The notes under the pieces: model-generated
What the model was told of the DNA's origin: nothing
What the model saw: only the letters and a program-made list of their open reading frames with translations
Databases searched by the model: none
Shown: piece after piece, positions 1 to 64,000 of the stretch
Layout of the letters: each line of letters begins with the position of its first letter
Numbering within the stretch: the stretch's first letter is position 1
Translations under genes and position numbers: made by a program
Origin: an uncultured archaeon
Lineage (GTDB): Archaea > Thermoproteota > Nitrososphaeria > Nitrososphaerales > Gagatemarchaeaceae
Direction of reading: 5' to 3'
Length of the DNA: 64,000 nt
Assembly (NCBI GenBank): GCA_963799775.1
Contig: CAWCYD010000003.1
Span: 1,632,001 to 1,696,000 of the forward strand

Positions 1-2
1 CC

Positions 3-218
3 TACTCGGTCAGGTCCGAAGACACAACCCTCTTCCCGAACGACAGTGCAGCCATCAACGCGAATCTCTTCTTCGCGGGGAACAGCCACTTGTTAGGACG
101 ATTCAATGGGACGGTAGCCGCGTCCTACACCTACGTCAATCAGCGTGGAACTTGGATAATCTCTAGTGAAGACTCGAATTATACAAGCTTAGATGTGCAA
201 TACAGTTTTGAGGGCTAA
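3..218 (+). CDS. C-terminal part of a probable secreted hypothetical protein (truncated by window edge)
   Basis: Open frame 3 ...AAINANLFFAGNSHLLGRFNGTVAASYTYVNQRGTWII...FEG* ending TAA at 216-218. Confidence 0.5.
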   Translation, partial: YSVRSEDTTLFPNDSAAINANLFFAGNSHLLGRFNGTVAASYTYVNQRGTWIISSEDSNYTSLDVQYSFEG

Positions 219-296
219 TCAGACGGAATCAATCCCGTCAATCAACCTCTTTCAGACGACGACGGTGAACCGACCTCTAAAGCCCACAACATCGAG

Positions 297-749
297 CTAG
301 CCAGTCGTCGTCACGTAGGTGGTCGTCGTCACCGTCGACGTATTACCTTGGCATTCCCAACTGGTTACGGTCTGGTCGAAGTGGGTCGTGGTCTCGTACT
401 TCGTGACGGTCTTGGTGGATGCGGTCTGAGTGTTGTTGAAAGATGTGATCGTTAGGGTCGTAGTAGTGGTCGTGTAGCCAGGAGTGGTGCAGATGGTGGT
501 TATCGTCGCGATCCCCGTTGCTGACGTGGTCAATGTCTGTGTGACATACTCGGTCTCAATCCTCTGCTGTGGGGTCGAATTGGCCAAACTCGGCAGGCTC
601 TGGTTCGAAGCGGCGGTGAACACATACTCCTCTACCAAGTTGGGCGAAATTGCCGAAGTCGAAGGTGCTGGACTTGGGGCGAGAGCGTACCCCGCCAGCC
701 AGGCGACGGCCAGAACGACCACAACTGCGATGACTGAAACTAGGCGCAT
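297..749 (-). CDS. Secreted/membrane-anchored Thr-rich hypothetical protein
   Basis: N-terminal hydrophobic helix, Thr-rich body, two Cys. Confidence 0.65.
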   Translation of the reverse strand: MRLVSVIAVVVVLAVAWLAGYALAPSPAPSTSAISPNLVEEYVFTAASNQSLPSLANSTPQQRIETEYVTQTLTTSATGIATITTICTTPGYTTTTTTLTITSFNNTQTASTKTVTKYETTTHFDQTVTSWECQGNTSTVTTTTYVTTTG

Positions 750-840
750 GAGTTCGAGTCGGAATGATCAACTGCCTCTTGGAAAACCATTGCCGAACCG
801 AATTTGTTCGCGCTTGACTAGAAGCGCCCAGCCATTGTTG

Positions 841-1557
841 TCAACCATTTACCACCGTGAAATGCAGGAAGACTAGCGTGCCCCATTCATCTCCGGCTAC
901 GACTGTGTAGACTCCAGGCGCGAAGGTTGTTACGCTGGTGTCAGTCCCGTTGTAATACCCATGGAAGCTGGCGGTGGCTGATATGGCGACGTAGTCGCAT
1001 CGGATGGTATCGCAATCGGGCAGGAAGCCCGCGATGTCGCTTGAAGGCTGGAAAAGATACCCACTGAGGGTGAGAAAGCCTGGACACCCGTAGATTCCAG
1101 GTGCGTAGAGACCAAGCCACTGCGCAGAGGAGACGTTCCCCGCAACGTAGTTTCCTTGAGCGATCGCCCACCCCATAGGATAGTCAACGGTCCCGCACGG
1201 CCCCGTTGAGAAGATGTGCGCTCCGCCAGCCTCCTTCAGGGCCCAGTTGTTTGAGGAAGTGACGTTGTTGCTCTCGGGAAGAGGATTGCTCTCGCCGACG
1301 CTGACGGAGATGCTCTCGCCGACTTGAATCGTCTTCGCGTTCAAAGATAGAGTCAGCGCCAGGCCGCTTGCGGAGCGCGACGAGACGGATGGGTAGTTCG
1401 GTGCGGAAGTCGTGGTTGAGATGGTTGTCGAGTTTAGGCTGCTTCCTGACTGCTGCGCCAATGAAATCACCCCCAGAGTCCCGACAAGGACGACGATGAC
1501 TATCGCGAATGCCCAGACAGCCTTGGCCAAGCCTGCTCTTCGAGGAGTCATGGTCAC
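841..1557 (-). CDS. Secreted hypothetical protein (signal anchor, S/T linker, Cys-containing beta domain)
   Basis: N-terminal TM, Ser/Thr linker, C-terminal 'PGVYTVVAGDEWG' beta-sandwich-like end. Confidence 0.7.
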   Translation of the reverse strand: MTMTPRRAGLAKAVWAFAIVIVVLVGTLGVISLAQQSGSSLNSTTISTTTSAPNYPSVSSRSASGLALTLSLNAKTIQVGESISVSVGESNPLPESNNVTSSNNWALKEAGGAHIFSTGPCGTVDYPMGWAIAQGNYVAGNVSSAQWLGLYAPGIYGCPGFLTLSGYLFQPSSDIAGFLPDCDTIRCDYVAISATASFHGYYNGTDTSVTTFAPGVYTVVAGDEWGTLVFLHFTVVNG

Positions 1558-1713
1558 AAAGGTAACAATCCTTCTAAAAGGGATTTGTCCGAACAGGGCT
1601 TGGCCGCAAACAGCGAGCCCGAGTCGAGCGATTTTGGCTGAGCAGAAGTTAACAATATCGCCAGCTAGGAAGTCTTATATCGTTGTCCTTCTCGTTGAAC
1701 GAGATGACCATCG

Positions 1714-1923
1714 ATGGAGACAGTGAAGGTATCGAAGAAGTACCAGGTCGTGATACCTGAGAAGCTGCGCGAGGACGCGAAGATCCGACCAGGAGACAAG
1801 ATGTTGGCGATATCGAAGCACGGCATACTCCAATACATCCCTGTGCGCCCGATTGGTAAAACGAAAGGCATGGCGACCGGCATCGATACTAAGGGCCTCC
1901 GTGACGAGCTGGAACGTGCGTGA
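1714..1923 (+). CDS. vapB: AbrB/MazE-type antitoxin (VapB)
   Basis: 'VKVSKKYQVVIPEKLRE...IRPGD' AbrB fold motif; overlaps downstream PIN gene by 4 nt. Confidence 0.9.
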   Translation: METVKVSKKYQVVIPEKLREDAKIRPGDKMLAISKHGILQYIPVRPIGKTKGMATGIDTKGLRDELERA

Positions 1924-2291
1924 TCTGCATAGACAGCTACGGATGGATCGAGCGGTTCACCAACGGTCCAAGGGCATCCCGTTACAACGCGATAATCGAC
2001 CGCGCGCCGGCCGAGGAGATAGTCACGTCCACGATAGTCCTCTACGAGGTCTACAAGAGGGTCAAGCAAGTGAAAGGCGAGGAGCTTGCGCTTCAGGCAG
2101 TAGCGGCACTGAGCGAAACAAAGGTAGTGGAGGTTGATCAGACCATTTCCCTGGAGGCCGCAGACTACAGCCTAGAGCATGATCTTCACATGTCTGACGC
2201 GTTGGTTTATGCGACCGCTCGCCATCATGATGCGGAGCTCTATACGAGCGATGAGGACTTGCGCGAGCTGAAATCGGTCACGTTCATCTGA
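1920..2291 (+). CDS. vapC: PIN-domain toxin (VapC)
   Basis: 'IDSYGWIE', 'VLYE', 'SDALVYATA', 'TSDEDL' acidic PIN motifs. Confidence 0.92.
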   Translation: MICIDSYGWIERFTNGPRASRYNAIIDRAPAEEIVTSTIVLYEVYKRVKQVKGEELALQAVAALSETKVVEVDQTISLEAADYSLEHDLHMSDALVYATARHHDAELYTSDEDLRELKSVTFI

Positions 2292-2311
2292 AGGCCTCAC
2301 GACGGGAAGTC

Positions 2312-2983
2312 CTAGTCTCCCGTCACAAGAGCCACAGCGAAGCCGTCGTAGCCCTTGCTGCTCACGGTGGGGATAGCGGTGGCGCTCACCCGCATCTCAG
2401 ACCCGATGAACTCGAGCAGGCGGCGGTGCCCGAGGACCGCTGGATCCTTGCTCCTTGAATTGAGGACTTCGCCGTCGCGCACCACGTTGTCCACGACGAT
2501 GAGACTGCCGGGTCGGGAGAGATTGAGGGCCCAGGCAAAGTATTCCGCGTAGTTCTCCTTGTCCGCGTCGATGAAGGTAAGGTCGAAAGGACCGGCTCCC
2601 TCCGAGACAAGACGCGGTAGCGACTCTAGCGCCGGCCCGAGACGAACCTCGATATTCGAGAGCCCCGCCCTGGCGATGTTCTTCCTGGCGACTTTGGCGT
2701 GTTTCGCGTCGATTTCGAGCGTGATGAGGCTGCCCCCTGGCTGAAGCGCGCGGGCGAGCCAGATTGTGCTGTAGCCTCCAAGCGTCCCTATCTCCAGGAT
2801 GGACCTTGCCTTCACTGACCGCGCCAGAATCCAGAGCAGTTTGCCCTCGCTGGCAGTGATGTTGATTGGGGGCAGTCCTGAAGCAGAGCTTGCCTCTATT
2901 GCTGCGTCAAGGGCCTCATCGGAGCCGACGAGTTCGCCAGTGAGGAACCTCTCGACCGCGGCCCATTTCTTGACGTCCATCAA
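2312..2983 (-). CDS. O-methyltransferase (Methyltransf_3 / caffeoyl-CoA OMT-like)
   Basis: 'ILEIGTLGGYS', 'FDLTFIDADK', 'VVDNV' motifs. Confidence 0.92.
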   Translation of the reverse strand: MMDVKKWAAVERFLTGELVGSDEALDAAIEASSASGLPPINITASEGKLLWILARSVKARSILEIGTLGGYSTIWLARALQPGGSLITLEIDAKHAKVARKNIARAGLSNIEVRLGPALESLPRLVSEGAGPFDLTFIDADKENYAEYFAWALNLSRPGSLIVVDNVVRDGEVLNSRSKDPAVLGHRRLLEFIGSEMRVSATAIPTVSSKGYDGFAVALVTGD

Positions 2984-3025
2984 CCACCTGGATGTCGAGG
3001 TACGGGATATTAAGCTCGGGGCGCT

Positions 3026-3385
3026 CTAGACGGCGAGAATCGCATCGACCTTTCTCAATTCATTGGAGACAGGGTCAAACTCCATGCCCATGCCCTCCAG
3101 CGCATGGACGCCGAGCACCTCCTCGTCTCCTTCCTCGGCGAAAACGACGATGGCCGTGACCCTTTCGCCTCCGTAGTCCATCACCACCTCCCCGATTTGG
3201 CGTTTGAGGATTCGATGGTCAACAGTCCGAAAGTTCCTTTCCCTAGTTGGCTGGATGGAAAGGTCTGCTAGAACTCTCCTATCAATCCAGGTGTACGTCG
3301 AGCCTGTGTCAACAAGCAGTCTTACCTTCTTCTTGGCGGTTAGGTCATCTTTGTAGATTGTTGCTTCGACGAACGTGTGGCCCAA
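3026..3385 (-). CDS. Clan AA (retropepsin-like) aspartyl protease
   Basis: 'LLVDTGSTYT' and 'VLGVHALE' motifs; likely TTG start at 3385 (MGHTFVEA). Confidence 0.85.
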   Translation of the reverse strand: MGHTFVEATIYKDDLTAKKKVRLLVDTGSTYTWIDRRVLADLSIQPTRERNFRTVDHRILKRQIGEVVMDYGGERVTAIVVFAEEGDEEVLGVHALEGMGMEFDPVSNELRKVDAILAV

Positions 3386-3461
3386 ACTAATCCACTCTCT
3401 ATGCTCATGATGTATATTAGCCCCTTTCTCATCAAGCTTTGTAGGAGTCTGCTTTCCGAGC

Positions 3462-3980
3462 TTGAACGTCTTCGTCATCGACTACGGCCAGGACGACCCC
3501 GCAAAGTGCACCGCGAAGAAGATGGCGCACATCGGGCTGGCCACCGAGGTCACAAGGAAGTTCCACGCCTCCAACACCACCATCGTGCTCAACCCCTTCT
3601 CCGGCCAGCTCCTCACCCCGGAGGACGCGAGCTGCAAGTCTATCCTGGCGATTGACTGCTCGTGGAACCAGGCCCAGGAGGTCTTCTTCAGGAAGATAGG
3701 CGGGAAGCATAGGAGGCTCCCGGCGCTGCTCGCTGCGAACCCCACTAATTATTCAAGGCTGGGAATCCTCAGCTCAGTCGAGGCCGTCGCGGCGACGCTC
3801 TTCATCGTCGGGGAGCCAGAGGAGGCAAGAAGATACCTTGCGTTGTATAAATGGGGCCCGACATTTGAAACCCTGAATCACGACCCGTTGGAGGAATATG
3901 CTAGGGCGACTTCCGAGATGGAGATAGACGCAATCGAGAGGAGCTTCTTCCCCCAACTTCACATGGCCCAGGAACGCTAG
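3462..3980 (+). CDS. tsr3: 16S rRNA aminocarboxypropyltransferase Tsr3 (DUF367)
   Basis: 'QDDPAKCTAKK', 'IDCSW', 'RRLPALLAANPTNY', 'LSSVEA', 'KWGPTF'. Confidence 0.93.
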   Translation: MNVFVIDYGQDDPAKCTAKKMAHIGLATEVTRKFHASNTTIVLNPFSGQLLTPEDASCKSILAIDCSWNQAQEVFFRKIGGKHRRLPALLAANPTNYSRLGILSSVEAVAATLFIVGEPEEARRYLALYKWGPTFETLNHDPLEEYARATSEMEIDAIERSFFPQLHMAQER

Positions 3981-4141
3981 GTCCCGTCAGGCCACAGCTT
4001 CCTCTTCAGGTCGATTTTCTCTTCGAGTTGCCTCACCCATTCTGGGAACGCCTCTGGTGCCCTATACCACGAAATCAGCAACCTTTTCGTGTAGGCAGCT
4101 TCAACGTTTGCGATCAGCGCGTGCAGTTCTTCGCTTGACAT
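3977..4141 (-). CDS. Small hypothetical protein (54 aa)
   Basis: Read manually: MSSEELHALIANVEAAYTKRLLISWYRAPEAFPEWVRQLEEKIDLKRKLWPDGT*. Confidence 0.35.
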   Translation of the reverse strand: MSSEELHALIANVEAAYTKRLLISWYRAPEAFPEWVRQLEEKIDLKRKLWPDGT

Positions 4142-4316
4142 TCAAGCTCCCTTTCACAGCCCTCTCCGCCCTTTCCTCGTACCATTTCATCGGTTTTTTC
4201 AGCGCATCCTTGAGTAGCCTTTCGAACTCCTCATCTTGAGGTATGCTGACTACATGCTCGTCTCATGTTCCTAAATCTCGTGGAGCTAGATAAACACCCA
4301 CAAACCTGTTCCTAAG

Positions 4317-5502
4317 CAGTATCTCCGAATGAGTGCGGATTTTAGCCGTCGCTCAACAAGTTATGATTTTGGGGCGTAGGGAGTCTTCACCCCGAAGCCT
4401 CAGCTATGATCTCCAATCATCTAGCCAGAGGCTTCGATACCGTCATGATGCGATGCCTGCCCCAGCTACTGTGCTTCGAGGTGAAGCCCAGCTACTTGTA
4501 CACGAAGGCGGACTATATCCGTCTCCTTGTCAACTCGTCTGTACTCAATGCCTACGCGGAAGGAATGAGCAACGTCTCCAATAAGTTTGGAGCCGGGGTA
4601 CCGAACTCCGACACCGCGCTTATGCGCTTCAAGAGCATCGAGAGATACGAGCTCCAGAGCGTCGTCTCCATCGTCCTCGAGGAGCAGGTAGGCGAGCTGA
4701 AGAGAAAGGGGTTGCTGAAGAGACCGGTCCCGATTGCGTTTGATTGGCACGACCAGATGTTTTATGGCGATAATGAGACCGACATGGTCAACGGGACGAG
4801 GCCAAAGGCCGGCTCTTGCTACGCTTACCAGTACCTCACCGCGAGCATCCTCGCCGATGGGAGGAGGCTCACGATCGTCCTGACGCCCATCAAGAGCAGG
4901 GAGTATCTCTTGGATTACATCGAGGACGCCCTCAACCGGATAAGGAACATGGGAATCAGGGTTAGGTATCTCCTCTTCGATGGAGGGTTCTCATCGCTCG
5001 AGCTCCCCTCTTGGCTCCAGGAGAACGGATACCTGTATGCAATCCATTTCACGCCCAACCGGCTGACGAAGAGGATCGACCTCAAGGACGGTCAATCTGT
5101 CTCCTATCCTTGCGACAGACCGTTCAAGCTCGTCAGGGTCGACGACGAGGAGACGAAGATCAGCTACCTCTTCGCCACGAACATGTCGTGCAGGCCGAAG
5201 CGCCTGCTGAAGCGTTACAAGACCCGTTGGGGAGTGGAGACCGCCTACAGAGAGCACAACATCTTCCTTCCGAGGACGAAATCGAAGAGCTTCACGGTTA
5301 GGCTACTCTACTACGCGGTGGCAGTATGCCTATACAACGCATGGTGCATCCTGAACTCTTCAGAGCGCAACGACAATGGAGAGGACGGACGCGACGATGA
5401 AGAGCATATCATCGCATTGGAGGTCAAGGTCTCCCTCCTCCTCACATTCCTAATCCCATTGGCAACCTGACGGAGGTGACCCTATGTCATTCGGAGATAC
5501 TG
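4317..5502 (+). mobile_element. ISH3-family insertion sequence, 1186 bp
   Basis: Perfect 16-bp TIR CAGTATCTCCGAATGA (4317-4332 / 5487-5502); 4-bp TSD TAAG (4313-4316 / 5503-5506). Confidence 0.92.
4406..5470 (+). CDS. ISH3-family DDE transposase
   Basis: 'IAFDWHD.MFYG', 'LLFDGGF', 'YKTRWGVETAYR' (YREK-like) motifs. Confidence 0.9.
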   Translation: MISNHLARGFDTVMMRCLPQLLCFEVKPSYLYTKADYIRLLVNSSVLNAYAEGMSNVSNKFGAGVPNSDTALMRFKSIERYELQSVVSIVLEEQVGELKRKGLLKRPVPIAFDWHDQMFYGDNETDMVNGTRPKAGSCYAYQYLTASILADGRRLTIVLTPIKSREYLLDYIEDALNRIRNMGIRVRYLLFDGGFSSLELPSWLQENGYLYAIHFTPNRLTKRIDLKDGQSVSYPCDRPFKLVRVDDEETKISYLFATNMSCRPKRLLKRYKTRWGVETAYREHNIFLPRTKSKSFTVRLLYYAVAVCLYNAWCILNSSERNDNGEDGRDDEEHIIALEVKVSLLLTFLIPLAT

Positions 5503-5520
5503 TAAGCGCCTCTGAGCGGG

Positions 5521-5530
5521 AAAGTATTAA
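5521..5530 (+). promoter_or_regulatory. BRE/TATA of RNase P RNA gene
   Basis: AAAGTATTAA about 25 nt upstream of predicted 5' end. Confidence 0.55.
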
Positions 5531-5552
5531 TCCCCAGGCGGTTTGTGAGGAG

Positions 5553-5851
5553 TGACGCGAGCCGGTGAGCGGGCCACGGGGACCTCCTGGGGAAGTTCCT
5601 CCCTCGCTGCAGGATGCACGACGCCGAGAGACGTAGCTGGAGACGGCTGGCAACAGAACAGAAACGAGACCCGTCCCGTTTAACGCGATGATGGAGAAAT
5701 CCTGAGGTCGGCGGAGACGGGATGAAACGGCTGACCCGTGCAGAGCAAGGCCGAACATGGTCGACGACGCGCCTGCACCAATGACCAAGGTGGGCCGCAT
5801 TAGCTGAATCCCGCCTAAAACAAAAGGAGGACTACGGCCGGGGACGTGTCA
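5553..5851 (+). ncRNA. rnpB: Archaeal RNase P RNA
   Basis: Conserved regions GGGGAAGTTCCTCC (P4 5'), CAGAAAC, GATGAAACGGC, GAGCAAGGCC, TAGCTGAAT, AACAAAAGGAGGACTA (P4 3'); ends approximate. Confidence 0.9.
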
Positions 5852-5979
5852 ACGTCGGTGGGAGGGGGCGCAAACCCCCCCTTCCTCCGTCATCCTTCCC
5901 AAGGAGGCATGCCCCCGAGCAACAATCCTACAGAGGCTTAAGAACAGGCGCCCGTATCCATCTACCCTAGCAGGACGCC

Positions 5980-6704
5980 ATGTCATCCGAAGAGCACACG
6001 GAGGTTCTCGAGGGCATCGACAGGATAATCGGCGTCCTGCTCAAGTTCTACTCCAACGCGTCGAGGGTGGACATCCTCGCGGGGTTCGACGACGTGCGCA
6101 AGTCTCCGGACAGGCGGCCCCTCCTCCGGGCCTATGGCGACCTCGGCAAGAGAAAGGTGAAGGTCAGGGCCATCACAAGGATAACCAGCGGCAACCTCCA
6201 GTACCTTGCCTACCTCACGGAGCTCATCGGCAAAGTCGAGTTCAAGCACCTGGACGACGTGAGAGGGGCGTTCGCAGTGAGCGACAAGGAATACGTCGTG
6301 AGCCCGAGCGCGGAGCTCCTCTCGACGCGCCACACGAAGGCCGTGTTCAGCAACGCGCAGGCGCTCGTCACGCAGCAGCAGCTCCTCTTCGACACGCTCT
6401 GGGGGATGGCAAAGCCGATGCAGGCCCGGCTCAAGGAGATCAATCGGGGGACGCCGGCGCAGCTGCCCTCAGCGACTCCCTGGTCATCCTGAAGCTTCTC
6501 GGGAACGACAAGCTCCCTCCCTCGACGATCTACTCGACCTCGGGCCTTGCGATGGGGGACGCGCAGGCGGCCATAGCGCGCCTGTTGCAGGACGGCCTGG
6601 TCGTGATGGGCTCCGACGGGTTCACGAGCCTCCTAGAGGCAACCCCAAAGGGGCTCGAGGTCGTCAAGCAGGGCTGGAAGTCTCTGCTCGACGTCAGGGC
6701 GTGA
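5980..6704 (+). CDS. TrmB-like sensor domain fused to C-terminal winged-HTH (frameshift ~6465)
   Basis: 'VKVRAITRIT..N','FKHLD.VRGAFAVSDKEY','QQLLFDTLW..AKP', then in another frame LSDSLVILKLL...RLLQDGLV...EATPKGLEV ending TGA 6704. Confidence 0.7.
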
Positions 6705-6710
6705 GGCGCG

Positions 6711-7502
6711 CTAGGACTCTCTGGCGGGGCGGAGCGAAGTCTTCCTCGGCCTGCAGTAGAGGCCCTCGACCCCCGTCATCATGAGCTTCCCCGCGTTCTG
6801 GGCGCCTGCCTGCTCCTGGGTCACCCCCTCGCTCTTGTGGTCCCACGAGTACTTCTCCATCCTCTCGTTGAGCACCGTGTCGACGGCTCCCAGGCGTGCG
6901 AGCTCGGACTTGACAAGCAGCGACCAGGTCGCCTCGGGGTTCTTCAGGCCCGACGATGGGAGGAGCCTCATAACCGAGACAAAGTGCGGGACGCAGAGCG
7001 CGTCCGACTTGGCATACCTGTCGGCGAGATCGTTCCCCTCGAGGAGCTTGAGGAGGCTGGCTATCCTCTCCTTGTCGGACCTCAGGAGCTTCTCGCAGAC
7101 GGGGCAGACCGACTGGCCGTAGAGCGTCCTCTCGAGCTTGCCTATCACCGAGGTCATCTGCTCCTTCCCGAACCCGCCCGAGCTCCCCTTCACTTCTGCA
7201 AGGAGCGCGGTGATGTCCCCGTCGATCTTCTTCAGGACGAGCTGGGCGCTCGACGCTCCGCCGAACGACGCGTCGCCCTTTGACGAGGTGGCCCTCTGGA
7301 TGACGTAGGTGTGCCTGTTGCAGAAGCCCGTCGACGCTATGATCTTCTCCCTCATCTCGGAGTTGGAGCGGGCGCCGTCGTTGGCTATCATGGCGACCAT
7401 CGCCTCCTCGTCGCGCGTCCAGAGGGAGCATAGGGTGCAACCGCGCTTGCCCTCGGAAATCGCTTCTGATACCTCGTTGGTGAGGCTGCTCATGCTCGCC
7501 AT
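6711..7502 (-). CDS. DUF6062-like Cys/His metal-binding protein
   Basis: Two internal repeats of CxxC...(F/L)CxxH (GCTLC/FCNRH; CPVC/LCVPH). Confidence 0.65.
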   Translation of the reverse strand: MASMSSLTNEVSEAISEGKRGCTLCSLWTRDEEAMVAMIANDGARSNSEMREKIIASTGFCNRHTYVIQRATSSKGDASFGGASSAQLVLKKIDGDITALLAEVKGSSGGFGKEQMTSVIGKLERTLYGQSVCPVCEKLLRSDKERIASLLKLLEGNDLADRYAKSDALCVPHFVSVMRLLPSSGLKNPEATWSLLVKSELARLGAVDTVLNERMEKYSWDHKSEGVTQEQAGAQNAGKLMMTGVEGLYCRPRKTSLRPARES

Positions 7503-7506
7503 GTTC

Positions 7507-8290
7507 TCACTTGGCCGGGACCGGCGCGACCTCCGTCAGCGGGTTGGGCGACTTCTTGGTGACGCAATACAACCCGTCCACTCCCGCGATCATGGCCGCG
7601 GCCATCTCGGGGGAGGCCTTGCCGCCTTCGGTGAGGAGGCGGTCGACCTCCTTCATGCACCTCAGCTCCGACTCTATTAATGAAACAGCGACCTTCTGCT
7701 TGTCGACCCTCCGCGTCTGGAGCATCTGCATCGCGGTGACAAAGTGTGGGAAGCAGATCCGGCCGCTTTTCTCGAACTTGTCGCGGAACTCGTCGTCGTG
7801 CCCGAGCATGTCGATGAAGCGTCCTCGCCCTCCTTCCGTCGATGAGGAGCAGCCTGCGGCAGATCTCGCATATCCTGGAGCCCTCCATCATCTTCCTCAA
7901 CTTCGCCGGGCTCTGCTCCAGGACGGCTTGCGGACCCCGCTCCTTGGAGAGGAAGTTCAGGGACTTGCGCGAGCCTGTGAAGGAGCCTTGCATGTCGGTC
8001 AGCTTCTCCATGAACATCTGGATCGTGTCCTCGGCGTACATTGCGTACCCCAGACCGTCGGGGATCCCGCCCGAGAAGACGACATTGTAGAGGGCGTTCA
8101 TGTGGTTGTTGCAGAAACCCGCGGAGTCCACGACGTCCTTCCTGAAGGCCTGGTCCATCGAGACCTCGTTGTCCTCCACTAGCTCCATCCCCTGGAACTC
8201 GTCCTTCTTCCAGAGATAGCACATGATGCACCCCTCGTTCCTCTCTAGAGACTCGAGGATGGGGACTGTGGCGGGGCTTATCTTGACCAT
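7507..8290 (-). CDS. DUF6062-like paralog (frameshift ~7815)
   Basis: GCIMC/FCNNH; CEIC/ICFPH; C-terminus 'AGVDGLYC' similar to neighbour 'TGVEGLYC'. Confidence 0.65.
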
Positions 8291-8438
8291 GGCGAGGACG
8301 AGCGCCTTTCTCTCATGTTGCGCTGAGAGTTAAGGCTATCGCGCAGGTCGCAAGGGACATCTGCGAAGCATGAAGTTCCTCCCGATTCGTCGTGGCAAAA
8401 TTAAGTAGCCTCCCCGCGGGCAGCCTCCACAGGTTTCT

Positions 8439-9708
8439 TTGAGCAAGTTCGCCCACATGTCAGACATCCACCTCGGGGCGCACCGAGAGCCCGCGCTCAA
8501 GGAGCTCGAGCGCAAGTGCTTCGCCGAGGCGATGGACATGTGCGTCAAAGAAGGGGTCGACTTCCTCCTGATCTCTGGCGACCTGTTCCACGTGGGGATA
8601 CCCGACCTGAGCGTGGTCAACGACGCCGTCAAGAAGATGAGGGAGCTGCGGGACGCGAAGATCCCCATCTACGCCATCTACGGGAGCCACGACTACACAC
8701 CCACGGGGACGTCAATCATCGACATCCTGGACACAGCCGGGATCCTCACCAATGTGATGCGCGCCCACGCCGCAGACGGGAAGCTCCGTCTCCAGATGTT
8801 CACCGACCCTGAGACAGGCGCCAAGCTCACCGGGATAGCCGCCAGGAAGGTCGGGCTCGAGAGCAAGCAGTACGAGATTCTCGACAAGGAGTCCCTCGAG
8901 AAGGAGACCGGGTTCAAGGTCTTCGCGTTCCACAGCGGTATAACTCAGTTCAAGCCGGACTACCTCAGCGAGATGGAGACCCTCGACATCAACGCTCTTC
9001 CCAAGGGGTTCGACTACTACGCGGGGGGGCACATCCACCAGAGGGGGGAGTACCACCTCCCCGGGTACCAGAGGGTGGTCTTCCCCGGGCCGCTGTTCAC
9101 GGGATACGGGGGGAATGAACCTCGAGATGACGGCACGGGGAGAAAGAAGGGGATTCTACGTGGTGGACTTCGACGATAGGTTCCGCTCGATGAGATTCCT
9201 CCCTGTCGAGGGGTTCCTCGGGGCGTACCTAGAGTGCGAAGTCGGGGGGATGAACTCGGCCGAGGCGAACAAGGAGCTCCAGGAGAAGGCGGCGCGGCTC
9301 GAGGCCAAGGGGAAGGTCGTTGTGATCAGGGTCGCGGGGGAGCTCGCTGGCGGGAAGACGACGGAGGTCGACCTCCACGCGGCGAGGAAGGTCGTGACGG
9401 AAAGGGGCGCGGTCTGCGTCTACGTCAACCGCAACGCCCTGACCTCCAGGGAGCAGGCGCAGGTCAAGGTCGCGGGGGAGGACGCTGCCACCATCGAGAG
9501 GAACCTGTTCAAGGAGGGCGCGGGCAAGCTCAGACTCTCGGCCAAGGAGCTGACAGGAGAGGGCGGGGCTGACCGCGCGGTCGAGCTCCTGAGGTTGCTG
9601 AGGCAAGGGCAGAGGTCGAACGAGCTGAAGAAGGACTACTCCAGGCGCGTGGTCGAGGCGGGAGCCCAGGCCCTGATCGCCAAGGAGCTCCTGGAGGAGC
9701 CGGCTTGA
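8439..9708 (+). CDS. mre11: DNA double-strand break repair nuclease Mre11 (frameshift ~9115)
   Basis: Phosphoesterase motifs SDIHLG, SGDLF, GSHD, FH, GGHIH; frameshift at G homopolymer. Confidence 0.92.
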
Positions 9709-11711
9709 TAGTCAAGCGCCTGAGGATGGAGAATTTCAGGAGCTACAGGCGCGCGGAGGTAGAGTTCCCGGGCGGGAAGACGCTGTTCGAGGGGGACATA
9801 GGTTCCGGCAAGTCGACGATCCTGATGGCTGTCGAGTTCGCCCTGTTCGGGCTTGGGAACGCGAGGGCGTCATCCCTCCTCAAGTTCGGCGAGAACAGGG
9901 GGAGCGTGGAGCTCGAGTTCGAGGCGGGCGGGAAGGAGTACTCCGTCAGGAGAGTCCTCGCCAGGAAGGGCGGGTCCATCCAGCAGGTCGAGGGGAAGCT
10001 CAGGGGGCCGGACGGCGAGGAGGACTACCCTCCGACGGAGATGAAGGAGAAAATCCTCGAGATACTCAACTTCCGAGAGTCGACGGAGCCCAGGTCGAGG
10101 AGCCTCATCTACCAGTACGCCATCTATTCGCGCCAGGAGGAGATGAAGCTGATCCTCGAGCTGGAGGCGGGGGAGAGGGTCTCCATCCTCAGGAGGGCGT
10201 TCGGGCTGGAGGAGTACAAGACCGCGATGGAGAATGCGGAGGAGCTGCTCCGCAAAATCCAGGCAAAGAGGTCGCAGTTCGAGGTGGCGTCGAGGGAGAT
10301 CCCCGCGCTCAAGAAGGAGATGGCGGACGCCGAGGAGAGCATGCGGAGGGGCGAGCACGACCTGGTCTCGCTCAGGGCCTCCGAGGCCGCGCGGGAGGAG
10401 AGCGTAGCGAGGCTGGACAAGCAGAAGGAGGAGATGCACGAGCTCGAGATGCAGCTGGCAAACGCGCTCGCGGACCAGAAGCACCTGGCGAAGGACATCG
10501 AGAGGCACAAGCAGGAGGCGGAGTCCGCCGACGAGGAGCTGGAGACCCTCGACAGGAAGAGCGCCAGGCTCAACTCAAATCAGGCGGGCGCGCCTCCCAC
10601 GGAGAAGACGGTCGAAGAGCTGAAGGCCGCGATGGCGGCGACGAGGAAAGCCATCGCCCGGCACGAGGCCTCCGAGGCCGAGATGGGGACGAAGATCAGC
10701 CAGTTCGAGTCTGTGGCCGAATGGGGGAGGTGCCCGGTCTGCGACCGCGAGGCCAAGCCAGCGGACTATGTCATGAGGGCGACCGAGCTCGCGGAGAAGA
10801 GGAAGGCCAACTCCGGGCACATCGAGTCGCTCAACCTCGAGCTGGAGAGCCTGGAGGCGGTCATCGACAAGAGGAGGGTGTACGACTCGGCCGTGGCTGC
10901 GGAGAAGGAGAGCGCGGGCCTCGCGGAGGACTACGCGAGGGAGTCTAGCAAGAGGAGCAGGCAACTGGCCACAGCCAGGGCGGGCGTCGAGGCCGGCGAG
11001 AAGAGCATGGCCGACCTGGAGAAGAGGGTCCGCGTCCTCAAGGAGGAGACGAAGGAGCTCGAGGCGATACGCAAGAGGCTCGACTCCGCGAGGCGCGAGC
11101 TCGGGCAGACGGAGGAGAAGATCGCCGGCCTGAGGAGCGACTTCAGGAAGTGGGAGGCTGACGCGAAGAGGTGCGCTGAGTCGATAGCAAGGAAGGAAAG
11201 GTCAGCGGCCAAGGCGACGGCGCTCAGGGAGAGGGAGATCTGGCTGGAGGAGTTCTTCGTCCCCACGCTGGCCGCGATAGAGAGGCACGTGATGGTCTCG
11301 ATCAACCGCGAGTTCGACGCGAGCTTCCAGAGGTGGTTCGGGATATTGATGGAAGGCGGCGGGAAGGAGGCGCGCGTCGACGAGGATTTCACCCCACTGG
11401 TCGAGCAGGAGGGCTACGAGCAGGAGGTCGAGTCGCTGAGCGGCGGGGAGAGGACGAGCGTCGCCCTGGCGTACAGGCTCGCGCTCAGCCAGATAGTCCA
11501 GAGGCACGCCGAGGCGGGGCCGAGCTCGCTCATCCTCGACGAGCCCACCGACGGCTTCAGCAAGGAGCAGCTCGGGAAGGTGCGCGAAATCCTCGACGAG
11601 ATGGCCAACCCACAGGTCATCATCGTGTCGCACGAGAGGGAGCTCGAGAGCATGGCCGACCAGATATACAGGGTAGCAAAGGTCGGGAACGAGTCCAAGA
11701 TCACACGCTGA
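9705..11711 (+). CDS. rad50: Rad50 ATPase
   Basis: Walker A GDIGSGKS, coiled coil, CPVC zinc hook, LSGGE, ILDEPT, SH. Confidence 0.95.
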   Translation: MIVKRLRMENFRSYRRAEVEFPGGKTLFEGDIGSGKSTILMAVEFALFGLGNARASSLLKFGENRGSVELEFEAGGKEYSVRRVLARKGGSIQQVEGKLRGPDGEEDYPPTEMKEKILEILNFRESTEPRSRSLIYQYAIYSRQEEMKLILELEAGERVSILRRAFGLEEYKTAMENAEELLRKIQAKRSQFEVASREIPALKKEMADAEESMRRGEHDLVSLRASEAAREESVARLDKQKEEMHELEMQLANALADQKHLAKDIERHKQEAESADEELETLDRKSARLNSNQAGAPPTEKTVEELKAAMAATRKAIARHEASEAEMGTKISQFESVAEWGRCPVCDREAKPADYVMRATELAEKRKANSGHIESLNLELESLEAVIDKRRVYDSAVAAEKESAGLAEDYARESSKRSRQLATARAGVEAGEKSMADLEKRVRVLKEETKELEAIRKRLDSARRELGQTEEKIAGLRSDFRKWEADAKRCAESIARKERSAAKATALREREIWLEEFFVPTLAAIERHVMVSINREFDASFQRWFGILMEGGGKEARVDEDFTPLVEQEGYEQEVESLSGGERTSVALAYRLALSQIVQRHAEAGPSSLILDEPTDGFSKEQLGKVREILDEMANPQVIIVSHERELESMADQIYRVAKVGNESKITR

Positions 11712-11815
11712 CCAGAGGCCTTTAAGAGGACCGGGCGGATATTCCGGGCGAACTGCCCCGAAGAATCACCTGGCTCTCCAACGTCATCTCCGCAGAGAAG
11801 ATCGGGTTCGACGAC

Positions 11816-13063
11816 GTGGCGCGCTCCATCGAGGTGGTGGAGGCCCCGCCCGCCTGGATGTGTTTGAAGTGCCGGGGCGCGAAGCTCCTCTGCGGCAAGC
11901 CGAGGTGCCCCATCATTGTGAAGGCCGAGGCGATCGGCAGGTCGAACTACGCCTACACCGATCACATCGCAGGGTCGTCGCCGCCCGGGGTCTTCGTGGG
12001 GAGGATCGGGTACCCGAAGGTCTCGATAGGGCCCATGGTCCCGCCGCGATACGGCGACACCTCCATACTGGACACGCCTGAGCTCTGGCTCGGCAAGCCT
12101 CTGGAGTCCATCGTCGACTACCGGTACTCGCTCGTGAGGGGGAACACGTGGGCCGACATCCACGACGCGGTTGACCCGGGGAGGACGCTCCAGCAGCTCC
12201 AGGAGTTGTCGATGGCGGCGAGGCCTGTCGACTCGGACCTCAGGCTCTCAAAGGCCCCTAGGAAAGTCCTGACGCTCAGCGAGGACACGCAGCCGTTCGG
12301 CCCCTCCGCTCCGATGGAGAAGCTCCGGACCTCGAACGTCACGGTGGAGAGGAAGATCGAGAAGCCCTACTACGACAGGGACCTGAAGGCCGCCGAGGCG
12401 ATCTTCTCGCTCTACAGGGAAGGGATCATGGTCACGCGGATCCAGAGGGCGCTCAGCATCGGGATGTTCGGGGAGGGCCCGAGGCGCAGGCTCGTCCCGA
12501 CGAGGTGGAGCATCACCGCGGTGGATAGCACGATAAGCTCCAACCTCATCGAGAAGGTCAAGGGGTTCCAGACCATCGACGAATACAGGGTCTACAGCTT
12601 CAGCGTCTACGACAACCAGTATGTTGCGATGCTCCTCCCCGAGCCCTGGAGGTTCGAGTGGATCGAGGCCTGGTTCCCCAACACCACCTGGAACCAGTTC
12701 ACGCAGGAGCCCTACATGATCGGCGACTACGAGGAGCACTTCGGCAGGCGCACCTACGCGAAGGTGGGAGGCTGCTACTACTCCACACGGCTCGCAGTCG
12801 GCGAGGCCCTCGAGAAGGAGAGGCGGCAGGCCGCCGCGATCGTATTGAGGGAGACGTATCCCGGATATCTTATGCCGCTGGGGGTCTGGAACGTGAGGGA
12901 GAGCATCAGGGAGCTGATGAAGCAGAAGCCCGAGAGGTTCGACTCGTTCAGGCCCGCCCTGGACGCGGCCCTCGCGAGGATGAAGATCCCATCGAAGACC
13001 TGGAGGGGCACTTCGGTCCTCATCTCGAGGGAGCTGACGCAGGCGAAGATAACGAGCTACTGA
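11816..13063 (+). CDS. nreA: Archaeal DNA repair protein NreA
   Basis: CxxCRG.KLLCG..RCP, GSSPP.VFVGR.GYP, LVPTRWSITAVD, GGCYY, C-terminal PIP-like QAKITSY. Confidence 0.93.
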   Translation: MARSIEVVEAPPAWMCLKCRGAKLLCGKPRCPIIVKAEAIGRSNYAYTDHIAGSSPPGVFVGRIGYPKVSIGPMVPPRYGDTSILDTPELWLGKPLESIVDYRYSLVRGNTWADIHDAVDPGRTLQQLQELSMAARPVDSDLRLSKAPRKVLTLSEDTQPFGPSAPMEKLRTSNVTVERKIEKPYYDRDLKAAEAIFSLYREGIMVTRIQRALSIGMFGEGPRRRLVPTRWSITAVDSTISSNLIEKVKGFQTIDEYRVYSFSVYDNQYVAMLLPEPWRFEWIEAWFPNTTWNQFTQEPYMIGDYEEHFGRRTYAKVGGCYYSTRLAVGEALEKERRQAAAIVLRETYPGYLMPLGVWNVRESIRELMKQKPERFDSFRPALDAALARMKIPSKTWRGTSVLISRELTQAKITSY

Positions 13064-13114
13064 ACGCAGAGGTCTCAATCTACGGTTATCTATCGGTCAT
13101 GAGACTTCGTTGTC

Positions 13115-13487
13115 ATGGCATCGCACCTTAGAGTGGGCTCGATAGTCACCGATAGCGTGAAGTTCGACGAGATGATGGCCTTCTGGCAGAAGGCCCTCCA
13201 CTACGAGCCGAAGTATCCCCCCGACCACGGATGGGTGATTCTCCGAGATCCGGAAGGAAGAGGCCCTGAACATCTCCCTGAACCGGGTGCGCAAGAAGAT
13301 TCCCGGCAGGAACAACCTCCACCTGGACCTTTACAGCGGCGACAGGGAGCTCGAGGTCGAGAGGCTGGTCGGGATGGGCGCCAGGCGCCACCGCCAGACA
13401 TACTCTTCAGGAGACGACTTCAGGGTCCTAGAGGACCCCGACGGCAAGCTCTTCTGCGTGGTCCAGCTACCAAAGGGAGCCACCTAG
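13115..13487 (+). CDS. VOC/glyoxalase family protein (frameshift ~13270)
   Basis: 'AFWQKAL','NNLHLDL','VERLVGMGA','VLEDPDGKLFCVV'. Confidence 0.85.
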
Positions 13488-13975
13488 GCGAAGGTCACGG
13501 GCGTCCCTACCTTGATGTCGTTTGCCGCGGCGAAGCCGCCCTTCGCCTCTATCACGTAGTTGGCCCTCGCGTTGGGCTCGTAGCTCGCGCAGATGACGGA
13601 GACGTGGCATGGAGGCGAGTCGAGGGCGAGGTAGACGAAGCTCCCCGTGTCGGTGCCCGGGGTGGTGTTGACCCACATTATGTCCAGGCTGGAGTTGACG
13701 CCATACATCCAGAAGGAGTAGTAGCCTGGGTTCGGGAAGACGAAGAGCTCCGTCGTACTGTTCGTCACGTCGACGCCCATCAGGCCCTTTTGGAGGGCCG
13801 TCTGGTTGGTCGCGAGGTAGGTCAGCTTGAACGTCTTTCCGTCAACTGAGAAGCTGGTGTAGTGGACGTTCGGCGAGCTCGCAATCGGCGTAGAATCATA
13901 TATGAGAACGCTGGCAGCAATCAAGAGCAGGGGGACGAGCACGACCACCAATATCAGGAGCCTGACTCTGTTCAC
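13484..13975 (-). CDS. DUF192 family exported protein
   Basis: 'KGLM','LFVF','FWMYG...LDIMW','YVIEAKGG' motifs; TM N-terminus from GTG 13975. Confidence 0.85.
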   Translation of the reverse strand: MNRVRLLILVVVLVPLLLIAASVLIYDSTPIASSPNVHYTSFSVDGKTFKLTYLATNQTALQKGLMGVDVTNSTTELFVFPNPGYYSFWMYGVNSSLDIMWVNTTPGTDTGSFVYLALDSPPCHVSVICASYEPNARANYVIEAKGGFAAANDIKVGTPVTFA

Positions 13976-14064
13976 GAACCCGCCGACCCTCCAGCCGACT
14001 TCGAGCCTCTGCGTTCTTCCGGATATCTGTTGGGGCCTATGGTGGCCCCGAGGAGAGGCTCGCC

Positions 14065-14763
14065 ATGACTGAGAAGCTCTTCTGGCAGGACGCATACATC
14101 AGGGAGTTCGATGCGAAGGTCGAGTCTCTGGAGGAGGTAGGAGTCAGGCTTGACAAGACGGCCTTCAATCCCCGGGGAGGCGGCCTCGTCTCCGATGTGG
14201 GCAGGCTGAACGACATCAGGGTGGTCGAGGTCGTGAAGAGAGACGAGGAGGTCTACCACGTCCTGGAACCTGGGGCTTCGCTGAGGCCCGGCGACGCCGT
14301 CCACGGGGTCATCGACTGGGAGATGAGGCACAGGGTGATGAGGATGCACACCACAGCCCACATACTCAGCGCCGTCGTCAACCGCGAGACCGGCGCGCTG
14401 ATTACCGGGAACCAGATCGCCCCGATGGAGTCGCGCATCGACTTCTCGCTCGAGGCCTTCGACAGGGAGAAGTTCGGGGCCTACGTGAAGATGGCCAACG
14501 ATGCGGCGGCTAGTGGCGCACTGGTGACCTCATTCTTCATGAAGAAAGAGGAGGCGCTCAACACTCCTGGGTTCGTCAAGCTCGCCGGTGCACTGCCTCC
14601 TGATGTCGCTGAGCTCAGGATAGTCAAGATAGGGGAGATTGACACTCAGGCTGACGGGGGAGTCCACGTGAGGAACACCTCTGAGATTGGAGAGATAGTC
14701 GTGGAGAAGATTGAGAACAAGGGCAAGAGCAACAGGCGGCTCTACTTCTCGTTGCGGTCGTAG
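14065..14763 (+). CDS. alaXM: Alanyl-tRNA editing protein AlaX-M
   Basis: 'LDKTAFNPRGGG','MRMHTTAH','QADGGVHV' editing motifs. Confidence 0.92.
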   Translation: MTEKLFWQDAYIREFDAKVESLEEVGVRLDKTAFNPRGGGLVSDVGRLNDIRVVEVVKRDEEVYHVLEPGASLRPGDAVHGVIDWEMRHRVMRMHTTAHILSAVVNRETGALITGNQIAPMESRIDFSLEAFDREKFGAYVKMANDAAASGALVTSFFMKKEEALNTPGFVKLAGALPPDVAELRIVKIGEIDTQADGGVHVRNTSEIGEIVVEKIENKGKSNRRLYFSLRS

Positions 14764-14840
14764 GGTCGACATCAAAAAAGATGATCTTTGAACTTGGGCA
14801 CATCCGAGAGAAAGAGAGAGGAAGGGATAGACTCGTTTGC

Positions 14841-15857
14841 CTAAGCGCCAAAACTCCCTGCCGGCCCGATGTCTGCCACAGTCAACACGGATGTCAACGT
14901 AGGGTCTTCCACCACCAGTATCACGCGACCGTTGACCCTGAAGTAGAGGTCGACGACCAGATTGGAATTGCTGCCACCACAACCGTTAGCGTTCACGTGC
15001 ATCGCGTAATTGTGGCTTGGGAGAAGCTGAACGGGTGCAGGAGGATATGAAACAGGCAGACCCTGACTGTAGGCTTGAAAGGCAGACGAACTGTTCGCTA
15101 TGTTGATCGCCTCTGCGGTATTGAAAGCAATATTGCTGTCCACGGACTGAATGGCTTGACCTATGCAGGCTACGGTAGAAGGAGCGTTGACCGTCGGTGG
15201 TGATGATGAAGACGAGGAGAATCCACCACTAATCACGAAAACGCTTCCTGGAGCTCGCGACTGAATTGTGGCCACGATCTCGATGACCTGGCTCCCGTTC
15301 GTCGGGATTATAGTCGCCGCATCGGTGTCCGCCACAAAGTAATAGCTAGAGTACGAACGCGAGATTGAAATCCAACCTGTGCCGTTCGTTATGTAATTCT
15401 TCTGCGGACATGGTGGAAATGTGACCGAAGTCCCGTTAGCCATGAGCGTGGTGCCATTGGCAAAAGTCTCGACGGCTGGGCCATGAACACATTCGTTCAC
15501 AAACCATCCATCGGGAGTCGCTCCCATGTCGTTCACCGATGAGGCAGGGCTCAAGCTTACTCCCTCGCCAGGGATTGGGTCTCCTGTGGTTTGATTGATG
15601 ACATAAACCAGAACAGTCTGGTTGGCTGCTGTCGTTGTCGCAGGTATGGATTGAGAGGTCGAAGTTAACGACGATGATTGATTGTCAACGGTCGAAAGAG
15701 AGCTTGTGGATGACGAAGATTGGATGCCCATGCTCGACGCGGACCTCGACGTCGAGGACGTTACATTCGCCACAAAGGAGGGGAGGAACAATACAGCCAA
15801 TAATGAAACCGAGATGACAGCTGGCACAGACACGAAAGCGATTTCTTTCGTTCTCAA
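14841..15857 (-). CDS. Secreted hypothetical protein with Ser/Thr linker
   Basis: N-terminal TM, poly-S/T linkers, Cys pairs. Confidence 0.7.
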   Translation of the reverse strand: MRTKEIAFVSVPAVISVSLLAVLFLPSFVANVTSSTSRSASSMGIQSSSSTSSLSTVDNQSSSLTSTSQSIPATTTAANQTVLVYVINQTTGDPIPGEGVSLSPASSVNDMGATPDGWFVNECVHGPAVETFANGTTLMANGTSVTFPPCPQKNYITNGTGWISISRSYSSYYFVADTDAATIIPTNGSQVIEIVATIQSRAPGSVFVISGGFSSSSSSPPTVNAPSTVACIGQAIQSVDSNIAFNTAEAINIANSSSAFQAYSQGLPVSYPPAPVQLLPSHNYAMHVNANGCGGSNSNLVVDLYFRVNGRVILVVEDPTLTSVLTVADIGPAGSFGA

Positions 15858-15942
15858 GCGTTACAGAATTCGGTTGGTGCCAAGTATTATTCCCTCTGGA
15901 GGCTGGTTCCCTAACCTTGCGTCAGGCGGCTCTACTTCTCGC

Positions 15943-16830
15943 TCAAGCCGTGAGGTAGAGCAGCGCGGCGACGCTCGCGATTACGACCACGATCCCGACG
16001 GCGTAGTTGGGCCTGACCTTCTCCTTGAGGAAGATCAACGCGAACCCGACGGTGAAGACGGCCCCCATGCCTCCGAGGGTCGTGGTTATCGGCAGAGCTG
16101 CAATCGTCGAGGAGTAGTAGAGTGCCAGATTGAAAGCTAGAAGCCCGGAGGCCTCCAGAGTCCCCATGACCAAGAGGCGGCGGAGAGGCCGGCCCGAGAC
16201 AGGCCTCAGATCCTCCTTCCAGACGACGCCCGCTAGGAACCCGACAGCCGCGGCTCCCAGTCGGGCCGAGATCGTGGGCAGAAGATATCCCATCTTCTCG
16301 TCGGCGTATCCCAGAGAGGTGAGGGCGACTGCGAACAGGAATGCGGACAATATCGCCTCCGGGATGCCAGGCGTGACGGTCCTCCTTCTCCCGTCTGAGG
16401 AATCTGCGTTCGAGACGCTCGTGGAGACGAGGATGATCGCGACTATCACGCCAGAGAGGGCGATCAGCTCGCCTTCGGAGAGCTCGATCTTCAAGATGAA
16501 GATGGAGAAGATTACGGAGAAGATAGGGAAGGAGTTCACGGTGGGGGAGATGATGGAGAGCTTGCCCCGCTGATATCCCCGATACATCAGCACGAACGCG
16601 ACGAACATGGACACGGAAATCAGGAGCAGGACCGCAGCGTCGAAGGGCGACGGCCAGGTCAATCCCCCCAGGAAGAGCGTCGGGACAATGAGGAGTGCTC
16701 CGCTCGTGGCAAGTGTGTAGACCGTCGCCCGGTAGAAGCCCACCTTGTTGCTCAGGCCCTTTGAGAGGTAGTCCGATGTCCCGAAGCAGAAGGCGAGTAG
16801 GAGGCCGAGGACCACTGCTGCAGAGATCAC
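15943..16830 (-). CDS. EamA/DMT family transporter
   Basis: ~10 TM, duplicated EamA halves, 'LIFLKEKV'. Confidence 0.9.
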   Translation of the reverse strand: MISAAVVLGLLLAFCFGTSDYLSKGLSNKVGFYRATVYTLATSGALLIVPTLFLGGLTWPSPFDAAVLLLISVSMFVAFVLMYRGYQRGKLSIISPTVNSFPIFSVIFSIFILKIELSEGELIALSGVIVAIILVSTSVSNADSSDGRRRTVTPGIPEAILSAFLFAVALTSLGYADEKMGYLLPTISARLGAAAVGFLAGVVWKEDLRPVSGRPLRRLLVMGTLEASGLLAFNLALYYSSTIAALPITTTLGGMGAVFTVGFALIFLKEKVRPNYAVGIVVVIASVAALLYLTA

Positions 16831-16842
16831 TTTACGTCGCCC

Positions 16843-17550
16843 CTATGCCTTGGCAGGCCGCCTCCAATGCTCCTGGAGGGTCTCCTTGACCTCTTCGTCG
16901 CTCACCTGTTCGAAATTCTCGTAAAAGGCCCCGATCGCGTAGAAGGGCTCCGGGGTTAGCGGGCAGACGACGTAGTCCGCTTCGTGTCTCAGCTCCTCGA
17001 TCGTGCTCGGCGGGGCGACGGGAGCCGCGGCGACGACTATTCGGGCCCCGCGAGACCTCACCCACCTGAGCGAGACTATCATCGTCGCTCCTGTCGCGAT
17101 GCCGTCGTCGATGACAACCACGACCCTTCCCGAAATGGTCGGCTCAGGCCGGTCGTCCCGGTAGGCCTTGAACCTCCTTGCGGCCTCTCGCATCTCGGCG
17201 CTCTTCACGGCTTCGATGTAGCGGTCGCTCGCGCCAGTGATGCGGAGCGCCTCGGGGTTGAGGTATAGTGTGCCATCGTGCATCACCGCCCCGATGCCGT
17301 ACTCCGGGTTGCCTTCTGCGCCGAGCTTCCTTGGGACGACGAGGTCGAGGTCTGCCCCGACGGCCATCGACACCTCGTTTGCTATGGGGACGCCTCCCCT
17401 CGGGATCGCTAAGACGAGAGGCGGGCCTGAGGCGAGGACCTTCTCACCGAGCTCTTTCTTGAGTGCGGCGGCGAGCGCTCTTCCGGCTTCCTTCCTGTCC
17501 GCAAACACTGTTCGTGGCATCTCGGGGGCGCGTCCGCTCTCGTGGCTCAT
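16843..17550 (-). CDS. Phosphoribosyltransferase family protein
   Basis: 'FADRKEAG','IPRGGVP','VVIDDGIATGATM'. Confidence 0.9.
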   Translation of the reverse strand: MSHESGRAPEMPRTVFADRKEAGRALAAALKKELGEKVLASGPPLVLAIPRGGVPIANEVSMAVGADLDLVVPRKLGAEGNPEYGIGAVMHDGTLYLNPEALRITGASDRYIEAVKSAEMREAARRFKAYRDDRPEPTISGRVVVVIDDGIATGATMIVSLRWVRSRGARIVVAAAPVAPPSTIEELRHEADYVVCPLTPEPFYAIGAFYENFEQVSDEEVKETLQEHWRRPAKA

Positions 17551-17577
17551 CGAGGTTTTAAGGCCTCGAGGCCGTCC

Positions 17578-18129
17578 ATGCGTGACGTGACGCGGCGCAT
17601 CCAAGTCTCGGTCGTGGGCTACAACGAGGACTCGTGCACCAAGGTCGCGCGCGAGGCTGCTTACCAAGTCGGGATCGAGATTGCGAAGAAGGGATGGACT
17701 GTCGTCTGCGGCGGGTTGGGAGGCGTGATGGAGGCGGCCTGCAAAGGAGCTAGGGCGGGCGGAGGTCGTTCTGTGGGGATCGTCCCGTCAGCAGACCTCA
17801 CCCAGGCGAACGCCTGCTGCGACGTGGTCGTCGCATCCGGGCTGGGCAAGTCTAGGGACTTTCTGGTGGCCTACTCGGGCGATGCGATGATCGTGCTCGG
17901 AGGAGGAGCGGGGACGCTCATCGAGGTCGCAGCAGCGTATCAGGCGGGTAAGCCTATCGTCGCGGTCAGCGGGACGGGTGGCGTCGCTGACATGTGGGCT
18001 GGCAAGCACTTGGACCACCGGCGAACGACGAAGATACTTGGTGGAAAGGACGCGAAGGACGTGGTGCGGAAGATTGAGAATGAGTTGTCACGAGGGAGGA
18101 GAACGGCAGGCGGTCGAAGCAGCGACTAG
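17578..18129 (+). CDS. LOG/SLOG family protein (TIGR00725-like)
   Basis: 'VVCGGLGGVMEAACKGA','GGGAGTLIE'. Confidence 0.9.
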   Translation: MRDVTRRIQVSVVGYNEDSCTKVAREAAYQVGIEIAKKGWTVVCGGLGGVMEAACKGARAGGGRSVGIVPSADLTQANACCDVVVASGLGKSRDFLVAYSGDAMIVLGGGAGTLIEVAAAYQAGKPIVAVSGTGGVADMWAGKHLDHRRTTKILGGKDAKDVVRKIENELSRGRRTAGGRSSD

Positions 18130-19166
18130 GCGCGTTGAATCAGGGAGACAAGGTAATCCGCGATTCGACGGTCCCCGGAATAGTTGGCGGGCGGATTCCT
18201 CTTCCCTAAGAGTTCAGGTATCAGCTCATCCAGCCTATCCAAGTCCCTGAATGCGAATCCCAGCTCTGCGGCGTTCCTCTCCTGCTCGACGTGGTTCTTG
18301 ATAGGGATCGCGATTATCGGCGTCCCGCTGCTCACGGCCTCGTCGATCGTGCTCTTGCCTGCGGTCGAGATGACGAGGTCGGCCGCTGCTACGAGGTCTT
18401 GGTTGTCCCGCACGACCCCTAGGTGGCGGACGTTCCCCGCTTTGTGGTTCTTCTCGACGCTCCCAGATATCGCGAACACGTCAGACCCGTCGCAGACCTT
18501 CTGGAAGGCCACGACCGCCCTGTCGAGAAGGAATCGACCTATCCCGCTCCCGCTCGAGCTGAACAGGACCAGGCGGGAGTCAAGCGGCACCCCGCGCTCC
18601 TGCCTCGTCGCCTCTCGGGACTTTGTGACCTGTCTGGTGACCGGCGTCATGTAGTGGATGTTCCCGCTGTCGGTCCCGAAGCTCGGGATGAGAAGGTTGG
18701 AGACCCGCCGCTGCAGGTCCGCGTACCACGCGCTCACGCGTGCCTCGATCCTTCGGGCGATGGCTCCCCTGGCGAAACCCAGTTGCAGCTCGTCGGATAT
18801 CATGGCGTGCGGGATCCCTCTCTCTATCGCCAGCGAGACCGAGGAGAATTCTTCGTCTCCCACGACGAGGTTCGGAGAGAGCTCTGCGATGAGGCCCGCC
18901 ATGCGTCTGCTCGTGGCCCGATAGCCTCTCCAATAGCGCAGATACCAGAGCGTGGCCATCTTCATCTCCCCGCTGGACTCGTTCGGGGTGGGCTCTGTGA
19001 CGATGTCGTGCGCCTTGAACCCGTAGGAGCGGATGAAGTCCGCCGCGGCCCCGCCCGTTGCGAACTCGGGCTCGAGAGAGCTCTCCCGCAGTCTCAGCCC
19101 GACGGCGACGGCCCTAGAGGCGTGCCCGAAACCGATGGGGCTGACGCCGTAGAGGATCTCGGCCAA
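18126..19166 (-). CDS. Glycosyltransferase (GT28/MurG-like)
   Basis: 'GFGHASR','ADLVISTAGKSTIDEA','HVEQERNA'. Confidence 0.88.
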   Translation of the reverse strand: MAEILYGVSPIGFGHASRAVAVGLRLRESSLEPEFATGGAAADFIRSYGFKAHDIVTEPTPNESSGEMKMATLWYLRYWRGYRATSRRMAGLIAELSPNLVVGDEEFSSVSLAIERGIPHAMISDELQLGFARGAIARRIEARVSAWYADLQRRVSNLLIPSFGTDSGNIHYMTPVTRQVTKSREATRQERGVPLDSRLVLFSSSGSGIGRFLLDRAVVAFQKVCDGSDVFAISGSVEKNHKAGNVRHLGVVRDNQDLVAAADLVISTAGKSTIDEAVSSGTPIIAIPIKNHVEQERNAAELGFAFRDLDRLDELIPELLGKRNPPANYSGDRRIADYLVSLIQRA

Positions 19167-19208
19167 CGAGTTCGTTCTTCGCTGGAGCTCCCTTTTTCTA
19201 GTCTACGT

Positions 19209-22060
19209 TCACTCGAGATAGAAGGTCGGTTTGAAGGGGAGAGCGCCGTCCGCCTTGTTGGCGGGGTCATCCGTCTTCTTCTCTCCGGCCTTGAACACCC
19301 TGACCTCGATCCCTACCTCCTGCGAGAGGAAGGGGGCGGCCTGGTTGAGCACAGCGAACTCGTCCAGCTCGCCCAGTTTCATCAGCCTCGCCACAAGCTC
19401 CTCTCCGAGCTCGTGCTGGAGCTTGATGACCCGCTCGGGCTTTATCCCCGAGTTGGCGTATCTCTTGATCACCTCGCCGCGAGCTGCGCCTGACTTGTCG
19501 GCCTTGACGAGCTCCGTGAAGTAGTCGGTGGCTTTGTCCGAGGCCACGTATATCGTGAGGCGGCTCTTCTTCTCCTTGATGATGTGGAGCAGGTTCCTTG
19601 CGTCCTCTATCACCTTGGCCACCAGGATTTCCGAGAGCTCGGCCTCCTCGTCGTGAGGAAAGTCGACGGGCGAAGGCCAGTCCGCCGTCGCGATGAGGCC
19701 CTTGTTGCCCATCTTCTTGTTGAGCTCTTCAGCCGCGAAGGGGATGAAGGGGGCGACCAGGCGGATCCAGGTCTCGAAGACGGTCTTGACGGTCGCGTAT
19801 CGGGGGCTCTCTGTCCGCCTGAGATACCAGCGCACGTCGTTCCAGACGTCAAGCAGCCCGACGGAGATCGCCTTCCTGATCTTCATCTCCTCCAGGGACT
19901 TCGTCACCACCTCTATCCTCCCATGGATGACGGAGAGGAGCCAGCGGTCGGAGAGGTCGCGCTCCCTCTCGGTCGCGTTCGCGAGGCCTTTCTCGATGAA
20001 GGAGAAGAGCGAGTCTATCTTCATGCTGATGTCCTCGGCGTTCTTCGCCTTCCAGTCGGCGTCGTCCATCCCGTCCGCGGCGAGGGCGAGCGTCGCGCGG
20101 AGGCCGTCGGCCCCGTACTGCTCCAGCGCGTGCCTCCACGTGATGAAGACGTTCCTCGACTTGCTCATCTTCTGGCCCTCTATCTGGATCATCCCGTTCA
20201 CGCTGAACCCGCGCGGCCAGTGCTTCTGCTCGAAGAGAGCGCAGTGGTGGAAGGCGTAGAAGGTCAGGTGGTTGGGGATGAGCTCCTTCGCGGAGTTGCG
20301 CATGTCGACGGGGTACCAGTAGAGGAACTCGCTCCTCATCGCCTTCAGGAGCCTCAGGTCGATCCCCGAGAGCTTCGAGACGTGCGCCTCCGAGCCCTTC
20401 CCAAGGAGGAGGTAGTCGAAGACCTCGGGGAAGAGCTGGCCGAAGTTGACCTTCTCGGAGTTCACGAAGTGGGCGAGGGTGTAGAACGCCATGTAGATGG
20501 TGGAGTCGGAGAGCGTCTCGACGATCCACTCCTTGTCCCACGGGAGCTTCGTCCCCATCCCCGACTTGCGCGCGCAGGGCCAGTTGCGCAGCCAGTCGAT
20601 GGTGGAGAAGTACCACGCCAGTGACTCTGGGGGGAAGACGTTGGCGGCGCTGATCAGCGTCTTCGTCTTCTCCTTCCACGCCGGGTCCGAGTAGTTCAGG
20701 AACCACTGGTTCTCCAGGATCTTCACGTAGCATCTGGTGGCGCACTTGCACACGACCTTCTGGGGGAGCTCCTGCATCGTGGTCAGGAGCTCCTTGTCGC
20801 CCATCGCCTCGACGACCTTGGGCTTGGCCTCGCTGACCTTCATGCCCTTGTAGCCGTCGCAGTTCTCCTTCAGCACGCCTCGGTGGAACTCCGCCTTGTA
20901 GACCTCCGCGGTCGCGTCCTCGAGCTTCGGGTCGTTCGAGTCCTTGATGCCGCGCTTCTTCACCTCGTCTGCAGCGGGCACTTCTGAGTATCCTTGGACA
21001 GAGATGATCGAGATCGGCTTCAGCTTGTCCGCTAGCTGGCGGACCTTGGGGGAGACTTGACCCGGCCCTCCTGGACGTCGACGAGGCCCATGTAGTCGTA
21101 GGGGGCGTGCGCCGGGACGCTGTAGACGACCCCGGTGACCAGCTCGGTGTCGACGAACGTCGCGGGCAGGACAGGCAGGCTCTTCCCTGTGAGGGGCGCC
21201 CTGACCGTCAAGCCCAGGAGGTCGAACCCCGTGAGCTCGTCCGTGATCTTCGCGTCGTGCTGCTGCTCTGAGAGCCTGGTCACGGCGGACTTGCTAATTA
21301 TCCAGGTCTCGCCGTCCACCTGCGCCTCCACGTACTTGCCCTCGGGATGTACCCAGACGTTCGTCGCGCCGAAGATGGTCTCGGGTCGGAGGGTGCCCGC
21401 GACGAGCCACCTCTTCTTCGCGCCCTCGACCTTCTCCTCCACCTCGAACTTCACCAGGTTGAACTCCTCGGGCGAGACGCCCTCGCCTTCCATCCTGTCG
21501 TGGTCCCCCGTCGGGCTCTCGTCGTGGGGGCACCAGACCACGGGGTGCGTGCCCTGGACGACGTAGCCGAGCTCGCGGAGCTTCAGGTATTGCCACTCGA
21601 CGAACTTCTTGAAGCCCGGGTCGACGGTCCTGAACTCACGCCTCCAGTCGATGGCGAACCCCGTGTCCTTGACGGCCTCGCGGCTGACCCGTGTGTAGTA
21701 GGACGCGAGGTATTCGGGGTCGACGAACCTCTCGACCTCGCTCTCCGGGACGCCGTCGATCTCTAGGAAGGCCTTGCGCACTCCCTCGTCGCCCTCTGAG
21801 AGGCGGTAGCTCATCCCGGGGATGCTCTCCCCGGTCCAGTGCCAGGCCCACGGGAAGAGGACGTTGTTGCCCTGCATCCTCTTGAAGCGTGCGTAGATGT
21901 CGACCCTCGTCGCTGTGAAGCAGTGCCCTATGTGGAGGGGGCCGTTCATGTAGGGGAACGGGAACGTGACGAAGACCTTCTTCCTCCCGGGGACCGACTC
22001 TGACTCGAAGACCCGCCTTTCATTCCATACCTTGAGCCAGTACTTCTCGTATTGCGCCAA
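19209..22060 (-). CDS. leuS: Leucine--tRNA ligase (frameshift ~21040)
   Basis: PYMNGPLHIGH, TLRPET editing domain, KMSKS; two ORFs join across one indel. Confidence 0.95.
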
Positions 22061-22071
22061 AGTCCCTGCCT

Positions 22072-24831
22072 CTATTTTGAGAGCGTCCCGGAGATGGATT
22101 TCGTCAGGAGCTCCTTCGCTTTCGAGACGTCCAGAGGCTTCGGCCCTCCGCCCTGCGCAAAGTCCTTCCTTCCCCCGCCGGCGCCCCCCATGGCCTTTGA
22201 GAGCTCCTTCACGAGCGAGTCCGCGGCCACGCCCGCCTGCTGCGCTTGAGGGCCGACAAAACAGACTATCCTGGTGGAACTCCCGCGCGGCGAGATGCTG
22301 ACGTCCACTATGGACGGCTCTTCTTTTACTAGCTTCTCGCCGAGGCTAACAATAAGTTCGTCGCCCATCTCTGCGTCCAGTGACACATAAAGCATTGCCT
22401 TGCCCTTCGGCCCTTTGATCGGGGTCGCCGAGGCGGCGAGCCTTGGCACGGACGCCTCGAGCAGCTTCTCCCCGAGTGCCTTCTCCCGCTTTTGCGACTC
22501 CTCGAGCTTCTGCTTCATCGCCGCGATGGACCTTGACGACGTTCTCCCTCTGGACGCCGAGGACGGAGGAGGCCTGCTCTATCGTCGAGTCCATGCTCTG
22601 GATGTAGTCCACGGCAGGGTACCCTGCGACGAAGACGAGCCTCTCTACTCCGTCCTGGATTCTCTCGGTCCGCATTATCTTGATGAAGCCAACCTGGCCC
22701 GTCGTGTCGGTGTGTGTCCCTCCGCACGCCTGTATGTCCCAGTCGTTGATGTTGACGATCCTCAGGGTACGCGAGGGAACGACCCCTCCTTGGAAGAGCC
22801 TGAAGCCGTACTTGGCCTCCGCCTCCTTCCTGGGGAGCCATGAGATCTTGACAGGGTAGTTCTTCATCACGACGTCGTTCGCGACGTCCTCGATTTTCCT
22901 CACCTCTTCGTCGGTGAGTTTCGCGAAGTGCGTGATGTCGAGCCTGCCGTAGTCTTCCTCCTTGAAGGCCGAGTGCTGCCAGACCCACGGGCCCAGGACC
23001 TGGCGCGAGGCCCCGTTCACGATGTGGGTTGCCGTGTGGATGCGGCGTATCTTCTGGCGCCTCTTGGCGTCGACCTTCCCGATGACCTTGGCGCCCTCCC
23101 TCGGCTCGAGGCCCTCCAGCTTGTGGACTATCACGCCCCCGTACTTCTCGACGTCCACGACCTTCCTCCCCTCGATGGTCCCGTGGTCGGGCTCCTGGCC
23201 GCCTCCCCTTGGGTAGAAGGCGGTCTGGTCCAGCACCACGTAGCCTCCCTTGAAGGCCTTCAGGGACCTTGGCGCTGAACTCGAACTCCTCTCCGTTCTC
23301 GTAGTAGAGGGGCCTGGTCTCAGGGAGCCCCGAGGTGTCGAACTCGGGGTGCTTCTGATCGACCTTCTGCGAGACGTGCTTCGCGACCACCCGCTGGTAG
23401 AAGTCCTCGGGGACGGCGACCTTCGCGCCTCCCTCGACGAGCTGCTCCGGGGTGATGCCGTCGGAGTCGTAGAGCTTCACTAGGTCGTCCACGCCGATCT
23501 CTTTCTTGGAGGCGGCGAGCTGGGCGACCGTCCTCGAGACCCTCTGGACCGTGGTCGAGTAGCGGGAGGACTCTATCTCGATGGACCTTCGAGACGTCGT
23601 CCCTGTGCTCGGCGAGCTCCGGATACATCTTCCCCAGCTGGTCGGTGTGCCAGCTCACGACGTCGGCGAACCTGAACTTGAACCCGTAGTAGTCGATGAA
23701 GGACTGGGCCCTCCTGAAGAGGACTCGGAGGTTGTAGCCCCCGCCCACGTTGGAGGGCGGCAGCCCATCGGTTATCGCGAAGAGGAGGGTCCGCGCATGG
23801 TCTGCGACCGCGTACATTGCCTGCATAGGGCCGAGCGCCTTGGCGAGGGCGTCGGGGTCGACGTTGAGGCTCTTCGCGATTACCTTCCTCGCCTCAGAGA
23901 GGGTCGGGTACTCGTCGAGGTTCATCGCCCCCGCGAGGCGCGAGTACCTCTCGAAGAGCCTCTTGTCGTAGTCGACCTTCGACAGCTCCTTCATCTTGGC
24001 CAGAACCGGAGCGAAGGCCGTGTCGTAGTAGGTGGGCGTTCCTGTGGTGAGCCAAGAAAGCCTCTCCAGGCCCGCGCCCATGTCCACGACCTTCTCCGGG
24101 AGTTCGGTATAGCTTGACGGATCGCCCTCGAACGCCGTGAAGACCGCGTTACCGGCCTCGACACCCCTAACGAAGAACTCGAGGCTGTAGCCAAAAGCCC
24201 CCGCCCCCACCCAGACGCTCTCCACGAACGAGACCTCCTTCTCGGGTATCCCGAATTCCTTCGTGAGGAGCTCAAAGTCGAGGTCGATGCACTTGTCCTT
24301 CCAGTAGCCGTCCTTGTTGGCTATCGCGGTCTGCCCGATCATGACGAAGGACGTCCCGTGCTTGCCGCTCACGCCGACGCTGGGGACGTCGTTGAACCTC
24401 AGGCACATCTGCGGGACGACGAGGGGGTTGGTGGGGAGCTCGAAGACAACCTTGCCGTTCTCGATTCTCTGGAAGTCGACGATCGAGGCGACCGTGAAGA
24501 AGAGGTCGGGCCGCCACCTTGCGACGACGGGATACCTCGGGATGCTCGTGTGTCCGTTCTTGACGAAGAACTTCTCGACGACGTCCCAGGACTGGGTGTA
24601 GTCCAGCCTCTTCTTAGTGGGCGGGTCGCCGATGAACGTGTAGGGAGAGCAGGTCGAGTCGTCGCAGAGCTTGCGGTCTGGGTTGAGCGTCCAAAAGTGC
24701 TTGCCGCAGTTGGGGCACTGTTTCCTCACGAACCCCTTGCGCTTGAAGAGGTCGACCATGTAGTACTTTTCGTACTCGCCCGAGAACCTCTCCTGAAGGA
24801 TCTCCTTCGGGCTCTTCTGGGTCTCCTGCAT
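22072..24831 (-). CDS. alaS: Alanine--tRNA ligase (frameshifts ~23580, ~23265, ~22525)
   Basis: RYPVVARWR, QMCLRFND, DMGAGLER, DHART, HTATH, ACGGTH, GGGGRKDFAQGGG. Confidence 0.95.
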
Positions 24832-24959
24832 CTCTGCCTCGCTGCCTCGCCGCGACGGTAATAAACAGATTATGGGGTTATGAGGTCAAGACTTGGCACC
24901 GGGCCTTTGGGGGCGAGGTCGCCGCAACGGCCCAGGAGCCGGAGAGGGACAAAATCCGG

Positions 24960-25133
24960 CTACGCTCCATCTCGGGGGGGATAGGCCTCCCCGCTCCGCT
25001 TTGGAGGATAACTAACCTTGCAAGTGCAAGCGAACGTGAAATTGTTGCAACCAACACAAATCCTCACGCCACGCCTGATGACGGCGGGTCCATTGCACGT
25101 TCTACAGAACCCGCGCTCCTCCTCCGGCTCCAA
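24960..25133 (-). CDS. Six-cysteine zinc-binding micro-protein (57 aa)
   Basis: Read manually from TTG: MEPEEERGFCRTCNGPAVIRRGVRICVGCNNFTFACTCKVSYPP... Confidence 0.6.
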   Translation of the reverse strand: MEPEEERGFCRTCNGPAVIRRGVRICVGCNNFTFACTCKVSYPPKRSGEAYPPRDGA

Positions 25134-25261
25134 GCTACCGGCATGCTGGGGGTCGCATTTGTTAAAAATGCACCCTCGAATCCCCCCGCTTACGGAGCAG
25201 AACCCAAAATCCCAGCAAAAACTATAAATGCGGTAGGAGGACGGCGAGGTTAGAAATCAGA

Positions 25262-25576
25262 ATGACGGACTCTTACATGTATGCGGCGTTAATGCTTCAC
25301 AAGGCAGGAAAGAAGGTAGACGAGCAGGGACTGACCAGCGTTGTAAAGGCAGCTGGAGTGGAGGTCGACACGGTGAAGGTCAAGGCGCTCGCATCTGCGC
25401 TAAGCGAAGTCAACATCGATGAAGCGCTGAAGAACGCTGCTTCGATGGCAATGGCAGCGGCGGCACCCGCGGCTGTGGCGGCACCTGCAGCAGGCGCAAA
25501 GAAAGAAGAAAAGCCAAAGGAAGACGAGAAGAAGGAAGAAGAGGCGCTCGCAGGCCTGGCCTCACTCTTCGGCTAG
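25262..25576 (+). CDS. rpl12: 50S ribosomal protein P1 (aL12)
   Basis: 'YMYAALMLH', Ala hinge, acidic tail '[13 protein letters not shown]'. Confidence 0.97.
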
Positions 25577-25862
25577 ATCTCTTCCGAGAAGCATTCGCCA
25601 CCCCTCACTCACGGGAATTTTGCGTTCCTTGAGGCGGCGTGCCGCACCGTCTTTCTGAATCGGTTGTGATCCTAACCCTAGGACCGCGAACGCGCTGCCA
25701 CCCGGCGTTCTTCTCTATTCTTCTCCGCCAGGGCTACTAGAGCCTCAGAGAAGCTCTGCGAGAGTGCCTGAAGCTCTCTCTTCTTTTGATCACTCAGGGC
25801 CATTTCTTCTAGCCGCTGAAGTTCTCGCCGTCTCTTAAGATCTCAGCGCAGCAGAAAGAGAA

Positions 25863-26772
25863 CTATGCCGGCTTTGCTTCTGCGGGAGCAGCGGCGCCGT
25901 ATCCCTTCTCCTTGGCCTTCGCCAAGACCGCGTTCGCCTCTGCCTCGGCCTTGCCGATGATAACCGGTGCGCTCTCCTTCGTTATCTCTCCGGACTCCAC
26001 GGCGAGCGCGAGGGCCTCTCTGTAGGCCTTCATGATTATCGCAGGAGCGGTCTCCTTTGTCACGTAGCCTATCTCGATCGAAAGGCCCCTAGCTGACGCG
26101 TAGCCCTCAAGGAGGCTAGCGCGATACTTGTCGAGGTCGATCGCCACAGCCTCTGCGCCGTAGATGAGGCCGTTCTCGTATGCTAGCGCTATGGCAAGGC
26201 CTGCGCGGATTGGCTTGATGCCGAGCCTGGACAGGAGGCTCGCTAGCTTCGGCGAGATCGGTGTGCCCGGCTTTGCGACGACCGAGTCCTCGACGACCTG
26301 GATGCTGCCGGCCTCTATCTTCGTCTTGATGCCCGCTTCCCTGAACTCGCTGAGGACGGTGCCCGCTTGCTGCCCCGTGTTCCCTGCGGGGACTACTATG
26401 TTGGTGGGCGCGGTGTCGCCTGCCCTTGCGGCTAGGTTGACCCTGTTCTTCTCCAGCAGGAGGAAGAGCTTGAACGGGTCGATCTTCGAGAATATGAGAG
26501 CGTTCTGGCCTTCGAGGTGGTTCAGCACTTCGTCTGCGTTCTTTATGCCCGATTTCTTGAGCCCGAGTATGGCGAGCTTGTTCTTGACCACGACGATCTC
26601 CGCGTTGCCTCTCAGGCACCTTCCTCACCGCCATGAGCTGGGCGGACCTCACCTTGGAGAGCCTCGTCACAGCGAGGACGGGGTAGTCCTTTGCGAGCTT
26701 CGCGATGCGCTCGACCATCGCGACCTTCTCAGCGCTGGGCTCGCGCTTGTGGACCTGGACCTGCTGGCTCAA
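25863..26772 (-). CDS. rplP0: 50S ribosomal protein L10/P0 (frameshift ~26615)
   Basis: 'VVKNKLA','GQNALIF','AARAGD.AP..IVVPAGNTG'. Confidence 0.95.
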
Positions 26773-27422
26773 CTCTCTTCGACCTTTGTCTTTGCGAGCT
26801 TCCCCATGCTCGTCTTCACCCCCACGGTCCTGATGTTCTTGTCCCCGTTGGGGAGCTTCTTCTGGACGGCTTGGACCACGGCAACGATGTTATCGGCAAT
26901 CTCGGCGTCGGAGAGCTTCCTGTCGCCAACCCTGCCGCTCACTCCGAGCGAGCCCCTGCTCCTGACACGGATCGCGGTCCTCGTCCTGTTGATCAGCGCC
27001 TCGATCTGGGCGTTGGGAGGGACCGCGGTGGGAATCTTGCCCCTCGGGCCCAGATACTGACCCAGGATCCTGCCGATCCTCGGCATGAGCGCTGTGTCTG
27101 CGAGGAAGAAATCGTACTGCCTGGCGAGGTTCTTCGCCTCCTTCTTGTTGCCCGCGTAGCTCTCAAGCTGAGCAGGCTCGATGGCCCCGTCGACCTTCGC
27201 GTTCTTGGCCCTGAGCAGGAGGTCGCCAGAGCCCACAAAGCAGATCGAGGCGCGGTGCGCCCCTGGATGAGGGAGATAGACCGTCTCGTTGATGTTGAGG
27301 TCAGTCTTCTTGGGGTCGACGTCCCTGAAGGTCAAGAAAGTCTCCACTGACTCGGGGAACTTCCTTTCCTTGGAGTCCTTCCCCTTCTTGACTAAATCGG
27401 CTAATTGGGAGTTCGAAAGCAA
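26769..27422 (-). CDS. rpl1: 50S ribosomal protein L1
   Basis: 'RKF.ESVE','LGQYLGPRGK.P','VKTSMG'. Confidence 0.96.
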   Translation of the reverse strand: MLSNSQLADLVKKGKDSKERKFPESVETFLTFRDVDPKKTDLNINETVYLPHPGAHRASICFVGSGDLLLRAKNAKVDGAIEPAQLESYAGNKKEAKNLARQYDFFLADTALMPRIGRILGQYLGPRGKIPTAVPPNAQIEALINRTRTAIRVRSRGSLGVSGRVGDRKLSDAEIADNIVAVVQAVQKKLPNGDKNIRTVGVKTSMGKLAKTKVEES

Positions 27423-27521
27423 ACCGTGTTCCCCTGGAATCGAGACGAGCCTCAGGATTGTTCTTAAAAGAGTTTCGGGTTCGCGGCGGGATTTTTCGGC
27501 TGACTCGGAGACTGATTTCGC

Positions 27522-28019
27522 CTACTTCGCTTCAAAGGCGGCGATAGGAGAGTCCCACTTGCCGCTCTCTATCTCCTTCATGAACTGACGCGGGTCCGTG
27601 TTCTCCACCTTCACTCCCATGCTGACGCAGCTCCCGACGACCTCCTTCACCGCGGACCTGATCGACTTTGCGTACGAGTCGCCCATCTTGATCTTCGCGA
27701 TGTTGATGACCTTGTCGAATGTGACGTTCCCCACCAGGTCCGTGTTGGGCTTTCCGGAGCCCCTTGGGACTCCCGCCTCCTTGACCACCAAGGCAGAGGT
27801 GGTGGGCGTACCCACCGTGACGGAGAACTTCTTTGTCTCGGTGTCGACCTCAATCTTGACAGGGACGCGCATCCCCTTGAAGTCCCCTGTGACCTTGTTG
27901 ATCTCGTTCACTATGGCGAGCACGTTGACACCGAGCGGCCCGAGCTGTGGCCCGAGAGGCGCACCCGCGGTGGCCTCCCCGCCCATGACAAGGACCGAGA
28001 CTAACTTGTTTTCTGCCAA
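27522..28019 (-). CDS. rpl11: 50S ribosomal protein L11
   Basis: 'GGEATAGAPLGPQLGPLGVN','KEVVGSCVSMG'. Confidence 0.97.
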   Translation of the reverse strand: MAENKLVSVLVMGGEATAGAPLGPQLGPLGVNVLAIVNEINKVTGDFKGMRVPVKIEVDTETKKFSVTVGTPTTSALVVKEAGVPRGSGKPNTDLVGNVTFDKVINIAKIKMGDSYAKSIRSAVKEVVGSCVSMGVKVENTDPRQFMKEIESGKWDSPIAAFEAK

Positions 28020-28080
28020 TCTGCTCTACCTTTGTTCTGACCGCCCGAGGTGCGTCCGGATTAAAGTGTTTGCCCGGCGC

Positions 28081-29119
28081 AGGTGTGTCGAATAACTTCA
28101 CGATCGGCTACTTTCGCGCATCGCTACTCCGCCCGCCTCTCGTCTAGGGGTTCGAGATCCCGACGAACAGGTTGTAGACCTGTGCCTTCAGCAGGAGCTC
28201 GTTCACCATGTTCTCCCACTTCACCGAGGTTATGTGCTCCCCGAACGTACGCTTGAACGAGGATATCGCCGACTCGACCCTCGCCCGCTGACCGTACCCG
28301 TGCCTCCTCTTCCACCGCTCCCTGTCCCTCAGCTGCTCCATCACGACGAGCTTCCTGGGCATGCACCCGAGAGAGTGCACAGAGGCGTCCTTTCGCACCT
28401 TGACCACGGGCTCTATCCCTTTCGAGTCCAGGTAGCTGAATATCTCCCTCGAGTCATACGCCCCGTCCGCTATCGCCCTCGTGACGCTCGCCTTCGACGA
28501 CGCTCCCTCCACCAGAGGGACGAGCATCCTCCTGTCGTGCACGTCGTCCTTCGTCACCTCCATCGAGAGTATCTTCCCGGTCTTGACGTCCACGGCCAGG
28601 TGGACCTTGATGAAGCCTCGCTTCACCGCCCACATCTGCCTTATCCACTCCCCTCGGTTGGAGACCTTGATCCCGGTCGAGTCAACCGCTATGGTGACGT
28701 CTTCGTCTGGGTCTACGTTCGGGTCCAGCTCTATCTTTACTCGCGATATCCGCCACCACATCGTGGTGTAGTCTGGGGCACTTGAGCCCTTCCACGTGTC
28801 CCGCGAACATCCTGAGGAACCCCTCCAGCTCCCGGTACGGGAGCAGGTAGACGTGGATGGCTGCGAGCATACTCATTAACGAGTCTGGATAGCGATATCT
28901 CGCTCCTTCCTTCTCCTCGTTGAGCTTCCCTAGTTCTGCGCTCCATCCAGATAAAAAATCGGTATCGAAGAGGAGCTCTCCCCTCCTCACCAGCGACTCG
29001 TTGTACTCCTTCCAGTTGCGCTTCTTCTTCGTGACCACGCCATCATGAGAGGATTCCCTCTCCTCTCATCCACCTGAGCGAGGGAACCTTGACCAAACGA
29101 TTAGTTATTCGACACACCT
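28081..29119 (-). mobile_element. IS5-family insertion sequence (ISH1/IS903-like), 1039 bp
   Basis: 17-bp TIR AGGTGTGTCGAATAACT (28081-28097 / 29103-29119); 8-bp TSD CCCGGCGC (28073-28080 / 29120-29127). Confidence 0.93.
28144..29038 (-). CDS. IS5-family transposase (frameshift ~28780)
   Basis: 'NWKEYNESLVRRGE','AVDSTGIKV','KVHLAVD','IADGAYD','RARVESAISSFKR'. Confidence 0.9.
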
Positions 29120-29240
29120 CCCGGCGCTTGGCCCTTCGGTGGGTCATCAAGGGACTGCAATCTGGCATTTCTGGCCAACTAACTTTCTTCTAGTTTCAAG
29201 GTCGCACATGCACTAATGGGCGGACGAAACCTAGTTCTCT

Positions 29241-29351
29241 ATGTCAGCGCAGGAATACAGCTGTGAAAGGTGCGGCCAGAACTTTCCGTCGGGGGATGAG
29301 CTGAGCAGGCACTACGAGATAGCCCATCCTGAGATGGACCCCCAAGCCTGA
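29241..29351 (+). CDS. C2H2 zinc-finger micro-protein (36 aa)
   Basis: MSAQEYSCERCGQNFPSGDELSRHYEIAHPEMDPQA*: Y-x-C-x2-C-x3-F-x5-L-x2-H-x4-H; followed by T-run terminator. Confidence 0.8.
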   Translation: MSAQEYSCERCGQNFPSGDELSRHYEIAHPEMDPQA

Positions 29352-29387
29352 ATTTTTTTCTAATCACCTGGGTCTCGAACGCGAGAC

Positions 29388-29879
29388 TCAGGCCTTTTCT
29401 GGATGCTTCGCCTTTTCGACTATCTTGACGTAGGCCGCCGAAAGGGTGACCGGCATAGAGTAAGGGGTGTCCACCAGGATCACCGTGATCTCCTGCTTCG
29501 ACTGCTCGATCCGCGTTATCTTGGCCCTCATCGTCTTGAAAGGCCCTGCCACTATCTCCACGGTGTCGCCCTCGCCAAGCTCAGCGACCATCGACTTTGT
29601 CACAAGGAACTTTTCGATGTCTGAGAACTGCATCATTCCGGGGATCTTGCTCCTGATGTGCTTGAACCCCTGGATGCTCTCGTCGACCACCTGAGAGTTC
29701 GGCGCCTCGAAGAGGACGTAGCCCTTCCAGGTGTCGAGAGCGAGTATCGAGTATATCGGCTTGTTCTTCTGCTTGGCCCTCTCGGCTACGAAGGTGGCGA
29801 CGGTCTTCTCCTGCCCGCCTGTGGTCTTAACGGGATAAATCGAACTCTGTCTTTGCTCTGTCGCAGTCGAGGATGACAT
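29388..29879 (-). CDS. spt5: Transcription elongation factor Spt5/NusG
   Basis: 'KTTGGQEK','KGYVLFEA', KOW 'GDTVEIVAGPFK'. Confidence 0.96.
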   Translation of the reverse strand: MSSSTATEQRQSSIYPVKTTGGQEKTVATFVAERAKQKNKPIYSILALDTWKGYVLFEAPNSQVVDESIQGFKHIRSKIPGMMQFSDIEKFLVTKSMVAELGEGDTVEIVAGPFKTMRAKITRIEQSKQEITVILVDTPYSMPVTLSAAYVKIVEKAKHPEKA

Positions 29880-29901
29880 GTTGATCTCTGTCTCCAGTTG
29901 A

Positions 29902-30078
29902 CTAGCCGAATATCGTCGGCAGGGCCGTCGACATGAGCTTCACGAGGAAGCCGATGACGCCCACCACCCCAAGGCCCAGCAGGACGAGCTTCAGGTAGAG
30001 GAAGAACTCGTCTCGGTCGCTCTTCCTTGAGAGTTTGATTACCGAACCCATCGAGCGAAGAAAGTCACGCCAGGCCAA
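29902..30078 (-). CDS. secE: Protein translocase subunit SecE/Sec61 gamma
   Basis: Manual: MAWRDFLRSMGSVIKLSRKSDRDEFFLYLKLVLLGLGVVGVIGFLVKL...; canonical position before spt5. Confidence 0.9.
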   Translation of the reverse strand: MAWRDFLRSMGSVIKLSRKSDRDEFFLYLKLVLLGLGVVGVIGFLVKLMSTALPTIFG

Positions 30079-30354
30079 ATGAAACTACTTTGACCCCAAC
30101 TCTCGGAGGTGTTTATATGGCTTGTTAGTCTCGGAGGCTTCGCGAACCAATGCCACAGAAGAGGGACGAAGTGGTGGGAGAGGCCGATGACAGCGAGGAA
30201 GAGGAAGAGGCCGACAGGACGGAGGATGTCCACGAGAAGGCCCATCGTCGCAAGAGAGGCAAGGGCGCCTAGCAACCCTCGTTCGATTGGCTGCCGCTCG
30301 GCGAATATTTTCCATCTAACCTTTATGCGCACTTGACGACCGAACGAACTTCAG

Positions 30355-31190
30355 ATGATGCCCCAGCCTGAGGCAGGCCAGCGCACCTTCGTGCTCGTGG
30401 CTTCCTCCAAGAACCCGGCATCGAAGACGATCGCCTCAGCCCTCGTCCGAAACCATGGGTTCCAATCCACGGGGATCGCGTTCCAGTCCACGCCCCTCTA
30501 CCAGAGCGGCTCGGTCATCCTGGCGACGATGGACGAGGAGATCATCGAGCCCCCCGACCTTGACGCCTACTTCCGGGCCCAGGCGTACGTCTTCCTTTCC
30601 ACGCACAGGGCCGAGTCGGGGATCCCATCGCTGACGGTCCACACCACGGGGAACTTCACAGACAAGGCGGTCCTCGGCGCCAGGCCCAGGGAAGTGGGGA
30701 TGATAGACCCCGACCTGCAGAAGAACTACCTCATCGCGCTCCAGGAGAGGCGCTCCAAGCTCGAGGGCTACGAGGTGACGATAGAGGCGACGCACCACGG
30801 CCCGACGTCGCTGAAGCGGCCGGTCTTGTTCGTCGAACTCGGCTCGAGCGAGAGGCAGTGGGGCGACTCGCACGCAGCAGAGGTCATCGCGGACGCGCTC
30901 ATGTCCTCCCTCGCCTCCAACAAGAGCTGGGAGAAGGTCGCGATAGCATTCGGCGGGCCCACTACCCGCAGAAGTTCAACGACGTGCTGCTCAACGGCGA
31001 GTACGCTCTATCTGCCGTCGTCGCCAAGCACTACCTCGAATGGCTCGACTCGGAGCTCTTCGGGCAGATCATCCAGAGGACGACGAGGTTCCCCCGCTAC
31101 GTCTTGATCGACTGGAAGGGCGCTGGACCTCACAAGGAAAAGATAATATTGCTCTCCAAACAGTTCGCACTCGAAGTGGTTCGAGTTTGA
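30355..31190 (+). CDS. dtdA: Archaeal D-aminoacyl-tRNA deacylase (frameshift ~30958)
   Basis: 'FLSTH..ESG.PSLTVHTTGN','EATHHGPT','FVELGS','GG.HY'. Confidence 0.92.
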
Positions 31191-31504
31191 GAATCAAGAC
31201 ATTCAACGATTCTGTCTATGCGATGACCTCCCTCATCCCGATGGGGAAGGTCACAACCTATGGGGCGATCGCCAAGGCGATCGGCTCGCCGCACGCTGCG
31301 AGGGCCGTGGGAAACGCGCTGGGAGCGAACAGCAATCCCATAGTCGTGCCTTGCCACCGCGTCGTCAGGGGCGATGGCGGGCTGGGGGGCTACTCGGGCG
31401 GCGAAGGGCCGGTGACCAAGGCGAAGCTGCTCGCGCGCGAGGGTGTGAAGGTCTCAGGCGGAAAGGTCAGCCTGGGCATGTACCTATTCACAGACTTCCG
31501 CTAG
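31187..31504 (+). CDS. ogt: O6-methylguanine-DNA methyltransferase (MGMT) domain protein
   Basis: 'GKVTTYG','ARAVG','VPCHRVV' active site. Confidence 0.9.
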   Translation: MRIKTFNDSVYAMTSLIPMGKVTTYGAIAKAIGSPHAARAVGNALGANSNPIVVPCHRVVRGDGGLGGYSGGEGPVTKAKLLAREGVKVSGGKVSLGMYLFTDFR

Positions 31505-31510
31505 AGCTCT

Positions 31511-32416
31511 TCAGCTGACGAGCGACTCGGCGAACGACTTGGCGTCGAACCGCTTCAGGTCGTCGTAGCCCTGTCCCACGCCAAGGAATAGTATGGGCCT
31601 CTTCGTGGTGAAGGCTATCGACAGGGCCGCCCCCCCTTTCGCGTCCGCGTCCACCTTTGTGAGGATCGCGCCATCGAAGCCCGTGTACTTGCTGAAGAGC
31701 TCCGCCTGTGAGACCGCGTCGTTTCCTGCCAGGGAGTCACCGATGAAGATCTTCAGGTCGGGGTTCACGACGCGGACGATCTTTGACATCTCCTCCATGA
31801 GGTTCTGATTGGTCTGCATCCTCCCGGCAGAGTCGATGATGACCACGTCGACGTGGTGGGACTTTGCATAGAGGACGCCGTCGCGGGCCACGGCTGCAGG
31901 GTCGGCTCCGTATCTCTGAGCGACGACCTTCGCCGAGATGCGTTCGGCGTGCTCGGACAGCTGCTCTATGGCTCCGGCGCGGTGGGTGTCGCCGGCGGCT
32001 ATCACGACTGAAAACCCGTTCTTTTTCAGGTAGTTTGCAAACTTGGCCACCGTCGTGGTCTTTCCCGTCCCGTTTATCCCCAAAAAGAGTATCTTGAACG
32101 GCTCGCCCTTCTCCTTGCTCTGCCTCACCCTCTGCAGCACGTCGATGTCCCCCACTTGGGAGAATATCGAGAGCACCTCTCCACGGAGCTTCTCCTTCAC
32201 CATGTCCTGGATGTCTTTGGACCGCTCCATCGAGACCCCCAGGAGCTGCTTCTTCAGGTCTGCCGTGACCTTCTCAACGACGTTTTGGGCGACGTCGCTC
32301 TCCATCAGCGCGAGCTGGAAGTTGAAGAGGGAGTCGTCGAGGTCATTATCAGAGAGCTTCTTCTCCGAGACGGCTTTCGCGAGTGAGGAGAAAGCCCCCT
32401 TTAGCTTCTCAAACAT
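31511..32416 (-). CDS. ftsY: SRP receptor FtsY
   Basis: GINGTGKTT, DTHRAGA, DSAGR, TKVD. Confidence 0.96.
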   Translation of the reverse strand: MFEKLKGAFSSLAKAVSEKKLSDNDLDDSLFNFQLALMESDVAQNVVEKVTADLKKQLLGVSMERSKDIQDMVKEKLRGEVLSIFSQVGDIDVLQRVRQSKEKGEPFKILFLGINGTGKTTTVAKFANYLKKNGFSVVIAAGDTHRAGAIEQLSEHAERISAKVVAQRYGADPAAVARDGVLYAKSHHVDVVIIDSAGRMQTNQNLMEEMSKIVRVVNPDLKIFIGDSLAGNDAVSQAELFSKYTGFDGAILTKVDADAKGGAALSIAFTTKRPILFLGVGQGYDDLKRFDAKSFAESLVS

Positions 32417-32864
32417 TACTTTGGCTGACCTGGCTGCGCTGCCTGGTGCTCCTGCCTGTCGATGAAAGCCTGCAGGGCCCTGCGGTCCGACTCCAGCCTC
32501 TGCGCGATCTGGTTCCTCTGCGAGAGGATGGTGATGATGTTCTCCTCGAGCTCCTTCGACCTGGTCTCCAGGCACCTTCTCCGCCTCCTCCCTCGTCTTC
32601 TCGATGACGACGTTCGCGCCGACACCCATCAGGACCTTGTCCGACTTGGGCGGCGAGGCGCGGAGCAGGACGCCGGCTCCGACCGGGACCAGGAACCTCG
32701 TCGGTGGAAGCGGAGCCGATGTCCTTGATTGTCTCTAGCGAGGCGCGGCTCTCGATGAGCATCCGCTCGAGGAGGCCCTGCCTGTTGGTCAATTCGTTGT
32801 AAGTTGATTCTAACATCCTTGACTCCATGAGGAGCCTATTCATCCTCTCTTCTTCGGAACTCAA
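32416..32864 (-). CDS. pfdA: Prefoldin subunit alpha (frameshifts)
   Basis: Coiled coils flanking 'VPVGAG..L...KVL.GVGANVVIEK'; synteny with eIF6/ftsY. Confidence 0.88.
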
Positions 32865-32910
32865 GTTCGGAAGGAACGAACCCCTCGGGGCTTTTTAAGG
32901 TGAGTGCGGC

Positions 32911-33577
32911 TCAGACCTTCAGGGCGCGGGTAAGGAAGACCAGCTCAGGTCCATGTCGTGAGATAGCCGGCCACCGCGTTCCTCGTGTTCGCGACGACCC
33001 CTGAAGCCGGGAAGGGTATCCCGCCGTTGACGGAGGAGGCGGAGACCTCGACGCCGAGCACCTTGCCGATCTCCTCCGCCTCTTGCTCGGTGCCGCGCGG
33101 CGAGACGGCCGCTCCGCTGTCGGTGGCGACCGTCATGGCGCCCACCTGCGCGAAGTCTCCGATCGTCATGACGCGGGCCTTGATTCCGAGAGCGGCCTCG
33201 ACCTGCGCGACGGCGTGCTGCTCGAGCACAGGAGAGACCACAGCTCCGTTGTCGTTTGCGGCCACCAGGTTCCCGATGGCGGTGAACCTCGACTCGAGCC
33301 GTGATACTTTGAGGCCCGTCTTGGACGAGATCTCCTCCATCTCAAAGTCCTCAGCCATGCGGGAGACGATGACACCCTTGTTGTTCATGGCGACCAGGGG
33401 CCCGAGCAGCCGGGTGCCGCCTATCGAGGTCGGGCAGGGCAACACCTCGAGGTCTGCCGCGATCTTCTCGACTTTGGTGCCGGCGACGCCCTTGGGGACC
33501 AGGACGGCGGTGTCGTTTGCCTTTAGGAAGATCCCGATGTTCGGACTTCGGTAAAGGTCTACGAGGTTTAGACCCAT
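32911..33577 (-). CDS. eif6: Translation initiation factor 6 (3' frameshift)
   Basis: 'SPNIGIF..AND','TAIGNLVAANDNGA','SVNGG...SG.VAN'. Confidence 0.94.
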
Positions 33578-33862
33578 TTAGGATGACGCTTCGGTGGGTG
33601 GCAGCCGGACCGAGACCACACCGTCCTCATCCCTCTCCATCTCGAGCTTGATGCGGCGAGGTGGATTTGTAATACCACGGGCCCACAGGAGCAGGTTGAC
33701 ATCCTCGTCTATCTTGACCTCGGTGGCCTTCATGTGGCGTGTGGTGAATTCGCGGATTATCCTGATTGCGACCTTGGTCCGCCTATACTTGGGCGCCTCG
33801 AAGGCCCGCCTCAGAGGGACCATGTGCACCCTCGTCAGTGGCTCGATGTTTGTTGAGGACAT
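33578..33862 (-). CDS. rpl31e: 50S ribosomal protein L31e
   Basis: 'PKYRRTKVA','RHMK','WARGI.NPPRRI'. Confidence 0.95.
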   Translation of the reverse strand: MSSTNIEPLTRVHMVPLRRAFEAPKYRRTKVAIRIIREFTTRHMKATEVKIDEDVNLLLWARGITNPPRRIKLEMERDEDGVVSVRLPPTEASS

Positions 33863-33896
33863 ACTGGCTCTATCTCCCTATTTCTCGGCGCTATCT

Positions 33897-34055
33897 CTAC
33901 TTGAACCCGAGCTTCGTCCTTCTCCAGGTCCTGTGGTTCTTGTTCGCCCTTACCTTCCTGTTGGTCCTGGCGATGACCCAGGTGGGGATGGAATAGTTCT
34001 CCTTCCTCGCCTTCATCAGGCGGTTCTTCTTCGACGCGTCTTTGTTTCTTCCCAA
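33897..34055 (-). CDS. rpl39e: 50S ribosomal protein L39e
   Basis: Manual: MGRNKDASKKNRLMKARKENYSIPTWVIARTNRKVRANKNHRTWRRTKLGFK*. Confidence 0.93.
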   Translation of the reverse strand: MGRNKDASKKNRLMKARKENYSIPTWVIARTNRKVRANKNHRTWRRTKLGFK

Positions 34056-34061
34056 GTCTCT

Positions 34062-34358
34062 CTATATCCTCCTGATCTTGAACTCTCTCTTCGCCGTCCC
34101 CTGGATGCTCGACAGGAGCTCCTTGAGCTGCTCGTCGTCGATCGTCCTCTTGAGCCTCCCCGATGAGGCGAGCTGGATGATGTACTCCTCAATCGCGTTT
34201 GCTACGTCGGGCTTGACCATCCTTACGTTGGTGAGGCGCTGCCTGGCCTCGGAGGTAAGTGCTATCCTCATCACGTTCTCGCGCATGGCACGCTGCTTGG
34301 AGGCGTCTTCCTGCGCCCCGGCTCTTGCCTGAACGTCCCTGTGCTGCTCGTCCATCAT
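34062..34358 (-). CDS. PDCD5-like DNA-binding protein
   Basis: 'LTSEARQRLTNVRMVKP...IEEYIIQLA..G...IDDEQLK'. Confidence 0.92.
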   Translation of the reverse strand: MMDEQHRDVQARAGAQEDASKQRAMRENVMRIALTSEARQRLTNVRMVKPDVANAIEEYIIQLASSGRLKRTIDDEQLKELLSSIQGTAKREFKIRRI

Positions 34359-34362
34359 AGAA

Positions 34363-34818
34363 TCAACTATACCTTTCCAGTGCGGGGTTCTGCTTCACGA
34401 GTTCCTTAAAAATATCTTTGCTGACCTTGTCCAGAAGAGCCACGCCCTTGGGGGTGAGCACCCTCCCGGCGTTACCCTGCTTTGCGACGAGCTCCGCCTT
34501 CTCCAGCCCCTTCAGGATGTTCCTGATCGCCGAGCTTCCCGAGTCCCTGTGGTGCTTGGGGAAGTAGCCTAGCTGCTTGCTGCCCCCGTATGCAATCTCG
34601 AGTCTCTCGATGCCCACAGGCCCGCGCATGTACACCTTCCTCATGAGGGAGGCGGCCCTCACATACCACCAGTCCTGCCTCTGCGGCGGTCTATCGGCGT
34701 GGGAGCCTGTCTTCACGAAGGACGCCCAGGTGGGAGGCTCGATCTCCGGCACCCGCTTGAGATGCTCGGCGAGCGTTTCAATCAACTTGTCCGCTGGGAC
34801 GTCGTGTACTTTGACCAT
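34363..34818 (-). CDS. rps19e: 30S ribosomal protein S19e
   Basis: 'PTWASFVKTG','DWWYVRAAS','GRVLTPKG'. Confidence 0.97.
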   Translation of the reverse strand: MVKVHDVPADKLIETLAEHLKRVPEIEPPTWASFVKTGSHADRPPQRQDWWYVRAASLMRKVYMRGPVGIERLEIAYGGSKQLGYFPKHHRDSGSSAIRNILKGLEKAELVAKQGNAGRVLTPKGVALLDKVSKDIFKELVKQNPALERYS

Positions 34819-34870
34819 TCGTGCTCTCTTCTCCGGATTTGCAATTTGTCCAGCCCTCCCCCTTCAATAT

Positions 34871-35176
34871 TTAAGGCTGACCCAGCGATTTTCGGTTGAC
34901 GCGGCCGCAATTCGCGCAAGTCGTCAGGAGGAACCCCTTGACGACCCGGACCCTGGCGTTGACCCCGGGGACGATGAGCTCCTTGCACCCGTGGCAGTAG
35001 AACTTCTTGAGGTTCCAGCCGAACCTGACGTTGTACTTCAGCATGAGGTCCCTAGCGAGGGAGGCCTGCTGCTTGGCGAGGGGAAGGTCGTCCTTGGCCG
35101 TCGAGGTCGAGAGCTGGATCAGCGCCCTGGCGGCGGTCGCGGCCTGCATCTTGGCTTCACCCTTCTTCTTCCTCAA
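34871..35176 (-). CDS. rnp4: RNase P protein component 4 (Rpp21)
   Basis: 'YCHGC..LIVPGVNARVRV','TCANCG..NR'. Confidence 0.88.
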   Translation of the reverse strand: MRKKKGEAKMQAATAARALIQLSTSTAKDDLPLAKQQASLARDLMLKYNVRFGWNLKKFYCHGCKELIVPGVNARVRVVKGFLLTTCANCGRVNRKSLGQP

Positions 35177-35250
35177 CGGCGGGATGGTCTCACTCGTCGC
35201 TCGCGCAACTGATTTATCGCGAGCCGAAAAGTCTTGCCTGACTTGTCTTC

Positions 35251-35917
35251 ATGCTCCACTTTGTGATTGGGGAAGCGGCGCTCGAGCTGATTCCGGAGGA
35301 GCTCTGGCGGGGCACCCTCGGTCAAGAGCGACGCGGCCCGGCGCGACCTCAGGCCCGGGGACATCCTACTTGACAGGAGCACCCACCACTCCGCAATGCT
35401 CAAGCTTCAAGACGGGTATCGACGGGGAAGGCCAGACCTCGTCCACCTGACTCTGCTCAGCGTGACTAGCACACCCCTTCACCAGGAAGGCAAGGCCCGG
35501 GTCTACATCCAGACGATCGACGGGAATTCTCTTGAGTTCGGCGAAGGGGCGCGCCCACCCAAGAGCTACGCGAGGTTTAGGAATCTCATGGAGAAGTTGC
35601 TTGCAGAGAAGCCTGAAGAGGGCCTCGTGAGGGTGAGCGAAGAGACACTCCCGGAGCTCCTGAGAAGGATAGGGACAGACGACGCCGTGGGACTGTCAGT
35701 TCAAGGTGCCTCCATGCCTCTCGAGTCTCTCGCAGGCGACCTTGTGCAAAGAAAGAACCCTGCTGTCGTGGTGGGAGGGTTCCCAAGGGGGCATTTTCTC
35801 ACGGGCGACCTGAAGGCCTTCGACAGGCTGGTGAGGATCGACCAGCGGGCGCTCGACGCGCATGTCGTGGCGGCACGGGTGGTCTACGAATTCGAGAAGG
35901 CTCTCCGCTCGAAGTGA
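35251..35917 (+). CDS. nep1: 16S rRNA pseudouridine N1-methyltransferase Nep1 (frameshift ~35310)
   Basis: 'EAALELIP','LLDRS.HHSAM','RRGRPDLVH','VGGFPRG.F'. Confidence 0.92.
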
Positions 35918-35922
35918 TTACT

Positions 35923-35928
35923 AAAAAA
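35923..35928 (-). terminator. T6 terminator candidate for the tnpB/omega-RNA transcript
   Basis: AAAAAA on + strand = TTTTTT on - strand, ~60 nt past the putative guide. Confidence 0.45.
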
Positions 35929-35954
35929 GGGGGATATTCGGGGTCAGTGCTCGC

Positions 35955-36006
35955 GCGGTCGTCACGCTAAATCCCCTTGGAGGGGAGACGGTCTAGGACT
36001 TCAGCC
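35955..36006 (+). pseudogene. Degenerate intron-less 5' half of tRNA-Gly (its antisense is the putative TnpB guide)
   Basis: GCGGTCGTC (35955-35963) = tRNA nt 1-9; GGTCTAGGACTTCAGCC (35990-36006) = spliced D-loop to C32; 26-nt hairpin-containing segment between. Confidence 0.75.
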
Positions 36007-38508
36007 GTTTCTAAGACACGTGCCGCCACTGTCTCATTCGTTGCATTAGCACCATGTTCAGTCCGACCTGCTCCACTGACGTCAGGCTTGTCAGAGGAAT
36101 ACAGGTATTCATTCCTCAAATGGTGCCAAGAGGCATCCGCACTCACGGCAAACGGATGGCCGCAAAGGCGCAGTCCACGGCAGAGGATTGCCAGAGAAGC
36201 AAGCCTGTCTCTGTCGTAGTCTACACCGCATTTGACGCACCTGCTCACAGCCCAAGTTGGGTGCTCTAATTTGCCACCGCAGACGGGACATTCGGATGAA
36301 GTCCCTCTTGGGTTCACGTAAAGGGTGCGATTTTGAGATTTGTAATCAATCATAGATTGGTAGAGTCGGTATGGCCACCGATTGAGATAGGTCCTCAACC
36401 GCTTGCCCTTCGGTTCTTCGTCGCTCCTTATCCCTTTGAGATTCTCGAAAATGAAAGACGCGCCGGAATAGGTTCTGACCATCTTGGTTGATAGCTTGTG
36501 AAGTGTATCTTTGATTCTCCCATGTCGTCGTGTTCTGCATATTTATGCTGGACGGAAGGGCATTCTCCCATTCGCTCTCTTTGGAGCATTGTGGCTTTCG
36601 CGGTAGCCTGTGGCCCAACCTGTTCCACGCGCTCTGAGGCGCAAGAACCTAACGGGCTCTAGCTCTTTTTGCTCAGCCGTCCAGCCTGAAGGTCTGTTCC
36701 TCCTTCAGCATGATGTACATGGCCCGCATGAGCTTCCTCGCTGCGGCCACGATCGCCACCTTCTCGCCCCTCCTCTTCGCGAGCTCCACGTAGAATTTCG
36801 TTATCGAGGAGTCGCACCACCTCACGTGGACGCGCGTGCACTGGACCATTATCCAGTTCAGCATCACGCTCCTCGTCCTGTTGGGTGTCGAGTGGCTCTT
36901 GTCCGCCGACTGTCTCAACCCTGGCACGAGGCCTGCGTACGAGCAGAGGTGCTCGTGGTCGGCGAATCTGTTCACGTCTGCGATCTCGCTCGATATCAGG
37001 AGGGCCGAGTAGTGGGAGACGCCGGGTATCGTGACGAGGAGCTTCGCATACTTGTCCTGCAGGGCGACCCCCTTCACCTTCAGGTCGAGCTCCCCGATCT
37101 TCCCGTCCAGGAACTCGATGGTGTCCATGTAGTCGTCCACCGCGTCGATGTGGAGGGACCATCAGGAACTTCCTCCCTTCCCGCGTGAAGACGTCGCCCT
37201 CGTGCTTCACCCATCGCTTCGCGAGCTCCGCCTTCACCTTGCTCTTGAACCCGGTGCGCGTCTCGACGAGGTGATGCCTCCTCCTGACGAGGTCCCTGAC
37301 CTCCCTGGTCTTCTCGTCCGGCACGTAGGACTCGGGTATCATGTCCGCCCTCAGCAGGTCCACCAGCGTCCTCGCGTCGACCTTGTCCGTCTTCACCTTT
37401 GCGTAGGCGATGGCCTTCACCATCAGCGGATGCGCGACCTTCACGTCGTATCCCTTCTCCTTCAGCACGTCGCGGATGTGCTGATGGTTGTACCCGGACT
37501 CCATGACGACGCTCGCATTTGTGCCGTCGAGGAATTCCAGTATCTTTTCTTCGTCCTTCGCCACCTTCGACTCCCTCATCACCTTTCCAGCGTCGTCCTT
37601 GAGGACGCACTGTATCGATTTCTCGTGCAGGTCTAGCGCGGCATACATGCTAGTGGCTGTGGCTTTCCTTCGCCTTATCTTCTGCGAGCATCCCACCTGT
37701 TCATTTGTCTACCTCTCGTCTGCCTAAGCTTCTTCTCCCTCTTTTGCCGGTTGTTGACATGAAGCTGAATCGCCCTTCTCCTTCTTGAGAAGTCGTTCTG
37801 GATTCGGACAATGGTCGCAATTGTCTTTGTGTTGACCTGTTCTAGCTTCGTCCCGTCAGTTTCCAACCGCGCCACAGTCGAGTCTACTGTTGCGAAATTC
37901 AAGTCTGAAGCAACTAACTCTAGCCCGAGAGCCTTGTTCGCGATGCCAACCGCAAAAGTCAGACAGACTTTGCGATCGGTAATTAGAAGTTCAGCAGGTC
38001 GGCCTGATGAATATCCCAAGAAGTGCTTGTTCTTGGTGTTCATTGCAATCCAAGTGTACTTCTTAGGTTGAAGAGTCACTCTGACTCGGCTATCGACAAC
38101 CTTCATCAGTTCTCCATCAATTCTCATTGCAAGCTTCTTCACTTCAGGGATTCTTACTTCCCCGTGGTTGTTCTTTCTATGTGACCTTAGTATTGCCACT
38201 GCAGCTCTGCAAACTGGGTTGATGTGGTGCCTCGCATAGTCATACTTTGTGTAGAACCAGCCCTTTATCTCCCTCCTTAACTGAATAGGCGACGGCATTC
38301 TGCCTTCTCGAATCGCGTATCTAGATGCCTCGACTAGCGAGTACTTGATTGCCTCCTGCATATCTCTGAGATAGGCGAGCAGAAGATCGTCGGGTTCGTA
38401 ATACCAGGAGATTGTTCTCTTTTCTCCGCTAGATTTCCAGGGGTGTATTTGTATTAACCTCCGTCGATGCTTTCTAACAGGCTCAGGCCCTATAAGCACC
38501 CATTTCAT
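35967..38508 (-). CDS. tnpB: TnpB (IS200/IS605, Cas12f-like RNA-guided nuclease) interrupted by IS110 at 36517/37698
   Basis: RuvC-I 'VASDLNF', RuvC-II 'FIFENLKGIR', 'VNPRGTSSECPVCG...CVKCG', RuvC-III 'DRDRLASLAI'; halves rejoin in frame as RQMNR-IKDTLHKLS after removing the IS. Confidence 0.92.
35990..36170 (-). ncRNA. Putative omega RNA (reRNA) of TnpB with 3' guide
   Basis: Overlaps tnpB 3' end; terminal hairpin GAGACA-GTG-GCGG-CAC-G-TGTCTT then AGAAAC, then guide GGCTGAAGTCCTAGACC; 5' boundary is a guess. Confidence 0.6.
36545..36665 (-). ncRNA. Putative bridge/seek RNA of the IS110 element
   Basis: Two parallel internal loops: GGTT-CT-T-GCGC-CTCAGA-GCGC-G-TGGAACAG (matches target) and CCAC-AA-T-GCTC-CAAAGA-GAGC-G-AATGGGAG (matches donor junction). 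Confidence 0.8.
36673..37648 (-). CDS. IS110-family DEDD recombinase (frameshift ~37160)
   Basis: 'ALDLHEK','VVMESG','KTDKVDA' DEDD RuvC; 'TIPGV','SYAGLVP..RQSA' Tnp domain with catalytic Ser; 'VAAARKL'. Confidence 0.93.
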
Positions 38509-38591
38509 GCCATGGGTTACTTTCGTGGCATTGTGGAGGATTGTTACCCGCCCAAACCCTCAATATCCCGAATAATTCCCCCTCTCATCGT

Positions 38592-38687
38592 GCGGTCGTC
38601 GTCCAGTCTGGTCTAACGTCTATAGACGTGCCAAAAGGACTTCAGCCCTCCAAGCTGGCAACCAGGGTTCAAATCCCTGCGACCGCA
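38592..38687 (+). tRNA. tRNA-Gly(TCC) with 21-nt D-loop intron (38615-38635)
   Basis: Acceptor GCGGTCG/CGACCGC, D-stem GTCC/GGAC, anticodon arm TCAGC-CCTCCAA-GCTGG, T-arm CAGGG-TTCAAAT-CCCTG; BHB: TGGT/GCCA helix with CTA and AAA bulges. Confidence 0.88.
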
Positions 38688-38793
38688 CACTTACGATTAG
38701 AACCCTTGGCGTCCAAATCGCTCGAAGCGGTAAGAAGACGATTTGCTGTTGCGAGTCTCTAAAATAGCCCCTGTGCCCTAATGAAATTGGGCC

Positions 38794-40470
38794 GTGGTAA
38801 GGCAGAGATGGCTCGCATTCGCGACTGTTATCGTCGCAGCACTAATCCTAGGAGTCGCTCTTGAAATCATCAATCCACCGCCTAGTCATCAAACCGGCAG
38901 CAGTTCGATCTCCAGCATAGCCACGGCGAACTTGATTCCTACCTCGACTACATCCTCAATTCAATCTTCTTCTTCGGCGACGAGGCCCAACGTGAACTCT
39001 GCAACAACCAGCACGACCGAAACGACCTCCGCAACTCCGCCCTTGTGGACCTACTCGAGCAATGGAACGATCAACTCAATCTCTATGAGTGGCAAAGGCG
39101 AGTACACTGCAGTGGGAGTAGGTTATGGGGAGACCGGTGGAGCGGTCCTCCTTTTCGATAGGGGCGGCGACCTCCTCTGGCAGTATCAAACCGACATGAT
39201 AATTACGCATGTCGCAATTTCGGACAACGGCTCCCATATCGTGGCGACTGGGTTCCAATACCCGCCTACCCTTCCGAGCATCCTGTCCAAGGCCGCAACA
39301 GCGATCTACGCGCTCGACTCGGACGGAAGCGTAGCTTGGACTCGAACTGCATCTAGTGCGCGAGACCTCTCTTTCGAGGGGGCAATATCCTCGGATGGGC
39401 TCCTAGTGGCAGTTGCCAGTCCCGATGCTTCCCTTGCTGTGTTGGATTGGCAAGGTCAGGTACTCTGGAATGACTCTGCCCCCGTTGCGAATGCTCCAGT
39501 GGTTTTTCAGAACGGAAGCCTCTTCGTCGACGGCACCAATGGGACTTCGGTCTTCGGGCCTAGCGGTAATTTATTGTGGACGGACAACGGAGCGAATAAC
39601 GTCTGGTCGGGTGGTGTTGCGATAACGCCAACTGGATACTTGGTGGCGACGTCTTACGATGCTGGGGACAACAATCCGGGTATGATCATGCTTCTCTCAG
39701 GTAATGGTACCCTCTTGTGGGAACATACCGACGAGAGCGGGGCTTACTCTGCAGCAGTGCTTCCGGATGGGTCTTCCGTCGCTTTTACAGCCGCCGAGGG
39801 GCGAGTTCTGTTTTTCAGCCGGAATGGGACTCTCCTTGGCGATCTCACTACCCCTTCTGATTATCCGAGTGTTTTTCCAGCTCCGAAGGACAGCTTCCTC
39901 GTCGGCGGTGGACACAGCAGCGGACTGTGGCTCTTCAATTCCACTGGGGGGCAAACGTGGAGCTATCCTCTGAAGGATGTCGGCACGGTATCGATTTCGA
40001 GTGACGCCAATTTTGCGGCCGCGTCGAACGGCACTGGCGCGCTCGCTCTAGAACGCCAAAAGGCTCCTCTGAGCACCCTTTACTTCTTCAGTATGTCGAT
40101 GGCAACGGTGATGAATCCATTACACAAGGTGACTTTCCAGCAGGTAAGGTATTGCAACCAATACAACATCCTACCTTGGGCAGTAACGCTCGAGGGGATT
40201 ACCCAAGTCCAACCGCATAATCAGACCCTCCCGCTTCCGTCTAATACATTCTCCACCGTGGTTCCGGACCAGAACCTAACGCGCATTAACTTCGATGTCC
40301 TTTCTGGGACTTACAACTACACGATCATCGGTGGGGCACCTCCGGGTGGCGAGCTTTACGTGGGCAACGGGTACCAGAGTGGAACAGTTATCGTGAATGG
40401 CTCTGATGTTACCGTGAGCGTTGGGGTACAGCTCAGCTTCACGTGCACCTCATCAACCAAAGCTCCGTAA
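38794..40470 (+). CDS. Secreted PQQ/WD40-like beta-propeller surface protein with C-terminal beta-sandwich
   Basis: TM + S/T linker; repeated 'G.LLW' and 'AIS.DG' blade motifs; C-terminal 'GTYNY...GTVIVNGSDVTV'. Confidence 0.85.
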   Translation: MVRQRWLAFATVIVAALILGVALEIINPPPSHQTGSSSISSIATANLIPTSTTSSIQSSSSATRPNVNSATTSTTETTSATPPLWTYSSNGTINSISMSGKGEYTAVGVGYGETGGAVLLFDRGGDLLWQYQTDMIITHVAISDNGSHIVATGFQYPPTLPSILSKAATAIYALDSDGSVAWTRTASSARDLSFEGAISSDGLLVAVASPDASLAVLDWQGQVLWNDSAPVANAPVVFQNGSLFVDGTNGTSVFGPSGNLLWTDNGANNVWSGGVAITPTGYLVATSYDAGDNNPGMIMLLSGNGTLLWEHTDESGAYSAAVLPDGSSVAFTAAEGRVLFFSRNGTLLGDLTTPSDYPSVFPAPKDSFLVGGGHSSGLWLFNSTGGQTWSYPLKDVGTVSISSDANFAAASNGTGALALERQKAPLSTLYFFSMSMATVMNPLHKVTFQQVRYCNQYNILPWAVTLEGITQVQPHNQTLPLPSNTFSTVVPDQNLTRINFDVLSGTYNYTIIGGAPPGGELYVGNGYQSGTVIVNGSDVTVSVGVQLSFTCTSSTKAP

Positions 40471-40518
40471 TGAACCAACGGGATGCTATGGGAAGCCCCA
40501 CCGATTTGAACGCAAACC

Positions 40519-40540
40519 TTCAAATTCGCTGCGACCGCAC
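40519..40540 (+). repeat. Degenerate copy of tRNA-Gly 3' end (att-like)
   Basis: TTCAAATTCGCTGCGACCGCAC vs tRNA TTCAAATCCCTGCGACCGCAC (38668-38688). Confidence 0.7.
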
Positions 40541-40589
40541 AGTTCAAACTCATTAGACGCCTGCTTTGACCTCGGAAGTCCCGGCTGCG

Positions 40590-40961
40590 CTAGTTTCCGC
40601 CGTTATGATGGCGACTGTGATGGTCGTAGTTCGCTGCGTGCGAACCGCGTCTTTGGAGGGTGAAGAGCAATGCGGCACCGAGACCGACCATCGCGAGACC
40701 GACGAGGCCCCATGCGGCACCTGGATTGATTACCTCGCTCAGGTAAGTGACTAGGCCGATGAGCGAGAAGATGACCCCCGCGGAGACCGCCACCGCCCCC
40801 AGGAGGCCGATGGCCATCGCCTTGACGGCCCTTCGGACGGTCTTGTCGACGAAGACCTCCACGTCGCGCTTCAGGACGTCCGCGTAGTCGTCGACGCCTT
40901 CCTTCACGTGGTCAAACACTTGGTCTACGATTTGTTGGACGGCCTTGGAGACGAACGACAA
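40590..40961 (-). CDS. Two-TM membrane protein (phage-holin-like/YqjE-type)
   Basis: Acidic amphipathic N-terminus plus two TM helices, downstream of DUF883-like gene. Confidence 0.65.
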   Translation of the reverse strand: MSFVSKAVQQIVDQVFDHVKEGVDDYADVLKRDVEVFVDKTVRRAVKAMAIGLLGAVAVSAGVIFSLIGLVTYLSEVINPGAAWGLVGLAMVGLGAALLFTLQRRGSHAANYDHHSRHHNGGN

Positions 40962-40969
40962 CCGTCAGA

Positions 40970-41296
40970 CTACTCTTTGCTCTTTCGCCCAAGGATTACG
41001 CCTAGAATGACACCTGCGAGCACTCCTGTTCCGAGCGCATATCCTACCGCGGTCAGAGGCTTCTCCCGGATGGCGTCCCTGCCCGGCTCGACGTACTCGT
41101 CAATATGCTTGAGCAGGTCTGAAAGCCTCTCCTCGAGCTCGCTCTTGAGAACGTCAAGCGACTCCTCGGCGCTGGCCATCCCCTTTCCACTCCCAATCTC
41201 TGTTTGAATGTCATGTATTCGGCGCTCAAAGTCCTTCTTCAGGCCTTTGACGGCATCGTCTAGTGACTGCTCCTTTCCATTGGTTCTTGATGCCAA
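40970..41296 (-). CDS. DUF883/ElaB/YqjD-like tail-anchored protein
   Basis: Coiled N-terminus; 'IREKPLTAVGYALGTGVLAGVILG..R' C-terminal motif. Confidence 0.8.
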   Translation of the reverse strand: MASRTNGKEQSLDDAVKGLKKDFERRIHDIQTEIGSGKGMASAEESLDVLKSELEERLSDLLKHIDEYVEPGRDAIREKPLTAVGYALGTGVLAGVILGVILGRKSKE

Positions 41297-41526
41297 GATT
41301 CTTCGATAGGAAGAGCGTGCGGTTCGTATTTAATGGTGACAGGACATTCTTCTGGTCGAGTCATCCATAGCGACTCTTGGCTCGGCCGTTCTGCCCCGAT
41401 CAGACGCTCAGCTCCCCAGATGATTGCTGGATGCGAGTGGTCGTATCCGGGCGTTCGGGCTACATTCTACGTCGGTTCAAGAGCAGACTCCATATCATCG
41501 ATTCATAGCATGCTTGGGATACTCTA

Positions 41527-42363
41527 TTGGGTCTGAATCCATCCACTATATCGATGTCTATGTTCCCGAAGGCTCCTAGTGTAAAACGCGCCCTTGATGT
41601 ATTCGTGATGTTTGTTCTGCTGGCTTTCGCCGTGGCGATAATCCCTCTGAGCGCCGCGCATGCCCAGACGCAGCCCAGCGTTACGGTAAACTCCACCGAC
41701 ATGAACTCCAATCCGATCACAGGCTACTATGTCGTCCTGTCCGGTTCGGGCGGGAATCAGGCGGCGACAGGATTCACTCCGACGAATTTTAGCGTCATCG
41801 CTGGAGCCTCATATAGCGTCCAGGCGGACAGCTACGGGAATTGCACTTTCAATCACTGGTCCGGTGGAGTGAAGAACAACCCCATGTCGTTCACCGCGAC
41901 AAGTGGGACCACTTCGTTCACTGCGGCGTACAACTGCAACAGCACCGGTAGCGGAGGAGGAGGCGGCAGCGCGACCACAGGCGAGAGCGGCGCAGGACTG
42001 GGGACCATAACCATCTACGATCACAGGGCCCCCCAGTCTGACTGGGCGTCCTGCTTCGCGACGGTGTGCAACGCCGGCACGGGCCCGGGAGCGGCCATGT
42101 GGGTGACGCTCTATGACTCGTCCGGGTCAGTGGTGGCAACTGGGTTCTCCAACGAGAACGGGCTCACGTTCTCCGGGCTCAACCCCTCTGCTACGTACTA
42201 CCTCTATCCGGCGGACTGCGACCAATGCCACACCTCTACGCACGACGTGTTGTTCAACAACTGGGGCACTGGGAGCGACAACACCAGGCCGTTGGCCGTG
42301 GTTGCCAACGGGAGCTTCGTGGATGCCTGGTATATCTGCACGAACGGCTGCGGCGGCGTCTAG
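41527..42363 (+). CDS. Secreted Cys-containing protein with beta-sandwich repeats
   Basis: Signal peptide (AHA-Q), 'VTVNSTD.N.NPITG...GFTP...FNHW' module, Gly linker. Confidence 0.75.
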   Translation: MGLNPSTISMSMFPKAPSVKRALDVFVMFVLLAFAVAIIPLSAAHAQTQPSVTVNSTDMNSNPITGYYVVLSGSGGNQAATGFTPTNFSVIAGASYSVQADSYGNCTFNHWSGGVKNNPMSFTATSGTTSFTAAYNCNSTGSGGGGGSATTGESGAGLGTITIYDHRAPQSDWASCFATVCNAGTGPGAAMWVTLYDSSGSVVATGFSNENGLTFSGLNPSATYYLYPADCDQCHTSTHDVLFNNWGTGSDNTRPLAVVANGSFVDAWYICTNGCGGV

Positions 42364-42480
42364 ACACGAGCCGGCATGCCTGACTTCTGTTTCAGGTCGT
42401 CGCCACACGCGGGACGCGACCAAGCCTTGGCCTACGCGTGAGCGGGCAGCTCTCCGACATTAAATAACGAAAGAATCTGA

Positions 42481-42918
42481 GTGACTCCGGACGCCAGCAG
42501 GATATTCGGGGACGCCGCTCGTGCAGAAGCTCGGAATCAAGCAAGGAGACGTGCTCGCTATTCTCCATGCCCCTCAAGGTTACGATGCGGTCTTGGGGGA
42601 GCTCCCGGAAGATGTGACCGTGATTCGAGAGACGAAGGTCTCGTCGACGTCATCCAGCTCTTCGCGAGAAGCGAGGCGGATTTGAAAAGAGAATTCGCAG
42701 AGGCAAAGGCCAGCCTCAAGCAAGCCGGGATGGTCTGGGTATGCTGGCCGAAGAAGTCGTCGAAGATGCAGACCGACCTGAGCGACAATGTGGTGAGAAA
42801 GATCGGGTTGGCGGGCGGGTTGGTCGACGTCAAGGTCTGCGCCATCGACGAGGACTGGTCTGGTCTGAAATTTGTAAGAAGAACGAAAGATAGACGTGCT
42901 TCTTCTATCGGTGCTTAA
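42481..42918 (+). CDS. DUF3052 family protein (5' frameshift)
   Basis: 'AGYSGTPLVQKLGIK' in alternate frame; 'WVCWPKKSSK..TDL','GLVDVKVCAIDEDWSGLKF'. Confidence 0.85.
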   Translation: MTPDASRIFGDAARAEARNQARRRARYSPCPSRLRCGLGGAPGRCDRDSRDEGLVDVIQLFARSEADLKREFAEAKASLKQAGMVWVCWPKKSSKMQTDLSDNVVRKIGLAGGLVDVKVCAIDEDWSGLKFVRRTKDRRASSIGA

Positions 42919-42942
42919 TTATCGGGCGCGCCCTCTTGGTCG

Positions 42943-43281
42943 ATGAGCCGACCCGACCCGGGCAAGCCCCTCGTCACAATCTCCGTCTTCCTGTTCGGGA
43001 AGCCGGCGTGGGAGATCGACGGTCTGGAGGGGTCACCGGTGGACCTCCAGCTCTTGAGCGCGATAGCGATGTGTGGGGAGGAGCTCGGCAAGAGGCTGGC
43101 GAGGGCAGCCGAGCTGGGTAGGAGGCTCGTGGCGAACGGCTGGGAGGGCTACGGCCTCCTCTACGCACTGGAGTTCTACAAGACGGTGGCTCTGAAGGAC
43201 GCTGAGGACGAGTTGCGCGCCATGCGCATAGAGCCGGACGAGGTCTCCCTCAGGGAGGAGGTCGAGGAGCCGGAAGACTAG
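42943..43281 (+). CDS. Hypothetical protein
   Basis: Codon usage typical; 'LFGKPAWEID' conserved-looking motif. Confidence 0.65.
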   Translation: MSRPDPGKPLVTISVFLFGKPAWEIDGLEGSPVDLQLLSAIAMCGEELGKRLARAAELGRRLVANGWEGYGLLYALEFYKTVALKDAEDELRAMRIEPDEVSLREEVEEPED

Positions 43282-43844
43282 GACTTCGCCGGCTGCGGGA
43301 TCTTGTTGAACTCCCTCCTCATCTTTGCAAGGTCGCCTGACTTTGTGCTGAACGCGAGCTCGGTCGCGAGTGTGGCAAGGAAGAACAGGAGGCCCAGCAC
43401 GACGGCAGGAAGCCTGAAGCCCCCCGCCACGAAGACGTAGAGAAGCTCGACCCCGACCAAGGCGTTGCTGACAATCACCCCGGCCCCGAAGATGTACCCT
43501 CTCTTGCGAGCTGGCAGCGCAGCCATCTCTTCTTTCCTCAACTTCGTGCCTATGGTAGGGACGAGTCCCCCGATCGTGCTCATGGGCTTCATCTTGAGCT
43601 TGCGGAAATCGCTCCTACCCACGAAGAAGTACTCTGTCCGGACACCCGCGGCTCGAGCCACGAAGAGGTGTCCCAGCGGGTGGCTGGAGAAGAAGATCAG
43701 CCCCATCGCCACGAGCATGAGCAAGGCTTGGATGATCGCATTGCCCGACCGGCTTGCTAAGATGAGTAGGAGCGCGGAGAGAATGGCAGCGATGAGCAGC
43801 ACTGACGACGCGACCGCAGGGCCGAGCCTGGTCGCATGCTTCAT
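43278..43844 (-). CDS. Membrane protein, M50 peptidase-like (HPLGH)
   Basis: Multi-TM; 'SHPLGH', 'GAGVIVSN', 'SGD' resemble site-2 protease motifs with E replaced by P. Confidence 0.55.
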   Translation of the reverse strand: MKHATRLGPAVASSVLLIAAILSALLLILASRSGNAIIQALLMLVAMGLIFFSSHPLGHLFVARAAGVRTEYFFVGRSDFRKLKMKPMSTIGGLVPTIGTKLRKEEMAALPARKRGYIFGAGVIVSNALVGVELLYVFVAGGFRLPAVVLGLLFFLATLATELAFSTKSGDLAKMRREFNKIPQPAKS

Positions 43845-43896
43845 TTGGTGGACCCTTACGAATCGTTTGAATAACTAGCGCCTAAAAGGGTTCCAG

Positions 43897-44895
43897 ATGG
43901 GGAAAGGCCGCGCCGTCCTCCTCGTGGCGCAGAGCTTCAACAAGAGGGAGGAACTGGACCCGTTGAAGCGCTACGCGGACATCTATTGGCTCGAGGACTT
44001 AGGCCCCGAGGAGAAGGGGCGAGTCCTGCCTCTGGTGGACGCGGTCTACTCGCACGGGTGGCCCAAGGCCTTCGACCCTGGGACGGTCTCCAAGATGAAG
44101 CGCCTGCGTTTCATCCAAGCTGGGAACGCAGGAGTGAACACCTTCCGCTTCGACCTGCTCGACAAGAGAGTCATGATCTGCAGTAACGCCGGGAGCTACT
44201 CTGACGAGGTCGCCGAGTTCGCGATAGGCTTCATGCTCGCGGCGGGAAAGAGCATACTGGTCTTCGACAGGCAGCTCAGGGCTGGGGCCTAGGCGCGCAA
44301 GAGGCTGGACGACCTCGGGCGCGAGGTGGCGTACTTCAGAGGGAAGGTAATCGGGATAGTGGGGTATGGAGGGATAGGCAAGTCGACGGCGAGGATAGCC
44401 AAATCCCTCGGCATGGATGTGCTGGCGTTCGGGCGGCACACGGTCAAGGAGAAAGGAGTGAAGTCCCTCTCGGGAAAGGACGGCCTGGCGAAGCTTCTCA
44501 GGGAGTCGGACGTGGTGGTCCTTGCCGTCCCGTTGACAAAGGAGACGAGGGGCATGATCGGGAAGGAGCAGCTTGCGATGATGAAGCCGAGGGCGATATT
44601 GGTGAACGTCGCGCGAGGGGAGGTCGTCCAGAAGGAAGCCGTCTACGAGCACCTCGTGAGGAACCCGGGCTTCTTCTACGCGACGGATGTCTGGTGGCCG
44701 GACAAGGACGGGTTCGAGACCTTCTCGCCAGACCTCCCTTTTCTCGAGCTCGAGAACTTCGCCGGTTCCCCTCACGCCTCCGGCCCGAGCGCCATACTCA
44801 GTGGCGGAGTGGCGAAGGGGGTGGTGGAGAACCTGACGAGACACTTCAAGGGCCTGCCGCCGAAGAACGTCGTGGACAGGTCCGAGTACGTCTAG
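43897..44895 (+). CDS. D-2-hydroxyacid dehydrogenase (frameshift ~44288)
   Basis: 'AGV','NAG.YSDEVAE','GIVGYGGIG','PLTKETRGMI','VNVARG','DVW','SPH'. Confidence 0.92.
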
Positions 44896-44901
44896 CTCGC
44901 G

Positions 44902-45069
44902 TCAGTAGCCGATCTCGGAGCTCGGCCTAAGGTGCCGCATCGACTTCACCCTGCCACACTTCTTGCATCTGTAGACTCCTCTACCCCTGGGGTTGTAGTC
45001 GCGACCGTCGACGACGGCCTCGTGCTCGGTCCTCATCATGCACTTCTCGCAATACCTGTACTCGGGCAA
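44902..45069 (-). CDS. Zinc-ribbon micro-protein (55 aa)
   Basis: Manual: MPEYRYCEKCMMRTEHEAVVDGRDYNPRGRGVYRCKKCGRVKSMRHLRPSSEIGY*. Confidence 0.7.
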   Translation of the reverse strand: MPEYRYCEKCMMRTEHEAVVDGRDYNPRGRGVYRCKKCGRVKSMRHLRPSSEIGY

Positions 45070-45130
45070 CCTTTTCTACAGGAAATTTGCGCGCCACGCT
45101 ATATAAGAAACCGGCGGTTGCTAGAAGGAG

Positions 45131-45385
45131 ATGCCCTTCGACCTGGTCCTCGTCGGGATCGCGATAATCGTCGCCGGGTTCTTCGTCGTCTTCCTGGCGA
45201 CTTTCGCAGGCGCCTCGTCCGAAGAGGGAGAGAGACGAGGTAACGTGAAGGGAGGGGGCGTGATTTTGATTGGTCCTATCCCCATCGTCTTCGGGTCAGA
45301 CGCCAGATGGGCCAGCGTCGCTATCGTCCTTGCGATATTGCTCATCGTGGTCGTGCTCTTCTCCGGAGTCTTGACCGGGCGATGA
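45131..45385 (+). CDS. DUF131 membrane protein
   Basis: 'GGGVILIGPIPIVFGSD'. Confidence 0.9.
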   Translation: MPFDLVLVGIAIIVAGFFVVFLATFAGASSEEGERRGNVKGGGVILIGPIPIVFGSDARWASVAIVLAILLIVVVLFSGVLTGR

Positions 45386-45663
45386 ACGGCCCGAGACTGA
45401 TGCTACTCGGGATGGGTATGATCTTCATCGGATTCGTCGTGGTATTGATCGGGGCCTTGAGCGGCGGTGGCTCCACCTCGACGGGTGGCTTCATACTCAT
45501 CGGGCCGATCCCGATATTCTTCGGTAGTGGCCAGAACTCGGGTGACCTCGCCACTCTTGGGCTTGTGGTCACGGTCGTGATGGTCGTGGTATATCTCGTC
45601 GCCTTCTTGGCTTGGAGGTCGGGAAGGAGGCGGGAGGCACAGTCTGGAGAAAGATCCGGGTAG
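45382..45663 (+). CDS. DUF131 membrane protein (second)
   Basis: 'GGFILIGPIPIFFGSG'; ATG overlaps previous stop. Confidence 0.88.
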   Translation: MNGPRLMLLGMGMIFIGFVVVLIGALSGGGSTSTGGFILIGPIPIFFGSGQNSGDLATLGLVVTVVMVVVYLVAFLAWRSGRRREAQSGERSG

Positions 45664-45703
45664 CGTTACCTCTTGGTCGGATGCCTCGTCCTTGGTAGGG
45701 TTG

Positions 45704-45919
45704 CTACTTTTCGTCGGAAGCCCTTGATAGGATGCTCTCGACCTTCTTCAATGCCTCTGAAACATCCTGCGCGGGACCGTAAGAAGTCACCCCGTCCCAG
45801 GTAGCACTCGTGAACAGTTTCGACAACCCAGCGCCCGCCGAGCCCCAAGCACGGCCTTTCATGTGCAATTCGTCTAGGACGTTCCGCACCTGGCCAAGCG
45901 ATTCTTCGTCGAGCTTCAT
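45704..45919 (-). CDS. Small hypothetical protein
   Basis: 71-aa ORF with TATA-like element upstream. Confidence 0.5.
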   Translation of the reverse strand: MKLDEESLGQVRNVLDELHMKGRAWGSAGAGLSKLFTSATWDGVTSYGPAQDVSEALKKVESILSRASDEK

Positions 45920-46094
45920 GCTGGATTTGCTCGCCCTCGTTCTCTATTAACGTTCGGCCGACTTGCGGCCGCCTTCTAGATGATAGTTAGCCACAATCCA
46001 GATGGCGAGCCAGCCGACGAACCTTGACAACTAAGACTCGACACTACCATGTTGCAGAATCCCTAAATATCACCTGCCGTGGTCCAGGTTCAAG

Positions 46095-46472
46095 ATGCAG
46101 AAGATAATGCCGATAGTGACTTTCACTCCGCTCGCCAAGCAGAAGCTCTCCGAGGTTTTGAAGGAGCAGGACCAAAGCGGCTCTTTCCTTAGGATAGACG
46201 TGTATGCGTCTGGTGGATGCGCGTGCAGCGGCGGCTATGCTTACGGGATGCAGCTCGCAGACAAGCCCAGGACCAACGATATCGTCGAGGATGTTGAGAC
46301 CTTCAAGGTCGTGACGGACAAGAACAACGCCGACATCCTGAGGGGCTCGAAGATCGACTTCATCGAGACCTTACAGAGGCAAGGCTTCAAGATCGAGAAC
46401 CCGAACGTCCAAGGTCAGGGTTGTGGGTGTGGAGGCGGTGCCGATGAGCACAGCGGCCACTCTCACCAGTAG
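46095..46472 (+). CDS. HesB/IscA-type Fe-S carrier
   Basis: 'GGCACSGG..Y','GSKIDF','GFKIENPN...CGCG'. Confidence 0.92.
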   Translation: MQKIMPIVTFTPLAKQKLSEVLKEQDQSGSFLRIDVYASGGCACSGGYAYGMQLADKPRTNDIVEDVETFKVVTDKNNADILRGSKIDFIETLQRQGFKIENPNVQGQGCGCGGGADEHSGHSHQ

Positions 46473-46555
46473 ATCATCTCGTCGCTGATTCTCAGCTGCT
46501 TCTTCGCGCCTAGAAAGCATGGCGCATTCAACCCCTCTTGCCTAGCGGCTGCCTG

Positions 46556-47866
46556 TCACTTGCGTTCGCCGACGAGCGCACGAAGGTCCAGGATCTTGTC
46601 GATCTCCCTCTCGGTGTACCCGAGCTGCTTCAGGCCGTCCCTTATCGAGAGGCCACGTGCGAGCCTCTTCCCGACCTTCGCCGCCTTGTCGTAGCCTATC
46701 TCTGGGCTTATGGCGGTTATGAGCGCAGGGCTGCTCTCCGCGAAAGCCTTGTTCCTCTTGACGTTGGGGACGATGTTGTCTACGACGACGGACGAGAGCC
46801 TCCTCAGGGCCTCTGCTAGGAGAGAGATCTGTGTTGCCACGTTGTAGCCTACCAGCGGGATGCCCATGCTGAGCTCGAACTCCCCGAGCATCCCCGCCCT
46901 CTGGTTCGCAGCGTCGAGGCCCATCACCTGGACCGCGACGAGCATCGCCGCCTCGACGGTCACGGGGTTGGTCTTCCCAGGCATTATGCTGCTTCCCGCC
47001 ACTTCCTCCTGCGTGGGTATCTCCACCTCATTGAGGCCCGTCGCCGGACCCGAGAACATCAGCCTGATGTCCTGGCAGAGCCGGTAGACGTCGAGGGCGG
47101 TCAGGCTCAGGACCGAGCTCAGCGCGACCAGGTCGGAGAGCAGCCTCATGGCCCGGAACCTGCTCCTCGCTTCGGAGAAGCCGAGCTTTGTGGCGCTGTT
47201 TATCCCGCGAATCACGGCAGCCCCGAACCTGGGGTTGGTGTTCATGCCCGTGCCCACCGCTGTGCCCCCAATGGGCAGCTCCTTCGCGTAGGTCAGGACG
47301 CTCCTGAGGAGCTGCACGTCGTGGTCGAGCGCGTCGGAGTAGGCGGCGAACTCCTGGCCCATCGTCAACGGCAGCGCGTCCCTGAGATGGGTGCGCCCCG
47401 CCTTGTAGACCTTCGACGTCCGCTCCGCCAGGTTCGAGAGGCTCCTGGACGCCTTCGCCGTTGCCGGTGCGAGGTCTTGCGTGGAGAGGGCGACAGCGCA
47501 GATCCTGATCGCCGAAGGCCCGACGTCGTTCGAGGACTGTCCCAAGTTGACGTGGTCGTTCGCGTGGACCGCCCTCCCGAGGATCTCGCTCGCCCTCTCG
47601 GCGATTATCTCGTTCACGTTCATGTTCAGCCCTGTACCCGAGCCCGTCTGAAAGACGTCGACGATGACCTTGGGATCGTGCTTCCCCTTCATCACCTCGT
47701 CGGAGGCTTGCACTATCGCCGAGGCGATCCTTGGTTCGAGGGTCCCCAAGGAGGAGTTGGCTTTGGCCGCCTCCCGCTTGATGAGGGCCACGGACCAGAT
47801 GAGCTTGCGAGGGAAGCGCGTCCCGGTGTCCATGAACACCTTCTTCGCACCCTCGACGTATCTCAT
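46556..47866 (-). CDS. fumC: Class II fumarate hydratase / aspartase family
   Basis: '[14 protein letters not shown]','QSSND','GRTHLRDA.P','[11 protein letters not shown]'. Confidence 0.9.
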
Positions 47867-47920
47867 GTGAGAGTGCTTTTGGAGGCCGGGTGCCTCTCTT
47901 AAGGATTCGAGCGGCCCGGT

Positions 47921-48419
47921 CTATCGCCTTTGCCGGACGCCTATCTTCTCGATGAGTCTGCCGAGCTCCGAGTCGTCCACCGCTTCCACCCTGAGGTAGC
48001 GGAGTATCTCGTCCTCGGTCATCTGGAGCCGTTTCGCTTCGTCCACGGTGTATCGGTATGCCTCTATCTCGGTGGGCCGGTCCACGTACTCGAACGTCTG
48101 GTCGAAAAGGTCCATTCCCGTCAAGGAACTGCTTCACGTGGACGAGCACATGGATGACGTCGAGGTATAGGCAGTTGATCTTCGCAGTCACGAGGTACTT
48201 CGCGCCGACGCAGACCGCGCCGGTGTTGTGGTCGAGCCAGATTCCCCAGTCGGAGTCGATTATGCTGACCTTGAGGTGCCTCACTATCTTGGACATGTCC
48301 CGTTGCGAACCGAAGAGCCTAAGTAATGTGGGAGAGTTCTCGGCGCCGATGAATATCTGCGTGAACTTGTACTCCCCAAGTTTCACGTTGCGCCGCGCCT
48401 TGAATATCTTCGGAGCCAA
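47921..48419 (-). CDS. Hypothetical zincin-like protein (frameshift ~48120)
   Basis: 'LDVIHVLVHVKQ' followed by 'YVDRPTEIEAY'. Confidence 0.65.
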
Positions 48420-48518
48420 TCCGGTTCACAAAACGGGCAGAACAATCAAAAGGCGGGAACTCAACTTGTCTTCACTTTCTGCGGCCAATTTTGCAACTCT
48501 GACATCTGCGAGAGGTCG

Positions 48519-49832
48519 TTGGATGGATTGACGGTAACCTCGACGAGTGGGATCCGCGGAATCTTCAACTCTGACCTCCTTCCCTCAGACATGGCCGAAT
48601 ACGCGCGGAGATTCGTCCGGGTGGTCGGGGCAAACGAGGTGCTGATAGGCAGGGACACTCGTGCTACGGGCCCTGTCGCCTCACGGGCGGTGACGAGCGC
48701 TGTCCTAGAGGCAGGCGCTGACGTGGTCGACTATGGAGTGCTCTCCACCCCTGCAATCTTCCGGGAGAGCAGAAGGAGGGGGAGACCTGCGCTGATAGTC
48801 ACATCCTCGCACAACGAGCCAGAGTGGAACGGCCTCAAGTTCGTCATCGACGGGCGGGGGATCAATCAGGACGAGTTCGACCAGGTCTTACAGAAGGCGA
48901 AGAAGGAGACCAAGCCCACCGCGCCGGGACAGGCAATTCCAGCGGAGGGATTCTCATACAACTCCGAGTTGATAGAGATGGCCGGGCCTGGGTCAGCGGC
49001 AGGAGTGAGAGTCGTTCTGGACCTGAACGGGAGCGCGGCCATCAAGCACGCCCCTGAGATCCTCAAGGGGCTGGGGTGCAAGGTCTCGACCCTCGGCGAC
49101 ACGATGGGGTTCTTCTCACGCGCCATCGACCCGACGAACGACCCGCTGGAGGTCCTCTGCAAGACTGTCAAGAAGGAAGGAGCTGACGTCGGCTTCGCCT
49201 TCGACTGCGACGGGGACAGGCTCGCTCTGGTCGACAACGAGGGCAAGGCCAGGACCGGGGACTACATGCTCACTCTCGCGATCAAGGAATTGCTCCAGAC
49301 CGTCCCTCGAAAGGATGTCGTGGTCTCGGTGGACACCACGCAAGCTGTCGACGATGTGGTGAAAGAAGCAGGGGGCCAGGTCTTTAGGGCTATGGTGGGC
49401 GAGAGGAACGTGACCGGCCTCATGGCTCAGAAAGGGGTGAGGTTCGGAGGAGAGGGTAGCAGCGCCGGAGTGATCGATGCGAGCTTCAACAACTGCAGGG
49501 ACTCCATGATCGCGGCCGCCGTGATCGTTGGGGCGCTGAAACGGAGAGGGACGAAGATATACGACCAGGTGCGGTCGTATCACATCGCCCGCGAGAAGAT
49601 GGACTTTCCGCGGAAGAAGGCGTTGCATGCGATCAAGAAGCTCCAGAAGGAGAACCCCAACGCGGACATGTTGGACGGGCTGAAGATCAGGACCTCGGCG
49701 TCGTCATGGGTGCTGGTGCGTGCCTCTAACACAGAAGACATCGTGCGCGTCTCCGCGGAGGCGTCGAGCATGAAGGAGGCAGTGCGGCTCGCGCACGCCT
49801 ACATCCTGAAGGTCAAGCGCGCCGGTGCCTGA
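48519..49832 (+). CDS. Phosphohexomutase (PMM/PGM family)
   Basis: 'SGIRG','TSSHN','FDCDGDR','GGEGS','RASNTE'. Confidence 0.92.
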   Translation: MDGLTVTSTSGIRGIFNSDLLPSDMAEYARRFVRVVGANEVLIGRDTRATGPVASRAVTSAVLEAGADVVDYGVLSTPAIFRESRRRGRPALIVTSSHNEPEWNGLKFVIDGRGINQDEFDQVLQKAKKETKPTAPGQAIPAEGFSYNSELIEMAGPGSAAGVRVVLDLNGSAAIKHAPEILKGLGCKVSTLGDTMGFFSRAIDPTNDPLEVLCKTVKKEGADVGFAFDCDGDRLALVDNEGKARTGDYMLTLAIKELLQTVPRKDVVVSVDTTQAVDDVVKEAGGQVFRAMVGERNVTGLMAQKGVRFGGEGSSAGVIDASFNNCRDSMIAAAVIVGALKRRGTKIYDQVRSYHIAREKMDFPRKKALHAIKKLQKENPNADMLDGLKIRTSASSWVLVRASNTEDIVRVSAEASSMKEAVRLAHAYILKVKRAGA

Positions 49833-50808
49833 CCAGATGCTGGACGAGTATGACATCATCGAGCTGATCACGAAGCGCGCAGGCGCGCTCCCTGAAGGGT
49901 ATCTGCCCATAGGGGACGACGTGGCGATGATCCCTCCGGGGAAGAAGGGAGAGGGCGTCGTCCTAAAGTGCGACATGCTCGTAGGGAGGACCGACGTCCC
50001 GCCCGGAATGAAGTGGCGGAAGGTCTCCAGAAAGGCGGTCGCGATGTGCGTCTCCGATTTCGCGGCGAAGGGCGTCCGCCCAGTGGCCTTCATGGTCTCC
50101 CTCGGGGCCCCGAGGAGGACACCCAAGGGCAAAATCGACCAGCTGGGAGCCGGCCTGGCAGACGCCTCCAGGGAATGGAGCGTGAGGCTTGTGGGAGGCG
50201 ACACCGGCGAGGCGGACGACCTGATCATCGACTGCATGATGGTGGGTTTCGCAAGCTCTGTGGTAAGGAGGAGCGGCGCGCGCCCCGGTCAGCTCGTCGT
50301 GACGACGGGGACCTACGGCAAGACCACGGCGGGCCTGCGGATACTCCTCGGTGGCGCGAAGGCGGACGCCTCGTTCAGGCTCAAGGCGCTCTCTTCCGTC
50401 TACGACCCGAGGCCAAGGCTGGATGTCGGCGTAGCCGTCTCGAGGTATCTCTCGTCGGCGGTCGACTCGAGCGACGGCTTGGCGATATGCCTCCACTTGA
50501 TCTCGGAGATGAGCGGGGTCGGGATAAGGCTGACCGACATCCCATATCCTGAGGGGCTCGAGGAGTTCGCTTCCAGCAACCGCTACTCTGCCGAGGAGCT
50601 CGCGCTCTATGGGGGCGAGGAGTACGAGATAGTGGGGACGGTCGACAGGCCCCGGCTAGACGAGGCCAAGGCGGTGGCCCGCGCCAACGGCTGCGAGCTT
50701 CGCGTGATCGGCGAGACGGTCGCGGCCTCGAGGCTCAAGGGAGTCGCCTTCCGCGACGGAAGAAAGGTTAGGAGAGACGGCTGGATACACTTTCGCAGCA
50801 AGCCGTAG
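49825..50808 (+). CDS. thiL: Thiamine-monophosphate kinase
   Basis: 'IGDDVA','VSDFAAKG','VGGDT','DSSDGL','GGEEYE'. Confidence 0.94.
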   Translation: MPDQMLDEYDIIELITKRAGALPEGYLPIGDDVAMIPPGKKGEGVVLKCDMLVGRTDVPPGMKWRKVSRKAVAMCVSDFAAKGVRPVAFMVSLGAPRRTPKGKIDQLGAGLADASREWSVRLVGGDTGEADDLIIDCMMVGFASSVVRRSGARPGQLVVTTGTYGKTTAGLRILLGGAKADASFRLKALSSVYDPRPRLDVGVAVSRYLSSAVDSSDGLAICLHLISEMSGVGIRLTDIPYPEGLEEFASSNRYSAEELALYGGEEYEIVGTVDRPRLDEAKAVARANGCELRVIGETVAASRLKGVAFRDGRKVRRDGWIHFRSKP

Positions 50809-50811
50809 GGG

Positions 50812-52194
50812 CTAGGCTGCCTTCACGGTCTTCAGGAACTTCTTCGCGGTCGAGTCTGCCTTCTCCTGCGTCTCCGACTCGACGAAGACCCTCACGATGG
50901 GCTCGGTGCCGCTGGGACGGATTAGCGCCCAGGTCTTCTCGTCGACCCAGACCTTCACGCCATCTACCTTCTCGACCTTGCCGTCGCCCTGCTTCTCTAT
51001 CGCCCTCATGATCTCCCTCACCTTGCTCGGGTCGACCGGGACCTTCGTCTTGCTCATGTAAAACCGTGGAAAGGCGTTGTTCATGAGCCTCGAGAGCGGC
51101 GCGGCCCTAGTGGCCATCACCTCGAGCATGAGCGCCGTGGTCATCCCGCCGTCGCGCGTCGGGAGGTGGTTGGGAAAGAAGCCGCCCCCGTTCTCCTCGA
51201 AGCCCATGAGCGCCTTCCTCTCGATAATGGTCCTTGAGACGTCGACGCTCCCGACCCTCGTCCGGATGACCTTGCCGGAGCGCCTCTTCGCTACAGCCTC
51301 TATCACCTGCGAGGAGCTGACCGGAGTGACGACCGAGGAGTTGGGGTTCCTCTCGAGAAGGTAATCGGCTATGAGAGACCCGCTCTGGTCGCCCCAGTAG
51401 ATGTTCCCGCCCTCGTCGCAGAAGATCGAACGGTCGCCGTCGCCGTCGTAGGCGACCCCCAGGTCGGCGTTCGAGGCGCGCACGGCTACGACCATGTCTC
51501 GCAGGAGATCAGGGATGGGCTCAGGCCCCCTCCCCGGGAAGTTGCCGTCGACTATCCCGTTGATTGTTATCACCTTGCATCCCATCGTCTCTAGGAGGTA
51601 AGGCGCGGCCAGAGCTTGCGCCCCGTTCCCCGCGTCGATGACGACCTTGAGCCTCCTCTCCGAGATCAGCTTCGAGTTGACTCTGGAGATGATCCCGTTG
51701 ATGTAGGTCCGGATCACCGATGGCTCTGGCCTGGCGGTCCCGACGTCCTTCCAGTTAGCCTTGTTGGCCGACCCGTCGTGGAAGATCTTCTCTATCCTCT
51801 GCTCGTCAAGCCTCGAGACCTCGACGCCGTCTGGCCCCGTCACCTTGACGCCGTTGTATTGGGACGGGTTGTGAGACGCGGTGACCATGACGGAGCCCCG
51901 GTAGCCTAGCGTCTTCGTGGCATACTGGAGGGCAGGGGTAGGGACGATGTCTGCCTCCGCGATGTTCCTGCCCGAGCTCATCAGACCGGCGGTCACGGAG
52001 GAGAGCAGCATCTGCCCGGTGAGCCGTCCGTCTCTTCCCGTGAGGATCTCGCCATCGGCGAAATACGTGCCAATGCTCTCGGCTAGCTTCACGGCGAAGC
52101 CCATGTCGCCGGTTACTCCGGGGATGAACCTCACGCCGTTGGTCCCAAAAAGACGTCCCTGGGGCGCTAGCAATCTGAGTTTTTCCTCCATCAA
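50812..52194 (-). CDS. glmM: Phosphoglucosamine mutase
   Basis: 'LFGTNGVR','TASHNP..YNG.K','YDGDGDR','EENGG','RPSGTEP'. Confidence 0.9.
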   Translation of the reverse strand: MMEEKLRLLAPQGRLFGTNGVRFIPGVTGDMGFAVKLAESIGTYFADGEILTGRDGRLTGQMLLSSVTAGLMSSGRNIAEADIVPTPALQYATKTLGYRGSVMVTASHNPSQYNGVKVTGPDGVEVSRLDEQRIEKIFHDGSANKANWKDVGTARPEPSVIRTYINGIISRVNSKLISERRLKVVIDAGNGAQALAAPYLLETMGCKVITINGIVDGNFPGRGPEPIPDLLRDMVVAVRASNADLGVAYDGDGDRSIFCDEGGNIYWGDQSGSLIADYLLERNPNSSVVTPVSSSQVIEAVAKRRSGKVIRTRVGSVDVSRTIIERKALMGFEENGGGFFPNHLPTRDGGMTTALMLEVMATRAAPLSRLMNNAFPRFYMSKTKVPVDPSKVREIMRAIEKQGDGKVEKVDGVKVWVDEKTWALIRPSGTEPIVRVFVESETQEKADSTAKKFLKTVKAA

Positions 52195-52366
52195 CTCGAC
52201 TAAAAGACTTGGAAATAAGGAATTGGTCTTATCTCCGAGTATGATGTGAGAAATGCAAGAAACCGGTTAAGAATACTGAATTAGTGTAACTATTGGTCGG
52301 ACGGTTCTGGAAACGAAAATCCAAGGCCATAAACACTTATGTCGAATCCGAAAAGCGCTCTGCTTG

Positions 52367-52460
52367 GGGCCCGTAGCTCAGTACGGACAGAGCACTGGCC
52401 TTCTATCTCACGATGGAAGAGAGCCAGGGGTCGCGAGTTCAAATCTTGCCGGGCCCGCCA
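52367..52460 (+). tRNA. tRNA-Arg(TCT) with 16-nt intron at 37/38 (52406-52421), encoded CCA
   Basis: Acceptor GGGCCCG/CGGGCCC, anticodon arm CTGGC-CTTCTA^A-GCCAG, T-loop TTCAAAT, BHB CTTC/GAAG. Confidence 0.93.
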
Positions 52461-52588
52461 AATTCATCTAATTCCTGCCTAACTACGCCTCGCCCCCGAT
52501 GGAGCATTCTACTGCTTGTATCAAACCCGTCAAAGCACCTAGCCCTTGTGGCGGACGCCTTTAATGCTCGAGACGCCCAAACAAGACT

Positions 52589-53542
52589 ATGTTAGTAGGC
52601 TCGCAGGTCAAGGTCTCGGAGACAGATGTCTCCTGCAAAGAATGCCATGAGAAGCTCGTTTTCGCCGACGATGTAGGGGAACAGGTGTGCGGCTCCTGCG
52701 GGGTGGTAGATGAGGGTCTGAACTCGTCGGCTTCAAACTCGCCCGATTACGTAGCAGCGATGACGAACTCCGCGGTGCGCGAGCGACCGACATCAAGGAT
52801 GATGTACGACCTCGATCTGCCTACGTTCATCGGCAGCCAGAATTTCGACGGGAACGGTCGAAGAATCCAGGGAAGCTATGAGCTGACGCAGCTGCGAAAG
52901 TGGAACAAGTACACGGCCTCGGAAGGATCAAACAGGCAAAACGCCGTCAAGGCGATGCGCGAGATAGACCAGATTGTGGGAGCGGTCGGGTTGCCCAACT
53001 CGGTCGCCATAGAGGCCTGCGAGATATATCGAAGAGGGCTCAAGAGCGGGGTCACGCGGAGCAGGTCGATTACGGGCATGGCGGCAGCCGCGGTGCTTGT
53101 CGCCTGCAGCATAGTTGGGGCGAACTGCCCAAAGGAAGAGATCGGCAGGCTGAAGCTGGCGGCGAGCCGCAGTTCCATCAGGCATTACCACAAGCTGCTA
53201 CAGCGAAACATGAACATCAGAGTCACGATGACCGACCCATCCCGTGAGGTGTCTAGAATAGCACAGAATTCGGGAATAACGGGGAAGGTCGAGAGAAGGT
53301 CGCTAGAAATCTTGGCCCAAGTCAAGGACGACCCCACGCTGGCGGGAAAGAGACCGAACTCGGTGGCGGCAGCTGCGCTCAACATCGCCTCGATTCTCAT
53401 GGGCCAACGCACGAACCAGGTGCGCATCGCCTTCGCGGCAGGAATAACCCCGATCACCATCAGAAAGAGGACGAGAGACATCTCAGCGATACTTCGGAAC
53501 GCGGCAATCAAGGCCGAGCCTGCTCAAGCAATCCAAAGCTAA
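52589..53542 (+). CDS. tfb: Transcription initiation factor IIB paralog
   Basis: Zn ribbon CKEC...GEQVCGSCG, 'LRKW', two cyclin folds, 'GKRP..VAAAAL'. Confidence 0.9.
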   Translation: MLVGSQVKVSETDVSCKECHEKLVFADDVGEQVCGSCGVVDEGLNSSASNSPDYVAAMTNSAVRERPTSRMMYDLDLPTFIGSQNFDGNGRRIQGSYELTQLRKWNKYTASEGSNRQNAVKAMREIDQIVGAVGLPNSVAIEACEIYRRGLKSGVTRSRSITGMAAAAVLVACSIVGANCPKEEIGRLKLAASRSSIRHYHKLLQRNMNIRVTMTDPSREVSRIAQNSGITGKVERRSLEILAQVKDDPTLAGKRPNSVAAAALNIASILMGQRTNQVRIAFAAGITPITIRKRTRDISAILRNAAIKAEPAQAIQS

Positions 53543-53585
53543 TCGCTCCGGTAGAGTTCGATTTGCCACAGAGGCAAAGAACTTC

Positions 53586-53885
53586 ACTCGCGTCTAGACA
53601 TCAACAGAGCGCCCCGCCGAATGCTATCGCAACAATCCCGAATACCCCCCAAGGCCATCCAAGCCTGGAGCAAGACGCTGAGGTATTTCACGAAGCTCAT
53701 GAGGAAGAAAAAAGACCCGATGGCCAGGACGATATCCCAGCCACGCCGATGAGAAGCAGTTTCAAGATTCGCGCCATGGTCTTCCTGGTATCGGCCTCCA
53801 TGTCGGCCTTTGTGTCGTCCAGCAGCGCGACCTTGATCTCGTTCAGCACTGTGTCTGTGTCTGCTATCTGGCGCCCGATGCCCGA
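53586..53885 (-). pseudogene. Frameshifted paralog of the 40590-40961 membrane protein
   Basis: Fragments 'RKTMARILKLLLIG' and 'FLMSFVKYLS.LL.AWMALGVFG' align with 40590 ORF; lies behind second DUF883 gene. Confidence 0.5.
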
Positions 53886-54152
53886 CTAAGCCGTCCTCTT
53901 GCGGCTTAGAAGGACGCCTGCGATTATTCCCACTGCAAGGGTCGTGCCCACAACCAGAGCGGGATGGTCATGGACGATCTTCTTACCATCGTCCAGAGAC
54001 TGGTCCAGCCGTCCGTGGATCTCGTCTATCCTCCTCCCGTATTCCTCTCTCAGGTTCTCTGCGGCGTCGCGTACCTCGTCGGCTCTCTTCTCGTACTCTT
54101 TCTTCAATACCTTTCCGACACCGCCAGATTCAGTTAGTTCTCTCTTTGCCAT
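53886..54152 (-). CDS. DUF883/ElaB-like protein (second copy)
   Basis: 'VHDHPALVVGTTLAVGIIAGVLLSRK'. Confidence 0.78.
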   Translation of the reverse strand: MAKRELTESGGVGKVLKKEYEKRADEVRDAAENLREEYGRRIDEIHGRLDQSLDDGKKIVHDHPALVVGTTLAVGIIAGVLLSRKRTA

Positions 54153-54251
54153 GATTTGTCGACATTGATGACAGGTCGGACACCAACATGGGTTGTGGTC
54201 GATGCAGCCAGATTAGTCATCTGTCGTCTGCTAATTGCAACGGGCACCGCA

Positions 54252-54283
54252 CCAGTGTTATCCTCCAGTGTTATCCTCCAGTG
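54252..54283. repeat. 13-bp tandem repeat (about 2.5 copies)
   Basis: CCAGTGTTATCCT x2 + CCAGTG. Confidence 0.75.
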
Positions 54284-54393
54284 CATCGCGACAGCGATTG
54301 TCTCTTCACAAGAAAGAATAGCATTCTGGCGGGGCTTCCCCTTCGGCAATACTCTAGAGAATTGCTCCACTACGAGTATGACCTTGGACATAC

Positions 54394-55129
54394 ATGAAGC
54401 ATGTGGACATCCTAGCTATCGGGGCGCATCCAGACGACGTGGAACTTGGTTGCGGCGGGCTCCTTCTCAAAGCGGTTCGAAACGGTCATCAGGTCTTCAT
54501 CTGCACTCTCACCAGGGGGGCGGCGTCGGGCGACCCTGCACATCGAACCAAGGAGCTGTTTGAGTCGGCGAAGTACATCGGAGCCAAGGAAGTCCGCATC
54601 GGGGATTTTGAGGACACGAAGCTCACGGCTTCGAGCGAGCTGATAAACTACATCGAGAGCTATGTCAACAAGATCAATCCCGACCTGATATTCACCCACT
54701 TTCATGGCGACGTCCACCACGACCACAGGGCGGTCTCGGCGGCGACCCTCGAAGCCGCCAGGTTCAACTCGAACATCTTGGCCTACGAGATCCCACTCAC
54801 GAGGGACTTCGAGCCGAAGGTCTACTATGACATCTCTGACGTGATTGATGAGAAGGTGGAGCTGATCAGGATATTCTGGTCGCAGCGGAGCAAGCTCTAC
54901 ACAAAGGCCAACGCGATAAAGGGGTTGGCCGAATACCGGGCGCTCCAGAGCAGGCTGAACACGAAAATCGACTTTGTCGAGGGCTTCGACGTCCTGAAAG
55001 CTTTGTCTTGACAAGGAATTCAAGATACAGAAGGTGCCTTACCACAATGCGGCTGTGGCAGAACTCGCCCAGAGTCCGGAACCAATCAAGGACGATGGCT
55101 GGATCTCTCCTAGGGTGTCCGGGCCATGA
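54394..55129 (+). CDS. PIG-L/LmbE family deacetylase (3' frameshift ~55002)
   Basis: 'GAHPDDVELGCGG','R.KE','HHDH','SQ'. Confidence 0.92.
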
Positions 55130-55449
55130 GCGAAACTCTGTCCTCAGAGATGGAGACAGTCCTCCGCTGGGGAAACAGAGGGTCGCTCGACATCGTAAAC
55201 TTCATCCTGCTTGTTTGCATAAACGGCACGATCATCACGCATATCATGTACAAGTGCAATCTGAACTCGAAACAGACCCATCTGTACGTGGCACTCCTCC
55301 TGAAGCACAAGCTCCTGGAGAAGAAGAGCCCAGAGGGCTTGGGCAAGTCCGTCTACAAAGCGACAGAGAGGGCTAGGAAGTACGTCGAGGCGTATGCTGA
55401 GCTCTCGCAAATATTCAAACTTCCAACCGAAGAAAAGATCATCGTGTGA
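55126..55449 (+). CDS. Winged-helix (HTH_45-like) regulator
   Basis: 'RGSLDIV..IL','THIMYKCNLN','YKATE'. Confidence 0.82.
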   Translation: MSETLSSEMETVLRWGNRGSLDIVNFILLVCINGTIITHIMYKCNLNSKQTHLYVALLLKHKLLEKKSPEGLGKSVYKATERARKYVEAYAELSQIFKLPTEEKIIV

Positions 55450-55683
55450 GCGCAAGGGCCTATTCCGTCTTGTTTCAGCCTGGGGAATGGCCTTGCATCG
55501 GCGCGATTATCTCAGCCAGGGCATGAAGAATCCGGAGAATAATCGTGCGGACCCCATATTGCCTCAGTTTGGACACGAAAATAGGTCGCCCGCTCATCTT
55601 CTGGCATCGATTTGCCCAACCTTCCCCTTTTCCCCTTTGTTTTGACGGCTTGGCTTTAGTATAGCCGGACTCATAGGACTACT

Positions 55684-55872
55684 ATGAAGAAAACAACAGA
55701 AACGATACACCAGAGCCAGGGAGTCGGCCCTCTCGCCGACTTCATTCGAGAGAACTCGCTAGTGAGAGAGATAGAGAACAGACTCGTCATTACGACGAAG
55801 GGCGAGGAGTTCCTGCATGCACTGCAGGAGTCTTCCAGACAGGCCATTTGGGCCTCGCCAGGGGGCTTCTGA
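55684..55872 (+). pseudogene. wHTH fragment
   Basis: 'LVITTKGEEFL' wing motif only. Confidence 0.4.
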
Positions 55873-55873
55873 G

Positions 55874-56146
55874 ATGAAATACCGAAGCAGGTTCGCGATC
55901 GCGTCAAACATCCTGCAGGTGGCGCGGGCCGGGAACGCTACAAAGACGAGGCTGATGTACGGCTCATTCTTGTCTTTCGCGCAGATAAACGACTATCTGG
56001 AGTTCCTGTTGGCCAACACGCTCATCATGAGAGACGAGACGAGTCACATATACTCGCTCACCGAGAAAGGCGTGCGCTTCCTGCGGATCTACGACGAGAT
56101 AACTCAGCTGATCCCGCTCGACGAAGCCATTCCTTTGCCTGCCTGA
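55874..56146 (+). CDS. Winged-helix (HTH_45-like) regulator
   Basis: 'MKYRSR..I...IL','ATKTRLMY..FLS..Q...YL','Y.LTEKG..FL'. Confidence 0.88.
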   Translation: MKYRSRFAIASNILQVARAGNATKTRLMYGSFLSFAQINDYLEFLLANTLIMRDETSHIYSLTEKGVRFLRIYDEITQLIPLDEAIPLPA

Positions 56147-56192
56147 GAACGAGCACATTCCGCCTATAGGGAACCCGCCCCTTTTGAAAGGG

Positions 56193-56402
56193 TCAGGGCC
56201 CTAGCTCTGCGGGGTGCGCCGAGTGCTCGCTCGTGCGCACCTGCTCAAACTCCTTGATCTTCCGGAGCATGTCTCCTACGTCCTTGGCACACGCTGAATG
56301 AAAATGGAACTCCAGGACGTCTTGCCCGTCCTGCTGGATGGGCTTGCCGCAAAGGGAGCATTGAGAGGCCTCCCATATCTCAAGAGAGCGCTGCAAGTCC
56401 AT
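56193..56402 (-). CDS. Small CxxC...HxxC zinc-binding protein
   Basis: CSLCGKPI...FHFHSACA; paralog at 59206-59409. Confidence 0.7.
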   Translation of the reverse strand: MDLQRSLEIWEASQCSLCGKPIQQDGQDVLEFHFHSACAKDVGDMLRKIKEFEQVRTSEHSAHPAELGP

Positions 56403-56499
56403 AGGGCGCCTCGTTCTGATGTTGCTTAAGGGCGTTGTGAATCCTGACGCCCTAACATCGAAGTCAGCCTCCAGAGACTGGCCGTGACGGTCATCGTGG

Positions 56500-57566
56500 T
56501 AGCCTGTAGCTTAATCCAATCTCACGCGTCTGTCAAGCCGATTTGCTTGGGTCTCGTCTAAGGGCTTCTCTCGCTACACTCGTCATGATACCGCTGGGAA
56601 TGCGATCTTGGCACGACTACGACGAGGCCCTCATCGAGAGGGGATGCGCGATACTGGACCTGGGCTCCCTGGTCTCGTGGAAGGAGGAGCTGGACGCGAT
56701 GAACAGCTCGAAGCTGGGTAGGCCGTTCGAGTTCCCAAACTCGTATATCTCCTTCCTGGCGTTCGTCAAGGTCGGGTTTGACATACCGTACAGGACGCTC
56801 GAAGGCATCACGAGGGAGCTCGAGGAGTACGTCAGGTTCGTCGAGGAGATGCACTACACCCACATGCGCAGGAGGATACTCTCTTCCATGAAGGGGAAGA
56901 AGCCGTCAGAGATCGTAGGGAGGGACGCGGACGGCGACGAGCCGATGACGGTGATAGCCGACTCCACAGGCCTCTCGGTCTCGAACAAGGGCTCCTACAT
57001 CGAGGACAAGTGGAAGAAGGAGAAGAGGAAGTACGTGAAGCTGCACATACTCGCGGACAAGAAGACGGGGAAGATCAAGGGGTTCCGCATCACCAGCGAG
57101 AAGACCGGAGACAACGCGAAGTTCGTCCCGATGGTCAAGGAGGTGGCGAAGAAGAGGAAGGTCGCGAAGGCGTACGCGGACGCGGCGTACGACGCGAGGA
57201 AGAACTTCAACCTCCTGAGCGAGATAGGCGCGGAGCCCGCCATCAAGCTCCGGAAGAACGCGAGCCTCAAGCTGATGGGGTCGAGAGCGAGGCGGGACGA
57301 GGCCCTGGCCCTCGACGCCCTCGGGTACGAGGGGTGGAAGGCAGTAAAGGACTATGGTCAGAGGTGGCTCGTGGAGATAACGTTCTCGGCGTTCAAGCGA
57401 GTGCTGGGAGACACGTTGAGGGCGAGGAGGTTCCTCAGCCAGAAGGCGGAAGCGTCCCTCAAGGTCATGCTGTACAACAGGTTCCTCTCGATACGTCCGT
57501 AGATGGTGACAAAGAAGCAGTGAAGAAAGTAGAGACCCTCACAAGGAAGAATTAAGCTACAGGCTA
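56500..57566 (+). mobile_element. IS5-family insertion sequence, 1067 bp
   Basis: 16-bp TIR TAGCCTGTAGCTTAAT (56500-56515 / 57551-57566); 9-bp TSD TCATCGTGG (56491-56499 / 57567-57575). Confidence 0.94.
56600..57502 (+). CDS. IS5-family transposase
   Basis: 'W.DYDEALIERG','IADSTGL','KLHIL','YADAAYD','RWLVEITFSAFKR'. Confidence 0.92.
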   Translation: MRSWHDYDEALIERGCAILDLGSLVSWKEELDAMNSSKLGRPFEFPNSYISFLAFVKVGFDIPYRTLEGITRELEEYVRFVEEMHYTHMRRRILSSMKGKKPSEIVGRDADGDEPMTVIADSTGLSVSNKGSYIEDKWKKEKRKYVKLHILADKKTGKIKGFRITSEKTGDNAKFVPMVKEVAKKRKVAKAYADAAYDARKNFNLLSEIGAEPAIKLRKNASLKLMGSRARRDEALALDALGYEGWKAVKDYGQRWLVEITFSAFKRVLGDTLRARRFLSQKAEASLKVMLYNRFLSIRP

Positions 57567-57666
57567 TCATCGTGGCAAACACTTATTGCCTAGCGGGACA
57601 ACATTGGAACGAAGTGTGTTAGAAATGCAAGGAATCTTAACGATTCCCAGGGGAAGGTGAGGTAGA

Positions 57667-58152
57667 GTGTCACGGGTGCAACCGTTGCATACTTTCTCAT
57701 CGGTAGACAGGAAGATACTCAAGCTGTTGCTTGACCCCCAAGGCAACATCTCCAGCCGTGCCTTGGAAGAGAAGCTTGGGATTCCGCGCAGCACCATCCA
57801 GCGGAGGCGCCGACATCTGGAGAAGACCTACCTCACTCTCACCTACTCGCTCAACCTGCGGAACCTAGGATACAGGCGTGTCGACCTGTTGATCTACACT
57901 GGGGGAGGAGCGACAATGCCGATCGCTCACGAGCTGTTGAAGCGCGATGAGGTGGTCTCCGTCGGCAGGTCGATAGGGGAGCACACGATAGACCTCAGGG
58001 CGGAGGTCATCATCAAGGACAACTCGGAGCTCCTGGGACTGCTCGAACTCGTGAAGGCCATGCCTAACGTGAGAGACGTCATCTGGAGCGAGATCGTCGA
58101 CATCGTCGGCTCCAAGAAGTCGATACCTGCAGGCATCATCGAACAGATGTAG
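57667..58152 (+). CDS. Lrp/AsnC family regulator
   Basis: 'DRKILKLL','KLGIPRSTIQRRRR.LE', RAM domain. Confidence 0.88.
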   Translation: MSRVQPLHTFSSVDRKILKLLLDPQGNISSRALEEKLGIPRSTIQRRRRHLEKTYLTLTYSLNLRNLGYRRVDLLIYTGGGATMPIAHELLKRDEVVSVGRSIGEHTIDLRAEVIIKDNSELLGLLELVKAMPNVRDVIWSEIVDIVGSKKSIPAGIIEQM

Positions 58153-58179
58153 AATCCCAGCAAGGTAATCGGGGTTTCG

Positions 58180-58425
58180 TTCAGAGTGGGTTGACCCAGT
58201 TGACCCCCCTCCTTCGTCTGACGACTTTATAGGGCAGCTTTCCTTTGTCAGCTGCTCCGCATGGTCGGGGCAAACGGTCAATCGTCTTTCCTCTCCAGAC
58301 AATGTGGAAACCACGACGTATTCGTGGTCGGCTTTGACATACGGCCTCCCTTCGACTTCGCACAGGGTGCAAATGACCTCTACCCGGCCGCTTGAAGAAC
58401 CTCGCTTCCGTCGAGCGTCTTCCAT
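58180..58425 (-). CDS. Small CxxC...CxxH zinc-binding protein (3' end uncertain)
   Basis: ATG 58425: ...ICTLCE...RLTVCPDHAEQL. Confidence 0.5.
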
Positions 58426-58647
58426 TTCAGCCCCCTGGTGCGGGCGATGAGGAGGGGTCAGTTCCTTAAATGGGTTGCCCCGCCAGAATCTGTATTCCCA
58501 GTCCCCAACAGGCCATCGAGCGACGATACCCCCCAGGCGTGTCCACCCGCACCAGCGAAGCGCGGCGGGCCAGACATCGGTAACGGGTGCAGTCCAGCAG
58601 AACAATGCAGTGTTGTGGACATAACCCTGCTAGTGAAGTAGACGTGC

Positions 58648-59124
58648 ATGTCAGCGCAACAGCTCTTCTCGGGCGTCGACAAGATGATACTCAAGGCGCT
58701 GCTTGAGCCCGAGGGTAACGTCTCCTCGATTGTCTTGGCGCAGAAGCTCGGAATCCCCCGCAGCACGGTCCAGCGGAGGCGCGACCGCTTGGAGAAGAGC
58801 TGCCTTGGCCTCTCGTATTCTCTCAAGCTGAAGGGCCTGTCCTATAGGCGCGTAGACCTGCTTATCTATACTACCGGTGGGGCGACACTCGACATTGCGA
58901 AGGACCTGCTGAAGCTAGACGAGGTCGTTTACGTCGGCAGGTCGATAGGGGAGCACACGATCGACCTCAGGGCGGAGGTAATCATCAAGGACAACTCGGA
59001 GCCCCTGGGACTGCTCGAACTGGTCCTAGCCATGGAAAACGTCAAGGACGTGGTCTGGAGCGAGATAGTCGACGTGATAGGGCAGAAGAGATCTATCCCG
59101 TCAGCAATCATCGACCGCCTCTGA
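58648..59124 (+). CDS. Lrp/AsnC family regulator (paralog)
   Basis: Highly similar to 57667-58152 incl. 'VGRSIGEHTIDLRAEVIIKDNSE'. Confidence 0.88.
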   Translation: MSAQQLFSGVDKMILKALLEPEGNVSSIVLAQKLGIPRSTVQRRRDRLEKSCLGLSYSLKLKGLSYRRVDLLIYTTGGATLDIAKDLLKLDEVVYVGRSIGEHTIDLRAEVIIKDNSEPLGLLELVLAMENVKDVVWSEIVDVIGQKRSIPSAIIDRL

Positions 59125-59205
59125 AGTCGGCTCGGGTCTTGGCCGCGGGGAAAACCATCCGCTGCGTCGCGCCGTGTGGGCGGTCCCGTCAGTCTCGGGA
59201 TAGGC

Positions 59206-59409
59206 CTACGCTACCAACTCGGAAGATTGCTCTCGGGGATGGTGCTTCTTCCACTCATTGAAAGACCTGACCTTCCCCAAGACATTGGCGACGTTCTCGG
59301 CACACATTAGGTGGAGCTGAAACCCCATCATGTCTATCTTGTTCTCGCGGATAATCGTGTTGCAAAAGGAGCAGTTGCAGGCACCGCCATTTGAGTAGGA
59401 ATATCTCAT
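59206..59409 (-). CDS. Small CxxC...HxxC zinc-binding protein (paralog)
   Basis: CSFCNTII...FQLHLMCAENV..VL.KV..F. Confidence 0.7.
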   Translation of the reverse strand: MRYSYSNGGACNCSFCNTIIRENKIDMMGFQLHLMCAENVANVLGKVRSFNEWKKHHPREQSSELVA

Positions 59410-59640
59410 ATCGACTCAATCGATAGGACTTGTTCGATGCCTATTGGGCTTGCGCATCATAGAACTCTAACAAGTGTTCCGAACATCTAGCACGAGCCCT
59501 CGAGTGGACGAACCTCCTATCGTGAAAGGCAAGCAGACAACAATTTCACGAAGCAGGGACCCGGACGCGGGCCAAGAAAGGGCCTCGGTCGCCCCGACGA
59601 AAAGGGTCGGGGGCGGCCCAGAGCTTCGGATGGAGAGGTT

Positions 59641-60447
59641 TTACCACTTGGCGTCGAAGCTGTACGCGTGGTCGTTTGAGCTGAGAGCCAGCGTCCCCGC
59701 CTGCGCCATGCCAGTCTCGTTTCCGGGAATCGTGTTCCAGGACACGCTCACCTGGTATGACTCGCGGTTAGGCAGTTGGATCGAGTATTGGCCGTTGGTC
59801 GTTACCGCCAAGAACACTTGGCCTGTTGTGGCGTTCGTGAACTGGATGCTCGATGGATAGATGTCGGGCTTGCTCAGGGGAGAGAACCTGCCCGAGACCG
59901 TCACGGTCGGATAGGCTTCCTTAACCGGCATTGTTGCGAGCGAACCGAACTTGTCCAGCAATATGGACCTCACTCCGTCCTTCACCTCAACGATGGACTC
60001 GTTGTCCACGTTCATGGCCTCCGGAATACGGAAGTTGAGGAGCCCGTCGCGCGGTAACGGGAGCTCCGTCCTTGCCACTCCAGACGGGTCCAGCGCGCTC
60101 AGCTGCTTTCCTTCGTAGGTGACGTTGCAGTTCCCTAGGTACCTGTTGCCCCTGACTACGATCGCCCAATTGCTGGGGAAGGGCGTGGTGACACGCTCCT
60201 TCATCGTCTGGAGGTAGACCTCTTGCTGCAGCTTGTCCACGACTATGATCATGACCTGGTCGCCGACATCGACGTCAGCGTCCTCTCGCACCGGAGCTAC
60301 CACGAACTTGCCCGCTCCCGTGAGCCTCTCAATCTTCCCCTCGACGACGAGGACTCCCCGCCTCGACTCGGTCACCATCATCCTCTCATCTCCCGATTTA
60401 TCCACTTCAGTAACGATAGACATGCTCGAGAGACCGTTCCACCGCAT
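59641..60447 (-). CDS. Hypothetical protein with C-terminal prealbumin-like beta-sandwich
   Basis: C-terminus 'VTVSG...NGQYSIQLPNRESYQVSVSW'. Confidence 0.6.
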   Translation of the reverse strand: MRWNGLSSMSIVTEVDKSGDERMMVTESRRGVLVVEGKIERLTGAGKFVVAPVREDADVDVGDQVMIIVVDKLQQEVYLQTMKERVTTPFPSNWAIVVRGNRYLGNCNVTYEGKQLSALDPSGVARTELPLPRDGLLNFRIPEAMNVDNESIVEVKDGVRSILLDKFGSLATMPVKEAYPTVTVSGRFSPLSKPDIYPSSIQFTNATTGQVFLAVTTNGQYSIQLPNRESYQVSVSWNTIPGNETGMAQAGTLALSSNDHAYSFDAKW

Positions 60448-60697
60448 AAGTCGCTGACTCGACCTTACAGCAGTGCATCTCGCAAGTCACACCATGACAT
60501 AGGAATCCTCCATTGGGATTCGAGCCCTCAGGTTCCTAGCGCGAAGCCAAGAGCTACGGAGGAGGCAGGAACCGTTGACCTTTCTATGAAACAGAGTCCA
60601 GAGGACGTCAGACCACATCAGTCCTCCTGACGATGCCCCATAGGCCCTTCTCCTATACTCATATGATTTCCCACTCGGTCACCATTCCGATTACAAT

Positions 60698-62251
60698 ATG
60701 ATAAAGAATGGAAGCAAAATACCGAAGAAGAGCATTATGATGCTGGGCGTAACCGCCCTGCTCGTCGCGGGGATACTGGGAGGTTACGGCGTTCTGCCGA
60801 GGGCTTTCGCAGCGACGCCATCCCTTAACACCGCCGCGCCTTTCGCTGTCCTAGCATACTCTGGTATCACCAATACCGGAACCACCACAATCACGGGTAA
60901 CGTGGGGTCGTATCCTACTGCCTCTGAAACCGGATTCGGCACAGTTACCATCACTGGAACGAACTATCCTGGCGGCGCACCATCAACGACTCAAACCGAC
61001 CTCGCTGCCGCCATTGTGACAGCGATGGGAAACACACCCTCCACCATAGTGACAGCCCTAGATGCCCAAACTCTGGTACCGGGTGTCTATAGTGCCGCTT
61101 CCTCAACCTTCACTCTGTCTGGTGGAGTTCTTACCTTGAACGGTAACGGCAACTCGGCTTCGGTCTGGATCTTCCAAGCGCCAGCCGCCATAGCAGGAGC
61201 GCTTTCCACAACAGGCGGTAGCGTCGTCCTCGAGAACGGTGCAGACTCCTGCAACGTCTTCTGGGTAACAAGCGCAGGCGGAGCTACCATAGGCACGGGT
61301 ACCTCCTTCGTAGGAATCATAATGGCCTACTCGAGCGTCACGCTCGCAACGGGCGCATCGCTCAAGGGTGCTGCCTTGGCGAACACTGGCGACGTCACAA
61401 TGCAAAGCAACACCATCTCGAACACTTGTGTCATCGCATCTGTAACTTCGACCTCAACTACGACCACATCGACAGGAACAACAACCACATCGACCGGCAC
61501 TGGGCACGCCCCCGTGTGTGACAGCGCAGTGTATGAGGGCTACTACACGAGCGCCGCTTCCGGGCAGACGGTCCAATTCTCGGGTCTCACCTACGCGGCC
61601 GCCCTCAACCTCGTAGTCAACAACCCTCCGGCATCCATGAACTGCGAGTTCGTGCCAACACCGGCCCAACAATGCCCACCCAGCGGATCGCCAGCAATTT
61701 TGACGGTCAACGCCCAGGACGCCAATGGCAGCGCTCTCAATGGCCTCAGCGTGCTCTTCAATTGCTACAACACAATGACGACTTCGAACGGCTTCACTCC
61801 ATACACCATCCCAGTGATACCTGGCATGGAGCACATCGTGGCGGTCCTTGACTATGGCTGCTACGCCTTCGACCATTGGGCCGACACCGGTTCCGCGCTC
61901 AGGTACAGGTCGTTCTCAATCACGACAGCGACCACATTCACGGCGGTATACCGAAACACCTGCCAACCAGCCCCAACGAACTCGTCCACCATCTCGGTGA
62001 ACGCGGTCGACTCGTCGGGCAACGCGATAACAGGCCTCTACACCACCCTATGGCAGAACGGCGTCTTGCAGCAGAGCTGTTTTGCGCCGTGCTCGCTGAC
62101 CGTCAGCAACGGGCAGACCTACCAGGTGGCGGTGGCAGACTTTGGCAGCCACGCTTTCACGCGCTGGGCGGACGGCACGACGAGCCGGTTCCACACAATC
62201 ACAGTCGGCAGCGCGAGCACGACGATCAGCCTCATAGCCATCTACACCTAG
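60698..62251 (+). CDS. Secreted ice-binding-like protein (DUF3494) with Thr linker and beta-sandwich repeats
   Basis: 'AAPFAVLAYSGITNTG.TTITGNVG','TLVPGVY','LTLNGNG....VWIFQ','L.NGA..CNVFW','F.G.I.A..SVTL.TGA.L.G'. Confidence 0.9.
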   Translation: MIKNGSKIPKKSIMMLGVTALLVAGILGGYGVLPRAFAATPSLNTAAPFAVLAYSGITNTGTTTITGNVGSYPTASETGFGTVTITGTNYPGGAPSTTQTDLAAAIVTAMGNTPSTIVTALDAQTLVPGVYSAASSTFTLSGGVLTLNGNGNSASVWIFQAPAAIAGALSTTGGSVVLENGADSCNVFWVTSAGGATIGTGTSFVGIIMAYSSVTLATGASLKGAALANTGDVTMQSNTISNTCVIASVTSTSTTTTSTGTTTTSTGTGHAPVCDSAVYEGYYTSAASGQTVQFSGLTYAAALNLVVNNPPASMNCEFVPTPAQQCPPSGSPAILTVNAQDANGSALNGLSVLFNCYNTMTTSNGFTPYTIPVIPGMEHIVAVLDYGCYAFDHWADTGSALRYRSFSITTATTFTAVYRNTCQPAPTNSSTISVNAVDSSGNAITGLYTTLWQNGVLQQSCFAPCSLTVSNGQTYQVAVADFGSHAFTRWADGTTSRFHTITVGSASTTISLIAIYT

Positions 62252-62373
62252 TCTCGCAGGTTGCGAGTTGAAGACCCGGAATGAGCGCTGAGCCTGAAGA
62301 AATGTTAACAATACGGCTTGCAGCGAGCGGTCTCCCGGATGTCCACAGAACATCGGACTGGCGAGTCTAGGGT

Positions 62374-63081
62374 TTGAGAGCGGCTATCCACCAGCCCCAG
62401 TACTTCCCCTACCCTGGCTTCTTCCACAAGCTGAGCATGGCCGACGTCTTCGTCATCATGGACGACGCCCAATACGACAAGAGGTACACGAACCGGAACA
62501 AGATCCTGAACCCGCAGGGGCCCCTCGAACTGACCGTCCCGATAAACAAGGCCCAAAAGTTCCTTCCGAACATCTCGGTGGAGATCAACAACGGCATGCC
62601 TTGGCGCGAGGACCATTGGAAGAAGATTCTCATCTCCTACGCGAACGCGAGGTTCTTCCATCTCTACAAGGATTATCTCGAGGCCCTCTACAAGAGAGAG
62701 TGGCTCATGCTCTTCGAGCTTGACCTGGAGACGACCAAGAAGACCATGGAGTGGCTCGGGATCAAGATTCCCATCCTAAGAGAGTCTGAGCTCAAGGTCA
62801 CGGGAAAGGCGACGGAGCGCCTCGTGAACGTCTGCAAGAAGCTGGGCGCCGACACGTACGTGTCCGGCCCCGGCGGCAAATCCTACCTCGAGGAGGGGCT
62901 GTTTGAGCAAAACAACATCAGGCTGGTGTATCAGCGGTATGCGCCTGCCACCTATCCCCAGAGGTTCACGAGCGAGTTCGTCCCCAACCTATCCATCATA
63001 GACATGCTCGCGAACGTGGGCTCCGAGAGCATGGGCCTCATAGTGGGACCGAGGGAAGACGCCTCGAGCAGCCACCATTAG
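62374..63081 (+). CDS. WbqC-like family protein
   Basis: 'IHQPQYFPYPGFF.K','DDAQY','NRNKI','YVSGPGG..Y','NLSIID.L'. Confidence 0.92.
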   Translation: MRAAIHQPQYFPYPGFFHKLSMADVFVIMDDAQYDKRYTNRNKILNPQGPLELTVPINKAQKFLPNISVEINNGMPWREDHWKKILISYANARFFHLYKDYLEALYKREWLMLFELDLETTKKTMEWLGIKIPILRESELKVTGKATERLVNVCKKLGADTYVSGPGGKSYLEEGLFEQNNIRLVYQRYAPATYPQRFTSEFVPNLSIIDMLANVGSESMGLIVGPREDASSSHH

Positions 63082-63209
63082 GCTGGAAGCGCCTCCGATT
63101 ACGGAAAGGGAACGAAGTGCAGGTCGAGATGGCCTAGTCGATTCCACTAGGGAGCTCCTACCGGGAACTCAGGCGTGTTCCACATTACTTACGACCCGTC
63201 TTTCATCTC

Positions 63210-64000
63210 GTGTGCTCGATTATCGGTTACTCCGGCAGTGAGCAGGCAGCCACATTGCTTGTCGGAGGACTGCGCCGCATGGAATACAGGGGATATGACA
63301 GCGCAGGTGTGGCGACCCTCTTCGGCAACCAGATACTGCTGAAGAAGAGCACCGGAAAGGTAGACGAGGTAAACAAGGCGGTTCACCTCGATGGCCTCCC
63401 TGGCAACGTCGGAGTGGGGCACACTCGGTGGGCCACCCATGGGGGAGTGACGGAGGCAAACGCGCATCCTCACTTGTCCAGTTCGGGCAAGGTAGTCATC
63501 GTGCACAATGGCATTATCGATAACCACCGTGAGCTTCGAGAGATCCTTGCGCAAAGCGGGAGCGTCTTCAGGAGCGAGACCGACAGCGAGGTAATCGCCG
63601 AGCTGCTCGAGCGAAATTACGGCCGAACGGGCGACGCCAAGGAAGCTGTGATACAGGCGGTATCCGAGCTGAAGGGAAGCTACGCCTTTGTCGCGATGTT
63701 CGACAACGGGACGCTGGTGGCAGTCCGGTTTCACCAGCCGCTCATAGTCGGCTTGAGCAAGCAGGGATATTTCGTCGCCAGCGACATTTTGGGATTCGTG
63801 GAGCACGCGGACAAGGCGATATTCCTAGAGGATCGAGACATCGTCACAATAACCAAAGAAGGGCTCTTCGTGGGCAACATCGAAAGAACCCCCACGGCGC
63901 ATCGCATCGTGAAGCTATCGAACAAGGTCGGTGAGACCGGGAGAGGAGAGTTCGCGCATCACACGCTGAAGGAGATCTTCGAGCAGCCGGTGACCGTGAG
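63210..64000 (+). CDS. glmS: Glutamine--fructose-6-phosphate aminotransferase (partial, runs off window)
   Basis: GTG start MCSIIG, 'RMEYRGYDSAG','GHTRWATHG','NAHPH','VHNGII','ETDSEV','KEIFEQP'. Confidence 0.95.
   Translation, partial: MCSIIGYSGSEQAATLLVGGLRRMEYRGYDSAGVATLFGNQILLKKSTGKVDEVNKAVHLDGLPGNVGVGHTRWATHGGVTEANAHPHLSSSGKVVIVHNGIIDNHRELREILAQSGSVFRSETDSEVIAELLERNYGRTGDAKEAVIQAVSELKGSYAFVAMFDNGTLVAVRFHQPLIVGLSKQGYFVASDILGFVEHADKAIFLEDRDIVTITKEGLFVGNIERTPTAHRIVKLSNKVGETGRGEFAHHTLKEIFEQPVTV

What the first reader, a model, noticed from the sequence alone, without database searches (positions are those of the whole stretch)
35955..38687. TnpB whose guide matches the spliced (intron-less) form of the adjacent tRNA-Gly: candidate tRNA-homing / intron-immunity system
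SEEN: on the tnpB strand, directly after a terminal hairpin and AGAAAC, the sequence is GGCTGAAGTCCTAGACC. Its + strand form GGTCTAGGACTTCAGCC (35990-36006) equals tRNA-Gly 38610-38614 joined to 38636-38647, i.e. 17/17 across the exon junction. tRNA nt 1-9 also recur at 35955-35963. The genomic tRNA is interrupted inside this match by a 21-nt BHB intron. Chance for a given 17-mer in 128 kb is about 1e-5. All three RuvC acidic residues are present. KNOWN: TnpB guides come from the DNA just 3' of the element's right end and direct cleavage of element-free alleles. INFERENCE: the element sits in a tRNA-Gly locus, uses the displaced intron-less 5' half as guide, and supplies a replacement promoter plus intron-bearing 5' half that cannot be cut. 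It would cleave intron-less tRNA-Gly alleles (a gene drive spreading tnpB and the intron) or tRNA-derived attP sites of viruses, which would explain non-canonical tRNA intron gain. The TAM would be the antisense anticodon loop (TTGGAA for a normal loop). I know of no description of such a system.
Basis: partly seen in the sequence, partly recalled or inferred. Interest (0 to 1): 0.95.

Follow-up and report, generated by a model that had tools for sequence, protein, structure and literature searches.

The report
RNA-guided transposon carrying tRNA rescue half
A small transposon that encodes an RNA-guided nuclease sits inside an archaeal glycine tRNA gene and keeps the gene working with its own intron-bearing replacement half; its guide matches only tRNA copies that lack that intron, so it looks like a natural 'cut the rival allele, carry the cure' selfish element, though its nuclease gene has since been broken by a second transposon.

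Summary
The 17-mer at 35990-36006 equals the spliced junction of the tRNA-Gly(UCC) at 38592-38687 and is unique in the 2.47-Mb genome.

Comparison with relatives fixes the anatomy:
- 35955-36006 is the native 5' part of the tRNA, with its native promoter behind Nep1.
- 36007-38556 is a TnpA-less IS607-type TnpB element. Its right end stops at the family-wide ...AGAAACGG, directly against the displaced tRNA piece.
- 38557-38647 is an imported promoter plus 5' half. Its 21-nt bulge-helix-bulge intron is homologous to one native in a sister genus.

The predicted guide (CTGAAGTCCTAGACC) lies next to GAGGG on the antisense anticodon loop. GAGGG is a TAM reported for IS607 TnpBs. Six of 22 genus relatives carry this intact target. 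The window's own tRNA matches the guide for only 10 nt before the intron interrupts it.

Two further independent cases exist in the same TnpB family. One is the initiator tRNA-Met. The other is a TBP gene end recoded by 12 changes, all synonymous.

Cautions: tnpB here is split by an IS110 copy, nothing shows cleavage or spread, and only 3 events were found among 91 evaluable loci. The same architecture was described in 2012 for Caldiarchaeum without any TnpB link. Verdict: a new variant of a known kind; the mechanism is inferred.

The parts
35396..35917 (+). Nep1/EMG1 methyltransferase gene, the native upstream neighbour of tRNA-Gly
   Evidence: Pfam PF03587, 4.3e-31. The same Rpr2-Nep1-tRNA-Gly order is seen in G011, G017, G020 and G023.
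35919..35954 (+). Native tRNA-Gly promoter and leader (...AAAAAAGGGGGATATTCGGGGTCAGTGCTCGC)
   Evidence: It aligns with the leaders of same-genus G011 and G017 directly upstream of their tRNA-Gly.
35955..36006 (+). Displaced native 5' part of tRNA-Gly. 35955-35963 is tRNA nt 1-9. 35964-35989 is the decayed remnant of the genus-type D-loop intron; the exon letters GTCCAG..TCT are lost. 35990-36006 is the 17-mer.
35990..36004 (-). Predicted omega-RNA guide CTGAAGTCCTAGACC (15 nt); 36005-36006 is the GG core
   Evidence: The family right end stops at ...ACGG in 40 of 42 homologous loci that were aligned by protein coordinate. Among 96 distinct right ends, the commonest letter holds 0.97-1.0 of the sequences at positions -5 to -1 and 0.5 or less from +1 on (anchored on the motif).
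35974..35986 (-). Hairpin CCCCUCCAAGGGG followed by AUUU just after the guide; possible omega-RNA 3' end
   Evidence: Read directly from the sequence; untested.
36007..36230 (-). Right end and omega-RNA scaffold, overlapping the 3' end of tnpB; terminal hairpin plus AGAAACGG
   Evidence: No Rfam omega-RNA family matched.
35967..36513 (-). tnpB C-terminal part (RuvC E and D, zinc-finger TNB domain); the frame runs through the right end into the flank
   Evidence: Pfam PF07282, 1.7e-10; translation.
36514..37702 (-). IS110-family insertion that splits tnpB; it carries a private 1-nt insertion at 37161 that frameshifts its own transposase
   Evidence: Pfam PF01548 2e-19 and PF02371 1.1e-16. Two other copies about 99.7% identical are in the genome. 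The 1-nt insertion is shown.
37703..38508 (-). tnpB N-terminal part (RuvC D in DLNF)
   Evidence: 241 homologues at E<=1e-10, the best 64-65% identical. With the IS110 copy removed in silico the frame is open for about 450 aa.
38445..38556 (-). Left end of the IS607-type element, with a TATA-like GCTTATAG upstream of tnpB
   Evidence: MAFFT alignment of 14 left ends: similarity begins at GGG|TT, and the flanks upstream of that are unrelated.
38557..38561 (-). GAGGG at the left-end flank (TAM-like insertion motif of the element proper)
   Evidence: review passage.
38557..38647 (+). Imported 'rescue' segment: new promoter and leader (38557-38591), tRNA exon 1 (38592-38615), the 21-nt intron, and exon letters up to the CC core (38646-38647)
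   Evidence: No same-genus genome matches the promoter or the intron. The intron is 18 of 21 letters identical to the native intron of G108 in sister genus g20.
38592..38687 (+). Intact tRNA-Gly(UCC) with a 21-nt BHB intron at 21/22 (38616-38636). The mature sequence is identical to that of genus relatives.
38646..38650 (-). GAGGG on the antisense of the anticodon stem and loop (C31 C32 C33 U34 C35): the predicted TAM of the tRNA target
   Evidence: [quoted passage not shown]

Best explanation
What is shown. A TnpA-less IS607-type TnpB element arrived together with an adjacent promoter and 5' half of a tRNA-Gly gene. The joint unit lies at the GG behind a GAGGG motif, at the junction of anticodon stem and loop of the native tRNA-Gly(UCC). 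The native 5' half was pushed aside to the far side of the element and now lies directly against the right end. The imported 5' half joins the native anticodon loop and 3' half, so the cell still has a working tRNA. Its intron is removed by the host splicing endonuclease (inferred from the BHB fold).

What follows from what is known of TnpB. The omega-RNA reads out of the right end, so its guide is the displaced native sequence CTGAAGTCCTAGACC. With GAGGG as TAM, TnpB would cut any tRNA-Gly(UCC) allele in which these letters are contiguous, as in 6 of 22 genus relatives. It would not cut its own host allele, where the 21-nt intron ends the match after 10 letters.

What is inferred. A break in an uninvaded allele, repaired from an invaded one, would copy the cassette and the intron across. 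That is homing with a built-in rescue. It would drive both the element and non-canonical tRNA intron gain.

Present state. In this genome the system is dead, because an IS110 copy split tnpB recently.
For: - 17 of 17 match across the splice junction, unique in the genome.
- The native identity of the 35955-36006 piece rests on synteny and a shared leader.
- Right-end boundary: 40 of 42 protein-anchored loci end ...ACGG and then diverge.
- Left-end boundary at GGG|TT. The 91 nt between the left end and the CC core are therefore cargo, not IS.
- IS607 type: a MerR-HTH plus resolvase TnpA sits upstream in relatives. L029 has PF00239 at 8.4e-19. 31 of 139 loci have a tnpA-like hit.
- GAGGG is a reported IS607 TnpB TAM, and IS607 inserts after GG and ends in CGG (review passages).
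- The target plus TAM is contiguous in 6 of 22 same-genus genomes.
- No self-target in the genome.
- BHB fold of the intron.
- The intron is homologous to one native in sister genus g20: 91% identity over 53 nt to G108.
- tnpB is otherwise intact: open for about 450 aa once IS110 is removed in silico.
- Two more independent cases occur in the same family, and in each the repeat starts exactly at the right-end GG.
  - L045 and L052 hold the sole initiator tRNA-Met of two Thermoplasmata genomes, followed by a spacer, the IS, and a decayed tRNA-Met 3' part. Their TnpB is under purifying selection, dN/dS 0.18.
  - L114 holds an intact TBP gene (PF00352, 1.4e-60), followed by a spacer, the IS, and the displaced last 17 codons. 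These differ at 12 of 55 aligned letters, all synonymous, so the two ends evolved as working genes in different lineages.
- All three cassettes lack TnpA.
Against: - tnpB is split by IS110, so nothing is maintained by selection here now.
- No cleavage, omega-RNA or homing data exist.
- No empty or filled polymorphism was found; contigs of the 4 runs laid do not cover tnpB.
- The right end plus guide junction occurs nowhere else: 0 hits in metagenome contigs.
- The nearest TnpB is only 64-65% identical. No other genome in the genus has a TnpB beside tRNA-Gly.
- Only 4 of 91 evaluable loci, from 3 events, show the architecture, so most family members are ordinary insertions.
- L045 and L052 look vertically inherited, since their locus is syntenic. 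That case shows persistence, not spread.
- The TAM is taken from a review statement about 'most IS607 TnpBs', not measured for this clade.
- The guide match is 15 nt, at the short end of what I recall for TnpB.
- How the cargo first became joined to the IS is unexplained.
Confidence: 0.5

Rival explanations
1. Ordinary IS607 insertion with no drive. The element landed by chance at a GAGGG in a redundant or already displaced tRNA copy. The guide equals the flank simply because every TnpB guide does. The intact tRNA beside it is an unrelated replacement, by gene conversion or transfer from a relative.
For: 88 of 91 evaluable family loci show unrelated flanks. IS607 inserts after G-rich GG motifs anyway. 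The tRNA-Gly introns of this genus turn over at many positions without any IS nearby. tnpB is now dead.
Against: In 3 of 3 independent cases the duplicated gene segment starts exactly at the right-end GG. An intact copy of the same gene lies just beyond the left end. tRNA genes and one gene end are tiny targets. The 12 of 12 synonymous differences in L114 call for two functional orthologous ends brought together.
Confidence: 0.25
2. Relic of a classical integrase-mediated integration (pNOB8 or SSV type) whose attP carried a tRNA-Gly 5' part with an intron, as proposed for Caldiarchaeum. The TnpB element would be a passenger and the rest of the integrated element was deleted.
For: Direct repeats of a tRNA part flank an insertion beside a reconstituted tRNA with an extra intron. 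This is the pattern modelled by Sugahara et al. 2012.
Against: Nothing lies between the repeats except tnpB, its ends and IS110; there is no integrase ORF or fragment. The repeat abuts the family-typical right end to the letter. The same holds in L045, L052 and L114, which also lack an integrase.
Confidence: 0.08
3. Domesticated guide-RNA nuclease used by the host, for example against viruses or plasmids whose attachment sites copy the tRNA-Gly 5' half, or as a regulator.
For: TnpA is absent. The tRNA-Met-linked TnpB of L045 and L052 is under purifying selection, dN/dS 0.18.
Against: The 17-mer occurs in 1 viral contig, inside a coding region with no tRNA context. No TnpB relatives were found in viral contigs. 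The gene is disrupted here. The RuvC residues are intact, so it is not a TldR-like dead repressor.
Confidence: 0.05

Closest known systems
Caldiarchaeum subterraneum tRNA-Thr(GGU) locus (Sugahara et al. 2012, PLoS One, PMC3293823; I read the abstract, Results part 1 and Discussion part 1)
   Same: A 5' tRNA fragment, then a 1.87-kb insertion that ends inside the tRNA, then a tRNA carrying one extra intron (24/25) that came with the insertion. The authors proposed this as a route to tRNA intron gain and as immunity against re-invasion.
   Different: There the insertion was read as a pNOB8-type plasmid remnant with an unidentified 'DNA recombinase' on the tRNA strand; no guide RNA or nuclease was considered. 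Whether that insertion is a TnpB element could not be tested here: the sequence cannot be fetched with these tools and supplements are closed.
IS607-family TnpB 'restorative homing' (review PMC13565253, passages only; primary papers recalled, not read)
   Same: GG termini, a G-rich TAM (GAGGG or AGGAG), a guide taken from the right-end flank, and cutting of the element-free site followed by repair from an element-bearing copy.
   Different: Here there is no TnpA, so there is no excision to repair. The element sits inside an essential gene and brings a replacement gene segment. Self and non-self differ by an intron or by recoding, not by the presence of the transposon alone.
Free-standing homing endonucleases and 'intronless homing' (T4 Seg and Mob; SegB acts in the tRNA gene region; review passages)
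   Same: A nuclease gene sits beside a conserved gene and cuts the rival allele of that gene. Small sequence differences in its own allele give immunity. Flanking markers are co-converted.
   Different: Those nucleases recognise DNA through protein. Here recognition would be by an RNA guide templated by a retained copy of the victim sequence.
Integrative elements that rebuild the tRNA gene they enter (SSV1, pNOB8; as described in Sugahara's Discussion)
   Same: They carry a copy of the displaced tRNA part, so the gene stays whole, and they leave a direct repeat.
   Different: Those use tyrosine integrases and usually replace the 3' part. This one has no integrase, and in the window it replaces the promoter and the 5' half.
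Synthetic home-and-rescue and cleave-and-rescue gene drives (PMC7968924, PMC6442612; search listing and start of abstracts only)
   Same: An RNA-guided nuclease is aimed at an essential gene and is paired with a recoded, uncuttable rescue copy in the same cassette. L114's gene end differs by 12 changes, all synonymous, which is the same design.
   Different: Those are engineered Cas9 constructs in sexual eukaryotes. This is a natural prokaryotic element and is unproven.

Membership tests
TnpB (IS200/IS605/IS607 RNA-guided nuclease) | RuvC catalytic D, E and D, and a zinc-finger (TNB) domain | tested here: met
   D in DLNF is invariant in A1. E in FENL and D in DYDRD are present in the C part. 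PF07282 1.7e-10.
TnpB (IS200/IS605/IS607 RNA-guided nuclease) | Uninterrupted gene | tested here: not met
   Split by an IS110 copy at about 36514-37702. Otherwise open for about 450 aa.
TnpB (IS200/IS605/IS607 RNA-guided nuclease) | Omega-RNA scaffold at the right end, with the guide taken from the flank | tested here: inconclusive
   A conserved right end with terminal hairpin and a sharp boundary is seen. There are no RNA data, and no Rfam family matched.
TnpB (IS200/IS605/IS607 RNA-guided nuclease) | Guide- and TAM-dependent DNA cleavage | not testable with these tools
   Needs biochemistry.
IS607 family element | Serine-recombinase TnpA (MerR HTH plus resolvase) beside tnpB | tested here: not met
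   Absent in the window. Present in relatives: L029; 31 of 139 loci.
IS607 family element | Ends in (C)GG, inserted after a G-rich GG motif, no target duplication | tested here: met
   The right end is ...AAACGG. The left-end flank is ...TGAGGG. Criteria are taken from review passages.
Archaeal tRNA with a bulge-helix-bulge intron | Cloverleaf and correct mature sequence once the insert is removed | tested here: met
   The spliced sequence is identical to the mature tRNA-Gly of G011, G017, G020 and G016; fold.
Archaeal tRNA with a bulge-helix-bulge intron | 4-bp central helix flanked by two 3-nt bulges that hold the splice sites | tested here: met
   UGGU/GCCA helix with CUA and AAA. The second 'bulge' faces 4 unpaired letters, so this is the relaxed form.
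Archaeal tRNA with a bulge-helix-bulge intron | Actual splicing | not testable with these tools
   No RNA holder was listed.
Integrase-type integrative element (pNOB8 or SSV) | Tyrosine integrase gene within or beside the insert | tested here: not met
   Every ORF between the repeats is accounted for by tnpB and IS110.
Integrase-type integrative element (pNOB8 or SSV) | Direct repeat of a tRNA part at both borders | tested here: met
IS110 family (the disrupting insertion) | DEDD transposase N domain plus Transposase_20 C domain; multiple near-identical copies | tested here: met
   two other copies about 99.7% identical.
Home-and-rescue or cleave-and-rescue type selfish element | The rescue copy is not matched by the guide, while the wild-type allele is | tested here: met
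   At sequence level only. Window: a 10-nt match against 15 nt plus TAM in 6 of 22 relatives. L114: 6 wobble mismatches in the first 20 letters.
Home-and-rescue or cleave-and-rescue type selfish element | Biased inheritance or spread | not testable with these tools
   No polymorphism or second occurrence was found.

The most novel reading that the evidence does not exclude
A class of TnpA-less IS607-type TnpB cassettes are natural RNA-guided 'home-and-rescue' elements. They enter highly conserved essential genes (tRNA-Gly, initiator tRNA-Met, TBP). They keep the victim's displaced sequence as the template of their guide. They carry an uncuttable replacement of the displaced gene end, made immune by an intron or by synonymous recoding. 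They spread by cutting uninvaded alleles. In archaea this would be a direct, testable engine for the gain and turnover of non-canonical tRNA introns, and for leftover tRNA fragments and split tRNA genes.
Probability: 0.35. Interest if true: 0.9.

Novelty: new variant of a known kind. Interest (0 to 1): 0.78.

Why it matters
The origin of non-canonical and multiple tRNA introns, and of tRNA fragments, in archaea has been an open question since before 2012. The standing idea is that introns protect tRNA genes from mobile elements, but no nuclease or recognition mechanism has been named. This locus supplies one that can be tested at the bench: a guide, a literature-supported TAM, a susceptible allele present in relatives, and an immune allele that differs only by the intron. 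The TBP case shows the same design with synonymous recoding. That is the logic of engineered rescue drives, and it would be the first natural RNA-guided example. It also offers a reason why TnpB genes persist after losing their transposase.

Tried and rejected
- Rfam scan of 35000-39500 at E<=1: only a weak tRNA hit and no omega-RNA family, so the scaffold is defined by family comparison only.
- Default ARAGORN and ARAGORN with introns on the whole genome: both miss this tRNA.
- The search for related loci with the single protein in genome contigs: 0 relatives. It was repeated with alignment A1.
- Metagenome pattern for right end plus guide: 0 hits.
- Viral 17-mer: 1 hit, inside a coding region. 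I judged it chance, not an attP.
- TnpB relatives in viral contigs: none.
- Exact 9-mer repeat test: too strict; it missed L045. It was replaced by local alignment against shuffled flanks. In one search the two top scores (L082, L058) were artefacts of a negative slice index and were dropped.
- L113 (z 4.2) and L134 (z 3.0): inspected and rejected as chance.
- L107 has tRNA-Thr and other tRNAs near both ends, but its right-end flank is not tRNA. It was not counted.
- Of 139 loci, 48 could not be evaluated: 19 had no right-end motif, 15 lacked an N or C match, 13 had too short an upstream stretch, and 1 had too short a flank. Several loci of the two collections are the same record twice (for example L056 and L154, L035 and L112), so 91 overstates independence.
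- The 14 other, distant TnpB loci of G000 showed no flank repeat of 13 letters or more of note.
- L045 against L052: at first the block looked transposed, because the flanks did not align. The 20-kb comparison shows the locus is syntenic, so I read it as one inherited event.
- Sequencing runs: no RNA holder was listed.
- Contigs of X1, X2, X3 and X5 cover Nep1, the native fragment up to 35999, IS110 and the tRNA, but not tnpB. The one joint (35596 to 38588, side 24) has too short a side and fits a relative's Nep1-tRNA locus. There is no verdict on empty alleles.
- The family-wide protein search gave nothing closer than 62% identity, and its loci showed no repeats.
- Supplements are closed. Sugahara's Table S1 and Figures S1-S2 might identify their 'a' and 'b' regions, but I could not see them.
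- 'Not in print': my four searches found no paper that links a TnpB guide to a tRNA or gene-end rescue copy. This holds for that library only.
- Karvelis 2021, Altae-Tran 2021, Meers 2023 and Randau & Soll 2008 are recalled, not read.


Full report
THE OBSERVATION

The 17 letters at 35990-36006 are identical to 38610-38614 joined to 38636-38647, and they occur once in the 2,470,806-base genome. The first nine tRNA letters recur at 35955-35963.

The tRNA runs from 38592 to 38687. With the 21-nt insert removed it is identical to the mature tRNA-Gly(UCC) of genus relatives. The precursor folds as a cloverleaf. In it the insert forms a 5-bp hairpin, a 3-nt bulge (CUA), a 4-bp helix (UGGU/GCCA) and a 3-nt stretch (AAA) next to the D stem. 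This is a relaxed bulge-helix-bulge (MFE -38.7 kcal/mol, z -4.85, 0 of 200 shuffles as good). Standard finders miss the gene.

tnpB is in two pieces, 38508-37703 and 36513-35967. A 1.19-kb IS110-family element lies between them (Pfam). That element has two other copies in the genome, about 99.7% identical. With it removed in silico the frame is open for about 450 aa and aligns through the junction with a homologue. The break is therefore recent, and it is the only break.

WHICH tRNA HALF IS NATIVE

In same-genus genomes G011 and G017 the order is Rpr2, Nep1, then tRNA-Gly, and the leader ends ...GGTGCTCGC. The window has the same genes and the same leader in front of 35955. The fragment at 35955-36006 is therefore the original 5' part at its original place.

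Relatives G011, G017, G020 and G016 carry a 33-42-nt intron in the D loop. The window's fragment keeps only a decayed remnant of that region and has lost nine exon letters.

The working tRNA has a different promoter and an intron at 21/22. Neither is found in any of the 22 other genomes of the genus. The intron has a close relative in sister genus g20. G108 is 91% identical over 53 nt, with 18 of 21 intron letters the same. There it sits in the native Nep1-tRNA-Gly context without any TnpB. G218, G226, G170 and G358 also have introns at 21/22. The element did not create the intron. It imported a 5' half that already had one.

WHERE THE ELEMENT ENDS

The TnpB has 241 homologues at E<=1e-10, the best 64-65% identical, mostly from Nitrososphaerota records. 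I fetched 55 loci from genomes and 80 from metagenomes.

Right end. Aligned by protein coordinate, 40 of 42 loci end in ...(A/G)GAAACGG or a close variant and then diverge. Among 96 distinct right ends, the commonest letter holds 0.97-1.0 of the sequences at positions -5 to -1 and 0.5 or less from +1 on (this count is anchored on the motif). The window reads ...CUUAGAAACGG followed by CTGAAGTCCTAGACC.

Left end. Similarity among 14 left ends starts at GGG|TT, and everything upstream of that is unrelated. The window's left end starts at 38556 behind ...TTGAGGG.

Type. Many relatives have a MerR-HTH plus resolvase TnpA upstream (L029; 31 of 139 loci). This is an IS607-type family, and the window's copy has no TnpA.

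Consequence. The 91 nt from 38557 to 38647 hold the promoter, exon 1, the intron and eleven exon letters. They lie outside the IS proper, yet they came with it.

TARGET LOGIC

A 2026 review (PMC13565253; passages only) makes three statements. IS607 elements insert at or after GG. They end in GG. [quoted passage not shown]

On the antisense strand of the tRNA, GAGGG (38650-38646) lies directly 5' of CTGAAG... A contiguous tRNA-Gly(UCC) therefore offers the TAM plus 15 guide letters. Exactly this 21-letter stretch is present in 6 of 22 other genomes of the genus. Other members are interrupted at 19/20 (G006, G013, G018) or 22/23 (G008), or differ in the stem (G004, G007).

In the window's own tRNA the match stops after 10 letters, at the intron. 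No place in the genome has GG plus 11 or more guide letters except the guide template itself. That template is preceded by ACGG, not a TAM.

RECURRENCE

I compared the first 60 nt beyond each right end with everything upstream of tnpB, against shuffled flanks. Of 139 loci, 91 could be evaluated. Three stand far out: L114 (z 19.8), L045 (z 11.6) and L052 (z 10.3). The window is a fourth, but it is seen only as a split match.

L045 and L052 are two Thermoplasmata genomes. Each has its only initiator tRNA-Met, then about 230 nt, then a TnpA-less element, then a decayed copy of the tRNA-Met 3' part that starts at the right-end GG. The locus is syntenic in the two genomes, so I read this as one old event. 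TnpB has stayed open under purifying selection: dN/dS 0.18, dS 0.25.

L114 is a metagenome contig. It has an intact TBP gene (PF00352, 1.4e-60), then about 125 nt, then an intact 459-aa TnpB, then again from the right-end GG a second copy of the last 17 TBP codons, encoding the same AVNNLHVTLEEKNLMVY. The two copies differ at 12 of 55 aligned letters, all synonymous. Neutral decay would not give 12 of 12 synonymous changes. Two functional orthologous gene ends were brought together, and the working one mismatches the guide at wobble positions.

In 3 of 3 independent events the repeat begins exactly at the right-end core, and an intact, guide-mismatched copy of the same essential gene lies beyond the left end.

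MECHANISM: WHAT IS SHOWN AND WHAT IS INFERRED

Shown:
- the anatomy;
- which half is native and which is imported;
- the element boundaries;
- sequence-level immunity of the host allele and susceptibility of relatives' alleles;
- recurrence of the design.

Inferred from what is known of TnpB:
- the omega-RNA carries the flank as its guide;
- GAGGG serves as TAM;
- a cut in an uninvaded allele would be repaired from an invaded one, copying cassette and intron.

Not resolved: how the cargo first became attached. I considered three routes.
- Serine-recombinase excision that used a GG inside the neighbouring gene instead of the true left end, which gives a circle that re-inserts at the same GG.
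- Campbell-type recombination of such a circle through the gene homology.
- Recombination between an in-gene copy and a copy downstream of a resistant allele.
None can be told apart with these data.

AGAINST THE STRONG READING

- The nuclease gene is dead here.
- The junction of right end and guide is found nowhere else.
- No close relative of this TnpB exists in the collections.
- No polymorphism was seen.
- Most family members are plain insertions.
- The tRNA-Met case shows persistence rather than spread.

WHAT IS KNOWN

Sugahara et al. 2012 described the same architecture for tRNA-Thr in Caldiarchaeum. They proposed that the extra intron came with an integrating element and could block re-invasion, but they assumed a pNOB8-type integrase. 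The review treats TnpB restorative homing, intronless homing by free-standing endonucleases (including SegB in the T4 tRNA region) and gene drives. Engineered home-and-rescue drives use the same nuclease-plus-recoded-rescue design (listing and abstract starts only). My four literature searches found no paper that joins these for TnpB.

VERDICT

- It is a new variant of a known kind.
- Confidence in the homing-with-rescue mechanism is about one half.
- Interest is high because the proposal is directly testable.

Noticed in passing
window 37161 (inside the IS110 copy at 36514-37702): This IS110 copy has one extra A. It is absent from the two other genome copies and from contigs of all 4 runs laid. 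It frameshifts the transposase, which is why the DEDD and C-terminal domains sit in two ORFs. It is either a private mutation or an assembly error.
   Followed up: yes
window 38647-38653; loci L010-L014, L022, L026-L028, L172-L179: The anticodon loop of tRNA-Gly(UCC) reads CCUCCAA in every same-family sequence I looked at. Position 33 is therefore C rather than the usual U. That C is what makes the antisense read GAGGG. Three more distant genomes of the order (G031, G033, G026) have U33.
   Followed up: partly
L010-L013, L019, L022, L026-L028 (same genus); L172-L178 (same family): The intron position in this one tRNA varies widely among close relatives: 15/16, 19/20, 21/22, 22/23, 37/38 and 45/46. 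G008 has up to three introns. This is unusually fast turnover and fits a conflict over this target.
   Followed up: partly
L045 1128-3190 and L052 1072-3130: A TnpA-less TnpB lies beside the only initiator tRNA-Met of two Thermoplasmata genomes. It has been kept under purifying selection (dN/dS 0.18) since the two split. Its function there is unknown.
   Followed up: partly
window 35974-35986 (minus strand): The hairpin CCCCUCCAAGGGG followed by AUUU lies directly after the 15-nt guide, where the native D-loop intron used to be. It could define the 3' end of the omega-RNA.
   Followed up: no
G000 contig C2, 227671-228028: Two tandem partial copies of about 180 nt of the IS110 left end lie next to a full IS110 copy.
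   Followed up: no
window 35927-35943 and 38566-38584: The native and the imported tRNA promoters share a 14-16-nt stretch in inverted orientation (GGGGGATATTCGGG against CCCGAATAATTCCCCC). This is probably TATA-box palindromy.
   Followed up: no
right-end flanks of 96 distinct family loci: The first two letters beyond the right-end GG are T in 47% and 50% of loci, and left ends also begin with TT. This hints at a GG|TT preference of the recombinase.
   Followed up: no
L107 650-3000: A family member in a metagenome contig sits between tRNA-Thr genes and another intron-bearing tRNA, but its right-end flank is not tRNA. Elements of this family may tend to sit near tRNA genes.
   Followed up: partly

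Follow-up and report, generated by a model that had tools for sequence, protein, structure and literature searches.

RNA-guided recombinases of the IS110 and IS1111 groups have been described and tested in bacteria. According to the accessible text of the reports on IS621 (Durrant et al. 2024, PMC11208160; Hiraizumi et al. 2024, PMC11208158), its bridge RNA carries a target loop and a donor loop, each of which reads both DNA strands with an overlap at a 2-nt core, and works with a DEDD recombinase that has a catalytic serine; the guides co-vary with natural sites. The locus reported here appears to share this plan, and differs from IS621 in that the RNA lies downstream of the gene, the guide order is reversed and the core is AG rather than CT. 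[quoted passage not shown] 2024 (PMC11187229), with the top-strand-complementary segment 5' of the bottom-strand one and the two overlapping at the insertion point, as is the case here. The C-terminal GL-P----S form and site-specific insertion are shared as well, and ISEc21, of the same family, is reported there to target the transposase gene of another insertion sequence, just as the copy studied here sits in a TnpB gene. Subterminal inverted repeats of 7-17 bp are a hallmark of IS1111; compared with the IS1111 elements, our locus has an archaeal host, weak subterminal inverted repeats, and a motif serine followed by A rather than G.

A further likeness is offered by ISPpu9, for which the accessible part of the report (PMC12288879) describes an RNA module, Ssr9, downstream of an IS110-family transposase gene, along with extra gene-less copies that were explained by circles of the module alone. 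Ssr9 was reported not to be required for transposition, whereas here the module appears to be the guide RNA itself, and the extra modules, found at another copy of the element, are in tandem, joined at a site matching the left target guide. In archaea, 662 recombinases were noted among homologues (10.1101/2024.06.21.599552). Our literature search found no guide RNA described for a Nitrososphaeria element; the supplements of large mining studies may hold some, and the table of predicted bridge RNAs for ISfinder elements by Durrant et al. may already cover archaeal elements.

The locus lies in a 64,000-nucleotide stretch of DNA (the window) from a soil archaeon of the order Nitrososphaerales, and is very probably a guide RNA gene (bridge RNA/seekRNA) belonging to an IS110-family insertion sequence (IS) with an IS1111-type layout. 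An earlier note, made from the sequence of the window, had proposed a programmable recombinase guide in an archaeal host. The host was correctly recognized, and the guide RNA reading is supported by the protein family, the precise junctions, the guide matches at three sites, and the covariation of guides with flanks and within stems. This is a well-supported new example of a bridge/seek RNA and not a new mechanism.

Insertion sequence and interrupted gene

The IS, its target flanks, its transposase gene and the gene that it interrupts were delimited as follows.

36517..37696, minus strand: whole IS110-family insertion sequence, 1180 bp, set by its junctions; left end GTGGGATG..., right end ...CATGGGAG
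37697..37704, minus strand: left target flank ATGAAC plus core AG, from junction comparison
36513..36516, minus strand: right target flank AATC, pairing with GGUU via one G-T, from junction comparison
36517..36524, minus strand: IS right end CATGGGAG, equal to the left donor arm plus core, from junction comparison
36673..37648, minus strand: transposase gene, frameshifted, with DEDD/RuvC-like and Transposase_20 domains (Pfam)
37699..38508, minus strand: N-terminal part of the interrupted TnpB gene, in frame with the C-terminal part after IS removal
35967..36516, minus strand: C-terminal part of the interrupted TnpB gene (PF07282, Cas12f1-like TNB)

With a slash marking the boundary, the left junction reads ATGAAC-AG/GTGGGATG, in which the core AG occupies 37698-37697 and the IS starts at 37696, and the right junction reads CATGGGAG/AATCAA, the final IS base being 36517. 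The genome holds three copies that differ at only 4 of 1180 positions, which indicates recent spread. The AG core was present at both junctions in all three, and their sites share the form GG(A/G)AC-AG-AA(C/T)C, with one left-flank mismatch at the window copy. Insertion is thus precise and site-specific, with a short core, no terminal inverted repeats and no target duplication of greater length, as is characteristic of IS110 elements. A related element (locus L006) is 86% identical in nucleotides to the window IS across the full IS length. The repeat search listed no terminal pair for the window IS; by eye, left-end ATGCTCG (positions 6-12) can be set against right-end CGACAT preceding GGGAG, a weak subterminal repeat that is perfect over CAT/ATG (3 bp) and matches at 6/7 with one indel. 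Relatives carry subterminal inverted repeats of 6 bp in L008 (GAACAT/ATGTTC) and 10 bp in L111.

The window IS is a precise insertion into a TnpB gene, and its removal restores a single open TnpB frame, as read by eye. The N-terminal part alone gave no family match in Pfam or NCBIfam, and the C-terminal part scored 49.1 bits against NF040570, below the 100-bit cut-off because it is a fragment. A BLAST search of the same genome for an empty paralogous TnpB site, with each flank queried on its own, matched the window alone.

Transposase

Judging from its sequence, the recombinase is an IS110-family DEDD enzyme, with matches to PF01548 (72.8 bits, cut-off 29) and PF02371 (61.4 bits, cut-off 21.3) and, for the intact copy, to the NCBIfam model NF033542 'IS110 family RNA-guided transposase' (208.6 bits, cut-off 140). 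Of its relatives with solved structures, the IS621 and ISCro4 transposases match best, the similarity to IS621 being distant (E 1.7e-9 over parts). The C-terminal motif GLVPGLRQSA, seen in copy 2 (L002) and 10 close-relative loci, keeps the serine followed by A, while L007, L008, L011, L013, L136 and L139 have SG rather than SA; the available text of PMC11187229 gives SG, TG and occasionally TA for the IS110 family.

The window copy of the gene is broken by one extra T at 37161, which is missing in copies 2 and 3, L006 and one related transcript contig, and copy 3 is frameshifted by an extra G. These frameshifts in two of the three copies would suit a relic, that is, a genuine guide RNA family of which no element in this genome is still active. 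We consider this unlikely, as copy 2 retains an intact 324-aa open frame (L002:1662-2636), the near-identity of the copies points to recent spread, and the guide RNA is identical in copies 1 and 2.

Architecture of the proposed guide RNA

The loop, hairpin and junction strings quoted in the earlier note are all present on the minus strand. Together with comparative evidence they outline a candidate RNA with the following parts.

36547..36685, minus strand: full guide RNA as proposed, bounded by the two arms of the 9-bp closing stem, 139 nt, ends putative
36558..36662, minus strand: conserved two-loop RNA core (covariance-model match, 106.8 bits)
36644..36649, minus strand: GGUUCU (loop 1, 5' side), right target guide, complement of top-strand AG+AACC
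36629..36642, minus strand: hairpin capping loop 1, GCGC-CUCAGA-GCGC (100% of cells paired, 2/4 pairs compensatory)
36620..36626, minus strand: GGAACAG (loop 1, 3' side), left target guide, same sequence as left flank and core, hence pairing to the bottom strand
36591..36595, minus strand: GCCAC (loop 2, 5' side), right donor guide, pairs to GTGG at the IS left end
36574..36587, minus strand: hairpin capping loop 2, GCUC-CAAAGA-GAGC (97.6% of cells paired, 2/4 pairs compensatory)
36565..36571, minus strand: AUGGGAG (loop 2, 3' side), left donor guide, same sequence as the IS right end and core

The closing stem pairs GCUGGACGG (36685-36677) with CCGUCCAGC (36555-36547), so that the 5' part of the RNA reaches into the last codons of the transposase gene, and loop 1 is held by GCCC (36657-36654) paired with GGGC (36616-36613). 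The span first proposed, 36545-36665, does contain the core, but the closing stem extends the RNA upstream of that start. At about 105-140 nt the RNA is also not unusually compact, as had been supposed, when set beside the seekRNAs of 82-96 nt in the accessible text of PMC11187229. The RNA and a long non-coding region follow the gene, and within the RNA the top-strand guide precedes the bottom-strand one, which is the IS1111 layout. The order of right-flank before left-flank guide had been noticed earlier and is indeed present, but it is the published norm for IS1111-type seekRNAs in that same text and therefore not new.

How readily such words arise by chance was gauged by shuffling the 156-nt non-coding end 50,000 times at the mononucleotide level. 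The 6-nt left-flank word occurred in 3,997 shuffles, the 7-nt donor word in 591 and both in 41; all four guide segments in their real order and spacing occurred in none. The minimum-free-energy fold of the single sequence (z = -2.11) lacks the two-loop structure, the prediction of which rests on comparison between relatives rather than on that fold. A small GGCU/AGCC hairpin between the loops (83% paired, without real covariation) is not claimed.

Conserved RNA family

A covariance model (R1) was built on 4 sequences, the seed being limited in this way because MAFFT misaligned L008 and L011, and the remaining sequences were aligned to it. R1 matched RNA 3' of the gene in L006, L007, L008, L010 and L120, all from genomes of related Nitrososphaeria; of 27 metagenome loci, 19 gave a match as well. 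Stem cells were 93.4% paired, with compensatory change in 8 of 13 pairs; none of 500 shuffles showed covariation as high, and slid controls were 16-55% paired. The 9-bp closing stem has compensatory variants in L129/L139, L133, L010 and L008. These comparisons point to a structured RNA with conserved stems in the long non-coding end, as in bridge RNAs and seekRNAs. The G-U and G-T pairs seen in the stems and in guide-flank pairings fit RNA pairing. The window RNA could not be aligned to any Rfam 15 family: a search of 35900-38600 at E up to 10 returned no relevant match, and 9 related loci gave nothing at the gathering score. The target sites coincide with no tRNA or known RNA.

The position of the RNA within the element is not constant. 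In L111 a homologous structure lies at the opposite element end, ahead of the gene and some 45 nt into the element, and sister Nitrososphaeria elements have the same RNA family upstream of the gene with the guide order unchanged.

Target loop and insertion sites

Loop 1 fits all three genomic sites. The perfect site is that of copy 2, CGGAAC-AG/AACCAC, an 11-nt fit at the copy whose transposase gene is intact. The window site, ATGAAC-AG/AATCAA, had been put forward as the target and the guide does fit it, but imperfectly: the core and 4/5 of the left flank match, and the right flank includes one G-T; the third site, CGGGAC-AG/AACCCA, fits as well. The check that other insertion sites should match loop 1 was therefore borne out by two further sites in the genome.

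The proposed covariation of loops with insertion sites across homologs was also found. L006 appears naturally retargeted, with guide UUGACAG at left flank TTGAC-AG and the rest of loop 1 unchanged, L129 carries CCGUU as another natural variant of the loop 1 words, and the right target guide co-varies with its flank in L129 (AACGGC), L133 (AAATCA) and L008 (AAACCA). Across 14 sites, the left guide agreed with its own left flank at 63/70 positions against 31.4 expected, a value reached by none of 100,000 permutations, although this all-site version overstates the case, as relatives are not independent and the L002/L124 and L125/L139 sites are probably orthologous. Because orthology and kinship inflate that version, we also give the result with the one worst site per distinct guide, 44/50 against 21.0 expected, again reached by none of 100,000 permutations. 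The right guide agreed at 88/120 positions against 77.8 expected (reached by 115 of 100,000 permutations) and, in the conservative version, at 35/48 against 27.4 (1,243 of 100,000).

Before permutation, L137 (=L124), L131 (=L128), L140 (=L122) and L125 (=L006) were dropped as same-locus duplicates, and L117/L118 for having the same repeat target as L008. L136, L126 and L139 were entered in the left-flank table by eye, and L126, with 4 visible nucleotides that all match, was excluded from the permutation. L134, L135 and L138 have left junctions on contigs that stop before the RNA. Poor fits were the L007 left flank (2/5, a decayed copy) and the right flanks of L122 (2/6) and L127 (3/6). A left junction was sought and not found in L010/L119, and neither junction of L120 agreed with its guides. 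Altogether, these comparisons argue that the loop 1 guides co-vary with insertion-site flanks, as in bridge RNAs and seekRNAs.

The stem-rich structure begins within the last codons of the gene and its single-sequence z-score is modest, features that would also suit a 3' untranslated structure (a terminator, stabilizer or regulator of the transposase message) with only incidental flank matches. A purely regulatory structure would not be expected to track insertion sites, and here the loop words change along with the flanks, in a four-word arrangement that the shuffles never reproduced; we regard this explanation as extremely improbable.

Donor loop and element ends

The words of loop 2 match the sequence formed when the ends of the excised element abut, CATGGG-AG-GTGG. 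Where the right end is CATAGGAG (L129, L139) the left donor guide becomes AUAGGAG, and in L011 an AUAGGUG guide accompanies the right end ATAGGTG; the left donor guide thus follows the right end across three sequence states. Support for the right donor guide comes from 4-5 nt, of which 4/5 match at the window copy, and from a single co-varying case, L136, with GCCAU and left end ATGGC. The second loop therefore appears to match the joined ends of the element, more firmly for the left donor guide than for the right.

Proposed mechanism

For a guide RNA of this kind we infer transcription, RNA-protein binding and the chemistry as follows. The RNA would probably arise as the 3' portion of the transposase transcript and fold into a stem-closed form with a target loop and a donor loop, each capped by a hairpin. 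In the manner of the target loop, GCCAC and AUGGGAG in the donor loop would recognize the ends of the excised element where they abut. By homology to IS621 and ISEc11, the DEDD/serine recombinase would then swap strands at the common AG core, and insertion would leave no target duplication beyond that core. The window copy, with an intact RNA and a frameshifted recombinase, would rely on the intact copy at another place in the genome.

Two metatranscriptome runs, both from a single study, yielded 3 contigs of related transposase genes, 90-99% alike. No contig covered 36500-36991 in this search, which was of assembled contigs only, so that the absence means little. It is nonetheless what would be seen if the 3' end acted as DNA, either through single-stranded words that pair with the target, as in IS200/IS605-like elements, or through hairpins that serve as transposase-binding sites; the guide words also lie within about 150 nt of the element end, and flank matches are identical whether the words act as DNA or RNA. 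The enzyme, however, is not of the HUH type and belongs to a family in which RNA guidance has been experimentally shown in both subgroups, according to the accessible text of PMC11187229 and PMC11208160. Additionally, the stems contain G-U pairs, and the upstream structure of L111, at the other element end, is easier to reconcile with a transcribed module than with a binding site at the element end. We judge action as DNA to be highly unlikely, and a guide RNA remains the preferred reading.

To our knowledge, Nitrososphaeria archaea, including ammonia oxidisers, are without genetic tools. The locus offers an intact recombinase (copy 2), a perfect target, about 10 naturally retargeted guide variants and a conserved RNA core of about 105 nt, and a genetic tool for these archaea could be developed from such a native programmable recombinase.

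Tandem modules at copy 3

A look-alike of the target lies inside the element, near the end of the transposase gene.

36691..36700, minus strand: internal target look-alike GGAACAG/ACC, near the transposase gene end, corresponding to the junction of the copy 3 RNA modules

Copy 3 carries three RNA modules in tandem (227495-228028 of contig C2 of the genome), joined exactly at this internal GGAACAG, and the tandem junction matches the left target guide at 7/7 positions. It is conceivable, though we hold it to be rather doubtful, that in this archaeal lineage the guide-RNA module is a separable unit, moved and multiplied by the element's own recombinase. The upstream RNA of the sister elements may look as if reprogramming of the donor loop had shifted the element ends around the circle. 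At the end of each tandem module, some 22 nt ahead of the junction, is an AT-rich box (GCATAAATATGC; 36548-36537 in the window copy). It could serve as an archaeal TATA box that drives transcription of the following module or, across the circle junction, of the transposase gene.

The element, its copies and its relatives

The host genome (G000; 2.47 Mb in three contigs), that of a Nitrososphaerales archaeon, carries three copies of one IS110-family element, and no match to PF01548 was found in it beyond these copies. The transposase matches PF01548 in its N-terminal part and PF02371 in its C-terminal part. The copy in the window interrupts a gene for TnpB, an RNA-guided nuclease family from another mobile element, the C-terminal part of which matches PF07282 and NF040570. 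The features are listed below.

35967-38508: interrupted TnpB gene
37696..36517, minus strand: insertion sequence of 1180 bp, delimited by its junctions
36662..36558, minus strand: conserved RNA core of three elements
36685-36677 with 36555-36547, minus strand: 9-bp closing stem, GCUGGACGG with CCGUCCAGC

With a slash marking each junction, the left junction reads ATGAAC-AG/GTGGGATG and the right one CATGGGAG/AATCAA. A single TnpB reading frame is regained once the element and one AG are removed; a paralogous empty TnpB site was not found in the genome.

The three copies vary at four positions. The frame of the window transposase is broken by an extra T at 37161, present in this copy only and accompanied by one substitution. 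Copy 3 has gained a G of its own and lost one nucleotide from the RNA tail. The intact copy is copy 2 (L002), and its product of 324 aa, counted from ATG, scores 208.6 bits against NCBIfam NF033542 ('IS110 family RNA-guided transposase'; cut-off 140), with the IS621 and ISCro4 transposases as the closest solved structures. In the motif GLVPGLRQSA (window about 36890-36920), alanine comes after the conserved serine of the C-terminal domain; this SA form is also found in copy 2 and in 10 loci of close relatives, and the SG form in L007, L008, L011, L013, L136 and L139.

The nearest transposases are archaeal, with bacterial ones following at 30-44%. The element of a Candidatus Gagatemarchaeum MAG (L006) shares 90% amino acid identity, and 86% nucleotide identity across the entire element; other near relatives come from Nitrosotenuis (L007), Nitrososphaerales (L008) and Nitrosopumilaceae (L010). 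Across the class Nitrososphaeria, matches at E up to 1e-20 were obtained in 41 of 401 genomes, G000 counted.

Predicted structure of the guide RNA

The earlier note had proposed a compact guide RNA downstream of the recombinase, and all of the strings that it quoted are present where it placed them. The first core element is a 4-5-bp stem (GCCC/GGGC) around loop 1, the target loop, with a cap hairpin GCGC-CUCAGA-GCGC; the second is a linker with conserved GCGAAAGCCAC; the third, bearing donor loop 2, is a hairpin GCUC-CAAAGA-GAGC flanked 5' by GCCAC-AAU and 3' by G-AAUGGGAG-AAUGC. The 5' arm of the closing stem reaches into the final codons of the transposase gene; from closing stem to closing stem, the RNA is predicted to extend about 139 nt.

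In a 21-sequence alignment, 93.4% of cells were paired and compensatory changes occurred in 8 of 13 pairs, values equalled by none of 500 shuffles, while slid controls were only 16-55% paired. Compensatory variants of the closing stem occur in L129/L139, L133, L010 and L008. With a covariance model trained on four sequences, the RNA was located 3' of the transposase gene in L006, L007, L008, L010/L089/L119, L120 and L087, and was also detected at 19 of 27 metagenome loci coding for close relatives.

Agreement between guides and insertion sites

Loop 1 carries GGAACAG and GGUUCU, the latter being the reverse complement of AGAACC, and copy 2 (CGGAAC-AG/AACCAC) is thus in perfect 11-nt match with it. 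The sites of the window copy (ATGAAC-AG/AATCAA) and copy 3 (CGGGAC-AG/AACCCA) are one or two positions off. The loop 1 guides proposed from the window held at the other insertion sites of the genome, with this small latitude.

The expectation that guides co-vary with insertion sites across homologs was also borne out. L006 has the same loop 1 except UUGAC for GGAAC, in line with the TTGAC-AG of its left flank. Over 14 distinct sites, the left guide (the 5 nt that precede the core, on the 3' side of loop 1) and the left flank of its own site were identical at 63 of 70 positions, against 31.4 expected with flanks shuffled among elements (at least 63 in 0 of 100,000 permutations), a test that overstates the result because some of the sites (L002/L124; L125/L139) are likely to be orthologous. 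With one, the worst, site per distinct guide, agreement was 44/50 versus 21.0 (0 of 100,000). The right guide (5' side) is less variable and gave 88/120 versus 77.8 expected (115 of 100,000 permutations), or 35/48 versus 27.4 (1,243 of 100,000) in a conservative version; clean co-varying cases are L129 (AACGGC), L133 (AAATCA) and L008 (AAACCA). Misfits were seen at the left flank of L007 (2/5) and at the right flanks of L122 (2/6) and L127 (3/6); neither junction of L120 agrees with its guides, and the left junction of L010/L119 was sought and not found.

The 3' word of the donor loop tracks the right end of the element, as AUGGGAG with CATGGGAG, AUAGGAG with CATAGGAG in L129 and L139, and AUAGGUG with ATAGGTG in L011. 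The 5' word GCCAC pairs with GTGG, and its sole co-varying case is L136 (GCCAU with ATGGC). Altogether, these comparisons of sequence support a programmable guide RNA, whose transcription, protein binding and activity are predicted.

Two metatranscriptome runs yielded three contigs of related transposase genes (90-99% alike) and none over 36500-36991, where the RNA lies. Some further junctions were observed. A contig of a related element in metatranscriptome run X1 crosses the left junction (window 37699) with a different flank, TTACC before AG, which equals the left guide UUACC of L127, itself on a contig without its own left junction. Three identical L008-type copies (L116, L117 and L118; genome G302, contig C10) all lie at GGCTCTGT-AG/AAACCATCATAGC..., and as the right flank is repeated over more than 40 nt, this type seems to be directed to the end of a different repeated element.

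Relation to known systems

In IS1111-type elements, as described by Siddiquee et al. (PMC11187229), a non-coding region lies downstream of the gene, and the seekRNA segment complementary to the top strand is 5' of the bottom-strand one, an order reversed in the IS110 type. Durrant et al. (PMC11208160) report bridge RNAs predicted in 93.0% of IS1111 and 85.7% of IS110 ISfinder elements. The window element shares the IS1111 layout and guide order. Its subterminal inverted repeats are weak, and its serine motif has SA in place of SG. The right-flank-first order put forward earlier is thus present, as the known IS1111 pattern and not as a new feature. We would class the element as IS110 family with an IS1111-type layout rather than as a proven member of the IS1111 clade. 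It adds a well-documented, newly described archaeal RNA-guided recombinase system of a kind already known.

On the 3' side of loop 1, the core is followed by two bases (window 36617-36619) that agree with the first two of the element's left end in each of three variants, GU/GT, AU/AT and AC/AC (window, L136 and L111), so that loop 1 may read the left junction once it is complete. The arrangement resembles the handshake guides described for IS621 (PMC11208158), but involves the other strand.

Behind copy 3 lie three tandem guide-RNA modules of 176, 177 and 177 bp (G000 C2:227495-228028; L003:2508-3037), joined as ...GGGAG/ACCTTC exactly at an internal GGAACAG/ACC (window 36700-36691). This internal sequence, close to where the transposase gene ends, agrees with the left target guide at 7/7 positions, and the arrangement suggests recombination at a target look-alike within the element. 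A solo module elsewhere in the genome was not found with the covariance model (5 matches in all). The separate Ssr9 modules reported for ISPpu9 (PMC12288879) are a related case.

Close relatives conserve an AT-rich palindrome, GCATAAATATGC (window 36537-36548), which lies some 22 nt short of the right end. As a putative archaeal TATA box it might drive transcription across a circle junction or into the tandem module that follows; alternatively, it may simply form a hairpin.

Weak covariance-model matches lie upstream of the gene in five more distant Nitrososphaeria IS110-family elements (L111, at 1307-2703; L094; L105; L106; and L104, from the unpublished genome G283). The guides of L111 agree with its junctions AGTTG-TG/ACGACATG and ATGGATG/TAAAT. 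Together with a subterminal inverted repeat of 10 bp, they fit an element that has its RNA in the left end and its guides in the order seen in the window.
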